A DNA stretch of 54,649 nucleotides from Promethearchaeota archaeon (GCA_011364975.1 RDOE01000016.1:1-54649), one strand, 5' to 3'; shown: positions 1 through 54,649, numbered from the stretch's first letter. Notes: generated by a model from the letters alone, not told the origin. Made by a program: numbers and translations.

Positions 1-1
1 T

Positions 2-637
2 CTTTCGAGTACTGAACGAAGTCAATTATATGAACTTCGCCAAAAAATACAGAAATATGAAAAATTTTTAACTTACTTTGGTGAATGGGGCCATAAATAT
101 GATTATGAATTAAAAATGATTATACTCGGCTTAAAGGATGAACAATCTGAAATACTTTCACAGATTTTATGCAAATCCAAAATTACAGCGGAGAGAAAAA
201 TAATAGGGCTTAATTTTTATAACAAACTTATAGACAATTTCGATAAAACCGTAACTAACTTACAAATTTGGGATGTTTCTAACAATAAACGATTTGAGTC
301 TATTCGAAAACATTATTACAAGGGAGCAACAGCAGCAATTCTCGTTTTTGATAAAAATAACCTGGAATCATTTAATTTGGTGAAAAGGTATTTTATAGAA
401 TTAAAAGATGTAACTGAATTAAAATTTAGTAGAAAATCATTAAAATTGAAGGAAATAAAAATGCCTTTAGCATTAGTTGGTATAGGACGGCAAAATAATA
501 TTCCTATTGAAGAAATATATTTAACTGCTAAAAATCTTGGAGCCCAATATTTTGATTTTGAAGATATTTACGATGAGACATTACAGGAAGTATTTACTTA
601 TTGTGCTTATCAAGCAATATTAAGATTTCAAGAATAA
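2..637 (+). CDS. C-terminal part of a protein ending in a degenerate Rab-like small GTPase domain (5' end outside window)
   Basis: Frame is open from position 2 through the tracked ATG at 116 (...GHKYDYELKMIILG). Rab-like motifs LQIWD and RFESIRKHYYKGATAAILVFD are present. P-loop and NKxD are degenerate. Confidence 0.7.
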   Translation, partial: LSSTERSQLYELRQKIQKYEKFLTYFGEWGHKYDYELKMIILGLKDEQSEILSQILCKSKITAERKIIGLNFYNKLIDNFDKTVTNLQIWDVSNNKRFESIRKHYYKGATAAILVFDKNNLESFNLVKRYFIELKDVTELKFSRKSLKLKEIKMPLALVGIGRQNNIPIEEIYLTAKNLGAQYFDFEDIYDETLQEVFTYCAYQAILRFQE

Positions 638-780
638 CTCAATTTTTTTTTAATTTTATCATCGTGAAACAAGCCTTTCACGTAAAAAAGTATTATCTAG
701 ATACATATGAAAAATAGATTACCTATTCTTAGATAAAAAATATTAAAAAAAAAGTTGAATATATTTTGATTCGTCATTTT

Positions 781-1509
781 TCATTTAGATTCTATTTTCA
801 AATTCTTGAAGCTACCTATTATTAAACTTAAACACCAAAGATACATAACGATTTTTTGTATTGTAACTTGAAGCATTAAACCTTCAATTGTATTACCTTC
901 AGGACCAATTAAATAGGCGATTATATAGCTAACTAACGCAAATATAAAGAAAATAAAAGGAATTGCGTGCTTACTAGAATAATTTGAAGTTCTAAAGATC
1001 ATTATCGTGTACGTTATAAATGGAATAAGTGCCCAGAGGAAAGCACTAGCTGCAAATAAGTTATGTTCAGTAGGATATATATTTGATGGTGTAAAAACGA
1101 CGCCTATAAACGAAATTGTTGAAATAATTGTGAAAATAAATCCTAAAGTATATAAAAATTTATCAGATTTCCGCTCACGTTTTTGCCAAGAAATAATAAA
1201 AAAGAATGAATGTGAAAGAGAGAATATTGTTAAAGAAATTGAAAATAGTATTAAAGATGGTAAATTTGATTCACCAGAATAAGTTATAGTATTACCTAAA
1301 TCACTGAAATAGTTAAGGAAGAAGGAATATCCAATAGTACTTGGATCTATTTGTGTGCCTCCAGGATAAAAAAGCATTGCAATAATTGTCAATACTACAA
1401 ATTGAGATGCCCCTGCAATTATAAACTGAAATAAGAATTTTTTCCAGTTATTATTATTCAAATTATCATAACCTATTGGTAGAAATTTTTTTCTAAAAAT
1501 GGATTTCAA
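781..1509 (-). CDS. Multi-pass membrane protein (DUF998-like)
   Basis: About 6 hydrophobic segments; YPGG...YSFFLNYFSDLG motif and a His in a TM segment. Confidence 0.6.
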   Translation of the reverse strand: MKSIFRKKFLPIGYDNLNNNNWKKFLFQFIIAGASQFVVLTIIAMLFYPGGTQIDPSTIGYSFFLNYFSDLGNTITYSGESNLPSLILFSISLTIFSLSHSFFFIISWQKRERKSDKFLYTLGFIFTIISTISFIGVVFTPSNIYPTEHNLFAASAFLWALIPFITYTIMIFRTSNYSSKHAIPFIFFIFALVSYIIAYLIGPEGNTIEGLMLQVTIQKIVMYLWCLSLIIGSFKNLKIESK

Positions 1510-1640
1510 GAATAATAATATATGTATTAAATTTAAATCTTGACCTTTTTGTAAGCAATAGAAGTAATACTTTTAAAAAAATAGAGATATAGGAACTTAT
1601 AAAGAGAACATGTATCGATTTTTAGGTTATGAATTTTAAA

Positions 1641-1740
1641 TGGGAACGGAGGGAATTGAACCCCCGATCTACAGGTATCCACGCACATTATTTGCTTATA
1701 GGATCTGGAGCCTGGCGTGCTACGACTACACTACGTCCCC
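1641..1740 (-). tRNA. trnW: tRNA-Trp(CCA) with a 28-nt intron at 37/38 (intron about 1677-1704); CCA tail not encoded
   Basis: Minus strand folds as a cloverleaf: acceptor GGGGACG/CGTTCCC+A, D stem GTGT/GCAC, anticodon stem CAGG/CCTG, loop CT-CCA-G|intron|A, T arm GGGGG-TTCAATT-CCCTC. Anticodon at 1708-1706. Confidence 0.93.
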
Positions 1741-1770
1741 AAATTAAGACTTCAGATAATGATAATATTT

Positions 1771-1834
1771 ATGATGAATAAAGCAATTTATATTTTTCCT
1801 AATATCAAATAGTATTAGGGAAGGAATTTCCTGA
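1771..1834 (+). ncRNA. Possible box C/D guide sRNA
   Basis: Box C ATGATGA at 1771-1777 and box D CTGA at 1831-1834, preceded by AAGGAATTTC, complementary to the conserved 23S motif GAAAUUCCUU. C'/D' boxes are unconvincing and the region overlaps the probable tRNA promoter. Confidence 0.3.
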
Positions 1835-1897
1835 TCTTAAATAACATATGAATGCATTAAAAAATGGTATCTTAAGGTATATATAAGGAAAATAATT

Positions 1898-2065
1898 TCA
1901 ACTTTTTTTATCTTGTTTGGTATTACAAAAAGGGCATACTTCAGCATTATTACCTATTTTTTCTCCACAAGCAAAACATATATTTTCGGTTTCACCAAAT
2001 TGAATTTTTTTGTCCGTCACTTTTATTTCCTTATTTTGCTCTGTATAGTGTTCCTTCTTAGGCAT
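1898..2065 (-). CDS. 55-aa zinc-ribbon microprotein (not in ORF track)
   Basis: Manual translation: MPKKEHYTEQNKEIKVTDKKIQFGETENICFACGEKIGNNAEVCPFCNTKQDKKS*, with CxxC-x10-CxxC. Alternative GTG start at 2020. Confidence 0.75.
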   Translation of the reverse strand: MPKKEHYTEQNKEIKVTDKKIQFGETENICFACGEKIGNNAEVCPFCNTKQDKKS

Positions 2066-2281
2066 TTTTATCTCACAAAATTAAAATATCGTAACTTTTT
2101 ATGATAGAGAAAATTGAATAAAATCTTTAAAAGAATTGGAGACCAATATTTACTACAATTCATTATATAAATAGTATAAGCATAAAATTTAAGAGTTTAA
2201 AACAATTTCTAAACTATAATAAAGCAACTATAATGTTATAAATAACTAAACTAAAAAATAAATTTTTGTGTGTAATAAAAA

Positions 2282-2485
2282 ATGCCGGGAAGTCATGGTA
2301 GTTTAACGAAAGCTGGTAAAGTAAAACAGCAAACTCCGAAGATAGAACGAACGGGTGTTAATTCAAGTAATAAAAAACCCCCAAGAATGAGATTTAGACA
2401 GCTCTATAATCAGCGGGTTAATAAAGGCAAGTATGGTGGTCAATCTAATTCATTAGGCGCCAAAAGAGCCAATTTCTCAAGATAA
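2282..2485 (+). CDS. rps30e: 30S ribosomal protein S30e (eS30)
   Basis: SHGSLTKAGKVKQQTPKI signature; small and basic. Confidence 0.95.
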   Translation: MPGSHGSLTKAGKVKQQTPKIERTGVNSSNKKPPRMRFRQLYNQRVNKGKYGGQSNSLGAKRANFSR

Positions 2486-2502
2486 ATATCACTTTTTCTT
2501 TA

Positions 2503-4392
2503 TTAATTTATCACGCCGATTTTTTTTAATTGGTTAGTTAGAATTTGACTTTGTTTATAATAATAGGCAGAGTTATTACTGTCTTTTGCAAGGAGATCAT
2601 AATAATCACACATTAACAAATTCCATCGTATAGACCGCTTAATGCCAGAAATCTCTTTTAAGTTTATTGAAATATTCTTTTCAATCCTTTTTAAGAGAAA
2701 TAAAGCTTTTCGAGAATCTATCCTATGATGGATATAAAATTCAGCTAACTCTAAAATTAGATCTAAAAAGAGGTATGCATATTGCCTTTCATCAAAATCA
2801 ATTCCAACAGAATCAATGGCGGTCCTAAGCATTTTTTGAGCTTGAGACAGATTTCCCTTTTTTTTGAACAATCTTGCCCTAAGGAGATAATATTTTAGTT
2901 TTACTTTGATTGATGTATTTATAATTTGGAAAGCTTTTTTAAAACTATTTTTAGCCTCTGCAGGATGATTTTCTTCTTGATTAATTAATCCTACGTAAGT
3001 GTATGCTAATCCTAAGTACTCATCCCGATTTGAAGAAGCTTCTTCATTTTCGAGAAAACTAATAATGATGTTAAAATGATTAAGAGCATCAATTAATTGA
3101 TTAGTAGAATGATACCATTTCCCTAGTTTATAATGAATTTTTAGAATAAACTCTATTGGTACCTCTCCTGATTTTGCAACACCTAACGCGCTTTGTAAAT
3201 AATTTAAGGCCGTTTCATTTTGGCCTAATAAAACAGCAATTTTATGTAATTTTAATAATATAGCTACAACAATTTTCTTTTGCCGATTTTTATTAAAGAT
3301 TTTTAAAGAGCGATTTAATAGTTCAGCTGCATCATCAAATCTATAATTTTTTAATAAATCTTCCGCTTCAGTATAGGCATTAATCGATTCAATGACTTCA
3401 AAATTTGAAGGTGGGGTATTAAATAAATCATTATGAATTTTATATAATTCAGTTTTTGTAATACTGCTTTCATAATGTAAAGCTGTAAAAGGGAAATTAT
3501 TTTGATCTTGATCAAAACCATTATTCTGTAGTTCTCTTTCGAAGTTGAATTGCATATAATCAGCTTGATTTATTTCTGCGAGATTAATGATATCTAAAAC
3601 AGAATTTAGAAGATTTCTAGCAAATTTAACCCAGTTCTCTAAATACGTTTCAAGATTATTTTCTGATTCATTGAATAATTTAGCTATTAAAAAAGGAGTA
3701 TAACAATCAAATAGGGATCTTATATAAAATTTATTATATTCTAAATCTTTAAAATATGAGAAATAACCTTTTTCTAATACAAAAAACTCATCAAAAGATT
3801 CTTCGTTTGAAAAAAACAAGGTTTCAGAGGTTCTTAGTTTCGGTACACCTTCTTTAAGTTCCCAAGGAAGATTAAAAGTAGGTTCTAGTCGGACTTTTTT
3901 TAAAACAGTATTTACGTTCTCGACAATTAAAAAATCATCTTGATTAAGATCACTTTTTTTATTCATAATAGAAATTCTAATTCGATTTATCCAGGTGCTC
4001 TCATTTTCATTTGTAATAACCTCAGGCATTAAGATATTTAAAAAGTCTAAAAGTTCTTTTTCTTTACCTTTCACTGGGAAATTATGTTCTAAAGAAACTT
4101 TTAGTGCTAAATCTCTTAACATCTTCAAAATATACAAGATACTTTTTAGCGTATTTTGATTTAAATCCCATATTTTAAAGGCTATACAAACTCTAAAGCT
4201 CACCATTTCAAATGGTATGTTGAGCCTTACTGGTAAAGATACTGGAAACTTAATTGTAAATAAGACTAGTTTATCCTTTCTTAAACTAAATCGAAAATAA
4301 TTTTCAATGGTACCTTCTATTTTAAAGCCATTTTTTTGAATAAGTTGCTTTAATTGATCTATTTCATTTGAAGAAAAAGGACGAACAGACAT
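2503..4392 (-). CDS. TPR-repeat protein with an uncharacterised N-terminal domain
   Basis: C-terminal half has TPR-like helical pairs (AAELLNRSLKIF, ALNYLQSALGVA, ALNHFNIII, AKNSFKKAFQI). Confidence 0.7.
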   Translation of the reverse strand: MSVRPFSSNEIDQLKQLIQKNGFKIEGTIENYFRFSLRKDKLVLFTIKFPVSLPVRLNIPFEMVSFRVCIAFKIWDLNQNTLKSILYILKMLRDLALKVSLEHNFPVKGKEKELLDFLNILMPEVITNENESTWINRIRISIMNKKSDLNQDDFLIVENVNTVLKKVRLEPTFNLPWELKEGVPKLRTSETLFFSNEESFDEFFVLEKGYFSYFKDLEYNKFYIRSLFDCYTPFLIAKLFNESENNLETYLENWVKFARNLLNSVLDIINLAEINQADYMQFNFERELQNNGFDQDQNNFPFTALHYESSITKTELYKIHNDLFNTPPSNFEVIESINAYTEAEDLLKNYRFDDAAELLNRSLKIFNKNRQKKIVVAILLKLHKIAVLLGQNETALNYLQSALGVAKSGEVPIEFILKIHYKLGKWYHSTNQLIDALNHFNIIISFLENEEASSNRDEYLGLAYTYVGLINQEENHPAEAKNSFKKAFQIINTSIKVKLKYYLLRARLFKKKGNLSQAQKMLRTAIDSVGIDFDERQYAYLFLDLILELAEFYIHHRIDSRKALFLLKRIEKNISINLKEISGIKRSIRWNLLMCDYYDLLAKDSNNSAYYYKQSQILTNQLKKIGVIN

Positions 4393-4534
4393 TAATAATG
4401 ATTTTAAAGTAAATTCCCTTAATAAACTAATAAAGAACGCAAATATTAATCTTTCTACAAGGAAATATCAATTATAAATATGTGAATTTATTTGTTAAAA
4501 TTGAATAAAATGAAAAAGGTTTTGAAATGAAATC

Positions 4535-5200
4535 ATGGATATTGCAAAATTTAATAAGGAGTTATCATATAAGGTTGCGAAAGCAAACGGGTTAGAAAAG
4601 AATAATAAACTTAACGAAGCTATTGAAATTTGGCTTAATGTTTCTGAAATGGCTCTAAAAATGTCTAAAACCCCTAACTTGGAATTTTCCTATAAATCCA
4701 TGTTAATGGAAAAAACAGAACAAATAATTGCCCATATTAAGGATTTAAAGTCAAGATTATCAGGTCAAAAGGAAGTAAAACTAATCTCAAAAGGATTGAG
4801 CTCTTCTAAGATAGAGTACATCGATGAGGATGAGGATATTCAAGAATCACATCCCATAGCAAAACAAGCTCCAGTTACCAAAGATTCTAAAATAAACCCT
4901 GAAATTGATATAATTGAAGAAAGTGATATTAAAAATTTACCAATTGGATTTAAAGAAATAAAGCCTAAAAAAGATTTTAAAATTGTAACCCCTCATGATG
5001 AAAATTATGTTAAAGATATGCTAAAAAAAGAAGTTGATATGGATATCTTTAAGCACAGTAATACCGAGGAAAATTCCTCGCAACGTGTTGAATTTGAGCA
5101 ACCTGTAGATAAAAATAAAATAATATGTTTTGCATGTGGTACTGAAATACCCTCAAAATCTAATAAATGCCCCAATTGTGGAACAAATTTAAAAAAATAA
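4535..5200 (+). CDS. MIT-like domain protein with C-terminal zinc ribbon
   Basis: N-terminal three-helix pattern (A..LE..NKLNEAIEIW...MEKTEQIIAHIKDLK), acidic linker, C-terminal CFAC-x10-CPNC. Confidence 0.6.
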   Translation: MDIAKFNKELSYKVAKANGLEKNNKLNEAIEIWLNVSEMALKMSKTPNLEFSYKSMLMEKTEQIIAHIKDLKSRLSGQKEVKLISKGLSSSKIEYIDEDEDIQESHPIAKQAPVTKDSKINPEIDIIEESDIKNLPIGFKEIKPKKDFKIVTPHDENYVKDMLKKEVDMDIFKHSNTEENSSQRVEFEQPVDKNKIICFACGTEIPSKSNKCPNCGTNLKK

Positions 5201-5205
5201 TCAAT

Positions 5206-5889
5206 CTAAAAATTATAGAATTTTTCAGCATCCTTTAATGAAAAAATAGCAAATCGTTCGGATCTTTTTCTCTTTAATGTTTGCCAACCTAATCTAGTAT
5301 CTTTAAGTGCAAGCTGAGTTTTATATAGACTCATAATCTCATAAAGTTTCTCTCTATAATTTGCGATTTTAACTTTAATTTGCCTTTCCATTGGAAGCTT
5401 TATTACATTATAAATAGCATACACGTAAAATTCTGTATCTTTTAGGTTTAACTCTAAAGCACTTTGCTTTGCAATTGTATGCGTAGCTTGGTGATCTGGA
5501 TGATTATTATTATCGCTTGGTAAAACAATTCTATGAGCATCCTTGATTATATTTTTTGCTAATTTAACACCTAGATTGATCTGATTTTTCGCATCTTGGT
5601 CATGAAATTCGAATAAATGAACATGTTCAGAAAGAAAACCAAAAGCCTTTGAAACTTCCTTGGCTTCAGTAAGACAAATTTTAGCAATTTCATCCTCCGT
5701 CAGATTTAAAAAATCTTTGGCATACTTTTCTAAAAGCTGGCCATGTTCTTTTCCCCATGAAATTAAAACCCGATTATCAGTGACATAAATTATATGAAGT
5801 TCATGACCTTCATCCATCCATTTTAAAATAGAACCCCCACACCCATAGACTTCATCATCAGGGTGAGGTGCAAATATAACTATTTTCAT
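5206..5889 (-). CDS. PIG-L/LmbE family deacetylase
   Basis: APHPDDE and HPDH metal-binding motifs. Confidence 0.9.
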   Translation of the reverse strand: MKIVIFAPHPDDEVYGCGGSILKWMDEGHELHIIYVTDNRVLISWGKEHGQLLEKYAKDFLNLTEDEIAKICLTEAKEVSKAFGFLSEHVHLFEFHDQDAKNQINLGVKLAKNIIKDAHRIVLPSDNNNHPDHQATHTIAKQSALELNLKDTEFYVYAIYNVIKLPMERQIKVKIANYREKLYEIMSLYKTQLALKDTRLGWQTLKRKRSERFAIFSLKDAEKFYNF

Positions 5890-5928
5890 AAGTTAATATA
5901 TCTTTTTTAATTATAATTTGAAGAAAAA

Positions 5929-6486
5929 TTATTTAATTGTAGATCTTCCATTATTAACAATTTTCTCATATTTCTCGATCGCTCTCTGTCTCCATATTGT
6001 ATTCCATCTTTTAAAGCCAGATTTCACATATTTTTCTCTATTGTAAAAATCGTATGAGACCCAGTTAAATAATAGAAAGTAGCGTTTCGCACCACTTTTT
6101 GTAGTTAACCTTTTAGACCGAATTCCTAAATCATTTCTCAAATGGTCAAGATATCTGTTCTCTACAGCATCTTGAAGTTTACCTTCAATAATTGCAGGCT
6201 CATAGTTCACACCCTCCTCGTTGAAATACGATCTGAGCTCATCGAAAATGTTCCCTCTACATAGGAGGATTTTTTCTTTTTTATGATCGAAATTTAATTC
6301 CTCAAGGGCTTCCTTGACAATTTCCACTACTCTTTTTAAAGGCGCTTTATTTTCCCAACTCTCTTTTTTAAAGAGCTCTAATGGGATTTTTTTAAAAAGT
6401 AATTGGTCAGTTTCTTTTCTTAAAAAACCAATAAATGCATCTCCAACCAAATCCCCTGTCCCAGCATCGTCAATTTCTATAGTCAT
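5929..6486 (-). CDS. Conserved hypothetical protein, possible RNase H-like fold
   Basis: N-terminal IEIDDAGTGDLVG resembles the RNase HII GxDEAGRG motif. Confidence 0.5.
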   Translation of the reverse strand: MTIEIDDAGTGDLVGDAFIGFLRKETDQLLFKKIPLELFKKESWENKAPLKRVVEIVKEALEELNFDHKKEKILLCRGNIFDELRSYFNEEGVNYEPAIIEGKLQDAVENRYLDHLRNDLGIRSKRLTTKSGAKRYFLLFNWVSYDFYNREKYVKSGFKRWNTIWRQRAIEKYEKIVNNGRSTIK

Positions 6487-6572
6487 TTTTTAAAATCAAT
6501 CTTCTACTCTATTTGTTTCATTTGTTAAAATTTGGTAATTAATTTCAAGTTTTAGTTTTTAAAAAGTAGAAA

Positions 6573-7985
6573 TCATATAGGTTTACGAGTCAATTCATTC
6601 TTTCTTAGAGTCATTATTTCTCTAAGGGTTTTAAATTCTTTGGGATAATGAAAATATGTGATTATCCAAAAAGCACTGCCGAAAAGTTGCACTAAAAGTA
6701 CGAGTGATATCGCAAGACTTAATAATGATATGTCATTTTCAATCAAAGAGGATAAAAGTAAATTACCAATTATCGCTCCAAAGTTCACCATTAATCCATT
6801 AAAAGAATTAGCAGTACTCCTCAATTCTGGTACATTCACTTCTGAATAAATAGCATATATATTCCCTTGGGATAAATTAATGAAAAAATTCGCAAAAAAC
6901 CCGATTATGATAAAGAATATCCATGAAAATATAATTTCTATGACTGATGCTGTAAAAAACGGAATTAAGTAAAATCCAAACAGAAAAATCATTCCTATAA
7001 TAGACCCAAAAATTGAAATTAAAATTCTACCTTTTAACTTATCCGATTTAACATATGAATCACCTAATTTTCCTCCCATAATTGTTCCTGGAAGTGTGCC
7101 TATCCCAGCCAACAAATATAAAGTAGTTGCTATAAGACCGGGATCTTCTGCTCCTGAGATTTTATTAGTTAAATAGAAAATAGCCCAAGTTCCAAGCGTA
7201 GCTGAAGTTATTCCCTGACATAATACATATAAAAGGATAGATATAACTGATTTCTTTTTAAATAAGTCTTTTAAGTTTCTAATAGTTATTTTATAATCAT
7301 AGATTAAATCTTCACTCTCTTCTTTAAACTCTAATTCAGCACTTCCCTGTTTTGGATCTATTCCACAAATAATGTAATTTATTAAAGTTAAAAATCCTAA
7401 AATAAATCCCAAACCATAAGCAAACCTCCATCCAAAAGGTCCAGTATAGCTTCCTAACAAACCTCCAAAAATTATACCCATACCACTGCCTAACATCAAT
7501 CCTAACTGCATTATTCCATATTTTTTACCTCTCTCTGAATGGACATAAAAATCACTAATAATTGAAAATGCAATAGGTAAGAAAGAACCAGTTCCGAAAG
7601 CTGCAATTGCAATAGTTATTGTAAAAAAGATATAGTTCGGAGATAACGCAGTTAATAAATATGCGAATGTCCAAAGAAAGTTAGTAATAATAAACATTTT
7701 TTTTCGGGAAAACTTTTGGGAAAATCTACCTCCAAAATAACCAAAGATCAAAATACTAATTGAGCTTATTAATAATGAAAGTGCTACTACGACCCCTATT
7801 CCAAAATTAGTAGCACCAGGTAGATATATCAATAAATTTTCAATATTTACCGGAATTATCCCCACTAAAAAATAAATCATGAAATATAGACCCCATAATG
7901 AGATAAAGGTTTTCTTTCTCCTTTTTACATACTCTAATTCGGTCAAAAACATCGCTCCCCTGAAGTTTAAATTATTTTTAATCAA
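6573..7985 (-). CDS. MFS transporter
   Basis: About 12 TM segments; motif A-like GRFSQKFSRKK and GGKLGD; ERGK and PELRSTANS motifs. Confidence 0.88.
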   Translation of the reverse strand: MIKNNLNFRGAMFLTELEYVKRRKKTFISLWGLYFMIYFLVGIIPVNIENLLIYLPGATNFGIGVVVALSLLISSISILIFGYFGGRFSQKFSRKKMFIITNFLWTFAYLLTALSPNYIFFTITIAIAAFGTGSFLPIAFSIISDFYVHSERGKKYGIMQLGLMLGSGMGIIFGGLLGSYTGPFGWRFAYGLGFILGFLTLINYIICGIDPKQGSAELEFKEESEDLIYDYKITIRNLKDLFKKKSVISILLYVLCQGITSATLGTWAIFYLTNKISGAEDPGLIATTLYLLAGIGTLPGTIMGGKLGDSYVKSDKLKGRILISIFGSIIGMIFLFGFYLIPFFTASVIEIIFSWIFFIIIGFFANFFINLSQGNIYAIYSEVNVPELRSTANSFNGLMVNFGAIIGNLLLSSLIENDISLLSLAISLVLLVQLFGSAFWIITYFHYPKEFKTLREIMTLRKNELTRKPI

Positions 7986-8060
7986 AAAACCTAATAATAT
8001 TACTTTACTTTGAATTATAATATATATCTTTCTCTATGTGATTATTTATGGCAGATTAAC

Positions 8061-8855
8061 ATGGATGTAGAATTTATAATTATTGGAAATGAAATTCTTA
8101 TAGGAAAAACTTTAGATTCTAACTCAAACTGGATGGCAAAGCGAGTAACTAAATATGGACACCGAGTTAGAAGAGTGACAACTATAGGAGATGATCTTGA
8201 CATAATTTCGGATATGATTAAAGATGTATTAAGCCGTAATCCCGATTTAATTATTACATCTGGCGGGATGGGCCCAACATTTGACGATATGACTTTGGAA
8301 GGGATTGCTAAAGGTCTAAATAGAGAATTGAAATTAGATGAGCATGCTTATAATATGATTAAAACGTCTTATGAAAAAGCTCATAGGATAGGCTTACTAA
8401 AGTTAGAAGGTATGACTAAGGAAAGAAAAAAGATGGCATATTTACCAGAAGGCTCAGTTCCACTACCAAATACTCGTGGAACAGCACCAGGAGTGAAGAT
8501 TAAGCAAGGCGAAACAACAATTTTTATACTCCCAGGAGTTCCCGCAGAAATGAAAGCAATGTTTCTTAATGTTATCACACCTATTTTAAAAGAAAAAGCA
8601 GGTAAATTTATAGAAAAAGGATTTCTATTTGAAGGAATTGGAGAATCACAGATTGCTCCATATGTCTCTAAACTAGAACATAAGTATCCACAATTATGGA
8701 TAAAGACTCATCCAAGAATTGGCTTGTCGGTTGAGGTTGAGCTTTCTATTACGTCATTTAATGTGGATAATGGCGAGGAATTAACTGATAAAGCTTTGAT
8801 GGACATAAAAAAAATTATACTCACCCTAAATGGTAAAATTAAGAATAGAAAATAA
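8061..8855 (+). CDS. CinA N-terminal / molybdopterin-binding-fold protein (no PncC domain)
   Basis: IGNEILIGKTLDSN, SGGMGPTFDDMT, GTAPG and LPGVPAEM motifs. ATG at 8061 is preferred over TTG at 8010. Confidence 0.88.
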   Translation: MDVEFIIIGNEILIGKTLDSNSNWMAKRVTKYGHRVRRVTTIGDDLDIISDMIKDVLSRNPDLIITSGGMGPTFDDMTLEGIAKGLNRELKLDEHAYNMIKTSYEKAHRIGLLKLEGMTKERKKMAYLPEGSVPLPNTRGTAPGVKIKQGETTIFILPGVPAEMKAMFLNVITPILKEKAGKFIEKGFLFEGIGESQIAPYVSKLEHKYPQLWIKTHPRIGLSVEVELSITSFNVDNGEELTDKALMDIKKIILTLNGKIKNRK

Positions 8856-8862
8856 TTGTTTT

Positions 8863-8933
8863 TGATGCCACCCCACAGGTGGAATACTCAATAAACACCA
8901 CTTATAGTGTTTCTGTTTATTTCATTGACACCA
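8863..8933 (-). promoter_or_regulatory. Eukaryote-type SECIS element in the selD 3' UTR
   Basis: UGGUGUCA-AUGA-AAUAAACA-GAAA-CACU-AUA-AGUG-G-UGUUUAUU-GA-GUAUUCCACCUGUGGGG-UGGCAUCA: helix I, AUGA/GA kink-turn core, helix II, unpaired AAA and apical mini-helix. Starts immediately after the selD stop. Confidence 0.88.
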
Positions 8934-9962
8934 TTAAAACTCCGAGACTTCAATATGTTCTACATTCTCGGAAATATGAACTTGCCCAGGTTTCTTTTTA
9001 TCAATAGACCCTATGATCCAATTTTTTATCTTAGATTTTTTTAGAGTATTTGAGAAATCGTCCGCATAATTATTAGCAACAGATAATAACATTCCCCCAG
9101 CAGTTTCATGACATTTACATTCATCATAAGCGTATCCTAATTCTTCGGAAATATCTCTTGCCAATTTAATATATGGAATCTTATCTAATTTAGCGGAGAG
9201 ACTTGAGTTTTGAAGCATTTCTTTTGCATGACCCGCCAATCCAAAGCCTGTGACGTCTGACATAGCATGAATAAATGAAAAATCTTGATAACTATGAATT
9301 GTCTTTATAACATGCTGATTTGGGGTAGTCATAACCTTAACGGCAATTTCAATAGCCTTAAGTAGCTCAGATTTTGAATAATGAGCGAGTAAATCAGGCA
9401 TATCCTTAAGAATCCTATACGATGCCATAATAGCTTGTATACCTATAGGTTTAGTAAGAATTAATTTATCTCCTAACCGTACACCTTGTTTGGGAATTAT
9501 TTTGGTTTTTTCGACAAAACCAGAAGCCTCTCCTCCAATAAGTGGCCATTCAGAATATATTGTATGACCACCTACGATCTTTGAATTAATCTTTTTCTCC
9601 ATAAAAAATTTAATCCCCTTAAGGATACCTTCAGAGATAGTCATTGGAGTTGTTGGTTGTATTGCGAGAAAAACTAACATTCCAGAAATTTCTGGTACAT
9701 TCATCGCAAAAATATCATTTGTGACATTACAAGCTGCGATTTGCCCCATAATTTCAGGCTCGTCTATAATTGGAGTAAATATATCAAGGTTTTTTACTTG
9801 AACAATATTACTATTGGGTATGGGAATAATAGCAGCATCTTCAGCGGTACTGGGTAAGCCGACATTTCGTAATAATTCTTCCAGATTATCTTGACCGAGT
9901 TTACAACTTCATCCGTGAATTTTAACCTGTGCAGTTAATCGATATTCAATCTCTTTTTTCAT
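8934..9962 (-). CDS. selD: Selenophosphate synthetase, selenoprotein (342 aa; Sec at codon 18, TGA 9911-9909)
   Basis: In-frame extension of the tracked ORF gives MKKEIEYRLTAQVKIHG-U-SCKLGQ...EDAA...DIFTPIIDEP. GGHT, LTKPIG, DVTGFGLAGH and ETAGGML motifs follow. SD GAGGTG at 9971-9966. Confidence 0.95.
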
Positions 9963-10282
9963 TTTCACCTCATATCTCTTTCTTTTTTAGTGAATATATT
10001 ATAGATTAAATATTCTAGAAAAACTATAGTCATGTGATTTACTCAATTTATTGTTATTTATTAAATTTTTAGTTTTAAATTATTGAAATATTAAATAAAT
10101 TAATCTAATAATGTTATAACAATATTTCTTAAGGCTAATTAAGATAAAAATAAATATAAATTTCATTCCTAGTTCAAAAGGTTTTTATTCTTTTGGATTT
10201 ACAGATAAACATAGTTAATTTTTTAGCAGAAATAATGAAATCTTGTGTATCTACGATAGAGGTTGTTCTAATTCAGTTTATT

Positions 10283-13195
10283 TTAGGGGAGTAAAAGATC
10301 AATCCTTTTATTGTTCTTTCGATTAATATCAAATGGATCTTTATATAATAAATTAAGGTTAACCTCATCCACAGTAGGATCTGCTAAATTTTTCTTTCCA
10401 ATTGCATTGCGATTAATCTTAAATACGTAGTTAAACTTAAATACATTTCCTGGCTTTAATTCTCTGATATGCAGATATTTAGGAAAACTTTCTTTTTTTA
10501 AAAATTCTAAATAATCTGGTGTTTTAAGAGATATTTGTACATCACGGAAATGTAAATTTGTCGGATTATTTAATTTGAAGTTAAAAAAAATCTTATTTCC
10601 TATAGTTTTTATGTTTTTAAAGAAAAGTAAATCTTTTGATTCAATTATATCTTCCATTTTTGGGGAATATAAATTGTCTTTAATTATTTTTGCGTTTAAT
10701 TTGTTCTTATTAATGAATCTAACCAAATTTTGTTTGAGAAATTCTAAGTCTAGCTCCATATATGAAGCCAAATTTTCTAATTTAATAGGATTGATAACAT
10801 CTAAATAGTACTTAATTTGATTCAAATAAATTTTATCAGTATTTTTACGAGTAAATTTCTTGAGACGGCTAATGAGCATTTCTTTGGCAGCTACAAATTT
10901 AGTCACAATAGGTCGTATCATTTTATTGAAAATATTATTATCTTCAGGTAATTTCCCGATAATATTATCAATTTGGTTTTCATAATCTTCAATAAAACCC
11001 TGAATTTGTTTAGTGTTCATTTCTAAAAGTTTTTTAGCATCTGTGAATTCAGCTTTCTTCAGTAGATTATCTAATTTAAGATCAATACTTGGAAAGCTAT
11101 CATTAAATCGTTTAAATCCATCTATTCCAAGAGATATTATGGATTGGATATGTCCTTGAAATAAAATAGAACTCAATAAATTAATTTTTTGATCATCCAC
11201 AGCCCCATTTGCATGTTGTATTTCATAGACGATTTTGTCTTTTATTGATTTTATTTTTCTATCAGAATCTGCTAAATATTCTTGAATTTCAATTTTAACA
11301 GCAACCCAATTACTCACAAGATCTTTAAATAATTCGTTAAATTCTACATTTTGAACTAAAATTTCTCTTATATCGTCGTCTAATCTAAATAAATAATTTC
11401 TTAGTTGCGTGATTTGGCCAAAAATTTCTTGGATCTTTTCATCCTTAACATCTTCAGAGATTAAAATCTCAAGATGTCCAGGAAAGTCGTATTCTTTGAG
11501 AAATTCATATTGAGCTTTCAAAATGTTGATACGATCCCCTAATAGTTTGACCTTACTCCGAAGATTTACAGTAAATTCTGCTTTTTTCTCTTCAAAAATT
11601 TCTGAAATAAAACCTTTTATAATACTTAATTCATCAATAATAGTTACTTTTGTTTCTTCCCAATCTTCTATTAGGTTAAATGCTAAACGTTTGTATTCAA
11701 ATTTGTTAAGCCTATTATTGAATTTCTTGATTCTTTTTAAGATTTTTCTATAAATTTTATCTAATTCAATTTCTGTATCATGAAATTTAAAATGTTTTAT
11801 ATAAGAATTCATTTTTTCCCTAAATCGGGCAGGGATTTTTTGAAATTCCCTAATTCTTTTATGAAATAGCTCTAATTCTTCATTTACGAGAAAAATAGTA
11901 TCTTTTACATCCTTAAAGCTAGACTTTATAGTATCTAAAGTGAAAATGATTTCATTTTTTACATCAGGATCAGTTTCAATTTTATATATATTCTCCAATT
12001 CTATATAAATCCAGACAGCAATTTTTATACTATCTAAAATAAAACAGATATTTCTAAGAAGGGTAATAGCCTTTTTTCTTTCACGCCAATATTTAGATTC
12101 TAACTTATATAACATTTTTGTAATTTCATTTTCTATCTCAACTTGATATTCTTCATAAAGACGTTTAAAAACTAAAGCCACGCCATCACGGACATTTTCA
12201 GAAGGATTTTCAAACTCATCAAAAACATAGTTAAAAATTTCTGTGATGTTACTTTGACTTAGATGATATAAAGCATTTATAATTACATTTCTAAAGTCAG
12301 AATCCCCACTATAAAGTGAATTAATTAAATTTGCCCATATCTGATCGAAATTATTCTCTGAAATGGTGACCAGAGAATCAATCACCTTTAATTGGATTCT
12401 ATAATTATCTTCTTTTAATAAATTTATTAATTTTGGAATTATAGGTATGATTTCAGAGGATTTTTCTTTTCCGATTTCTCCGAACAACCATATTATTAAT
12501 TCTTTAACTCGTGAATCCTCATTATAAAGAAGATTTAATAACACATACATTATTTTATCTTTCGAAAGGAAATATGTTCCCAAAATTTTTAATAACTCTG
12601 CTGAGGAACGTGCTACATCATCATCTTCATCCCTAAGATTTATAATTACAATAGATAATAAAGGTTCTAAATCCTTAATTTTAGTATAATCTTGATTTAA
12701 AATCTTCTTTACAGTCTTTATTACTTGAAGTTTAACATTCCAATCATTATCCATTAATTTTTGAGTAAATTCATCGATTATAGAGTATAGTTCTTCTTTG
12801 TCGATATGAAGTGAAAGAATTAATTTTCCCATAATCTGTACTGCCAATCTCCTATTAGATGCCTCTTGATCAAAAAGTCGTGTTCGTATTTTCTTCATTA
12901 AATCAATTAGTAAATTAGGACGATAAAGGGAAATCTGATATAAAATTTCTAATGCTTCTAACCGAATCCAAGAATTTGAATCGTTCATAAGACTAGATAT
13001 ATTTTTTACAGTTCTTAAAGCAATTGATGGCGATTTATCACAGACTCTATTTAATAACACAAGAGTTTCATAAATATATTCCTTATCTGAAATGTTTGGG
13101 TTTTCGATTATTTTAAAAATTTCTTCTGCTGCCTGTTCATACTCACCGCTTAAAATCAATTCTTCAATTTTTTCGAAATCCAAGGTTATTACCAC
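10283..13195 (-). CDS. HEAT-repeat protein with helical middle, PCI/winged-helix-like segment and C-terminal Ig-like domain
   Basis: Repeated LxDxxxxVRxxA units in aa ~35-420; IKLENLASYMELDLEFLKQNLVRFINKNKLNAKI near aa 800-840; beta-rich C-terminus (FNFKLNN...LKPGNVFKFNYVF...LLYKD). Confidence 0.75.
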   Translation of the reverse strand: MVITLDFEKIEELILSGEYEQAAEEIFKIIENPNISDKEYIYETLVLLNRVCDKSPSIALRTVKNISSLMNDSNSWIRLEALEILYQISLYRPNLLIDLMKKIRTRLFDQEASNRRLAVQIMGKLILSLHIDKEELYSIIDEFTQKLMDNDWNVKLQVIKTVKKILNQDYTKIKDLEPLLSIVIINLRDEDDDVARSSAELLKILGTYFLSKDKIMYVLLNLLYNEDSRVKELIIWLFGEIGKEKSSEIIPIIPKLINLLKEDNYRIQLKVIDSLVTISENNFDQIWANLINSLYSGDSDFRNVIINALYHLSQSNITEIFNYVFDEFENPSENVRDGVALVFKRLYEEYQVEIENEITKMLYKLESKYWRERKKAITLLRNICFILDSIKIAVWIYIELENIYKIETDPDVKNEIIFTLDTIKSSFKDVKDTIFLVNEELELFHKRIREFQKIPARFREKMNSYIKHFKFHDTEIELDKIYRKILKRIKKFNNRLNKFEYKRLAFNLIEDWEETKVTIIDELSIIKGFISEIFEEKKAEFTVNLRSKVKLLGDRINILKAQYEFLKEYDFPGHLEILISEDVKDEKIQEIFGQITQLRNYLFRLDDDIREILVQNVEFNELFKDLVSNWVAVKIEIQEYLADSDRKIKSIKDKIVYEIQHANGAVDDQKINLLSSILFQGHIQSIISLGIDGFKRFNDSFPSIDLKLDNLLKKAEFTDAKKLLEMNTKQIQGFIEDYENQIDNIIGKLPEDNNIFNKMIRPIVTKFVAAKEMLISRLKKFTRKNTDKIYLNQIKYYLDVINPIKLENLASYMELDLEFLKQNLVRFINKNKLNAKIIKDNLYSPKMEDIIESKDLLFFKNIKTIGNKIFFNFKLNNPTNLHFRDVQISLKTPDYLEFLKKESFPKYLHIRELKPGNVFKFNYVFKINRNAIGKKNLADPTVDEVNLNLLYKDPFDINRKNNKRIDLLLP

Positions 13196-13376
13196 TATTC
13201 ACTGTGTATAATCTTCTAAATCGTAAATAAAAACAACAATTTCCAATATCATTGTTGATGTTTAACTATAAAAATGTAATTCACAATTAACATAAAAATA
13301 AGATATTTTAAAATTAAGTACGCCTTAAAAGTAATTTACAAAAAAAAACAAAAAGATTTTTGGTAAGATTAAAAAG

Positions 13377-13925
13377 TTAATTATTCAACTCAATAATTGC
13401 TGTACCCGGTGTTGCGATTCTTTCTCGATAGGTTAGAATACCTTCTGGAACCTCTTTAGTTTTCACTAACCCTCGTTCAATATCTTTATCTGAGATATAC
13501 CCTCTTTCTCCAGCTTCGAATTGTTTTATAATATTTCCATCTTTATCTTTTATATCGACATTCGTAAATGTGGTTTGTACTACATCAAAATATACTCTTT
13601 TTCCCTCAAATCGTTTTACTTCCGCTTCAGTTATGAGAAGATCTCCGACCCTAACCATGCCTCGCATCTCCACCGCGATTTCAATTAGTTTACCATATTT
13701 CCCTTGTTCAAGAAAATCTTCAAATAGTTTAGTTATAAACCCGAAGCTTAAGAGACCATGAGCTATTACCCCTTTTAGTCCTGCTCTTTCTGCAATCTTA
13801 TCACTGGTGTGAATCGGATTTGTATCCCCTGAAGCTTTAGCATATTCTTGAAGTAAGTCCCTAGTTATTCCCTCAAATTCATTTCTAATTTTTTGTCCAA
13901 TCTTTAAATCGGATATCTTAACCAT
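13377..13925 (-). CDS. MaoC family dehydratase (catalytic hot-dog subunit)
   Basis: YAKASGDTNPIH and IAHG hydratase-2 motifs. Confidence 0.9.
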   Translation of the reverse strand: MVKISDLKIGQKIRNEFEGITRDLLQEYAKASGDTNPIHTSDKIAERAGLKGVIAHGLLSFGFITKLFEDFLEQGKYGKLIEIAVEMRGMVRVGDLLITEAEVKRFEGKRVYFDVVQTTFTNVDIKDKDGNIIKQFEAGERGYISDKDIERGLVKTKEVPEGILTYRERIATPGTAIIELNN

Positions 13926-13926
13926 C

Positions 13927-14442
13927 TTAATACCCTCCTTTGCGAATACCAGCTGTTATCGTGATTTTACAAACTGGTTCTTCATTTTGGTTTTTAACAT
14001 TTACTAGAAATTCTGTAAAAAGCATCATATTCTCCTCTATTAACCATGCATTCGTACATTTTCCTGTTACTATAAGTTTATCGCCTTGTTTTACATCAAC
14101 ACATCCATCCCAGTTATATCGATTGCCTGTATGTAAAAGTTTACCTGGATCCAAAAAGAGTCCTCGTTCCTTACCGTCTTGATTCAGTTTAAACCCTATC
14201 AATAATTTATATATAGCCTTAATGGTATAGTAATTAGCAAAACCATGACAAGCAATTACTCCATTTTCTTCAGAACCAACATACTTTGGATCTGTTATTC
14301 CATAAATGTTAGCAAAATTAACTAGGTTTTTATACCTTATGCTTACAGATACAGAACCCGGAATTTCCATACCACTTAAATTTTGGATTAAGAAATCGGC
14401 ATTCTTTTTCATCTCTTGAACATCCATAATACTTTCACTCAC
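13927..14442 (-). CDS. MaoC-like N-terminal-type hot-dog protein (probable partner subunit)
   Basis: FANIYGITDPKY and LLHTGNRYNW...VKQGD motifs; 1-nt gap to the MaoC gene. Confidence 0.65.
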   Translation of the reverse strand: MSESIMDVQEMKKNADFLIQNLSGMEIPGSVSVSIRYKNLVNFANIYGITDPKYVGSEENGVIACHGFANYYTIKAIYKLLIGFKLNQDGKERGLFLDPGKLLHTGNRYNWDGCVDVKQGDKLIVTGKCTNAWLIEENMMLFTEFLVNVKNQNEEPVCKITITAGIRKGGY

Positions 14443-14568
14443 ATTTAGTTTAATATATGGTTATTAATTATAACTAAATTTTAGTTTAATTAAAATTTTA
14501 ATTATAATCCCAAAAATTTATGTCTTCATTTTTCATAGAAGATCAGAATAATCATTACAGGTTGTAGT

Positions 14569-15294
14569 TTAACAATGGCTTATTTTAGAGTAGATTTTAT
14601 TTTGAGAATTATTAATTTTAAAATATTTCATTATTCTAAGATTGGAAGAGGTGCCATTTAGAAGGACACAATCAATTTGGTATTTATTTATTAAGTCAGG
14701 TAAATATGAATCAATTGGTTTGGATAATTTAAGTGAGTCTTCTTTTGAACTAAAGTCTGCTAACTTTCCCAAGTTCTTCAATCTTATATATTCCTTACTA
14801 CTTAATTCTTTAATGACTTTATTATTCCTATCGATTATTCCATCGACATTCTTAATGAGAAAACAAATCTTCATATTTAATTTATACGCTAAATAAAGAG
14901 CGATTGAATCAGAGGATATATTCCATGAATGATCTAGAATATCATTTTGACGAAGAAATTTATATGGTAAGAAAATAGTAAAAATTTTATTAGCTTTTTT
15001 AATTTCTTCAAGGTTTTTAGTTCTTTTAACCCGAGGAAAGTATCTGCTAATCTTTTTTCCATTTAAATCCATCGAATAAATAGCCATCCAATGAGAAATG
15101 TCATCTCCAATCGAAAATTTTTGGTCTAATCGTCTGATGAAATTTGCATATGAACCTCCTCCAGCAATTAACACAATTTTATGGATTATATTCCGTTCAT
15201 ATAAGCTTGTAAGCTGAGAGATAGTGGATATTAAATTTTTACGGTTTTCAAAAATTTTTCCTCCCACTTTAAAAATTGCTTGATCGATTAACAT
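14569..15294 (-). CDS. mfnE: Amino-acid-kinase-family protein, MfnE-like (methanofuran biosynthesis)
   Basis: KVGG, GGGSYANFIR, HWMAI, HSWNISSDSIA and KNVDGI motifs; adjacent to an mfnF-like gene. Confidence 0.75.
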   Translation of the reverse strand: MLIDQAIFKVGGKIFENRKNLISTISQLTSLYERNIIHKIVLIAGGGSYANFIRRLDQKFSIGDDISHWMAIYSMDLNGKKISRYFPRVKRTKNLEEIKKANKIFTIFLPYKFLRQNDILDHSWNISSDSIALYLAYKLNMKICFLIKNVDGIIDRNNKVIKELSSKEYIRLKNLGKLADFSSKEDSLKLSKPIDSYLPDLINKYQIDCVLLNGTSSNLRIMKYFKINNSQNKIYSKISHC

Positions 15295-15301
15295 ACGCTT
15301 A

Positions 15302-16378
15302 CTATTTTATTGATTGAAAATAATATGCTCCCGCAACAGCAAATGCTGAGGAGCTGATTTTTTCGGGAATTTTTGTTACCTCATCATAATATTTAATTTG
15401 ACTATAACCTAACTCATTTAACACTTTCTTAATCAAAAAGTCAGCAGATAATCCCGTAATTATGAAAGGGATTGATTTTTTAAATTCAGGCAAACGCTTA
15501 TGAAGAGACTTTATAAACATCTGTATTTCACCTTTTATAAGTTCAAGTTGTTTTTGATAAATATAATGAGCGATAGTAGTTAATTCTTCTTTGGAAATTG
15601 TTTCAATATCCATACATATAATTCTAGATAATCGCGCATAACAATTTTCTAAAGATTTTGAACGATTATCTGCTGTTTCGTTAATATATTCTTTCTCAGA
15701 GATGTTTTGTAATATAAGATGAACATCAGAAATTAATGCAAATTTCTCAAAGGATATCCTAATTAATTTGCCTTTATAGGGAACAAAATGAGTAATTGAA
15801 GGGATTGTCGCTCTTAATCCACCGGTATATATTAATTCATGATTCATAATCCTTTCAACGTCATTTCTCCCAACGTTAACGGGTATAGAATTTAAAATTG
15901 GAATGATATCTATTGTAGTTGATCCTGCGTCTATTAAAATTGCTTTAGAAACATGATATCCTAAAAATAGTGCCGTTGAAACCCAATTTGCCGCAGCAAT
16001 AGAATGAGGGTTATGCAACACTTCAGAAAATTCAAGAAAAATCCCATCAACATTAATAAAGAACATTTTCTCCTTGTCAAAGACTTGTTCTAGCGCTTTT
16101 AGAATAGTAATTATCCCTTCTCGCTTAGTTTGAAATGCATCGGATAATTCTGCGGTAATTGTAATAGAAATAATGTCTATAATATCAAGAGTAAAATGAT
16201 TTTTAATTAATAATTCTTCTTCTATTCTTTTGAACATTTGGGGTATATCGTTTACAATTTTTTCCCAAAAAGGAAAATATTCGATATAAGTGAAACTCTT
16301 TGAAATTGTTTCTTTTTTAAATTGAATTAATGCTGATTTTGTGTTAGCTCCACCTATATCAAGACCTAAAATATTCAT
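15302..16378 (-). CDS. mfnF: MfnF-like hydantoinase A family protein (methanofuran biosynthesis)
   Basis: GLDIGGANTK, TAELSDAF, AAANW, DAGSTTIDIIPI and ELIYTG motifs. Confidence 0.85.
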   Translation of the reverse strand: MNILGLDIGGANTKSALIQFKKETISKSFTYIEYFPFWEKIVNDIPQMFKRIEEELLIKNHFTLDIIDIISITITAELSDAFQTKREGIITILKALEQVFDKEKMFFINVDGIFLEFSEVLHNPHSIAAANWVSTALFLGYHVSKAILIDAGSTTIDIIPILNSIPVNVGRNDVERIMNHELIYTGGLRATIPSITHFVPYKGKLIRISFEKFALISDVHLILQNISEKEYINETADNRSKSLENCYARLSRIICMDIETISKEELTTIAHYIYQKQLELIKGEIQMFIKSLHKRLPEFKKSIPFIITGLSADFLIKKVLNELGYSQIKYYDEVTKIPEKISSSAFAVAGAYYFQSIK

Positions 16379-16389
16379 ATAAGGATTAT

Positions 16390-16854
16390 TTATTTTTTGC
16401 GTCTCTTTATTTTTTCTAATAATTCAATTATAATTCCAAATTTCTCTTCTGTATCCATGTAATTAAACCTAGTATAAAGAACTTCTCCTGCTTGCAATAC
16501 TTTTATTCCTTGATTACTAAATTCTTTAAGATAAAGTTCAGTATCTTCAATATACGTTGCAATATGATGTAATCCTTCTTTACCCTTATCAAGGAATTCT
16601 TTATAGGAACAATCTCCATCTATCCATTTGATTAATTCTATTTGAGTTCCTTTCATTTGACTAAAGGCCAATTGAAAAGTAATTTGGGAATCCTTCCCCC
16701 TAAATTGAATAGTATTAGTTACCGGTTGACCAAACATAAACTTTGGTAACCCGAAAACCTCCATCATAATCTTTGCTTGTTTTTCAATATCTTTAAATAC
16801 AAATCCTAGTTGATCCACTTTTAAATTACTAAAATTTAATGAAAATTCTTCCAT
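16390..16854 (-). CDS. VOC/glyoxalase family protein (methylmalonyl-CoA epimerase-like)
   Basis: DQLGFVFKD, QIELI, EGLHHIA and GIIIELLE motifs. Confidence 0.85.
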   Translation of the reverse strand: MEEFSLNFSNLKVDQLGFVFKDIEKQAKIMMEVFGLPKFMFGQPVTNTIQFRGKDSQITFQLAFSQMKGTQIELIKWIDGDCSYKEFLDKGKEGLHHIATYIEDTELYLKEFSNQGIKVLQAGEVLYTRFNYMDTEEKFGIIIELLEKIKRRKK

Positions 16855-16970
16855 AATATGATTTCACATTTCTCTTTTAAAAAAATTTTTAGATTTCTAA
16901 ATAACATAAGCATAACAAGATAAAATGAATTTAGATTAACAATCAAGGAAAAATTTGATATGGCAATACT

Positions 16971-18011
16971 TTATTCCTTGGGCATATATCTTTCATTTAG
17001 GTATCCAATTAATTTATCGAGATTCTCACCTGTAAGAGCATTTGTAATAAAGATTTTCTCTTCAGATAAATTTAGCTTGCTTTTAAGGGATTCAATCTCC
17101 TCTTCTTTTGCTAAATCCATCTTATTTAGAACTATAATTGTATCTATATTTTTATCCTTTATATATTGGTCTTGAATTTCATTAAACAATTCGATTTGGG
17201 AGTCTACATTATATCCCGAAGCAGGTGTAGGGTCGAATATAAAGATAATAAGATCTGATATTAATCGTAAAGCGAGGATAGCTTGCAATTCAATATTGTT
17301 TCTTTTAGACATGGGGCGATCTAAAATACCTGGTGTGTCCATTATTTGGAGTTTCATTTTCGTGAATTTGCCCATTAATTCAAGATGACCTAAAATCAAG
17401 TTTTTGGTTGTAAAGGGGTACTCTTGGACTTCAATTTTCTTATTTGTAGAAATATTTTTAACCAAACTACTTTTCCCAACATTTGGATAACCCGCAACTA
17501 CAACACAAGGCATAGAATAATCGATTGAAGGAATTTCTCTTAACTTTCCACGGATGCTGTTTAAGTATTCCAGGTTTTCATTTTGCTTTTTTATTATTGA
17601 AGATATTCTTCCAAAAGCAGCCCTTCTAATTCGGTCCGCTTCCTTGGGGGATTCGATACGATTTAACTTGCTTGAATATTCTCGTTCTAATTGACTAAAA
17701 ATAGGTAAAATTCCGTTTAATTTTCCTAAGGTTAATCTTAATTTATCAATATCTACTAAAAGGGAAGCTAATTCTTTATAAAAATCCTGAACTTCTCCGA
17801 TTATAGGAACGCTTTTGATGATATTAAGAATTCTATTTATTAATTCTTCAAATGCAACTTTAATTCTTTTAGACTCTTTCTTTTTTGCTTTCATCAATAT
17901 TGGAGCATTTTTTGAGACTTTAGCTGAACTTTTCATAGCTCTTTTAAATGCTATATCCAAAAGCTCAGTAGAATTGGGTACATGGTAAAATTCAGAGAAG
18001 GGATTACTCAT
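16971..18011 (-). CDS. NOG1-family GTPase (ribosome biogenesis)
   Basis: N-terminal helical domain; GYPNVGKSS, YPFTT, DTPGILDRP and NKMD motifs. Confidence 0.93.
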   Translation of the reverse strand: MSNPFSEFYHVPNSTELLDIAFKRAMKSSAKVSKNAPILMKAKKKESKRIKVAFEELINRILNIIKSVPIIGEVQDFYKELASLLVDIDKLRLTLGKLNGILPIFSQLEREYSSKLNRIESPKEADRIRRAAFGRISSIIKKQNENLEYLNSIRGKLREIPSIDYSMPCVVVAGYPNVGKSSLVKNISTNKKIEVQEYPFTTKNLILGHLELMGKFTKMKLQIMDTPGILDRPMSKRNNIELQAILALRLISDLIIFIFDPTPASGYNVDSQIELFNEIQDQYIKDKNIDTIIVLNKMDLAKEEEIESLKSKLNLSEEKIFITNALTGENLDKLIGYLNERYMPKE

Positions 18012-18060
18012 AAAAAATCAATTTGTTAGTGTTTAATTTAAGAAAAAGAAGGCTATCATA

Positions 18061-19392
18061 TTACAATTTCGCTTTTAGGTCAGCGATTTTAGTCTCAATA
18101 ATAGAGATATCATCAGATAAATTGATAATTTCAGCAGAAATAGTCCGATATAAAGTTAGAATATATTCATAACGAGCAATTGCTCTAGAATTATTGTTTA
18201 ATTCTTCTTCTTTAGCTGCTTTTGACTTTAATAGTTCGATTTTTTCAAGAATGGTTTTTATTTCAATCGGAAGGGCACTTAGTCGTTCTTTTTGCATTTG
18301 ATCTACTTTATCTTTATCATGCAAGGCTTTTGCAAGAGTTTGTTGGAATTGTCGTTCACTTTCAACTTTACTAAGAATTAAATGCTGTTGTTTGTTCTCC
18401 TCTTCTTTTTTATATCGATCAATATTTTTTAGTTCATTTTGTAAGATACTAACCTGATTTTTCCACCCAAGCTTAGCAAAAAGCTCAATTGATTGCCTAT
18501 AATAATTTTTAGCATCCGCATAATTTTTCTTATCAAGCATTTTATTCCCTTTATCCAATAAATCTTGAGCTTGTGTTATAAAGGTATCTTCTTGCTTTTT
18601 CTTCTCTCGAAGCAATCTGAGCTTTTCTTGTTTTTCAAAATATTCCTGCTTCTTTTGCTCTTTTTGTAACTCTATTAGAGTTCTAGATCTTTCCTTGAGT
18701 TTTTGTTCTTCAATTTCACTTTTTTTCATTTGCTCAAATAATTTAGGTATTCTGCGTTCGGGGCTTAAATCTTCTTCTTTAATATTCGATACATTTCTTT
18801 CAATCGCCTTGTTGCTTGGATCCAATTGAGATTGAATTTTTAACCTTCTTCTTTCAGCTGCAGCTAGTGAGACTATATCTTTTATGGTAGGCTTTATACC
18901 TCTAAATTTACGAGATTCACCCCATCGTTGAAATTCCTTCAGTTCATTTATCTGCCACAATATTTGCTTACATTCATAATCTCGATTTAATTTTTTGAAT
19001 AGTTTATATGCTACGTCATAAAAATACAAAGCATCTTTTAGGTTGTCTCCAAGAGCTTGAGTTCTCGCACTCTCTAACATTTCATACCCTTTTTGCTCGT
19101 TAATATCTGCATCTTCTTCTATAGTCTCTTTTGGGTGAAATTCAATCTTGAATTCTTGCTTTGATGCAGAAGGTATACTTTGTTGTTGCTCTTCTTTTTT
19201 AAGATTTTTTATTTGTACAATTTCTCTTATTAAAATTCCTACTTTTTCAGTAAAACCTAATTCAGTGTAAATATCCTTAGCAATTGTTAAACTAGAAATC
19301 GCTTTTTCGTAATTTTTTTCCTTTATAGCTGATTTTGATTGTTGTTCTAATTGTTCAGCTCTTTTGATAAATTCAGAATCTTGAGGCCTCAT
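18061..19392 (-). CDS. Helical protein with dispersed TPR-like units and coiled-coil linkers
   Basis: Units YEKAISSLTIAKDIYTELG, LKDALYFYDVAYKLFKKLN and YADAKNYYRQSIELFAKLG, separated by E/K/Q-rich helices. Confidence 0.6.
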   Translation of the reverse strand: MRPQDSEFIKRAEQLEQQSKSAIKEKNYEKAISSLTIAKDIYTELGFTEKVGILIREIVQIKNLKKEEQQQSIPSASKQEFKIEFHPKETIEEDADINEQKGYEMLESARTQALGDNLKDALYFYDVAYKLFKKLNRDYECKQILWQINELKEFQRWGESRKFRGIKPTIKDIVSLAAAERRRLKIQSQLDPSNKAIERNVSNIKEEDLSPERRIPKLFEQMKKSEIEEQKLKERSRTLIELQKEQKKQEYFEKQEKLRLLREKKKQEDTFITQAQDLLDKGNKMLDKKNYADAKNYYRQSIELFAKLGWKNQVSILQNELKNIDRYKKEEENKQQHLILSKVESERQFQQTLAKALHDKDKVDQMQKERLSALPIEIKTILEKIELLKSKAAKEEELNNNSRAIARYEYILTLYRTISAEIINLSDDISIIETKIADLKAKL

Positions 19393-19504
19393 AGAAATAT
19401 TTGATGTTTTTTACTCTATTTTTATTAAACTATATACATATAATTAAATTAATCAATTATTAGTCATTTAAAAGTTTAAGAAATATATAACAATTTGTTT
19501 TAAT

Positions 19505-20599
19505 ATGTCTTCTCAAAAGTTAAAAATTGGTATCTTAGGCGCTACAGGAATAGTAGGACAAAACTATATTAAATTATTGATCAACCATCCTTGGTTTGAT
19601 ATTGTAGATCTTGCGGCGTCACCTAATTCTGCAGGAAAAAGTTATGAAGAAGCTGTAAAAGATAAATGGCAAATGTCCACAAATATTCCAGAAAAAATTA
19701 AAGGTTTAATTGTTAGAGATGTTCAGGATTATAAAAATCTCCCCTCCGATTTAGATTTCGTATTTTCGGCAGTTAATATGCCTAGTAAAGATCAAATAAA
19801 GGAGGTAGAATTAAATTACGCAAAGAATGACATTCCTGTTGTAAGTAATAATTCTGCTCATCGATCAAGTCCAGATGTTCCAATGATAATAGGAGAGATT
19901 AATCATAATCATACAGATATAATAGGGATTCAAAAGAAACTAAGGGGTTTGTCAAAAGGATTTATCGTAGTAAAACCTAATTGTTCAATTCAGAGTTATA
20001 TGACTCCAATTTACGCACTAAAGGAAGCAGGTTATGAAGTGAATAAGTTAATCGTGACCACTCTCCAAGCAGTATCGGGTGCAGGTTATCCCGGCGTATC
20101 ATCGCTAGATATGATTGACAATATTGTGCCGTATATCGGTAGTGAAGAGGAAAAGACAGAAAACGAACCTTTAAAGATATTTGGAACTATTGGAGAAAAT
20201 GGAATTATAAATAGTACATCAATTGAAATTAGTGCCACTTGTACTCGTGTTCCTGTCAATGATGGGCATACCGCATGCACAAGTATTAAATTCAAGGATA
20301 AAATTCCTGAAAGAGATGAAATAATTGATATTTGGAGAAATTTTAAATCCTTACCGCAAAAATTAAATTTACCTTTTGCACCTATTCAACCAATAATATA
20401 TTTAGATAAAATTGATCGCCCACAACCCAAAAAAGATCGTGATAATGATAAGGGAATGGCAGTAACCGTTGGCAGACTAAGAAAAGATAACATATTTGAC
20501 TACAAATTTATAGGTTTAAGTCATAACACAATTCGAGGAGCTGCTGGAGGAGCAATTCTAAATGCCGAGATTCTGAAAGTTAAAGGATTCTTTGAATGA
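19505..20599 (+). CDS. asd: Aspartate-semialdehyde dehydrogenase (archaeal/fungal type)
   Basis: GATGIVGQ, PNCS, QAVSGAG, RVPVNDGH and HNTIRGAAG motifs. Confidence 0.96.
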   Translation: MSSQKLKIGILGATGIVGQNYIKLLINHPWFDIVDLAASPNSAGKSYEEAVKDKWQMSTNIPEKIKGLIVRDVQDYKNLPSDLDFVFSAVNMPSKDQIKEVELNYAKNDIPVVSNNSAHRSSPDVPMIIGEINHNHTDIIGIQKKLRGLSKGFIVVKPNCSIQSYMTPIYALKEAGYEVNKLIVTTLQAVSGAGYPGVSSLDMIDNIVPYIGSEEEKTENEPLKIFGTIGENGIINSTSIEISATCTRVPVNDGHTACTSIKFKDKIPERDEIIDIWRNFKSLPQKLNLPFAPIQPIIYLDKIDRPQPKKDRDNDKGMAVTVGRLRKDNIFDYKFIGLSHNTIRGAAGGAILNAEILKVKGFFE

Positions 20600-20680
20600 T
20601 AACACTAAAATTCATGTTTGTCTATCGAAATTGAAAGTAGATTTTTTAGAAGATCATATGACTTTTTTCTTTTAATTAAC

Positions 20681-22075
20681 CTATAGAAAGGGATCAAAGA
20701 TATTTAATTTATAGAAATTAACAATTAAACTTTCCAGTAAAAATTGAATTAATTGTTTATCAATCTTTATTATTAGTGAAATTGTCCCATATTCTTTTGA
20801 AGCATTAACTCTTAACTCTTCAAAAGAATTATCAATTTTTAAATTTAGTTCCACTGATTGGGGAATTTCGATGTTATTTACGAATCCATTCTCCATTTGA
20901 ACAACTAGAAGATTATATCGCGGAGAAGTTTTGTTTTCACGATCAGTGAGAAGTAGTAATATATTTCCTTGCATTCCCCCATAGGAATTAAAAATACTAA
21001 AGAAAAATTCAGGAATAGCCCAATGTGATAATTTTTGCAAATTTAGATCAAAACCAACTATTCTTAGTATAAATCGAATAAATCTATTATAAATAAGTGG
21101 TTTAGGGGAAATATTCCAATAATTTTGATAACTTCGGACTCCAAATAAAAACTTTTGAGAAATTAATTTTACTTTTTCCTGTGAAATTGGGAAGGAAGAC
21201 TCAATTATATCCATTAAAAAAGCAAGTAAAATATCTAATTGTAAATTGATAATATATTTAAGTTTTAAATCTGCTCGTATTTCGTCTAAATCAAGATCCT
21301 CACTTTCATGAATCTTAATCCAATTAACCGAAAGATTAGGATTATCATGTTTAGTATTTTGAGAATTTTTATTCATATTAAATAAGATGGGTGAGATGTT
21401 TGTTTTTAAAATGATACCTAAATCACTAAGAGGTAATACTTCTATGAGATAACGAACAATTTTAGAGAGGTTTAGATTTTTTAAAATATTGAATGCTTGT
21501 TTTAGAAAGTTGATAATTGGGGGATTTGGATAAAAAAATAATAAATCCTTTTTAACTAATATTTGAATTAAATCTAAAAATGATTCAATAACATCTAATA
21601 GAGTTAGTTTATCAAGATTTTCCATATGCCTGTTTATTAGGTCAAGGCCTCTTTTCTTGATTATTCGAAAATTTGTTATTTTAATCCCATGATTTTTGAA
21701 TACAGAATTTTGAATTTGATTAAGTATAAGTTCATTATTGTTTAAGTCTTTAAATTTTAATTTCAATTCATCTTTTTTTAACGCCTTAATGTTTTCATGA
21801 ATCCCCGGTTTGTTCATTTGATAAATGAATGCTCCAAGGACAATATTTTCGAGTTCATAATCAGAGATTATGATATCTATTACATTTAATTGATCATTGA
21901 TAAATTTCGGATATATTTCTTCAAATAAATAGTACAAAAGATAAGCATTTGTTTCGAACAAAGTCAAGGGAATTTTGATCTTATCCTCAACCTCAAGAGG
22001 ATTGTCAAGAATGTCCACTTTTGAACTGAAATCTAAAAATTTCTGCCAGTTTTTACTTAAATCCTTATTAATCAC
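20681..22075 (-). CDS. Hypothetical protein; possible frameshift near the 3' end
   Basis: Long ORF. Probable GTG start at 22075 overlaps the upstream TGA (GTGA) with GAGGAG upstream. An alternative frame continues to 20605. Confidence 0.65.
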   Translation of the reverse strand: MINKDLSKNWQKFLDFSSKVDILDNPLEVEDKIKIPLTLFETNAYLLYYLFEEIYPKFINDQLNVIDIIISDYELENIVLGAFIYQMNKPGIHENIKALKKDELKLKFKDLNNNELILNQIQNSVFKNHGIKITNFRIIKKRGLDLINRHMENLDKLTLLDVIESFLDLIQILVKKDLLFFYPNPPIINFLKQAFNILKNLNLSKIVRYLIEVLPLSDLGIILKTNISPILFNMNKNSQNTKHDNPNLSVNWIKIHESEDLDLDEIRADLKLKYIINLQLDILLAFLMDIIESSFPISQEKVKLISQKFLFGVRSYQNYWNISPKPLIYNRFIRFILRIVGFDLNLQKLSHWAIPEFFFSIFNSYGGMQGNILLLLTDRENKTSPRYNLLVVQMENGFVNNIEIPQSVELNLKIDNSFEELRVNASKEYGTISLIIKIDKQLIQFLLESLIVNFYKLNIFDPFL

Positions 22076-23475
22076 TTTGAAATCTCCTCTAACTTTTTTT
22101 CTTGTAAATAAGTTTTGAACATATCTAAATAAAAATTTCCGCTTGGGCAAGTTTTCTTTCCATAATATTTTATAAAAGAAGAGAGACAATCATAAAAATT
22201 TGGTGGACATCCAGGAAGTTCTAATATACTTTTATTATCCTTTTCTTTTAATTTGGGTTTTTTATCTAGAATCTCCTTTTTCTTAGATATGAATTGAGGT
22301 TTGTTTAACAATTTTTTTTCTTTAATTATGATTCTCCTAAATTCTCGGTTTTTACTACTATTTATAGCACAATCCCCAAAAACTATAACATTTTCATTAG
22401 ATTCTGGCTCTGGAGGATTTTTCCCTATTAAAAATGATTGAGTTATAATATATTTTAAATCTTTTACCATTGCCGTCCGTAAAAAATTTAAAAACCTATA
22501 TGCTTCCATAAAACAACCAGTGCAGTATTGCCCAGTTATTATATCTGTGTTGATCACCGGAATATCTTCCAAATTTGAAACAGTTAATTCGACATTAATC
22601 TTGTTCTCCTCAATATTTTCTCCAATTAGTTGGATATCTTCCATAGTTGAAATCCCAAATTTTCTAAAACGAGCTTCTGAGGTAAGTGAATTTTTTAAAA
22701 AGTCAAGGTTCAGCAACCCTAAAGTTACTATATCTACAGCAAGTATATTTTTTCCTACAACCATCAAATTGACTTTCCTTAGATTAGAATCTTTAAATAT
22801 AAATGGCCCTACTTTTTCGAGTAAATAAAAAAGATCGTTAATTACTAAATCGGGTTTCCTTATTTCATATACATTTAAAAGATTTGTTATTAAATCATGT
22901 TTAAATTGATCCGAAGAAAAATAATCTTTTTCTTCCTGTCCTCCTTTCTCAGCATTTTGTAAATCTTGTATTACCATAGAATAAGAATTAAGTAATGATA
23001 AATTAATCTGAAAAATAGGATGTACATTCACTTGATTTAAGAAAAAGAGTTTATCACAATTCATAATAATTTTTGGAATTTTTATATAATTTCCTTCAAC
23101 TTCCTTGATAACATATTCAACATCTTCTTGAAATACATGGAATTCAGCCCCTAAAGATTCAATTAAGTGCTTAAAACCTAATAACTCATCAAAAGAGGAC
23201 ACACTTATATCTTCATCCGCATAGCTACCAACAATTACTTTTTTAGCTCCAGCAGTTTTACATAAGGAGATTAACTCTGTTAGCGTATCAAAATTAAAAT
23301 TAACCGGGAATAGTTCTGGAACTCTTAAATAAGCTTTAATAAAGATTGTTTCGCCCTTATTAATAAAGTTAGAGATTCCGCCTAATTTTTCAATACCATT
23401 TTTTATAGTTTCTTGTGGATTGTCGCCTTTTGCTATTGCTACTAGATTGTTTTTATTTTTGGTCTTCTCATTCAT
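22072..23475 (-). CDS. DUF362 domain Fe-S protein
   Basis: LGGISNFINKGETIFIK start, KPDLVIND and LAVDIV; C-terminal CTGC, GDCA and GCPP. Confidence 0.75.
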   Translation of the reverse strand: MNEKTKNKNNLVAIAKGDNPQETIKNGIEKLGGISNFINKGETIFIKAYLRVPELFPVNFNFDTLTELISLCKTAGAKKVIVGSYADEDISVSSFDELLGFKHLIESLGAEFHVFQEDVEYVIKEVEGNYIKIPKIIMNCDKLFFLNQVNVHPIFQINLSLLNSYSMVIQDLQNAEKGGQEEKDYFSSDQFKHDLITNLLNVYEIRKPDLVINDLFYLLEKVGPFIFKDSNLRKVNLMVVGKNILAVDIVTLGLLNLDFLKNSLTSEARFRKFGISTMEDIQLIGENIEENKINVELTVSNLEDIPVINTDIITGQYCTGCFMEAYRFLNFLRTAMVKDLKYIITQSFLIGKNPPEPESNENVIVFGDCAINSSKNREFRRIIIKEKKLLNKPQFISKKKEILDKKPKLKEKDNKSILELPGCPPNFYDCLSSFIKYYGKKTCPSGNFYLDMFKTYLQEKKLEEISK

Positions 23476-23532
23476 TACAAAATATTAAAATTAATTTATT
23501 AAATAAACTTTTATTAATTCACTCGAAGGTGG

Positions 23533-24426
23533 TTGAGATTGCTGGAAAAAAATGTTATAAAATTAAAATTAGAGGAGGATCAAATTAAATTCCCCTCTCA
23601 CATATTAGGATTGGATATCGGGCAAAGTTTATCTAAAATAGTTTTTACTGAAAATGATGATCTGGTTCTTTCAATTGTAAATACGGACATTGGAATCGAA
23701 GAGATTGAAAAATATATTAACTCATTTAAAAAAAGTATCAAAAAGATAAATTTTACGGGAGGGAGGGCTTTTAATTTATTTTTGCAGTATAAAGATACAT
23801 TTGAATCTGTTTTAATTAATGAATTTGAAGCTAACATTAATGGATTGAATTTCTTACATTTATTCCAAAAAAAGAAAGTATTACCCCCTTCAATTGTAGT
23901 GACTATCGGTACAGGAACTTCCATGGTTTTAAAAAAAGCGAAATTTGAACATATTGGTGGAAGTGCATTAGGGGGAGGATTCTTTATGGGGATTACTAGA
24001 TTACTATACGAGATAACAGATTATCAAGAAGCAATAAAATTAGCTAATACCGGAAATCGTTATAATATAGATCTAAAAGTGGCAGATATTTACGATAAAT
24101 TAGATCCCAGAGTTAATTTATTATTTAGAGAATTCACAGCAGCGTCTCTAGGAAAAATAAATTCTGAATTAGAGTTAAACAATTTTAAAAAGGAAGATAT
24201 ACTTAGCGCTATTAATGCTGCAATCGCAGAAAATGTTGGCACTATTGCTATTTCACTAGCAGATCATAATGATATACCAAATATCGTTTTTTGTGGAGGA
24301 TATCTCATAAATAACAAAGCTTTCAAGCAAATTTTATCATTGTTATGTAAAATTAAAAACAAGAAAGCAATATTTCTTAATTATTCTGAATATGCGGGAG
24401 CTTTAGGTGCTTTAATATCGAATTGA
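23533..24426 (+). CDS. Type II (eukaryote/CoaW-like) pantothenate kinase
   Basis: GLDIGQSLSK, TGGRA, NEF, IGTGTS, GGSALGGG, DLKVADIY, AASLGK and YAGALGAL motifs. Confidence 0.88.
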   Translation: MRLLEKNVIKLKLEEDQIKFPSHILGLDIGQSLSKIVFTENDDLVLSIVNTDIGIEEIEKYINSFKKSIKKINFTGGRAFNLFLQYKDTFESVLINEFEANINGLNFLHLFQKKKVLPPSIVVTIGTGTSMVLKKAKFEHIGGSALGGGFFMGITRLLYEITDYQEAIKLANTGNRYNIDLKVADIYDKLDPRVNLLFREFTAASLGKINSELELNNFKKEDILSAINAAIAENVGTIAISLADHNDIPNIVFCGGYLINNKAFKQILSLLCKIKNKKAIFLNYSEYAGALGALISN

Positions 24427-24444
24427 TTAAGTATTGAGTGCTAA

Positions 24445-24526
24445 TATTGTGTGCCCATTTGGAGATATCTATTCATAGAATTCTTAATAATTTTAAAACC
24501 TCATAGATACACTATAAATGGGCACA
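24445..24526 (-). ncRNA. Box H/ACA pseudouridylation guide sRNA (single hairpin with K-turn)
   Basis: GUGCCCAUUU-AUAGU-GUAUCUAU-GA-GGUUUUAAAAUUAUUAAGAAUUC-UAU-GA-AUAGAUAU-CUCC-AAAUGGGCAC-ACA: lower stem, pocket, 8-bp upper stem, K-turn, and ACA (24450-24448) 14 nt from the top of the pocket. Confidence 0.8.
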
Positions 24527-24565
24527 AAAATAGTAGGCAAAAAGAGAATTTAAAATTTTGCTATT

Positions 24566-25219
24566 TTAAATTGCTTCTGAATGTCTTTTTAACAGATCTT
24601 CATTAGTTCTTCCAGATTTTACAGCTAATTCTGCAATTATCGCATCTAAATAGGTGAATGCTACTTGTTCGAATGCAGTACCTTCTGGTGTAAGTAACGC
24701 AGTATCATCATTAAGATCAATTTTATCTCTTTTAGTTCGTCCCTTTAATTTTATAGTAACATCTCCAATTCTTCCAATAATAGTTTCTGGGTGAGATGTA
24801 ATAGACACTATTCCATAAGGCTTTACAGAATTAACATAACTTTTAAGTAAACTTACGACTATAGCGGTGGTTCCTGAACCGGAAAGTACAATAAGGATAT
24901 CATTCCTCGTAAGAGATGGAATGCTTGCTAAGTTTGTCACAAGGTATACATCTGCACCTAAATGCACTAATCTCGTAGCAAAACATTGTAATATGAAGGC
25001 AGAACGTCCACTAGCCAGTAAGAAAAACTTTCTCTTATTTACTAATCCATCATAAAGAAGCTCAATAAATTTTTGAGTGTGTTTGAAATATTTTGGTTTG
25101 CTTAGGTGTTCCATATTTTGCTTAAGATTATTCATTATCAATTCCATCGATTGAAATAATATCTCCTTGGTTTTGCCATTTAATTTTCCTTCTTCTTTTG
25201 CTTGATCAGCCATAATCAC
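24566..25219 (-). CDS. hxlB: 6-phospho-3-hexuloisomerase (SIS domain)
   Basis: SGRS...FATRLVHLG, LSGSGTT, PEGTAFE and terminal RH motifs. Confidence 0.85.
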   Translation of the reverse strand: MIMADQAKEEGKLNGKTKEILFQSMELIMNNLKQNMEHLSKPKYFKHTQKFIELLYDGLVNKRKFFLLASGRSAFILQCFATRLVHLGADVYLVTNLASIPSLTRNDILIVLSGSGTTAIVVSLLKSYVNSVKPYGIVSITSHPETIIGRIGDVTIKLKGRTKRDKIDLNDDTALLTPEGTAFEQVAFTYLDAIIAELAVKSGRTNEDLLKRHSEAI

Positions 25220-25377
25220 TCAAATCAAAACTTTTGATTACATGTATCAATAAGAATCTATTTTAAAAATACATTATGGTTAATAATTATTGATCGATAA
25301 TTACTTTAAATTCTAGTTATCAAGCGATTAATCTTTTAAACATGTAAAAAGAAGATAATTGGAGATGTTCCTAAAAC

Positions 25378-26091
25378 TCATTTTTTACTTTTTAACCAAC
25401 CATTTTCAAGCCAGATTGGAATAACACCAGCAAAATGTTCAGGGCTATTTTTCAATACTCTACTTAATAAGTGTTTTCTTAGAAAATTTATCCACCAATA
25501 AGTAAACCCTCTCGGATTACTATCTTGTTCTATCTTTTTAACTAATTTTTTTCCTAACATATGGGCTCTTTTTGGTAATTTTTTATTATAATGGTCGATT
25601 AATGGTTGGTATCCTTTTTTTAAGGTAGCCGTTTTAACCCCAATTATTCCAACTCGTCTTCCAAAAAAATTACCTAGATTTTTTGCTAATCTTTTGGTGG
25701 GAGCTATCCCACTAGTTGTAACCCCAACAGTTTTTTGTTTATTAAATATATTAGAATAAAGTTTAAAGAGAGTTAATCTATCTAAAAAAGTTTTAAGTTG
25801 AGCAGTTGGTTCTCCCGAATATACAGGAGAACCAACTACTATACCATCTGAATTATTCATTTTCTCATAGACCTGACTTAATTCATCGTTGATAATGCAC
25901 TTCCCCGTTTGAAGGCAGGTATGACATCCCTGACAATATTGAATATTGTGATCTCTGATATGGATTAATTCAACTTCAGCCCCCGCTTCATGACATCCTT
26001 CCAAAACCCACTTCATTAAGGTGACGGTATTACCATTCTTTTTAGGGCTTCCATTTAAAGCCGTAATCTTGATTTTTTTTTGGATAGTCAA
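25378..26091 (-). CDS. Flavodoxin-fold iron-sulfur flavoprotein / FMN reductase family
   Basis: GSPKKNGNT, CQGCHTC-x5-C and GSPVY...QLKTFLDR motifs. Confidence 0.88.
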   Translation of the reverse strand: MTIQKKIKITALNGSPKKNGNTVTLMKWVLEGCHEAGAEVELIHIRDHNIQYCQGCHTCLQTGKCIINDELSQVYEKMNNSDGIVVGSPVYSGEPTAQLKTFLDRLTLFKLYSNIFNKQKTVGVTTSGIAPTKRLAKNLGNFFGRRVGIIGVKTATLKKGYQPLIDHYNKKLPKRAHMLGKKLVKKIEQDSNPRGFTYWWINFLRKHLLSRVLKNSPEHFAGVIPIWLENGWLKSKK

Positions 26092-26299
26092 ATAAGATCA
26101 TGCGTTCCGTTTCCTAATCTAATAAAAAATCAAATAATATTATAAATAAAATTGAGACCAATTATTATCATAATAATTGATTACCCCAAAATAAGAATAA
26201 TTGTAACTTAAATTACTATTAAATTTTAATGGTAAGAAAATAAGAAAATAAAAAAAGAAAAAAAGTTAAAATTTAGCCCAATCTGATATGATACTTGGT

Positions 26300-26518
26300 T
26301 TATTTATATTTTAATGCGAGGAGTAGATCGTTCTTGGTGATCTTCTTTCTGTTAGCATGCATGGTAAATGCTCGAGCCTGTTCGGTTAAACCAGAGGCTG
26401 TCTTTTCAAGATGATCAATTAGTAAATCTACTGCATTTCGGGCAACTATTGAAGCACCTTGTTGCTTCATTAATCGCCTGATTGGACTCCAGGCAAAAGA
26501 ATGTTTCTTTTTAGCCAT
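26300..26518 (-). CDS. Archaeal histone (HMf family)
   Basis: PIRRLMKQQGA...HANRKKITKNDL histone fold; GGAGG SD upstream. Confidence 0.93.
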   Translation of the reverse strand: MAKKKHSFAWSPIRRLMKQQGASIVARNAVDLLIDHLEKTASGLTEQARAFTMHANRKKITKNDLLLALKYK

Positions 26519-26624
26519 TTTTTATTCCTCCACTTTTTTGTTAATTAAATTTCGAAACTTAATTGTTTTTAATTTTTTTTTAATTATTAATAGAGTTTCT
26601 TAGATAATAATATATCCGAAGAGT

Positions 26625-26639
26625 TATTTAAATCTTGCG
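26625..26639 (-). promoter_or_regulatory. Probable BRE-TATA promoter of the histone gene
   Basis: Minus strand CGCAAGA-TTTAAATA about 107 nt upstream of the ATG. Confidence 0.45.
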
Positions 26640-27485
26640 ACAAGTTGAGATAAATTTGAGTAATTAAGTGCAAAAAAATGTACGACAAAAAATTTAGGAT
26701 TTAATTAAAGGTCGATCATCACTGATCATGCAATGGTTGATCAATCGAAAACTTTGATTTAATTTTTTTAGGGTAAAAATTATTCAAATTATAATTAAGG
26801 ATAAAAGATGGTTTAGATGGTTATTTTTATCATAGAATGGGGAATTAAAAAATTTTAAAGTGAAGTCAATCATTCCCAACTAGTATCATATCATTCCTTG
26901 GATGATCATCACTAATAAGTCATGACTGACCTAACTAGTAAAAATTAATTTTAACTTAGTCATTGCATCAATCATATCAAAATGAAAAACAGTAACTTTT
27001 TATGGTCAATGGAAGTTGTTTATTTTTATTACATTCCAATAAAAGTATGTCTTTGCTGGAATTGAACTATAATTTTTAACCCGGTTATTCTAAAAATATA
27101 TTATATCATAACAACAAAAAACCGTTAAAGTTAGAATTTTTGTTTAGAATAAACATCTATTGATTTTATTTGCTCGATTATATGTGGCTTCTTGAGTTTC
27201 CAAATTTTTTTAATTTATTTACATTTACCTTGTTTAGAGGGTCAATTTTCGAGTAAAAATGCTAAAATATTAATCTCCCAATTCTCCCAATTTAATTATA
27301 TTTAGAGGTATATTCCTTTACTTTAAGCCAAAAAATCTTAATTAATTTAGGACAGAAATTAAAGAAAATGGTAACTTAGAGGTAAGAAATTATAATTTAA
27401 AACACAAATTTTAATTAATTTTTATTATTTTATTCTAATAAAATAATTCAATAAATAATCAAACTTATTGTAAAAAGGTTTAATC

Positions 27486-28106
27486 ATGAGTGAACAGCAG
27501 ATTATGGTTCCAGGAGCTACGGGGGTAGCCATCAAATGTAAAGATGGAGTGGTGCTAGGAAATGATAGAAGAGCGACTTGGGGGTATACGGTTACAAATA
27601 AGAAGACTCAAAAGGTATTTAAGATCACGGAGAATATAGGAATTACCTGTTACGGATTAATCGGTGATTTTCAGATATTAATAAAGATCCTCCGAGCACA
27701 AGCAGCATTATATGAATTAGATGCGAAAGAATCTATTTCTACGAGGAGCATGGCAAAGTTAGTTTCAAATTATCTTTATTCACGAAAAATGGCCCCCTTA
27801 TATACTAATTTAGTAATTGCAGGGGTTGACAAAGATGGACCTCAATTGTATACCTTGGATGCGTTAGGATCTTTAATTCCAGAAGATTATGGAACAACTG
27901 GTACGGGAATGTTATTATCTATTGGTATATTAGAAGCGGATTATAAACCCGAAATGACAATAGCTCAGGGCGTTAAATTGGTTGAGAAAGCAATTAGAAA
28001 TTCCATCAAACGAGATGCTATGTCTGGAAATGGAATTGACATCCTAATTATCAAAAAAGATGGTGCTGAAGAGAAGCACATCGAAATTGATGAGTTAGGA
28101 GAATAG
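27486..28106 (+). CDS. psmB: Proteasome beta subunit (probably non-catalytic paralog)
   Basis: GVVLGNDRRAT, KVFKI, LVIAGVDKDGPQLYTLDALGS and RDAMSGNGI motifs. N-terminus is G-ATG rather than G-TTT. Confidence 0.93.
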   Translation: MSEQQIMVPGATGVAIKCKDGVVLGNDRRATWGYTVTNKKTQKVFKITENIGITCYGLIGDFQILIKILRAQAALYELDAKESISTRSMAKLVSNYLYSRKMAPLYTNLVIAGVDKDGPQLYTLDALGSLIPEDYGTTGTGMLLSIGILEADYKPEMTIAQGVKLVEKAIRNSIKRDAMSGNGIDILIIKKDGAEEKHIEIDELGE

Positions 28107-28430
28107 ATTCACAAATCTTTTTAGATTGGCTTTTAACATTTTAAAATAACATTAATGAACTCAATAAGAGTTAATTGAGAAGTGTTTGGTTTTTTATACT
28201 AAAATAGATGGACCTTATAGGTTGATTGTTGCGAATTAGGAGCCCATCTTAATAGGAATTTGTAGATTAAAATATTATTATAACTAAAGGATTATACAAG
28301 TTGAATTTTTATTAAATGATTCTTTTTTTTACATGTTAGTATATCTAATTTTTAATGGTGTTTCACATTGCGCTTAATTGATAACACTTTCGATGGTCAT
28401 AGAGAAGTAAGGGGATATAATAAAGAAGAA

Positions 28431-30404
28431 ATGTCAAGTATTAAAAATAAGGTTTTAGAAATCCAAACTGATAAAGCAAAAAGCCAAAATTTAGAAGATT
28501 TCTTAAACTCAGAATTTAAGTTGGAAGTTCTTGAAGGATATTCAAAATATTTTAATGAGATTAAACAGTTTTCAGAAGAATATTTAATATCAAAGTCAAA
28601 CAATAATTATTTTCATTTAAAAACAGCAATATTTGATGAGATAGAACTAATTTATAACAACTTGACAAATTTAAGTTCTAATATAAGGAATGTTAAGCGG
28701 TTGATAAAAAATGGTAAGCAGCTTGAAGAGATATTAGGAAAATATAAGATACTTCTTGATAGAATTGAAACTTTTTTACCCCGATTGAAAAGTACCATTA
28801 CAAAAACAGAAAAAGAGTATAATAATGAAATTTATTTATGGATAAATAGTAATAAGATAAAGAACTTAATGTTTCGCGTGAATGATATCTCTGAAAATAT
28901 AAATAAATGGCAAGAAGTTAAAGATTTACAAGAATATATTAAAGATTTAATTGAAGCAAAAACTCAAAAGAAAATTAAATCATGGAAGGAGGTATTATTA
29001 TCACTTCATTTTAATGAATTGTACCAATATTTTTTAAGTAAATATGAAAAACAAATTAACGTATTTGATGACCTACTCTTTTTATTATATCGTAAGAACA
29101 TCATAGAGGAACATCAAGGGGAAGAATTTATTAATATTCTCGAAAGGAAAGAAGTGGTAAACAATTTAAAGATTAAGATGCGTCCCTTAATCCTCGCACT
29201 AATTAAGGATAAGCTTGAGGGTGATATCAAAGAGATTGAAAATTTAGATAAACAATATGATTTAACAGGAACGGGTATAGGAAAGTTAAATGTTGAGGAG
29301 CTTCTAAATCAAAAATTTAAAGATTTCTTGCCAAAATTAGTTGATTACTATTTTAAAGGATTAGATAAAAGATTTCAGAAGATAGCAAATCAAGTAGATA
29401 ATCCTGAGGAATTTATTGAAGTGGTTAATTCCTGTTATAATAAAATTGATAAATTTGCTTCTAAAATTGATGAAATTGATACTTGGATTCTACGGTTTGA
29501 TAACATTCTTAAACCTTATGAAAACATCACTGATTCATTAAAAAAGTCTATTGGAAATCTAAGTTCAGAAATTTATCGCCGTAAAGAAGAGTATTTGAAT
29601 TATATGAGTAATATTAGAGATGAAGGTTTAAGAATTGAGTTGAGGAACTTTGTTGATAAGAAAATCGAAGAAGTAAATAAGCTGATTCATTCATATGAAG
29701 ATGAAACTTCTGTAATTATTAGGGAAGAATTACCGCAATTAAAGGAAATTAGAGATTTATTAAAGGATTATAAAGAGAAGATTGACAAGATAAAAGAAGA
29801 AGTTTATTTTAAACTAGAGGCTTACAAGGAACATAACATAGATATGTACCAAGTTATTAAACATTGGGAGGACAATTTCAATCGTAAAAAGCAACAACTC
29901 ACTTTTTTACTTACAATTTTAATAAATAAGATTTTTAAAAGTTTTAGTGAGCTTATTGACAAGGAATCAATAATGTTTGCAGAAATAAGTGAAATTACTA
30001 AACAAACTGAAAATTTCGAAGGGCTACCTATTAATTTCGCATTATCCTCTTTTTTAGCAAATAAATTGTCTGAAAGCGAATTACGAGAAAGAATTACGGA
30101 AATTAATGCTAAAATTAACCAATTGACAACGAGTTTAGGATTGTATCAGATCGAAGCATCTAAAATGGAAGAGATTTTATCTAATAAAGTTAAAGTGAGA
30201 GAGGGAGTATCTGCCTCAAATGTACAGTGTACTGTTTGCCATAAAAACATTAATTTTGCAAAAGATAAGTTAATAACATGCCCTTTTTGTGCAAGCACAT
30301 ACCATTATCTCTGTGTTGCAGATTGGCTTTCCAAATATAACTCTTGTCCCATGTGTCAAAACCAATTCCTCGATCCAAATTTAGGAATTTTCGAAAATGA
30401 GTGA
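28431..30404 (+). CDS. Coiled-coil protein with C-terminal RING finger
   Basis: CTVC...CPFC...HYLC..WL...CPMC at the C-terminus; long heptad-rich body. ATG at 28431 is preferred over TTG at 28368. Confidence 0.8.
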   Translation: MSSIKNKVLEIQTDKAKSQNLEDFLNSEFKLEVLEGYSKYFNEIKQFSEEYLISKSNNNYFHLKTAIFDEIELIYNNLTNLSSNIRNVKRLIKNGKQLEEILGKYKILLDRIETFLPRLKSTITKTEKEYNNEIYLWINSNKIKNLMFRVNDISENINKWQEVKDLQEYIKDLIEAKTQKKIKSWKEVLLSLHFNELYQYFLSKYEKQINVFDDLLFLLYRKNIIEEHQGEEFINILERKEVVNNLKIKMRPLILALIKDKLEGDIKEIENLDKQYDLTGTGIGKLNVEELLNQKFKDFLPKLVDYYFKGLDKRFQKIANQVDNPEEFIEVVNSCYNKIDKFASKIDEIDTWILRFDNILKPYENITDSLKKSIGNLSSEIYRRKEEYLNYMSNIRDEGLRIELRNFVDKKIEEVNKLIHSYEDETSVIIREELPQLKEIRDLLKDYKEKIDKIKEEVYFKLEAYKEHNIDMYQVIKHWEDNFNRKKQQLTFLLTILINKIFKSFSELIDKESIMFAEISEITKQTENFEGLPINFALSSFLANKLSESELRERITEINAKINQLTTSLGLYQIEASKMEEILSNKVKVREGVSASNVQCTVCHKNINFAKDKLITCPFCASTYHYLCVADWLSKYNSCPMCQNQFLDPNLGIFENE

Positions 30405-30461
30405 GGTATTTTCAAATCTTCTTTGTTTATAAAATGCTATCTTTAATTTATTAGATAATCC

Positions 30462-31337
30462 TTACGCTTCAATTTGGTCGAAAAGAAAATTCATAAAGGT
30501 ACGGATTTGCTTATTAGCTAGAGTTTTATTATTAAAATTAGAATATAGGTAATTTCCTAAATAAGTCTTGATCTCAGCAATTAAATCTTCAAATCTTATG
30601 AAATTGTAATCCTCATTAAGAATGTCATTGTTTATAAGAGGCTTAATATGCTTTTGAATCAAGAAACACACAAAATTCACTAAGATTGTGTTAATATTCT
30701 CTTGATCATCGGGAGATAGTTCATAATCTCCTTTAATGATTTCTTCTTTAATATTATTTAACTGGAGAAGGGATATTTCTATATCTTTTGGTAGTCCAAT
30801 TTCCTTGATTTTCATAGCCATATTTCTTTGTACCGAAAAATCTTGTGTGGAATTGCAATAATCCTCTAAATTAGTAAAAAATCTTACTAAAAATTTGAAA
30901 TTATCCTCAATTTGATATAAGCTCTCCCAAGTATCAAAATTTAACTCAGTAAGGGTTGCTTCGATTTGTTTTTTTACTTTGTCAGAAATATCTCTTAGAT
31001 GCTGAGAATAATCTCCATATGGAAATCCATAGTAATAGCTATTATACTTTTCTTGCATATCTTTTGAATTTTGAGATAATACTTTTTCTTTTCGGACAAG
31101 TTCTTTTACGAACTTCATGATGTAATTACAATTAGGGCAATAAGTTGTCCAAGAGCTCAAAACCACTTCTGGTGGCTTAACAGCAGAGCTACTTATATAT
31201 CCGTTAAATCCGGATAATTTTTTCCCATCATGAGTCGAAAAAATTGTCTCTTCTGGATAAAATGTTCTAGGAATAAATTTATTTTCACAGACAGGGCAAT
31301 TGATCATGTTTTTTTCTTTCATAATTCCAAACATCAA
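30462..31337 (-). CDS. Hypothetical protein with N-terminal zinc finger
   Basis: CPVC and CPNC pairs; helical C-terminus. Confidence 0.65.
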   Translation of the reverse strand: MMFGIMKEKNMINCPVCENKFIPRTFYPEETIFSTHDGKKLSGFNGYISSSAVKPPEVVLSSWTTYCPNCNYIMKFVKELVRKEKVLSQNSKDMQEKYNSYYYGFPYGDYSQHLRDISDKVKKQIEATLTELNFDTWESLYQIEDNFKFLVRFFTNLEDYCNSTQDFSVQRNMAMKIKEIGLPKDIEISLLQLNNIKEEIIKGDYELSPDDQENINTILVNFVCFLIQKHIKPLINNDILNEDYNFIRFEDLIAEIKTYLGNYLYSNFNNKTLANKQIRTFMNFLFDQIEA

Positions 31338-31545
31338 CTATGATTTCAATAACTATTATTCGCTATTGATTTAAGGGAGATTTTAAATTAAAACAGGTTT
31401 AAAAATTGTCACCAGGTTTAATTTTTTTATTTATAAATTCCGAAATTTATATTCTTATATCTAAGGTGATCAAGTTTGCCTATTATATTCATGTGATACT
31501 AGGATATTTCTAACTTTTCAGCTTTTTAGAGTAGAAGACTACGTA

Positions 31546-32205
31546 TTAGATAGTAGGGGGATTAAAAATGATATTTAGAGCTAAATATACCCCAAAAATA
31601 ATCATAAAAAGAGAACAAGCTATCAATACATACTTATATATCTTAGGATTGAAGGCCTTCTTCCCAAAATGTACAATTGTGGAGATGGGAAGATACCAGA
31701 TCAAATCCCCTAATTCATGCCCTAAAAAAAACAATAAGATCCCTAAAGGATTTGCGAAACTCACATCATAAGAAATCAGAAAACCCAATCCAATCACGGC
31801 CCACCAGAACTCCCAATACGGATTCGAGAGGCTCACAATAATTCCACCTAAGAAACTATTACCCTTAAACCCCTTAATATTGTTCTCATTGATTTCTAAA
31901 CTAAAATTAATCTCTTGTTTCCTAACATCCTTAATTATCAGAATTCCATAGATTGTTAATAAAGTCCCTCCAATTATCCCAACAAAGGTAAGAAAAGTAA
32001 GATTCTGAAAGAACAATGACGCACCCGCTAAAAGAGCTATTATTAAAGCAAACTCAATAGTAGCATGCCCAAGAATTATATAAATACCGGCTAGATATCC
32101 TCTTTTCTGCTTTAAGGATTTATAAATTGTAAAGGTAAGTAAAGGTCCAGGAGATAAGGCTCCTGTTAATGCAACTAAGAAAGAGAATATAAAAATCTCA
32201 AACAT
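31546..32205 (-). CDS. LysE family translocator
   Basis: ALSPGPL, GHATIE and SLSNPY motifs. ATG at 32205 avoids overlap with the upstream gene. Confidence 0.9.
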   Translation of the reverse strand: MFEIFIFSFLVALTGALSPGPLLTFTIYKSLKQKRGYLAGIYIILGHATIEFALIIALLAGASLFFQNLTFLTFVGIIGGTLLTIYGILIIKDVRKQEINFSLEINENNIKGFKGNSFLGGIIVSLSNPYWEFWWAVIGLGFLISYDVSFANPLGILLFFLGHELGDLIWYLPISTIVHFGKKAFNPKIYKYVLIACSLFMIIFGVYLALNIIFNPPTI

Positions 32206-32240
32206 GATAGAATGAATAAAGAAATTATAGCAGAAAAATC

Positions 32241-32864
32241 TTATGAGAAGGGATTCATAGCCCAATTGATTAACCATACGATTATGATTAGTACAACTAA
32301 GATAGGAATCATAAATACAAGAAACATATAAGAGCCCTTAATCATTTCTCTTCTGAATGTTTTTAAACCCTTTTCCCAATCTTTTTGCGTCTTTTCTTGC
32401 CAGTTTTTAATATCCTCTTTTATTTTTTGTTTTCTCGCATCCCATTGTTCCTTATTTTCGATTCTCTTTTTTTCTAAATCGTTTGTCCACTGTTGGATTT
32501 TACTATCCCACTCATTTCTAGTTTTATTTATAAAATCGTCAAATTTATCCTTATTCTCATCCCATTCTTTTGTATCTATCTCAATAGTTTCTTCAACTTC
32601 TTTGCTCCATTTGTTCATTTGACTTTCCCAGCTATCTCCTATATCTTCGAAGAATTTAAAAAATTTATCTTTATTCTGATTCCAGAGTTCTTCATTTCCC
32701 TTTACATTATTTTCTATTGCTTTTTGTAATGTATTAAAACCATTGGAAATGTTGTTTGTAAATTCAGTCCAACCCTTTAAAAATGCATTATCAGCCTTTT
32801 TCAAAGGTTTTTTCTCTAAATTTTTATCAGAAGGTTGTTCCTCAAAATTATTTTCATTGTTCAT
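32241..32864 (-). CDS. Trp-periodic amphipathic repeat protein with C-terminal TM anchor
   Basis: Two 40-aa repeats with W spacing 18-7-15; single hydrophobic segment at the C-terminus. Confidence 0.7.
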   Translation of the reverse strand: MNNENNFEEQPSDKNLEKKPLKKADNAFLKGWTEFTNNISNGFNTLQKAIENNVKGNEELWNQNKDKFFKFFEDIGDSWESQMNKWSKEVEETIEIDTKEWDENKDKFDDFINKTRNEWDSKIQQWTNDLEKKRIENKEQWDARKQKIKEDIKNWQEKTQKDWEKGLKTFRREMIKGSYMFLVFMIPILVVLIIIVWLINWAMNPFS

Positions 32865-32949
32865 ATTGTTTTATATATGATTTTTTATATTTAAATTCAA
32901 ACACCAATTTCTCTAAATGAAACAAAAACTATACTTTTCATATTAATTT

Positions 32950-33342
32950 TTATACAAAAAATGACCAGATTCCCCCAATAAATAAACCAAGGCTTAGTAA
33001 AATAAAGTAAACACCCAGCATAATCCAAAATAAATACCAGCTTGAGAATCTTAGAGATTGCACAAAATTTTGCTTAAATAACGTCGATATAAGAAAAGCA
33101 CCTACTATTGCATCAATAAAATATGCAACTAATAAATTTGCAGGGAAAAAAGGTAAAAAATTCATAAGAATAAGAATCAATATCATTACAGCATTAATAA
33201 TAATAGAATAATAGAAGGGTTTATCAATATTTCTTTTTTTTACCCAATAATTAGTTGAAAAATAACCAATTATAAAAAAGATAGAATAAGAAATTAAATA
33301 TTGAATCATGTTGTTAAAGAATTCTCTGAAGTCGTTAATCAT
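32950..33342 (-). CDS. Small multi-pass membrane protein
   Basis: Four hydrophobic segments. Confidence 0.6.
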   Translation of the reverse strand: MINDFREFFNNMIQYLISYSIFFIIGYFSTNYWVKKRNIDKPFYYSIIINAVMILILILMNFLPFFPANLLVAYFIDAIVGAFLISTLFKQNFVQSLRFSSWYLFWIMLGVYFILLSLGLFIGGIWSFFV

Positions 33343-33420
33343 AGATAAATTTTTTGTTAAATAAAAAATAAGATAATAGAGTTTAAATTTTTATTCCCTC
33401 TATCATTTAGAAAAGATAAT

Positions 33421-34803
33421 ATGCAATTTGAAATTATAAAGAAAACACCTCTTTATTCAGTATTTTCAGAAGTTGGAAAACGGGTATTTCTACCTCAAGG
33501 AATTTTTTATTGGTCTGATCGTGCAAAAAATGAAGCTGAACTCATTGGGACGATTGGTGCCGCGTATGCCTATGAAAACGATTTTATTGATGGAGCTTCA
33601 TCTGAATGGGTTCCCTGTTATTTGGAAGGGATTAAACAATATTTTAAGAATCTAACTATTAATGATCTAGTTCCTTATCCTTCCATTCCAGGTATTAGTA
33701 ATTTACGTGAAATATGGAAAGCTTGGATAATAGAAAAATCACTATTCACTCAAAATAACCATCAGAGTGAACTTAAGAAATTAGAAGAATATATTACCTT
33801 GCCTATTGTTACTTCAGGAGTAACAAATGGTATTTTCTTGGCTTGTTCTTTGTTTCTTAATCCTAAAGAATATATAATCGCTCCCAACAAACGTTGGGGA
33901 AATTATGATAATATTGTAGAAAAATATTTAGGAGCAAGGATTAAACCCTTCGAATTTTTTAAAGACCAAAAATTCAATTTAGAAAGCTTTAGTACAGTAA
34001 TTGACGAGGTAGCTAAAGTACAGAATAAAATAATAATCATTTTAAACTTTCCAAATAACCCAACGGGCTATATTCCTTCAAAAGAAGAAGCTCAAAATAT
34101 TGTTGAACTTCTCATGACAAAGCAGAAAATCTTAGACATACCTATAGTAGTATTAGTCGATGATGCTTATGAACCATATATCTATACTGAGGATGGAATG
34201 GATAAATCCATTTTTTATAATTTGCAACTATTGGATGAAGATATCATCCCTGTAAAATTAGATGGTGCTACAAAAGAATTACTCTTATACGGCGCAAGGA
34301 TAGGTTTTTTAACGATCGGATTAAAACCAAGTTGGACAAAGAATGAGGTAGAATTTAATCTTTTAAAGACGGAAATAGATAATATTCTTTCGGGTTTTGA
34401 TAGAATTATAATCTCAAACAGTAATCATTTTTATCAGGCTCTTATGATAAAACTCTTCAAAGAGCAAGGAATTAAAAGTATTTTGGAAATGCGAAACAAA
34501 GTCCATCTGTTATTAAAAAAAAGATACGAATTAATGGTTTCTGAATTAAAAAAGATTAATAATCAAGATATTTCGATGGACCCAAGCTCCGGGGGGTTTT
34601 TCATATTCCTTAATTTAAATCCTAATAAATTCAAAGCAAACGATTTTACAGAATTTTTACTAAGAAATTATAAGGTGGGAGTGATCCCTATAGAAAAACC
34701 CCAAGAAAATGTTAATGGCATAAGAATTGCATTCTGTTCAATTGATCTCGATAATATTCGGGAATTCGTTAAAAGAATTGATGAGGCTCTTAAGCAGTTC
34801 TAA
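33421..34803 (+). CDS. PLP-dependent aminotransferase class I/II
   Basis: WGNY, NFPNNPTGY, DDAY, DGATKE...GARIGF and IRIAF motifs. Confidence 0.92.
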   Translation: MQFEIIKKTPLYSVFSEVGKRVFLPQGIFYWSDRAKNEAELIGTIGAAYAYENDFIDGASSEWVPCYLEGIKQYFKNLTINDLVPYPSIPGISNLREIWKAWIIEKSLFTQNNHQSELKKLEEYITLPIVTSGVTNGIFLACSLFLNPKEYIIAPNKRWGNYDNIVEKYLGARIKPFEFFKDQKFNLESFSTVIDEVAKVQNKIIIILNFPNNPTGYIPSKEEAQNIVELLMTKQKILDIPIVVLVDDAYEPYIYTEDGMDKSIFYNLQLLDEDIIPVKLDGATKELLLYGARIGFLTIGLKPSWTKNEVEFNLLKTEIDNILSGFDRIIISNSNHFYQALMIKLFKEQGIKSILEMRNKVHLLLKKRYELMVSELKKINNQDISMDPSSGGFFIFLNLNPNKFKANDFTEFLLRNYKVGVIPIEKPQENVNGIRIAFCSIDLDNIREFVKRIDEALKQF

Positions 34804-34904
34804 ATAAAGTTATTTTTTTTCTTGACACTATTTATAAATACTTAAAAAGATGTAGTTTATATTTATTGTAACTTTTACAAAAAAAATTTTAGTAATGAGT
34901 AAAA

Positions 34905-35921
34905 ATGAAAATTTTTATGATAGATCAGGGCCAGTTGAAAGAAATCAATAAACCTGTATTTTCAACTGGAGATGTATATATCGTTGATGATCAAAGAACT
35001 CTCTATGTTTGGATTGGAAATAAATGTAGTGTTGATGAAAAAACTGCAGGAGCGGCCCATGCGAGGAGTTTAGACCAACAAAGAGGTGGCGCCGCAAAAA
35101 TTATTACTGTTGATCAAGGTCAAGAAACCCCTGAATTTTTGAAATTAATTAATACTCTCGGTGCTATGAAGGTCGTAGAAAAGAACGTTGCTAAAACACT
35201 ATTAAAAGATGTAAGTACTGGTGATTGGGCAGGCTTTTCCGAATGGAAAAACATTTTATATCGTGTATCTTCAGAGGAATTCGAAGGAATAAATGCGATG
35301 AAAATGATTCAAGTTCCTTTCTCTAAGGATTCCTTAGATACAGAAGATTGCTTTATTGCTGATTTGGGAAATAAGGTTTATATATGGCAGGGAAATGCAT
35401 GTAATGTAAAAGAAAAAGTTAAATCAGGGCAATGGGCAAGGCAAATTGATGCAGAAAGATCGGGATTACAGAATGAAACTATATTTGAAGAAGGAGATGA
35501 TATAGAATTCATAAGTGCTTTAATGCGTGGTGAAGATTACAAAGAATCTGATGCATTCCAATTAAGAGCGGAATCTGAATTAGAACCGGAAACTGAAGCA
35601 GATGAAGCCGTAGCAAGAATTCAACCAGAATTTAAATCTCAAGTAAGAGAATTTACTCCAGAAGAAATTAAATCAGATATTGCTGAAGTAAAAGCAACAA
35701 GCGCTTCAAGTGCCGGACCAGGAATTCCAGGTACCTTTGATGACTCAATACTTACAATTGATAAAATTGATGGTCGTAGAAAATGTCCCAAATGTGGTAA
35801 TGAAGACAAAATGAAAATTCATGAATCCACCGATAAAAGTAATATCATTCTCGACTACCCGAGAGTGTACGGGAAGATGTATCGCTGTGGAGAGTGCGGA
35901 ATCGCTTGGCGTGAAAAATAG
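34905..35921 (+). CDS. Two-domain gelsolin/villin-like protein with C-terminal zinc ribbon
   Basis: FSTGDVYIVD...LYVWIG...DEK and LDTEDCFIAD...YIWQG...KEK gelsolin repeats; C-terminal CPKCG...CGECG. Confidence 0.9.
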   Translation: MKIFMIDQGQLKEINKPVFSTGDVYIVDDQRTLYVWIGNKCSVDEKTAGAAHARSLDQQRGGAAKIITVDQGQETPEFLKLINTLGAMKVVEKNVAKTLLKDVSTGDWAGFSEWKNILYRVSSEEFEGINAMKMIQVPFSKDSLDTEDCFIADLGNKVYIWQGNACNVKEKVKSGQWARQIDAERSGLQNETIFEEGDDIEFISALMRGEDYKESDAFQLRAESELEPETEADEAVARIQPEFKSQVREFTPEEIKSDIAEVKATSASSAGPGIPGTFDDSILTIDKIDGRRKCPKCGNEDKMKIHESTDKSNIILDYPRVYGKMYRCGECGIAWREK

Positions 35922-35989
35922 ATTAAGTTTTAAGTAATATATTTTATATTTTTTCTCTTTTTTAAAATAAGTTCTAATATTTTTAAGAT

Positions 35990-37264
35990 TTAAGCTTTTT
36001 TACTGTCGCGTCGGAGAATTTTAATTTTCTTTTTTAAATCAACAAGTTCAGCATTTTTAGATTCAAGCTCTAGTTCCATTTTTAAATTTTTATCTTTCAC
36101 TTGTTGCATTTCTGTCAAGATTCTATCTTCAATCTGTTCTGTTTCATATAACTTATTTTTTAGATTGGTTTCAGCATCATGTAACTTCTTAATTTCATTC
36201 GTCTGATCATTTATTATATTTCTTAGATTTGAAAGTTCCAACTCAAATTTACCAGTAATATTACCAGACTTTTCTTGAGATTCTTCTAATCGGGATTGTA
36301 ATTGTGCAATAAAATTATCGCTAATTTTAGTTTTTTCTGTCAATTTCTCAACTTCCAGAACAAGTTCTTTAATTTTATTTTCCTTTTTCTCATTATCTTT
36401 TTTAGTTAGGCTAAAAGTCTCTAATTTATGTTGTAAATCCTTATTAGTTTGATTAGCAGTTTTTAAAGTATTTTCTAATTCAAAAATAACTTTTTCCTTC
36501 TCAGTGATAATCTCATCTTTTCTCTCTACTAAAACCTGAACTTTTTCATATTTAGACTTTTGAATGGTGTCATTTTGAAGATATTGAATTTGTTCTAGAT
36601 GTTCTTGAATTTGAGTATCCTTCTCTTGTAATTTTTGTATTAACTCTTGGTTAGTTTCTTGGAGAGATTTAAGTTCATCTAACTTTTTAGTGCTATTTTG
36701 GAGTTCTTGAGACTTTTCATTGACAATTTTATTTAACCTATCAATTTCTTCCTTTTGTTCATCGATTAATTTATTTTTATCATCTATTTTAGTACTTAAA
36801 TGTTGTGTTTCCGAATTTTTACTTTCTAATTCTGATTTGAGGTTATCTATTTGAGTGTTTAATTCCCCCATCGAAATGCTAGTCTCTGATTCTTTTTCTG
36901 TTGAATCAGAAAAATCTTTTACTCTGTCTTCAAGTTCGCTAATATATTCATCTTTTTGGTTAACTGATTGCAGTAGATTTTCAATGGTTGCATTATTATC
37001 ATTTACTAGTTGAAGAACTTTTTCTTTCTCTTCGGTAATGCTATCAGATGATAATTTAAGATTCTCATTCTCCTCCTTTAATTGAGTGATTTCATCGGTT
37101 AATTTTTTATTTTGTTCGATAAAAAGGGTTAATTGCTCTTTTAAATCCTCTTCTTCAACGAGAAGAGGAATTTCCTCATCTTTTTCTTCAACCCAACCAA
37201 GTGCAGAAAGGGCGTTTACCATTGACTCATCTTGTTCTTTCTGATCTCTCTGTTCCTCTGCCAT
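35990..37264 (-). CDS. Long coiled-coil protein
   Basis: Continuous E/K/Q/L heptads over about 380 aa with essentially no Pro. Confidence 0.75.
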   Translation of the reverse strand: MAEEQRDQKEQDESMVNALSALGWVEEKDEEIPLLVEEEDLKEQLTLFIEQNKKLTDEITQLKEENENLKLSSDSITEEKEKVLQLVNDNNATIENLLQSVNQKDEYISELEDRVKDFSDSTEKESETSISMGELNTQIDNLKSELESKNSETQHLSTKIDDKNKLIDEQKEEIDRLNKIVNEKSQELQNSTKKLDELKSLQETNQELIQKLQEKDTQIQEHLEQIQYLQNDTIQKSKYEKVQVLVERKDEIITEKEKVIFELENTLKTANQTNKDLQHKLETFSLTKKDNEKKENKIKELVLEVEKLTEKTKISDNFIAQLQSRLEESQEKSGNITGKFELELSNLRNIINDQTNEIKKLHDAETNLKNKLYETEQIEDRILTEMQQVKDKNLKMELELESKNAELVDLKKKIKILRRDSKKA

Positions 37265-37374
37265 AATAATAAAAACATATCTTATTATTCTATTAAATTT
37301 TTCGATACTTTCATCTTACTTTTAAAAAAAAGTATAGTAATCAAGACTAATTAAGAGAAAAAAGGAGAATAAAG

Positions 37375-37863
37375 TTAATAGACTTTAGAAAATACATACT
37401 TTCGATCTAAAAAGAATTTAGTTAAATATCCAATTGATAAAGCTATGATAAAGCTTAGTTCTAATGGGGAGTTTAAGAAATTTGTTAATATAAACTGAAT
37501 CCCGATATTTTCTATTGTTGTAAGGATTGCAAAACCGAAGTATTTTAAAAATTCTTTAGATGTTTCTCTGATATTCGATTTACCCTTTTTAAATACGATA
37601 TATTTATCTAAAAAGAATTTGATGATGTAAGTAATTCCTACAGCAACTATAGATCCAATCAGCTCAGGCATATTATAAGGATTGGTTGAACAGTATATTA
37701 AATTAATAAATTCATTACTCCCAAAATAAGAGCAAATAAATGGAGCTATTAAAACCTGATTAAGTTTTTGAATTAAATAATTTAAAATAATCATGAAAGC
37801 CGCAAATGTAAAGTATAGAACCATTTGTTTTTTTATCGTATATTCTTCATTCAAAATTATCAC
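37375..37863 (-). CDS. GtrA-like membrane protein
   Basis: Duplicated KFFLDKYIVF / KFFLDRKYVF ends and FLKYFGF; 4 TMs. Confidence 0.75.
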   Translation of the reverse strand: MIILNEEYTIKKQMVLYFTFAAFMIILNYLIQKLNQVLIAPFICSYFGSNEFINLIYCSTNPYNMPELIGSIVAVGITYIIKFFLDKYIVFKKGKSNIRETSKEFLKYFGFAILTTIENIGIQFILTNFLNSPLELSFIIALSIGYLTKFFLDRKYVFSKVY

Positions 37864-37864
37864 A

Positions 37865-38176
37865 TTATTGAGTTAATTCTGTCCCGCAATGAGGACAGTA
37901 TCTTGGATGTTCTTCATTAATGACTTTTTCACAGTTTGGGCATTTATAAATATAATAATATGTTCTTGGAAGCTTATATGATCTTTGGGAGGAGGGTTCT
38001 ATAGATTCAAGTTGTAGATTGTTTGAATCATGCCTGTTGCGTTTAGTAAAGCAAGTTCCACCTAATGGTAGAATGAATACAAGGGGTAAAAAGTAAATCT
38101 GTCCAATTGTAAGAAATAGAATAAGACTTATCATTGATAAAATTATTCCAATAAGGGTAATGATATATGCCTTCAT
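37865..38176 (-). CDS. Small membrane protein with C-terminal zinc ribbon
   Basis: Hydrophobic N-terminus; CPNC...CPHCG. Internal ATG at 38176 avoids overlap. Confidence 0.6.
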   Translation of the reverse strand: MKAYIITLIGIILSMISLILFLTIGQIYFLPLVFILPLGGTCFTKRNRHDSNNLQLESIEPSSQRSYKLPRTYYYIYKCPNCEKVINEEHPRYCPHCGTELTQ

Positions 38177-38204
38177 TATTTCTGATAAAGTAATAATTGG
38201 TAAA

Positions 38205-38828
38205 TTATCGTTTAATCTTATCTTTCCAGGAATCACCCTTATTGGGATCCTCTTCTGTTTTTGGAGACTTCCTTATGTAAGACTCCGATATAGGCCTAGT
38301 CAACTGAATATTTCCTTCTGTTTCCTGTTGCTGTAAAGATAACATACCCAGTATCTCTTTTGATGCTTTTTTTCTTCTATCTTCCTTGCCTGTCATTTTT
38401 CGATATGTCTTTTTTCCACCCCATACTAATAGGTTTAAACCAATTGAAAATAAGAAATAAAGTGCAAACCATCCACTACCAAATATCAAGATAGGAAATG
38501 GAAATATTCCTTCGTTATAATCTGCATAAAAGACACTAAGAATCGCAAAAATACCGAAAAATATTAAACATCTTACACATGAAGGTATTAATTGTTTCTT
38601 CATCATTTGTTTAGAAAGTTGGACAGACTCTTGTTGCAATTTGTACATTTCACCCATATCTTGGGTTAATTGGGCGGTCTTCATTCTCTCTTGTATATTT
38701 TTGGCCTTATCTCTCAATTCTCGGGCGGTATCCATGTTTAAGCCCATTAATTTATTTAATAATTCACTGAATCCGACCATTGCCACTGTAATTAGAAAAA
38801 TTTGGACTATAATATCTCCATTTGCCAT
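38205..38828 (-). CDS. EMC3/TMCO1 (DUF106) family membrane insertase
   Basis: TM1, cytosolic coiled coil (ELRDKAKNIQERMK...LQQE...MMKKQL), TM2, then FGSGWFALYFLFS. Confidence 0.8.
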   Translation of the reverse strand: MANGDIIVQIFLITVAMVGFSELLNKLMGLNMDTARELRDKAKNIQERMKTAQLTQDMGEMYKLQQESVQLSKQMMKKQLIPSCVRCLIFFGIFAILSVFYADYNEGIFPFPILIFGSGWFALYFLFSIGLNLLVWGGKKTYRKMTGKEDRRKKASKEILGMLSLQQQETEGNIQLTRPISESYIRKSPKTEEDPNKGDSWKDKIKR

Positions 38829-38902
38829 AAATTAATCACTATTATAGGAAAATTACTATTAAAATTAAATTTTTTTATATATAACTCAATATTCTATATT
38901 TG

Positions 38903-40000
38903 CTATTTCAGATTCCCATTAAGATATCCTAAAATATATTTTGAATAAAGCGTTTTCCACGTTGCAGGCAAAGAGGACGCAATCGCACAGCCCAAACGGC
39001 AATTATGACAGAAATGATAATTATCATGGTTTTTCATTATCTTTTTTGCCTCATCTGAATGATATATGTCAATTAAGGAATGATTTAAAGCATTAAAGCT
39101 TTTAATAGGATGAATTTTACATGGAAAATCGATGTATCCGTCATATCTCACAAATAAGTAAGCTTCAGCAACGTGACATCTTAAATCTGTTTGAAAATAC
39201 TCTGGATATCCACCAAATCCTCCCTTTTTTACAACTTCAATACTAATGGGATCAGTTAAAATATTCTTAAATTTCTTTCTTAATGATAATATGGTTTCAG
39301 CCCATGTCGAAATGTTGGGAATTAAGGTTTCTACATCTTGAATGAAGTATTTTTGATTTCGAAAATCTCTTATTATGTTTTCACAGGGGAATAATTCTAT
39401 AGAACAATGGTTTTTTTCTGCTAACTCACATATATCTTCAAGTGAATGGATGTTATCTTTCATAACGACTGTACTTAGTATGACTTTTATATTTCTAGAG
39501 TTTGCTAAACTAATCGTTTCCATAACTTTATCAAAAACCTTAATCCCGCGTCTTAAATTATGTAATTTTTGTTTCGGATAATCAAGAGATAGGAGAATAT
39601 AATCTAAACCTTCTAATTTTCCATTTTCCTTAAATAAGTTGGGCATCAGATATCCGTTTGTTGCGATACCATTCATAAAATCGTGCACTACTCCAGTATG
39701 ATAAATTAATTCAGGTAGATCTTTTCTTAAAGTAGGTTCGCCTCCTGTAAATGATAGTGAATTTACTCCTAAATCAGCTATCTGATCAATCAGTGACTTT
39801 ATTTGTGATGTATTCATTTCATTTGATTTTAGGGATTCGGGAATTTTAGGAATGGCGCAAAAAATACAATTTGCATTGCATCTTAATGTTATTTCAATTT
39901 GTGCAGAATAAGGCACTTTTTTATTAGTGAATTTGTTTAAGGTGAAATTTTTAAGATATCGCATCCAGTTTTTAATTCTCATTGGAGGAATGTATTTCAC
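38903..40000 (-). CDS. Radical SAM protein with SPASM/twitch-like C-terminus
   Basis: CNANCIFC, FTGGEPTLR and TNG motifs; C-terminal Cys cluster (CH, PC, CHNCRLGC). Confidence 0.9.
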   Translation of the reverse strand: MKYIPPMRIKNWMRYLKNFTLNKFTNKKVPYSAQIEITLRCNANCIFCAIPKIPESLKSNEMNTSQIKSLIDQIADLGVNSLSFTGGEPTLRKDLPELIYHTGVVHDFMNGIATNGYLMPNLFKENGKLEGLDYILLSLDYPKQKLHNLRRGIKVFDKVMETISLANSRNIKVILSTVVMKDNIHSLEDICELAEKNHCSIELFPCENIIRDFRNQKYFIQDVETLIPNISTWAETILSLRKKFKNILTDPISIEVVKKGGFGGYPEYFQTDLRCHVAEAYLFVRYDGYIDFPCKIHPIKSFNALNHSLIDIYHSDEAKKIMKNHDNYHFCHNCRLGCAIASSLPATWKTLYSKYILGYLNGNLK

Positions 40001-40148
40001 CTATATTTTACTATAGTATATATATAAGAATAAACTTCTCTTTTGGAATATAGGATAAATTATTCTTTTTAGAATTAAAAGGTACTTAACTAAATTTATT
40101 ATTTTTTATTTTAAAAAACTATTTCTTATAAAAAATTTTTTCTAAGAT

Positions 40149-41960
40149 ATGCTAAGGGAAAAGAGCTATGATTTCACTGAAAGGAAAGAATTTTTTTTAA
40201 ACAAACAATATAAAACCCCTCTTAGACAAATTTTATCTTATCTCTGGGACTATAAAAAAATATTTACATTCATTCTAATTCTAAGTATTATTCAATCATT
40301 GCTTTTTCTTACTTTTCCCTTATTTTTAGGTCCAGTTCTCGATATTTTAGTAAATCCAAATATCCCAATTGAAAATGTATATCCTATCTTTTTAACTATT
40401 GTTGTAATTCAAGGTGTGGTAGGGATTCTCTTTGGATTTCAAACTTATATTAATCGTTGGATTGGAGCTAATGTGATCTATAATCTAAGAAATGACTTAT
40501 TCTCTAAGATACAGATTATGTCTTGGTCATGGTTAGATAAGAATAAAACAGGTGAATTAATCTCTCGTACTACTAGCGATGTAAACTTATTAAAAGAGTT
40601 TTTGCAAAATAACTTTCAATTCTTTATACGGCAATGTGCTACATTCATATTTAGTTTTATAGTACTATTTTTAATAAATACTGAGCTGGCAATTTATGTT
40701 ATTATAATATCTCCAGCATTATTTTTTGTTCTTTTTACTTATAGGCGTAAATTGAGACCTGTATTTAAAAAATCTCGAGAAACATACGCAGAATTAACCC
40801 ATAATATCCAAGAAAATGTACAAGGAATTTCGGTTGTTAAATCATTTGGAAGAGAACCCTATGAAATAGACAAATTTACTAGGCAGAATGATGAATATTA
40901 TAAGGATTCCATTGGGATTATAAAATTACAGGCAACCTTTGATCCAATAATTTATTTGCTTGATAACATTGCGTTTTTGATTGTATTACTATTGGGTGGA
41001 TTTCTAGTTCTGCAAACAATAATGACGTTCGGTGATTTATTTGCATTTATTATGGTCCTTAATTTTTCTGTCGAGCCTCTCTATTTTATCGCAAGATTTC
41101 TCGGAAATATGCCTCAAGTAAGTGAAACTAGTGAGAGAGTAACCTATATTTTAAACTCTGAAATGGATGTAAAGGAAAAAGAAAATGCTCTAGAAATGCC
41201 CCCTATCAAGGGATATGTCGAATTCAAAAATGTTTTCTTTAAATTTGATCATGAAAAGGAGTACTATATATTGAAAAATATAAATTTTAAAGTTCAAGCG
41301 GGTGAAAATATAGCAATTTTAGGAGCAACTGGTTCTGGAAAATCTGCCTTAGTAAAACTAATTCCGAGATTCTATGATATTAATGAAGGGGAAATTTTAA
41401 TAGATGGGATTAATATAAAGGATGTGAGCTTTAAATCTTTACGAAAACAAGTTGGATTTGTTTCTCAAGAACGATTATTATTTTCAAAATCAATAAGGGA
41501 TAATATTGCTTTTGGTAAAAAAGAGATTTCTTTTGATGAGATCATAAAGGCAGCGGAAGCGTCTGATATTAAATATTTTATTGAGAATGAATTGCCTAAT
41601 AAATATGAGACGAAAGTGAGTGAAGGGGGTATGTCTGTCTCTGGTGGTCAGAAACAACGAATAGCTATAGCAAGAGCTCTAGCAATTAAGCCTAAAATAT
41701 TGATTCTTGATGATGCGACTTCACATCTTGACGTTGATACAGAATATAGAATTCAAACTCACTTTAAGGAGGTTTTTAAGGACGCTACAACCTTTTTGAT
41801 AACTCAAAGACTTTCTAGCGTGAGAAATGCAGATCGGATAATTGTGCTAGACAATGGAACTATCTCTCAAATAGGCTCACATGAAGAACTGATTTCCCAA
41901 GATGATGGAATCTATAAAAAACTCTATTTAACTTTGAAAGTGGAGGAGCGTGCAAGATAA
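40149..41960 (+). CDS. ABC exporter, fused TMD-NBD, subunit A of a heterodimer (degenerate Walker B/H-loop)
   Basis: GATGSGKS, VSGGQKQR, LDDATS and ITQR motifs. Confidence 0.93.
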   Translation: MLREKSYDFTERKEFFLNKQYKTPLRQILSYLWDYKKIFTFILILSIIQSLLFLTFPLFLGPVLDILVNPNIPIENVYPIFLTIVVIQGVVGILFGFQTYINRWIGANVIYNLRNDLFSKIQIMSWSWLDKNKTGELISRTTSDVNLLKEFLQNNFQFFIRQCATFIFSFIVLFLINTELAIYVIIISPALFFVLFTYRRKLRPVFKKSRETYAELTHNIQENVQGISVVKSFGREPYEIDKFTRQNDEYYKDSIGIIKLQATFDPIIYLLDNIAFLIVLLLGGFLVLQTIMTFGDLFAFIMVLNFSVEPLYFIARFLGNMPQVSETSERVTYILNSEMDVKEKENALEMPPIKGYVEFKNVFFKFDHEKEYYILKNINFKVQAGENIAILGATGSGKSALVKLIPRFYDINEGEILIDGINIKDVSFKSLRKQVGFVSQERLLFSKSIRDNIAFGKKEISFDEIIKAAEASDIKYFIENELPNKYETKVSEGGMSVSGGQKQRIAIARALAIKPKILILDDATSHLDVDTEYRIQTHFKEVFKDATTFLITQRLSSVRNADRIIVLDNGTISQIGSHEELISQDDGIYKKLYLTLKVEERAR

Positions 41961-43870
41961 TGAATAGAAAAAAGCAAACCGAGTCTGATACACAAGAAGA
42001 AGAGGATACCTATAAGGGAGGCATGTTTAAAGTTATAAGGAGATTAATGTCTTATGTTGGGGTTGGAAACAAAAAATTAATCATCGTTTTGATAACTTTA
42101 ATTATTCTGAATGTCTTTTTTAGTTGGTTTACACCGCTCATATTTCGTTCACTGGTAGATGATGGCCTAGGGGGTGGAATTGGAGCTACTGAAGGTAATA
42201 TTGAAATCGTAATATTCTTAGGAACTATATTTTTTATCATGACTATCTCTGGAGTAGTCACAAGAATTGCTCAAGGATATATTATTTCTAAGCTCGCCAC
42301 TTTAACTATGTATAATTTACGATATGAATTATTTAATAAATTTCAACACTTAGGATTAAATTATCATGAAAATCCTAGAAGAACTACGGGAAAAAAAATA
42401 AATTATCTTACTGGCGATGTAAATACAATTCAAGAGTTAATTCAATCGGGGCTTTTGGTATCTGTAAGTAACTTTTTCCTTATTTTTGGTTCTCTTTTCT
42501 TTATGATTCTATTAAGTCCTGCTTTAACATTTATTTCATTTATGATAGTCCCGATTTTTTTTGGTATTGCTGGAATTTTGTTCATTAAGGCAAGAAAATA
42601 TTTTAAAGAATTGAGAGAAAGGGTCGCTACGGTAACTAGTACATTAGATGAATCTATTATGGGAATGAGGATAATACAATCATTTGCAGTAGAAGATGAG
42701 AATTATAGTGAATTTAATACGGCAACTGAAAATGAAAGGAAGTCCACCATGAAAGCTGCGAAACTTCTTGCTTTCATGCCTGCAGTTATAATATTTTTGA
42801 TTACTCTTGGATTTGGCTCTTTATTTGTTGCTTCAGGTTTTCTAATTCGTTCGGGGCTTCTAACTCAAGGGACATTAGTTGCTTTCATTTTTTATCTGTT
42901 TACATTTTTTGAACCACTATTTTCATTAATAGGATTTTTTACCCTCCTCCAAAATTCTGTTGCAGCAGGAGCAAGAATTATCAGATTACTCGAAGAAGAA
43001 ATCTTAATTAAGGACAAAGAAGATGGATTAGAAATCAGCAATGTAAAAGGTATTATTCAATATAATACAGTTAATTTTTCATATGAAAAAGATCTCCCAG
43101 TGTTAAAAAACATTAATTTAACCATCAAAGAAAAGGAAAGGTTAGCACTGGTAGGGTATACAGGAGCAGGGAAAAGCACATTCATAAAATTATTAAGTAG
43201 ATTTTATGATCCTACTGAGGGAGAGGTACTTCTTGATGGGATAAATTTAAAAAATTTAAAACTTAAAAACTTAAGAAGTCAGTTAGGAATTGTCCTTCAA
43301 GATAACTTTTTATTCTCAGGTACAGTACGAGAGAATATCAGGTATGGAAAGTTAAATGCAACTAATGAAGAAGTCATTGAAGCTGCAAAAAGTGTAAATG
43401 CTCACAACTTTATAAAAGAACTTGAAGAAGGATATGATACAATAGTGGGAGAAAAAGGAAGTAGGCTATCTGAAGGTCAACGCCAATTGATTGCTTTTGC
43501 TAGAACTTTAATTTCTAATCCTCCTATTCTTATCTTAGACGAAGCTACTTCATCAATTGATCCTTATAGTGAACTCTTAATCCAACAAGCCTTAGAAACT
43601 CTTTTAAAAGGGCGTACCAGCATTTCAATTGCACATAGATTATCTACGATTATAAATTCAGATAGGATTATCGTATTAGATAAAGGGAGAATAATTGAAG
43701 AAGGGTCTCATAAAGAGCTTATAAAAAAAGATGGATTCTATAATCATTTATACAAGATGCAATTTAAAGATCCATTTAAAAAGGATAATATAATTGATGA
43801 AGAGATTCCCATTATTCAAGATAATAGAGACTATTTCGATAAAGAGGATCGATTTTCTAGACTTTTTTAA
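41960..43870 (+). CDS. ABC exporter, fused TMD-NBD, subunit B of a heterodimer
   Basis: GYTGAGKS, LSEGQRQ, LDEATS and IAHR motifs; TAATG stop/start overlap. Confidence 0.93.
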   Translation: MNRKKQTESDTQEEEDTYKGGMFKVIRRLMSYVGVGNKKLIIVLITLIILNVFFSWFTPLIFRSLVDDGLGGGIGATEGNIEIVIFLGTIFFIMTISGVVTRIAQGYIISKLATLTMYNLRYELFNKFQHLGLNYHENPRRTTGKKINYLTGDVNTIQELIQSGLLVSVSNFFLIFGSLFFMILLSPALTFISFMIVPIFFGIAGILFIKARKYFKELRERVATVTSTLDESIMGMRIIQSFAVEDENYSEFNTATENERKSTMKAAKLLAFMPAVIIFLITLGFGSLFVASGFLIRSGLLTQGTLVAFIFYLFTFFEPLFSLIGFFTLLQNSVAAGARIIRLLEEEILIKDKEDGLEISNVKGIIQYNTVNFSYEKDLPVLKNINLTIKEKERLALVGYTGAGKSTFIKLLSRFYDPTEGEVLLDGINLKNLKLKNLRSQLGIVLQDNFLFSGTVRENIRYGKLNATNEEVIEAAKSVNAHNFIKELEEGYDTIVGEKGSRLSEGQRQLIAFARTLISNPPILILDEATSSIDPYSELLIQQALETLLKGRTSISIAHRLSTIINSDRIIVLDKGRIIEEGSHKELIKKDGFYNHLYKMQFKDPFKKDNIIDEEIPIIQDNRDYFDKEDRFSRLF

Positions 43871-43889
43871 AAAAAAATAAAAAAAATGT

Positions 43890-44255
43890 TTAAGTTTCGG
43901 CACCACACTTTTTGCAAATATATCTTTTAGCAAAAATCTTCATTCCACCTTGCTGAAATAATACTTGTGATTTATCTTCTTCCGTACGGAATTCAGTACC
44001 ACCACAATCTGGACAAACTCTTCTTCCCTCAATAGGAGGTCTTTCTAATGCTTTTTCAGCTTCTTCTTGTCGCTCTACTACTGCAGAAGGTTTTACATAT
44101 CCTTGTTCACTTGGAATAGATTCGCTTCTTGCTTCATTATTAATTGAACTATTAATACTTAACAACATATCTAGTTTCTGGTTTATTTTCACAAGTAAAC
44201 TTAGGATTTTTTCTTCAAATTCAGTCAATTTATTGTCTCCTTTTGATTTTAGCAA
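43890..44255 (-). CDS. Small protein with short coiled coil and C-terminal zinc ribbon
   Basis: EGRRVCPDCG...DKS...YICKKCG, similar to the gelsolin C-terminal domain. Confidence 0.75.
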   Translation of the reverse strand: MLKSKGDNKLTEFEEKILSLLVKINQKLDMLLSINSSINNEARSESIPSEQGYVKPSAVVERQEEAEKALERPPIEGRRVCPDCGGTEFRTEEDKSQVLFQQGGMKIFAKRYICKKCGAET

Positions 44256-44365
44256 AACAAACTACATATCTAATTGATCTAATTATCTTTTTAAATATTT
44301 TTGTAAAAGGAAAAATTTGCGTCTTCAGGATAAAAATCACTAAATTGAAGAATATAAATCAATAT

Positions 44366-44659
44366 TTAACTAACCATTGGAGGTTTAAGATTTTTTTTTG
44401 GTTTTGCATTTGAATCAAAATGTTTATTTGCGTGGTGAATGGAGATACCTAAGCCAATAAAATATAAAGAAAAAATCAACCAAAAAATCCAAAATGTAAA
44501 ACTTAGCACAAAAAATGATGAATTTGATATTCCTAAGGGCAATGCAAAAAAAATAATTCCTGAAATTGATATTAATGAGGAGATAATGCCACAAATACAA
44601 TCTACATATACAGCGATGCGCTGATTTCTGATTTCATCGTTTTTAGGCAAAATTTTCAC
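44366..44659 (-). CDS. Small two-TM membrane protein
   Basis: Two hydrophobic segments; GTG start preceded by GGA. Confidence 0.55.
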   Translation of the reverse strand: MKILPKNDEIRNQRIAVYVDCICGIISSLISISGIIFFALPLGISNSSFFVLSFTFWIFWLIFSLYFIGLGISIHHANKHFDSNAKPKKNLKPPMVS

Positions 44660-44821
44660 TCCTTTTCCATAAAAGATTGCACAGTATCTTAATTTATTGA
44701 TAAAAGATTTTTTTTAAATATTTATCTAAAACGAAATTATTATTCGGTAATAAATAAATGTCTAGTTTAAAAATTCTTTAAAATTTTCTTTAGTTGCTTA
44801 ACTATTAGAAATTTTGCTTTT

Positions 44822-47155
44822 TCAATTCCGTTCTTTAACAGGAGTAAAAATTTTAAAGAAATCGCGTTTGATTTTTACATTACCTGTAAATTTAAGGATG
44901 ATTTTATTACCTGATAAACCTGTTGCATATAGATTATATCCATTTCCAAAACCATTGAAGGCAATTATCTCACCATTATTTAAATTTGAGTCTAGTTTAG
45001 ATTTGTCTTTAATCCTAAGATATGTTCCTGATTTTAAATCGTCAAGAGTTCTAATGTTATGAATACTAGAGAAGGAAAAGGACCCTGCATAATTTTCTGT
45101 AATATAATCATATAATTGAAGTAAAGGTTTTTTTTTCAATCTTATTATCTCCCCTTTAATTCCACGCTTTGCAATTAATAATGCTGCGATAGCATGATCT
45201 ACAAAACCCTTTGCTTTCACTTCATTTATTAAATTACCTTTTTGTAAGTGAAATATTGCTTCTTTTGTTGTTTTATATTCATCAATTAAATAAATATTAG
45301 GAGGTGAAAAATTAAAGGTTGTAATTCGATTGTCTTCTTTTTCAAGATCAGAGCCATTAGATGTATATAGGCTATTAATCATTTTCAGTTCATTTGGAAT
45401 TTGATAATATTCTATCAAGAAGTTAAGAATAAATTCTGATCCAGGACCATTGCCAATAAATATTTTGCTTAGCAATTCTTTATTATCCCCTAAAAAGATA
45501 TTTAGTTCTCGCTCAATTTGCTTTTTAGCAGAATTATGAGATTTTTTATCATCAATACCTTTTTTAAGATTTATATACCACAATGAAGGTAATTCTCCAC
45601 CTTCTATTAAGCAGAAACCAAAATGCCGAGTACCTGGATCTATAGATAGTACCTTTTCATCATAATCAAATTTGAAAAGAGTAATTTCAGCTTTTCCCTG
45701 AGAGATTTTCATTAAAGAATTGAAAAATTCTTCGAAGCTCTCATTTTTAATTTGTAAAAAAAATTTATCATTCTTTGGTTTAAAGAGAACATCGATATTA
45801 TATTTTTCAATCAAAGGAACAATGTCATAAAAATTTTCAATTTTAACGATGATATCTTGATAAGGGATTATTTTTATAACTTTTGCTTTTTCAATTGCCT
45901 TAGTTATTGCTTGTGCAATATCATCTTCATTTTTTCCAGAAATAATATCTACATGCAAACCATCTAAATGAAAAGCTTCATACGCTGCGGAAGTTCCTAA
46001 TAGATCAAATAATTTTGTTTTGTTCTTCCCATCCCTCGTGATAGTTAATGCTTTTTTAAAGCGAGGAAAGATACGAACATTAGCGGAATTATGTGATCCT
46101 CTACTAATTTTGTTGATTGTTAAGATTCCTTTTATTTGTGATCCTATAACTTTAAAATCAATCAAATTTACTAGATTTGATTTAATAAATTCAAATTGTA
46201 AATCCCCTTGTACTAATATATTTATAATATTTGACTCTGTATAGAAATCAAAAGAAGAAATTATCTTTTTTAGATTTTCTAATATATCAATTGCAAGTTT
46301 AAACATATATGCATCTTCAATTTTGATGTAAAATTCTTTTCTCGGATGAATCTCGGCTAGTAATCCTTCAATTTTAGGAGGGATAAAATTACCTTGAGTA
46401 TACTTAGTACCTAAATCAAATTTTTTTTCCACGTTCAATAAAACACTTACAATATCACCTTCGTTAGCGCTATCTAGAGGTTTTCCAAGTAATGAAAAGA
46501 TTTGCCGCACTTTAATAATGTTTGAAAGATATTGGTTTATATAGATCTTTCCTGAGGATATGCCAATGTTTATGGTTTCTCCGAAACCCTTTCTATAGTC
46601 ATAACCTAGGATAATAAATTTAAGATCATTGTCGTTAGCATTTCTCTGCTTTTTAAAGAGTGAAATTTTGTCAAGTAATTCAATAATTCCAAAGCCCTCT
46701 TTAGCTGAAGTTTCAACAATCGAAATTTGGTCTTGAGTTATTTTCTGAAGTTCATTTTTTATTTTAGAAATCTTTGCGAGTTCTAAATCCATTTTAGTTG
46801 CCGCAATCACAATTGGTATCTTCTTTTTTATTGCGGCATCAAATAACCAATAACTACGCGCCTGAAAACCATCTTTCCCCGATATTACTAGAAGTAAGAT
46901 ATCTGCAAAATCGAGACCAAGTGCTGGACCACCTCTAAAATCATCATGACCGGGACTATCTAATAAATTTAAAAGAATATCCTTTTCCTTTAAATAAAAT
47001 TGATTAACTTTTAATGAAACTGTTGTTCCTCTTGATAATTCAAAATCTAGAATATCAGGAAATTTACCAACAATAGCTTCTATCAGACTACTTTTCCCAT
47101 GTTGGGCATGACCAGCTACTAATACATTCAGAATTGGGGAATTAGATTTTGACAT
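44822..47155 (-). CDS. EF-G/EF-2-like translational GTPase fused to a YqgF/RuvC-like RNase H-fold domain
   Basis: G1 GHAQHGKSS, G2 ELSRGTT, G3 DSPGH, G4 TKMD, G5 SAKEG; QGDLQFEFI (domain III-like); LMKISQGKA (domain V-like); then VLSIDPG (D506), IGNG, IDEYKTT (D625/E626) and VDHAIAA (D653). Confidence 0.8.
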   Translation of the reverse strand: MSKSNSPILNVLVAGHAQHGKSSLIEAIVGKFPDILDFELSRGTTVSLKVNQFYLKEKDILLNLLDSPGHDDFRGGPALGLDFADILLLVISGKDGFQARSYWLFDAAIKKKIPIVIAATKMDLELAKISKIKNELQKITQDQISIVETSAKEGFGIIELLDKISLFKKQRNANDNDLKFIILGYDYRKGFGETINIGISSGKIYINQYLSNIIKVRQIFSLLGKPLDSANEGDIVSVLLNVEKKFDLGTKYTQGNFIPPKIEGLLAEIHPRKEFYIKIEDAYMFKLAIDILENLKKIISSFDFYTESNIINILVQGDLQFEFIKSNLVNLIDFKVIGSQIKGILTINKISRGSHNSANVRIFPRFKKALTITRDGKNKTKLFDLLGTSAAYEAFHLDGLHVDIISGKNEDDIAQAITKAIEKAKVIKIIPYQDIIVKIENFYDIVPLIEKYNIDVLFKPKNDKFFLQIKNESFEEFFNSLMKISQGKAEITLFKFDYDEKVLSIDPGTRHFGFCLIEGGELPSLWYINLKKGIDDKKSHNSAKKQIERELNIFLGDNKELLSKIFIGNGPGSEFILNFLIEYYQIPNELKMINSLYTSNGSDLEKEDNRITTFNFSPPNIYLIDEYKTTKEAIFHLQKGNLINEVKAKGFVDHAIAALLIAKRGIKGEIIRLKKKPLLQLYDYITENYAGSFSFSSIHNIRTLDDLKSGTYLRIKDKSKLDSNLNNGEIIAFNGFGNGYNLYATGLSGNKIILKFTGNVKIKRDFFKIFTPVKERN

Positions 47156-47175
47156 GAAATAACCAACTTTTTTAT

Positions 47176-47631
47176 TCAGATTTGTCTCCTAAAACCTTCT
47201 AAACTTTCTAAATAATCTAAAACAGATTCTCTAATTTCAATGGCAGGGAATATCAATCTAACATTATTCACATAACTTAATGCATCGTTCCAAGACCATT
47301 TAGGGTTTTCCTTAAGTAACCAAGCAATAATCAATCCACCACTCCTTGATATCCCCATTGCACAATGTACTAGCACCTTCCCTCTTTTAGTATGAATATC
47401 CAAGAATTCTAGGATCTCTTTAATATAATTTTGAGGTGGATAGGTATCATCTGGAAAACCTTTATGTAAATAATGATAACCTTTAGGAAGAGGATCATAG
47501 AGACTTTCCTCCATCAGATTCACAATTGCGGTTATTCCTTCTTTCTCAATCTTTTTAAAATTCAGCTGTGGCCAATACGCTCCAATATAAAGATTATCTT
47601 GTATCTTGTATATGTCGTCTAAATCTACCAT
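47176..47631 (-). CDS. Dual-specificity protein phosphatase
   Basis: NLYIG, GITAIVNL, FPDD and VLVHCAMGISRS (CX5R) motifs. Confidence 0.92.
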   Translation of the reverse strand: MVDLDDIYKIQDNLYIGAYWPQLNFKKIEKEGITAIVNLMEESLYDPLPKGYHYLHKGFPDDTYPPQNYIKEILEFLDIHTKRGKVLVHCAMGISRSGGLIIAWLLKENPKWSWNDALSYVNNVRLIFPAIEIRESVLDYLESLEGFRRQI

Positions 47632-47670
47632 AATAAAAACCTATATATTAAAAAATTTTCGCATAAAAAG

Positions 47671-48213
47671 TCAGTGTCTCCATAAATTTTTAACTTTTTT
47701 TAGGGATACTAATAATGACGTGAGAATTCCAGTAAATAATACAATTATAGATTGCGAAACAGATTTACAAATAAAAAAAACACATTCATAAAAAGGAAAA
47801 TGTAGATATATTTTTATAACATAAATCCATAGGGCATAAATAAAACTCATAATTATCATTAAAATTAGCGATGTTTCCTTCCGTTTAAGAATATAAAAGC
47901 AGGAAATTACAGTCCCAATATGAAATGCAGCAAAAAAGAAATTTAAATCGTATATATCTTGTAAAAACGCAAATAGGTATATAAAAGTTAAAGGTTTTGT
48001 AAGGCTATTTAATATAAAATGATTGTATTGAACTGTGATGGTAGATATTGTAAGAGCATAAACAGATATTAAAAAAGGGACTGGTAAGTTAACAATAAAA
48101 CTCCCAATTATAAATATTATCATTACACAGCAATATAACAGGGGAATAATGCATTTTTTACGATTATTTCCTGTGATTTTTATTCTTTTTCTATTTTTTT
48201 CCTGTAAAAGCAA
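47671..48213 (-). CDS. Multi-pass membrane protein (start uncertain)
   Basis: Several hydrophobic segments; the TTG start overlaps the upstream gene. Confidence 0.45.
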   Translation of the reverse strand: MLLQEKNRKRIKITGNNRKKCIIPLLYCCVMIIFIIGSFIVNLPVPFLISVYALTISTITVQYNHFILNSLTKPLTFIYLFAFLQDIYDLNFFFAAFHIGTVISCFYILKRKETSLILMIIMSFIYALWIYVIKIYLHFPFYECVFFICKSVSQSIIVLFTGILTSLLVSLKKVKNLWRH

Positions 48214-48830
48214 AAAAACCTCCCTGTCTTTTTTTGATATTTTAGATATTCTTCTCCAAAATGCTGAATTAATAATTCTTCCTCAAGAATTGTCTGGGTA
48301 TATAGTCCTATTGCCCCAAAAAAGTATAAAATCAATAGAGACCAATCCTGTATTAAAAAAATAAAGCCAATTGATATAATATTAAAACATAAATAGATCG
48401 GGTGTCGTATCTTACTGTAAATACCTGAAGTTACTAATTTTTTTTTTATTTTCCAGTTATCTATAGGATAAGCCCAATTATTTCCAAGCGTCTTATAAGA
48501 AATAAAAAGTGTTATATCACCCAAAAGTGTAATTAAAAAGCCAATTATCCTTAAATATATAAAGTTATTAAAAAAGTCCAATCGTAATATACTTACTACA
48601 ATAAATTCATAAATAAATATGTCTAAGCAGCAGAGAATTAGAAGAAGATTTAGAGAGAGAATTCCAATTACTGCTAGAATTCTTTTTGTGTTTTTAGAAT
48701 TAGATTTACCCTCTTCTCTCACTACATTTTTTTTCCCTTTTCGTTTATTACAAAGAACATAAATCACATTAAAAACGAAAAAGAAAAAATCAATACCAAT
48801 TAAAATTTTGATAATAAAGAAATCTAACAT
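48180..48830 (-). CDS. ICMT/PEMT family membrane methyltransferase
   Basis: LGNNW...LVTSGIYSKIRHPIY and EEELLIQHFGEEYLKY motifs. Confidence 0.88.
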   Translation of the reverse strand: MLDFFIIKILIGIDFFFFVFNVIYVLCNKRKGKKNVVREEGKSNSKNTKRILAVIGILSLNLLLILCCLDIFIYEFIVVSILRLDFFNNFIYLRIIGFLITLLGDITLFISYKTLGNNWAYPIDNWKIKKKLVTSGIYSKIRHPIYLCFNIISIGFIFLIQDWSLLILYFFGAIGLYTQTILEEELLIQHFGEEYLKYQKKTGRFFCFYRKKIEKE

Positions 48831-48892
48831 AGAAAATTTGGAATGAATTATTAAGAATTTTTATAAAATTAAATAAAAAAATATCCTCCTAT

Positions 48893-49270
48893 TCAAGGCT
48901 CGCTTAAATCTCGACTTGCGATTATATTTGCGCCTAAATCTAAAATGTTTTCAATTAAGAGATCCCCCATTTTAATGGGCGTCTTAACTTTAGTTTTAGC
49001 AATGATTTTTAATACCTCGCTAAGTTTTTCCTTCAGAATAGGAACATCAGTTCTTACTGGAATTAAAGGTAAAAATCCATTTTCTACCCGAATAGTTGTG
49101 GTTAAAATTCGTTTAGGTTCATAGAATTCTTGCTCAGCATATTCTAACCCTCTTTTACAAGTATATCCATCAAAACTTACTTTGTCATCAGCTCCTTTTA
49201 TCGCTTTTATTTCACAACCAGTGGGACATACGATGCATCTAATTACTTTTACTATACTACTTTCTGCCAT
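48893..49270 (-). CDS. DUF1667 (CxxC) protein, third gene of a G3PDH-like cluster
   Basis: CIVCPTGC...CKRGLEYA...PKRILTTT motifs. Confidence 0.88.
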   Translation of the reverse strand: MAESSIVKVIRCIVCPTGCEIKAIKGADDKVSFDGYTCKRGLEYAEQEFYEPKRILTTTIRVENGFLPLIPVRTDVPILKEKLSEVLKIIAKTKVKTPIKMGDLLIENILDLGANIIASRDLSEP

Positions 49271-49307
49271 ACTTATCCAACCTTATTAATCCTCCTCAAT
49301 TAAAACC

Positions 49308-50582
49308 TCAGGTCGAGGTACAACTTCTACTTATACTTTTTGTTTCTGGACTTATACCTATATTTGTTAAATTAATAGTTAACTCATTCATTTCACTGGG
49401 AATTACGTAGATTTTTTTTCGAGTGTAAATAATCTTATCATTCTCATCACGGAACTGAATGTTAACTCTTCTATCTGGATATGCTACTCTAAATGTAAAG
49501 ATAATATCCTTTGATAAATCTCGTTTATTGATAATATCTGGTTTAATATAATTAACATTCTCCCCAGAATGGCATTCAATAATACCTTGGTCTTTTATTT
49601 TCTTTTTAAATCGAGTTTTAATATATTCGATAGCATTTTTTCCAGCTCGCTTCGCTTCTGCAGAAACTAAGTCGACCAGATCATGTACTTGAAGCACGTT
49701 TCCGCATGCAAAAACGCCTTCAATAGTCGTTTCTAAGTTATTATCCACAACCGGGCCATTATTTTTAGACAATTTTGCTCCAGCTTGAATAGTTAATTCA
49801 TTTTCAGGAATTAACCCCACAGAGAGTAATAACGTGTCACATTCTATAAATTTATCAGATCCAATTATTCTATCGAAATTTCTGTCAACCTTCGAAATTG
49901 TCACCCCTTGAACTCTGTCTTTTCCATGAATTTTGGTTACTGTATAGCTAGTAATTAAGGGAATATCATAATCTTCTAAGCATTGAACTTGATTACGAAG
50001 CAAACCACTTACATATGGTTGAATTTCAACTACAGCTTTTACTTTACAACCTTCCCATGTTAATCTTCTAGCCATGATCATGCCAATGTCTCCACTTCCA
50101 AGGATTACAAAAGTTCTCCCAGGTAAATAACCCTCAATATTGACGAATCTTTGAGCCTGTCCCGCGGTATATATCCCCGCAGGTCGAAACCCCGGAATAT
50201 TTATCGCTCCTCGCGTCCTTTCCCTACAGCCCATTGCAAGAATTATGGATTTTGCTTCTATTTCGATTAGACCATCTTGTTTGTTTACAGCATATATTTT
50301 TTTATCTTTAGTAATTTCAAATACCATCGTATCTAATAAGTAAGGAATTTTTAGATCCTTTACTTCATTGATGAATCTTTGAGCGTATTCAGGACCTGTT
50401 AATTCTTCCTCAAATTCTTTTAATCCAAATCCATTATGAATACATTGTAGTGTAATACCACCTAACTCTTTATCCCTTTCAATGATTAAGACACTCAAGT
50501 CTCCCCTTTTTACTTCTATTGCTGAAGCCATTCCAGCTGCTCCTGCTCCAATTACTACTATGTCAGCGTTATATTTTTTCAT
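49308..50582 (-). CDS. NAD(P)/FAD-dependent oxidoreductase (G3PDH-like cluster)
   Basis: GAGAAG, QCIHNGFG, AMGCRER, GSGDIG and FACGNVLQVHDLVD motifs. Confidence 0.9.
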   Translation of the reverse strand: MKKYNADIVVIGAGAAGMASAIEVKRGDLSVLIIERDKELGGITLQCIHNGFGLKEFEEELTGPEYAQRFINEVKDLKIPYLLDTMVFEITKDKKIYAVNKQDGLIEIEAKSIILAMGCRERTRGAINIPGFRPAGIYTAGQAQRFVNIEGYLPGRTFVILGSGDIGMIMARRLTWEGCKVKAVVEIQPYVSGLLRNQVQCLEDYDIPLITSYTVTKIHGKDRVQGVTISKVDRNFDRIIGSDKFIECDTLLLSVGLIPENELTIQAGAKLSKNNGPVVDNNLETTIEGVFACGNVLQVHDLVDLVSAEAKRAGKNAIEYIKTRFKKKIKDQGIIECHSGENVNYIKPDIINKRDLSKDIIFTFRVAYPDRRVNIQFRDENDKIIYTRKKIYVIPSEMNELTINLTNIGISPETKSISRSCTST

Positions 50583-52048
50583 TCTTCTTCACCTACTCGT
50601 AGCTCGTCTAAGACAAATTCTTTTGTCTTTCCTACTAAAAAGTTTGTATCCTCTCCTCTTTTTGTAACTTCTTCATAACTTATGTTTAACTCACGAGATA
50701 AAATCTCAATTACACGAGGTCGGCAAAATCCACCTTGACATCTTCCCATCCCAGGTCGACAACGAAATTTTATTCCATCTACAGTTGTGGCACCCACGGG
50801 AGCATGGATGGCATTCAAGATTTCAGCCTCTGGTATTGTCTCACATCTACAAATAATTCGGCCCCAAGAAGCATTTTCCATAATTTTCCTATCCAATTCT
50901 TCTTTGGATAAATCTTTAAATCGGTCAGGTTTTGGTCTTATTGGATTGTAATCTTCTTTAATTTTAAGTTCAACCCCTAATAATTCAAGAAATCCTATAA
51001 CTTTTTCAGCAATCGCAAAACAAGATGATAATCCAGGGGATAAAATGCCTGCCACATTTATAAAGCCATAAATGTCTGTATTATCAATAATAAAATCATA
51101 GCTATCCGGTATGGCTCTCAATCCAGCAAAATTTCTGATTGAAGCTCTTAAGGGTAGATTTGGTACAAGTAAGCGCCCTCCTTCAAGGATTTCTTTTAAT
51201 CCAGCCTCGGTAGTAGAAATATCTTTTTTATCATTTATATTTTGAGCATTGGGGCCAACGAATGTGTTTCCGTGAAGAGTTGGACATACCAAAATACCTT
51301 TAGATACTTTAGTGGGGATGGGAAAAAGAATTTTATTTAAATGCATTGCATTACGATCAAAAAGAATATATTCTCCCTTTCTTGGTAGAATTTCAAAATA
51401 ATCAAGTCCAACCATTCTTGATATTTTTCGTGCAAATAATCCAGCCGCGTTTATGACATTTCGACTTTTAAATACACCTGATTTAGTGGTAATTGTAAAA
51501 ATGTAATTTTGGTGTTTTATTTTAGATACTTTATGGTTTCTAAAAAATTTTACACCGTTCATAGCAGCATTTTCCGCTAAAGCAAAAGTCATCTCATAGG
51601 GACTTACTATACCAGCAGAGGGTGCATGTAAAACCCCCACAACATTATCTGTGATATTTGGTTCCATATATTTTATCTTTTGCTTATCTAAAATTAATTC
51701 AAGTCCTGGAATTCCGTCTTGTATGCCTAGCTTCCTTTCTTCTTCTAATTCTTTAATTTGATTTTCTTCTAAGGCAACAACAAACGATCCTATTCTTTGA
51801 AAGGGAAAGTTTAATTCCTCAGCAGCTTGAGTATATAGCTTATTTCCTCTTATACAAAGGTCTCTTTTTGAATATTCCCGAGGGGCAGCATAACCCGCAT
51901 GAACGACTCCAGAATTAGCCTTTGTAGTTCCAGAAGCAATATCAGCTTCTTTTTCTATTAATGCAACCTTAAGATCGTATTTTGATAGTGTGCGTGCGAT
52001 GCAACATCCTATAACTCCGCCACCTATGATAATAACATCATAGATCAA
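50579..52048 (-). CDS. FAD-dependent oxidoreductase with BFD-like [2Fe-2S] domain (GlpA/LhgO-like)
   Basis: GGGVIG, TTKANSGVVHAG, PRKGEY, CRCE and GRCQGGFC motifs. Confidence 0.9.
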   Translation of the reverse strand: MIYDVIIIGGGVIGCCIARTLSKYDLKVALIEKEADIASGTTKANSGVVHAGYAAPREYSKRDLCIRGNKLYTQAAEELNFPFQRIGSFVVALEENQIKELEEERKLGIQDGIPGLELILDKQKIKYMEPNITDNVVGVLHAPSAGIVSPYEMTFALAENAAMNGVKFFRNHKVSKIKHQNYIFTITTKSGVFKSRNVINAAGLFARKISRMVGLDYFEILPRKGEYILFDRNAMHLNKILFPIPTKVSKGILVCPTLHGNTFVGPNAQNINDKKDISTTEAGLKEILEGGRLLVPNLPLRASIRNFAGLRAIPDSYDFIIDNTDIYGFINVAGILSPGLSSCFAIAEKVIGFLELLGVELKIKEDYNPIRPKPDRFKDLSKEELDRKIMENASWGRIICRCETIPEAEILNAIHAPVGATTVDGIKFRCRPGMGRCQGGFCRPRVIEILSRELNISYEEVTKRGEDTNFLVGKTKEFVLDELRVGEEE

Positions 52049-52207
52049 AATTAGTTCCTCTTATGTTTGAATATAAAAATTAAATATTTTATATATTTTA
52101 AAACATAAGATTTCTTTAAAATTTATTTAGAACTAAGATGTTTTTTAATAGAAATGATATATAAATTTTATTTCTAAAATAAGATTATAAATTAATTGCT
52201 TTTAAGT

Positions 52208-52549
52208 TTAAAAAACAAAAAACCATAGAATATTAAAAACGATTGCTATTATTATCAATGCAATTGTTACGGGATTCAACATAGCAGTTCTCAATGCTTT
52301 TGTATATTTAATTTCAAGTTCTCCCTTCATAATTTTACTAAAAGCATTATATTTTGGATCCGTTGCTTCTTTTAAATGATATGATCCTAAGAATCTTGGA
52401 GTTGCTAGTGATTTAAGATATTTCGTGGGATTATTTGAGGGGTTAATTCTTAACTTATTTTGGTTAAATACCTCTTCATAATTTCTTATTGGTTGCCGAG
52501 GTTCTAAGTTCGAGTTATTTTTGTTAGATTTATTAATATTTTTGTCCAT
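52208..52549 (-). CDS. Hypothetical tail-anchored membrane protein
   Basis: Hydrophilic body with one hydrophobic segment at the extreme C-terminus. Confidence 0.6.
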   Translation of the reverse strand: MDKNINKSNKNNSNLEPRQPIRNYEEVFNQNKLRINPSNNPTKYLKSLATPRFLGSYHLKEATDPKYNAFSKIMKGELEIKYTKALRTAMLNPVTIALIIIAIVFNILWFFVF

Positions 52550-52643
52550 ATAAAAATCTCATATCCGTATTATTCTATCTCATTAGTTGTAAATCATTCT
52601 AGTCTTAAATTTCTTGTGATTATATAAAATAAAAAGGAAAAAT

Positions 52644-53057
52644 CTACCAAAAAGCCTCTCTTAGCTTATCAGTGGCTTCTTTTTCGGTTGAATAATCGAT
52701 ATATTTACTAAATTCAGAAAAAATACTTACATCGTTATCCCAGGTCAATAATACATCGTTATAAACCTCAAAAAATTTATCTGAGATAACTTTCAATTCA
52801 TCAATTACTTTCTTTTCTTTTACTTTATTTAAAGAACTACCTACAAATAGAAAATCTCTCCGTTTTACTATAACAAACCGAATATTGCTCATTTCAAAGT
52901 TAGAAATGCCACCATCAGAAAGTTTTTGGGCAAATGTGTTTAAAGCACTCATTAAAGCGCCAAAGAGTTGCGGATTTATTTTTTGATCAAACGCTCTCGA
53001 AAAAACAACCACGCCATTTTCGGTAATTATCCATAAATCCTTCAATAACCTTGGCAT
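52644..53057 (-). CDS. Longin-like domain protein
   Basis: LWIITENGVVVFSR...QLFGALMSALNTFA...ISNFEMSNIRFVIV...FLFVG...LKVISDKFFEVY pattern. Confidence 0.75.
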   Translation of the reverse strand: MPRLLKDLWIITENGVVVFSRAFDQKINPQLFGALMSALNTFAQKLSDGGISNFEMSNIRFVIVKRRDFLFVGSSLNKVKEKKVIDELKVISDKFFEVYNDVLLTWDNDVSIFSEFSKYIDYSTEKEATDKLREAFW

Positions 53058-53279
53058 AATATCCTCTACTTATAAAAAAATTAGTACATTATTATTATGG
53101 TGTGTTACCTATATAAAAAATCTTTTTTGATTAACTTTATCAAACTTATCAAAATTATTATCCATTTTGTAAATATTAAACTCATATTAAGATTTATAAA
53201 TTGTATCATTAACTTTAATTGTGATTAATAATATTACAGATTCTTTATTTTATAGTTTTATATACGCAACTATTATATT

Positions 53280-54566
53280 ATGAAGAGTATAAGATTTGAA
53301 TATGGGAAACAGGGATTAAATCTCAAACTCCAACCTTCTTGGAACGTGACTATTATTAAACCTGTTAAACAAAAGCCATTGAGCAATCCGATTAAAAGTT
53401 TAAGGGAAGCTATACAATACCCCTCTGGGTTTCCATCTTTACATGATATTATTAAAAACAAGGAAAAAATAGAATCTATTTGTATAGTTGTTTCGGATGC
53501 AACTCGTCCTGTTCCTTCATATTTAATAATTGATGCAATTATTGAGGAATTAAATAACAATGGATTAGAAAATAAACTAATAACGATACTTATTGCCACA
53601 GGGTTACATCACCCATCTAATGAAAAAGAAATAAAACGAATAGTGGGAGAAAAATATTATAATAAAGTGAGAGTTGTAAATCATATCGCTAAAGATAATG
53701 AATCGCTTCAATATATTGGATATTATGAAGAGGAGATTCCGGTTTTAATTAATAGATTATATATTGAAAGCGATTTAAAGATTCTAACAGGTTATGTTGA
53801 GCCTCACTTCTTTTTCGGTTTTTCAGGAGGGAAAAAATCTATTTGCCCCGGAATTGCAGGAAAAGAAACTATAATGGCTAATCATTCTGCTAAGAATATC
53901 GCGTCTCCCTTTTCCAGGTTTGGTATCTATGAAAGTAATCCTATGGCAATTATGTCTACTGAGATCGCAAAAAAAGTTGGTACCGATTTCGTTATTAATG
54001 TATGTATTAATGAATTTCATAAAATTACTAAAATTGCTACGGGTGATATAGAAGAAGTGCATAGACAATTGGTAAAGTATCAATTGGAGCATATATTTAC
54101 GGAAATTGATAAACCATTTGATATTGTTGTGTGCGGTAATGGAGGTTATCCGTTAGACCTCAACTTATATCAAGCTGTAAAGAGTATGGCAATCGGAGAA
54201 ATAGCAGTAAAACAAGGTGGAACGATAATCTCGGTAAATGAATGTTCTGATGGGATAGGTATTGGACAAGATGAGTTCAAAGAATTATTATTCTCAGGAT
54301 TGAAATCCACGGAAATTTATGATAAAGTGTTAAAAAAGGAAATTGAAGTTCCAGATCAATGGGAAATTCAAGTTTTAACGCGAGTAATGCAAAAAGCAAA
54401 GGTTTATGTAATTTCGAAATTGAAGGAAAATGAAATTGGAAATATAGGTCTAAAGTATGCAGTTAGTGTCGAAGAAGCGATCTCTAACTCACTTAAGATT
54501 CACGGAAAGGATGCTAGAATCTTAATTTTACCTAATGGGCCCCAAATACTCCCCAAATTAAGATAG
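53280..54566 (+). CDS. larA: Nickel-pincer lactate racemase family protein
   Basis: SDATRP, ATGLH, EPHFFFGFSGGKKSICPG, GGYPLDLNLYQAVK and DQW motifs. Confidence 0.9.
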   Translation: MKSIRFEYGKQGLNLKLQPSWNVTIIKPVKQKPLSNPIKSLREAIQYPSGFPSLHDIIKNKEKIESICIVVSDATRPVPSYLIIDAIIEELNNNGLENKLITILIATGLHHPSNEKEIKRIVGEKYYNKVRVVNHIAKDNESLQYIGYYEEEIPVLINRLYIESDLKILTGYVEPHFFFGFSGGKKSICPGIAGKETIMANHSAKNIASPFSRFGIYESNPMAIMSTEIAKKVGTDFVINVCINEFHKITKIATGDIEEVHRQLVKYQLEHIFTEIDKPFDIVVCGNGGYPLDLNLYQAVKSMAIGEIAVKQGGTIISVNECSDGIGIGQDEFKELLFSGLKSTEIYDKVLKKEIEVPDQWEIQVLTRVMQKAKVYVISKLKENEIGNIGLKYAVSVEEAISNSLKIHGKDARILILPNGPQILPKLR

Positions 54567-54649
54567 TATTATTCGAAGTTAAACTATGTGGAATTTCATT
54601 GTGATAAAAGTATTTTACTTAACCTCTTTAGGTCTCGAATCATTTTTTT

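Follow-up and report, generated by a model that had tools for sequence, protein, structure and literature searches.

The described systems that most closely resemble the RNA analysed here are the single-hairpin box H/ACA sRNAs of the Thermococcales, exemplified by Pab91 and Pab160/Pf9 with folds denoted '10/5/9' and '10/6/9' (PMC2377435, PMC4652768). These have a lower stem followed by an ANA box, a bipartite pocket, a GA stem of 10 layers extending to a K-turn or K-loop, a spacing of 14-15 nt and a U-N dinucleotide at the rRNA target. The distance from the ANA box to the pocket or target is given as 14-15 nt (PMC2377435), or as n+15 +/- 1 (PMC7075261). The GA stem is defined as beginning with the pair that closes the pocket and ending with the second G:A pair; a count of 10 layers is common to all the solved RNPs and to 14 of the 15 productive folds of P. 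abyssi (PMC4652768). It is also stated that 9-10 bases lie between the base of P2 and the distal G:A pair (PMC7075261), that helix H2 has 5 or 6 bp (PMC2377435), and that 5-6 nt separate the pocket from the K-turn above it (review PMC7991803). Pairing by the guide strand on the 3' side is described as the more important (PMC2377435, PMC7075261). Statements taken from these papers, here and below, refer to the particular passages cited.

Archaeal H/ACA guides for helix 69 of 23S rRNA have also been described. The sR-h45 RNA of Haloferax volcanii is a double stem-loop, of which SL2 guides the formation of Psi1940 and Psi1942, the pseudouridines given for helix 69 in that species; SL2 leaves a UNUN sequence unpaired and needs its ACA, and the uridines that it modifies are those of the loop, equivalent to E. 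coli 1915 and 1917 (PMC7075261). Sulfolobus islandicus sR148 is a Cbf5-dependent helix 69 guide that is classed as atypical, acting on 23S U2060 (the equivalent of E. coli 1917) and U2066, and none of the three 23S pseudouridines tabled in the same paper is the 1911 equivalent (PMC11077068). P. abyssi has one pseudouridine in helix 69, described as belonging to the two that are highly conserved (PMC2377435). The passages cited from these three papers report no pseudouridine at the 1911 equivalent for P. abyssi, H. volcanii or S. islandicus (PMC2377435, PMC7075261, PMC11077068). Nor is there one at this position in the yeast list of Am2256, Psi2258, 2260, 2264 and 2266, in the part cited (bioRxiv 10.1101/2024.02.02.578723). 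In human cells snoRA23 (ACA23), a two-hairpin RNA without a K-turn, is listed as the guide for 28S-3737 and 28S-4331 (PMC6466398). Our literature searches, some of which may have missed the spelling 'H/ACA', found no description of H/ACA guides in Asgard archaea.

We have analysed a hairpin encoded within a 54,649-nt stretch of DNA from a Promethearchaeota archaeon; this whole stretch is termed the window. A preliminary description had proposed that the hairpin is an unannotated H/ACA guide RNA. Our analysis suggests that positions 24525-24448 on the minus strand encode a single-hairpin box H/ACA guide sRNA that would direct Cbf5 to U2136 of 23S rRNA, a reading to which we assign a probability of about 0.8.

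The hairpin and its putative K-turn

The putative gene (24525-24448, minus strand) lies where the preliminary description had placed it, and its expected product is a single hairpin of ~78-85 nt. All of the following elements are on the minus strand. The 5' strand of the lower stem P1 (GUGCCCAUUU, 24516-24525) pairs with AAAUGGGCAC (24451-24460) to form 10 bp, immediately 3' to which is the ACA box (24448-24450). Above P1 is the pocket, comprising the 5' guide strand AUAGU (24511-24515) and the 3' guide strand CUCC (24461-24464). The upper stem P2 has 8 bp, formed between GUAUCUAU (24503-24510) and AUAGAUAU (24465-24472), with a G.U pair at its lowest position. The 3' strands of both stems are assigned from the fold and from covariation. 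The ACA box is located 14 nt past the upper stem.

P2 is capped by a predicted K-turn with its apical hairpin (24473-24502), carrying the sequence GA / C-UAU-GA. The prediction comes from the motif GA / C-NAU-GA. The GA on the 5' side is at 24502-24501, and is followed by the C-stem and apical hairpin of 23 nt (24500-24478), where G24500 and C24478 form the C-stem pair. The strand continues with the 3-nt bulge UAU (24477-24475) and the GA on the 3' side (24474-24473). In the SL1 K-turn of Haloferax sR-h45 the 3-nt bulge is likewise on the 3' side, with U as its last nucleotide (PMC7075261).

The 10-bp lower stem with its ACA, the internal pocket, the 8-bp upper stem, the GA / UAU-GA motif and the 14-nt spacing had all been put forward in the preliminary description, and each was located. 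Of the pocket strand given there as UUAUAGU, AUAGU is unpaired in the pocket, and the first two U nucleotides belong to P1, where they form its uppermost two pairs.

The minus-strand RNA has a calculated minimum free energy of -25.8 kcal/mol with z = -4.25, and none of 200 shuffled sequences folds as well. Its G+C content is 28%, within an AT-rich region of the genome. A reading as a C/D-box RNA was rejected, there being no D box (CUGA) near the 3' end of the hairpin.

Comparison with the published geometry of H/ACA RNAs

The window RNA has the explicit published counts of 14 nt and 10 layers, the latter comprising the eight pairs of P2 plus two G.A layers. Using the scheme of PMC4652768 its fold is coded '10/4/10'. 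If judged by the wording of a 5-6 bp H2, the upper stem of the window RNA looks 1-2 bp long; we treat the discrepancy between 5-6 bp and 10 layers as a difference of convention. The features by which an archaeal box H/ACA RNA is recognised are all present, i.e. the stem followed by ANA, the pocket for a U-N target, the spacing, the K-turn motif, the GA stem and the core proteins, although a lower stem followed by ANA is not found in every member of the RNA's own family (see below). The genome encodes Cbf5 (444 bits, compared with a cut-off of 238), Nop10, Gar1 and two proteins of the L7Ae family, all scoring above the curated cut-offs. The Cbf5 gene is at G000:C124:22852-23799, that for Nop10 at C113:28621-28776 and that for Gar1 at C133:9920-10054, with the L7Ae-family genes at C29:7421-7660 and C113:11402-11680.

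The window RNA shares the overall architecture of the Thermococcales sRNAs. It differs in its '10/4/10' fold, its 4-nt 3' guide, its 10-bp lower stem, its AT-rich composition and its target. Nor is there sequence similarity, in that a search of 24300-24700 against Rfam with E up to 10 gave no match on the minus strand. Searching the whole window with Rfam at gathering scores gave no match other than one tRNA. No catalogued H/ACA family (HgcE/F/G, the Pab families, SNORA23 and others) thus matched the hairpin. It is unannotated, as had been claimed. The tRNA match (1641-1740, minus strand) extends over 100 nt for a model of 71 positions, suggesting an intron or a long insertion. HgcG (RF00064) could not be matched anywhere in the genome with E up to 1.

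We looked for sibling H/ACA RNAs across the genome using a descriptor requiring ACA, a K-turn with a Watson-Crick C-stem pair and no mismatches. This gave 40 matches compared with 28 in the reversed sequence, the descriptor being too strict or too noisy to exclude siblings. Only the present RNA stood out; it was the sole match in which a high stem score went together with an rRNA target paired entirely by Watson-Crick base pairs. A scan for a guide to the U1915/U1917 equivalents (GUUAC, stem and ANA) gave 172 unspecific matches, none of which was convincing.

Occurrence of the RNA in related genomes

By BLAST, clear homologs were identified in 19 of the 24 genomes sampled from the genus to which the window belongs. 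A covariance model (R1) was built from 20 aligned copies, that of the window included, and used to search 151 genomes of the order. Matches came from 107 of the 131 f1 genomes, f1 being the family to which the window belongs (its own genome excluded), and fell in nine of the 24 sampled genera of the order, all nine lying within f1. R1 gave no match in 19 genomes from the other three families of the order. There is one copy per genome amongst the R1 matches, with the exception of G047 that has two (C6:108696-108780 and C129:2383-2467); a duplication, or a bin of mixed origin, might account for this.

From the 108 R1 matches 40 further copies were taken for diversity, 64 copies were aligned to R1, and a second model (R2) was built. 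R2 found the RNA in three of 13 genomes of family f2 and in one of two of family f7, both families belonging to the same class, with no match in nine genomes of families f3-f6. In a phylum-wide draw of 123 genomes from 25 other families, other classes included, R2 found none; strict filters applied above 40 genomes, and this means not found in those genomes as searched. A look-alike pattern search of five f2 genomes gave matches at the level of the control, and the f2 homologs came from R2.

The three f2 homologs (L123, at G032:C1:1403397-1403477, L125 and L126) retain the 5' guide and the K-turn, and have a 3' guide of CUC that can form 3 bp. Two of the three are without ACA, and their gene neighbourhood differs. 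The homolog in G032 has a lower stem of 9 bp, an ACA and a K-turn; its 5' guide is GUUAUAGU, with CUC only on the 3' side. The homolog in G154 has CUCCC with an ACA. Among records that carry both the RNA and the SIS-domain gene that adjoins it (see below), L164 is labelled 'Nanopelagicaceae bacterium' and others are labelled as Hod-, Hermod-, Thor- or Odinarchaeota. The SIS genes of these oddly labelled records are 70-82% identical to that of the window, and the labels look inconsistent or the bins mixed.

Covariation and conservation of the elements

A covariance search in relatives had been suggested as a check in the preliminary description; the hairpin is conserved, both stems covary and the guide strands are near-invariant. 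In the alignment of 64 sequences 94.2% of the cells are standard base pairs, and 12 of the 16 modelled pairs have changed on both sides (102 cells), these pair counts being generous because the sequences were aligned by fitting them to the model and come from related genomes. Not one column shuffle out of 500 reached any of the five measures, and on sliding the partners by 1-3 columns the pairing fell to 36-55%. Changes on both sides are found for six of the seven modelled pairs of P1.

Six of the eight pairs of P2 covary. Its lowest pair is G.U in 59/64 copies and never covaries, while the top pair, adjacent to the G.A pairs, is non-standard in 31/64; between them are six solid Watson-Crick pairs. 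There are also replacements of the whole stem, such that GUGCCCA/UGGGCAC becomes GCGCUGA/UCAGCGC or GCACCUG/CAGGUGC.

In the K-turn, the closing G-C pair of the C-stem is present in all 64 copies, and all 64 read (A/G)UGA on the 3' side; the 5' side is GAG in 55 and AAG in nine. The apical hairpin varies in both sequence and length among the homologs. The guide strands were examined in the 74 homologs found beside the best 80 relatives of the SIS gene, where UAUAGU is present in 72 and CUCC in 73. That the pocket loops are more conserved than the stems is what a guide function would predict. One sub-group in the genus of the window has CUCCC as its 3' guide, with the potential to form 5 bp with GGGAG. 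Members of this sub-group (L009:1493-1577, L011:1501-1585 and L020:1493-1577) have lower stems of 8-9 bp, with ACU or GCU in place of ACA.

Conservation of the box is less complete. The preliminary description had staked its proposal on conservation of both the ACA and the K-turn in relatives. The K-turn is retained throughout the alignment and the window copy has a canonical ACA, but ACA is at the expected place in only 42/64 copies of the model alignment and in 51/74 beside the SIS relatives. Counting ANA instead gives 49/64 and 53/74, with its absence from 15/64 and 21/74 respectively. In relatives without ANA the lower stem is followed by ACU, GCU, AUU or ACC. In the ACA-less copies the K-turn, both guides and the 10-layer stem are all retained, and covariation is seen among these copies. 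The spacing from the upper stem to the box among the 64 homologs is 14 nt in 42, 13 nt in 16, 15 nt in four and 12 nt in two.

The predicted target in 23S rRNA

The 23S rRNA of the organism is encoded on another contig (G000:C137:9328-12681, 3354 nt). Its length compared with the 2987 positions of the archaeal model points to sizeable insertions. The pocket predicts GGAG-U-N-ACUAUAA as its target, and this locus contains a single exact instance of the word, GGAG-UA-ACUAUAA. The Rfam archaeal LSU model aligns the site as a hairpin with the stem GGGAGU/ACUCUC and the loop AACUAUA, i.e. helix 69, having the sequence CGGGAGUAACUAUAAC in this organism. CUCC pairs with GGAG (nt 2132-2135) to form 4 bp and AUAGU pairs with 5 bp within nt 2138-2144, all of them Watson-Crick. 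The 5' pairing could be extended to 7 bp (UUAUAGU with ACUAUAA) using UU (24516-24517), to a maximum of 11 bp in total, but this needs the top two U-A pairs of P1 to be opened. Counting against the assignment, the 3' guide offers no more than 4 bp here and 3 bp (CUC) in f2, on the side whose pairing is described as the more important (PMC2377435, PMC7075261). The pairing leaves the standard U-N dinucleotide, U2136-A2137, unpaired.

U2136 is on the 5' side of the two loop uridines, four nucleotides from the first. These uridines correspond to yeast 2258/2260 (bioRxiv 10.1101/2024.02.02.578723) and to E. coli 1915/1917 (PMC11077068), and the predicted target is therefore the equivalent of E. coli U1911, as had been claimed. 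The preliminary description had further let its proposal depend on complementarity between the pocket and the cognate helix 69, and the alignment to the organism's own 23S rRNA is exact. The same helix 69 sequence is common to 39 of 45 matches to the helix 69 pattern across the order, including families f2 and f3. A bacterial-type helix 69 word (CGGCCGUAACUAUAAC) is present at G015:C263:5916-5931 in an Asgard bin, probably on a contaminating contig.

How readily might such a match arise by chance? When the 5+4 guides were permuted, 18% obtained a full site within ~4.15 kb of rRNA (the 3354 nt of 23S and 800 nt of 16S). The 9-bp match is by itself weak evidence, and the case therefore rests mainly on conservation. 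For the 7+4 pairing only 1.2% of permuted guides obtained a full site in the same rRNA. The AT-rich region, and the number of such hairpins returned by the descriptor from reversed sequence, would likewise suit a chance hairpin with a fortuitous match to rRNA. Yet the RNA is conserved in >100 genomes, its stems showing compensatory changes and its loops being invariant, by which a chance origin is already contradicted; its fold has a markedly negative z-score, and it alone among the descriptor matches joined a high stem score to a target with only Watson-Crick pairs. We regard the probability of a chance origin as negligible.

A relaxed scan of the 23S rRNA together with the assembled 800 nt of 16S rRNA found no second site for this register of the pocket. 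The 16S screen covered the assembled part, the first ~800 nt of the gene, which lies at the end of a contig (G000:C78:11-790). The tRNA screen covered 10 sequences parsed by aragorn. Alternative registers, in which the upper stem has 7 or 6 bp, were also considered and rejected, their 23S sites being either G.U-rich or short.

The predicted pairing to this same stretch of rRNA is extended by variants of the guides among the homologs. CUCCC can form 5 bp, and the 5' guide GUUAUAGU of G032 can form 8 bp to helix 69.

Gene context and a putative promoter

The hairpin is located in a gap of 139 nt between two convergent genes. The gene for an SIS-domain protein is on the same strand, its stop codon (24568-24566) lying 40 nt before the RNA. 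On the other strand is a gene for a Fumble-type pantothenate kinase (PanK), ending at 24426. We examined 400 nt of flanking sequence around the 80 best SIS relatives, of which 74 carry the RNA; in 68 it is downstream on the same strand, and the other six have it upstream of SIS, on the opposite strand. The f2 and f7 copies have no SIS or PanK gene within 2 kb. A search for related loci using the PanK protein found none.

An element resembling an archaeal BRE/TATA promoter is present upstream (24548-24559, minus strand). It comprises AAAA at -34 to -31 (24559-24556) and UUUUAAAU at -30 to -23 (24555-24548), numbered relative to G24525. The spacing of these is as expected of a BRE/TATA promoter starting at about the first nucleotide of the stem. 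We compared 38 distinct upstream sequences, a set that includes one chance regex match (L029). A is enriched at -34 to -31, and only T or A is found at -27 and -26. G+C reaches at most 5/38 anywhere between -29 and -23, and the region from -60 to -36 is almost devoid of information. Judging from this positional conservation, transcription of the RNA from a BRE/TATA promoter of its own seems probable. A conserved UAC is also present at -10 to -8 (24533-24535), past the TATA-like box and before the stem starts, with A in 30/38 and C in 25/38. Four of the six metatranscriptome runs from the same study were compared at 85% likeness, and none placed a contig on 24380-24620, which says nothing either way on expression.

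The RNA follows shortly after the stop codon of SIS in the same orientation, an arrangement recurring in most of the loci, and is placed between convergent genes; this raises the question of whether it might be a cis-element of the SIS gene. It could be a stabiliser or terminator in the 3'-UTR, or a regulatory hairpin that binds L7Ae, rather than a guide acting in trans. However, the loci with the RNA upstream on the opposite strand, the promoter-like element, the rRNA-matching loops and the failure to find a terminator-like site at the locus argue against a 3'-UTR or terminator role. Moreover the f2 and f7 copies are beside neither gene, and the most conserved parts of the RNA are the unpaired strands of the pocket, which a terminator or a protein-binding hairpin would not need. 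We consider a role in cis to be very improbable, and prefer that of a guide RNA acting in trans.

Discussion

The locus is very probably the gene of an H/ACA-type guide RNA, and it is likely that U2136 is the nucleotide modified under its direction. The mechanism that we infer, involving transcription, assembly into an RNP and modification, would run as follows. L7Ae would bind the K-turn, and Cbf5 with Nop10 and Gar1 would bind the lower stem and ACA. During ribosome assembly the pocket would pair with the 5' strand of the stem and the loop of helix 69. The predicted pairing of CUCC with GGAG and of (UU)AUAGU with ACUAU(AA) would keep U2136 and its neighbour A2137 unpaired at the foot of the upper stem, whereupon Cbf5 would isomerise U2136 to pseudouridine.

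The RNA might form a genuine H/ACA-type K-turn RNP that makes no pseudouridine at U2136, serving instead as an assembly chaperone by which helix 69 is kept open, guiding another RNA such as a tRNA or the remainder of the 16S rRNA, or directing an atypical modification nearby. The core pairing between guide and target is short, ACA has gone from about a quarter of the relatives, and other targets were screened in part (the 800 nt of 16S and the 10 tRNA sequences). Atypical modes are documented for sR-h45, in the passages cited (PMC7075261). The geometry is nevertheless that of a canonical productive guide in both the 10-layer GA stem and the 14-nt spacing, with a standard U-N dinucleotide and Watson-Crick pairing in all 11 possible pairs to helix 69. 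In addition the lineage-specific changes in the guides lengthen the pairing to the same site, and alternative registers offer only G.U-rich ones. An RNP of this kind that leaves U2136 unmodified therefore seems unlikely to us, and we retain pseudouridylation of U2136 as the preferred reading.

Comparison with the known guides for helix 69 places the predicted function in context. The window RNA would, like Haloferax sR-h45 SL2 and Sulfolobus sR148, be an archaeal guide for this helix, and dependent on Cbf5 as is sR148. SL2 modifies the loop uridines, whereas the window RNA is predicted to pair with those and to present a uridine four nucleotides upstream. The same uridine is a target in bacteria, where E. 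coli RluD is the protein-only synthase for Psi1911, 1915 and 1917; RluD is a stand-alone enzyme that uses no guide RNA. Human snoRA23 has no similarity to the window RNA by Rfam scan. We take human 28S 3741/3743 to be the equivalents of E. coli 1915/1917, which would make 3737 the same helix 69 uridine. If this mapping is right, snoRA23 and the window RNA would both be H/ACA guides for one uridine. It is rather doubtful that the Loki-type guide is an archaeal forerunner of the human snoRNA hairpin for 28S-3737. If it were, RNA-guided modification of the site would predate eukaryogenesis, with loss in yeast.

This is a conserved and uncatalogued guide RNA, yet it is of a well-known kind and leaves the general picture of the H/ACA RNP unchanged. 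Asgard guide RNAs are absent from Rfam, and the R2 family provides a covariance model that is ready for the annotation of these genomes. With its naturally ACA-less variants the family provides a natural experiment on the extent to which Cbf5 depends on this box in vivo. Should the prediction prove correct, Loki-type archaea would pseudouridylate a site that is modified in bacteria (and presumably, by our mapping, in humans). The RNA family thus offers a testable site of rRNA modification for cultured Asgard strains, along with ACA-less variants with which the anchoring of Cbf5 may be studied.
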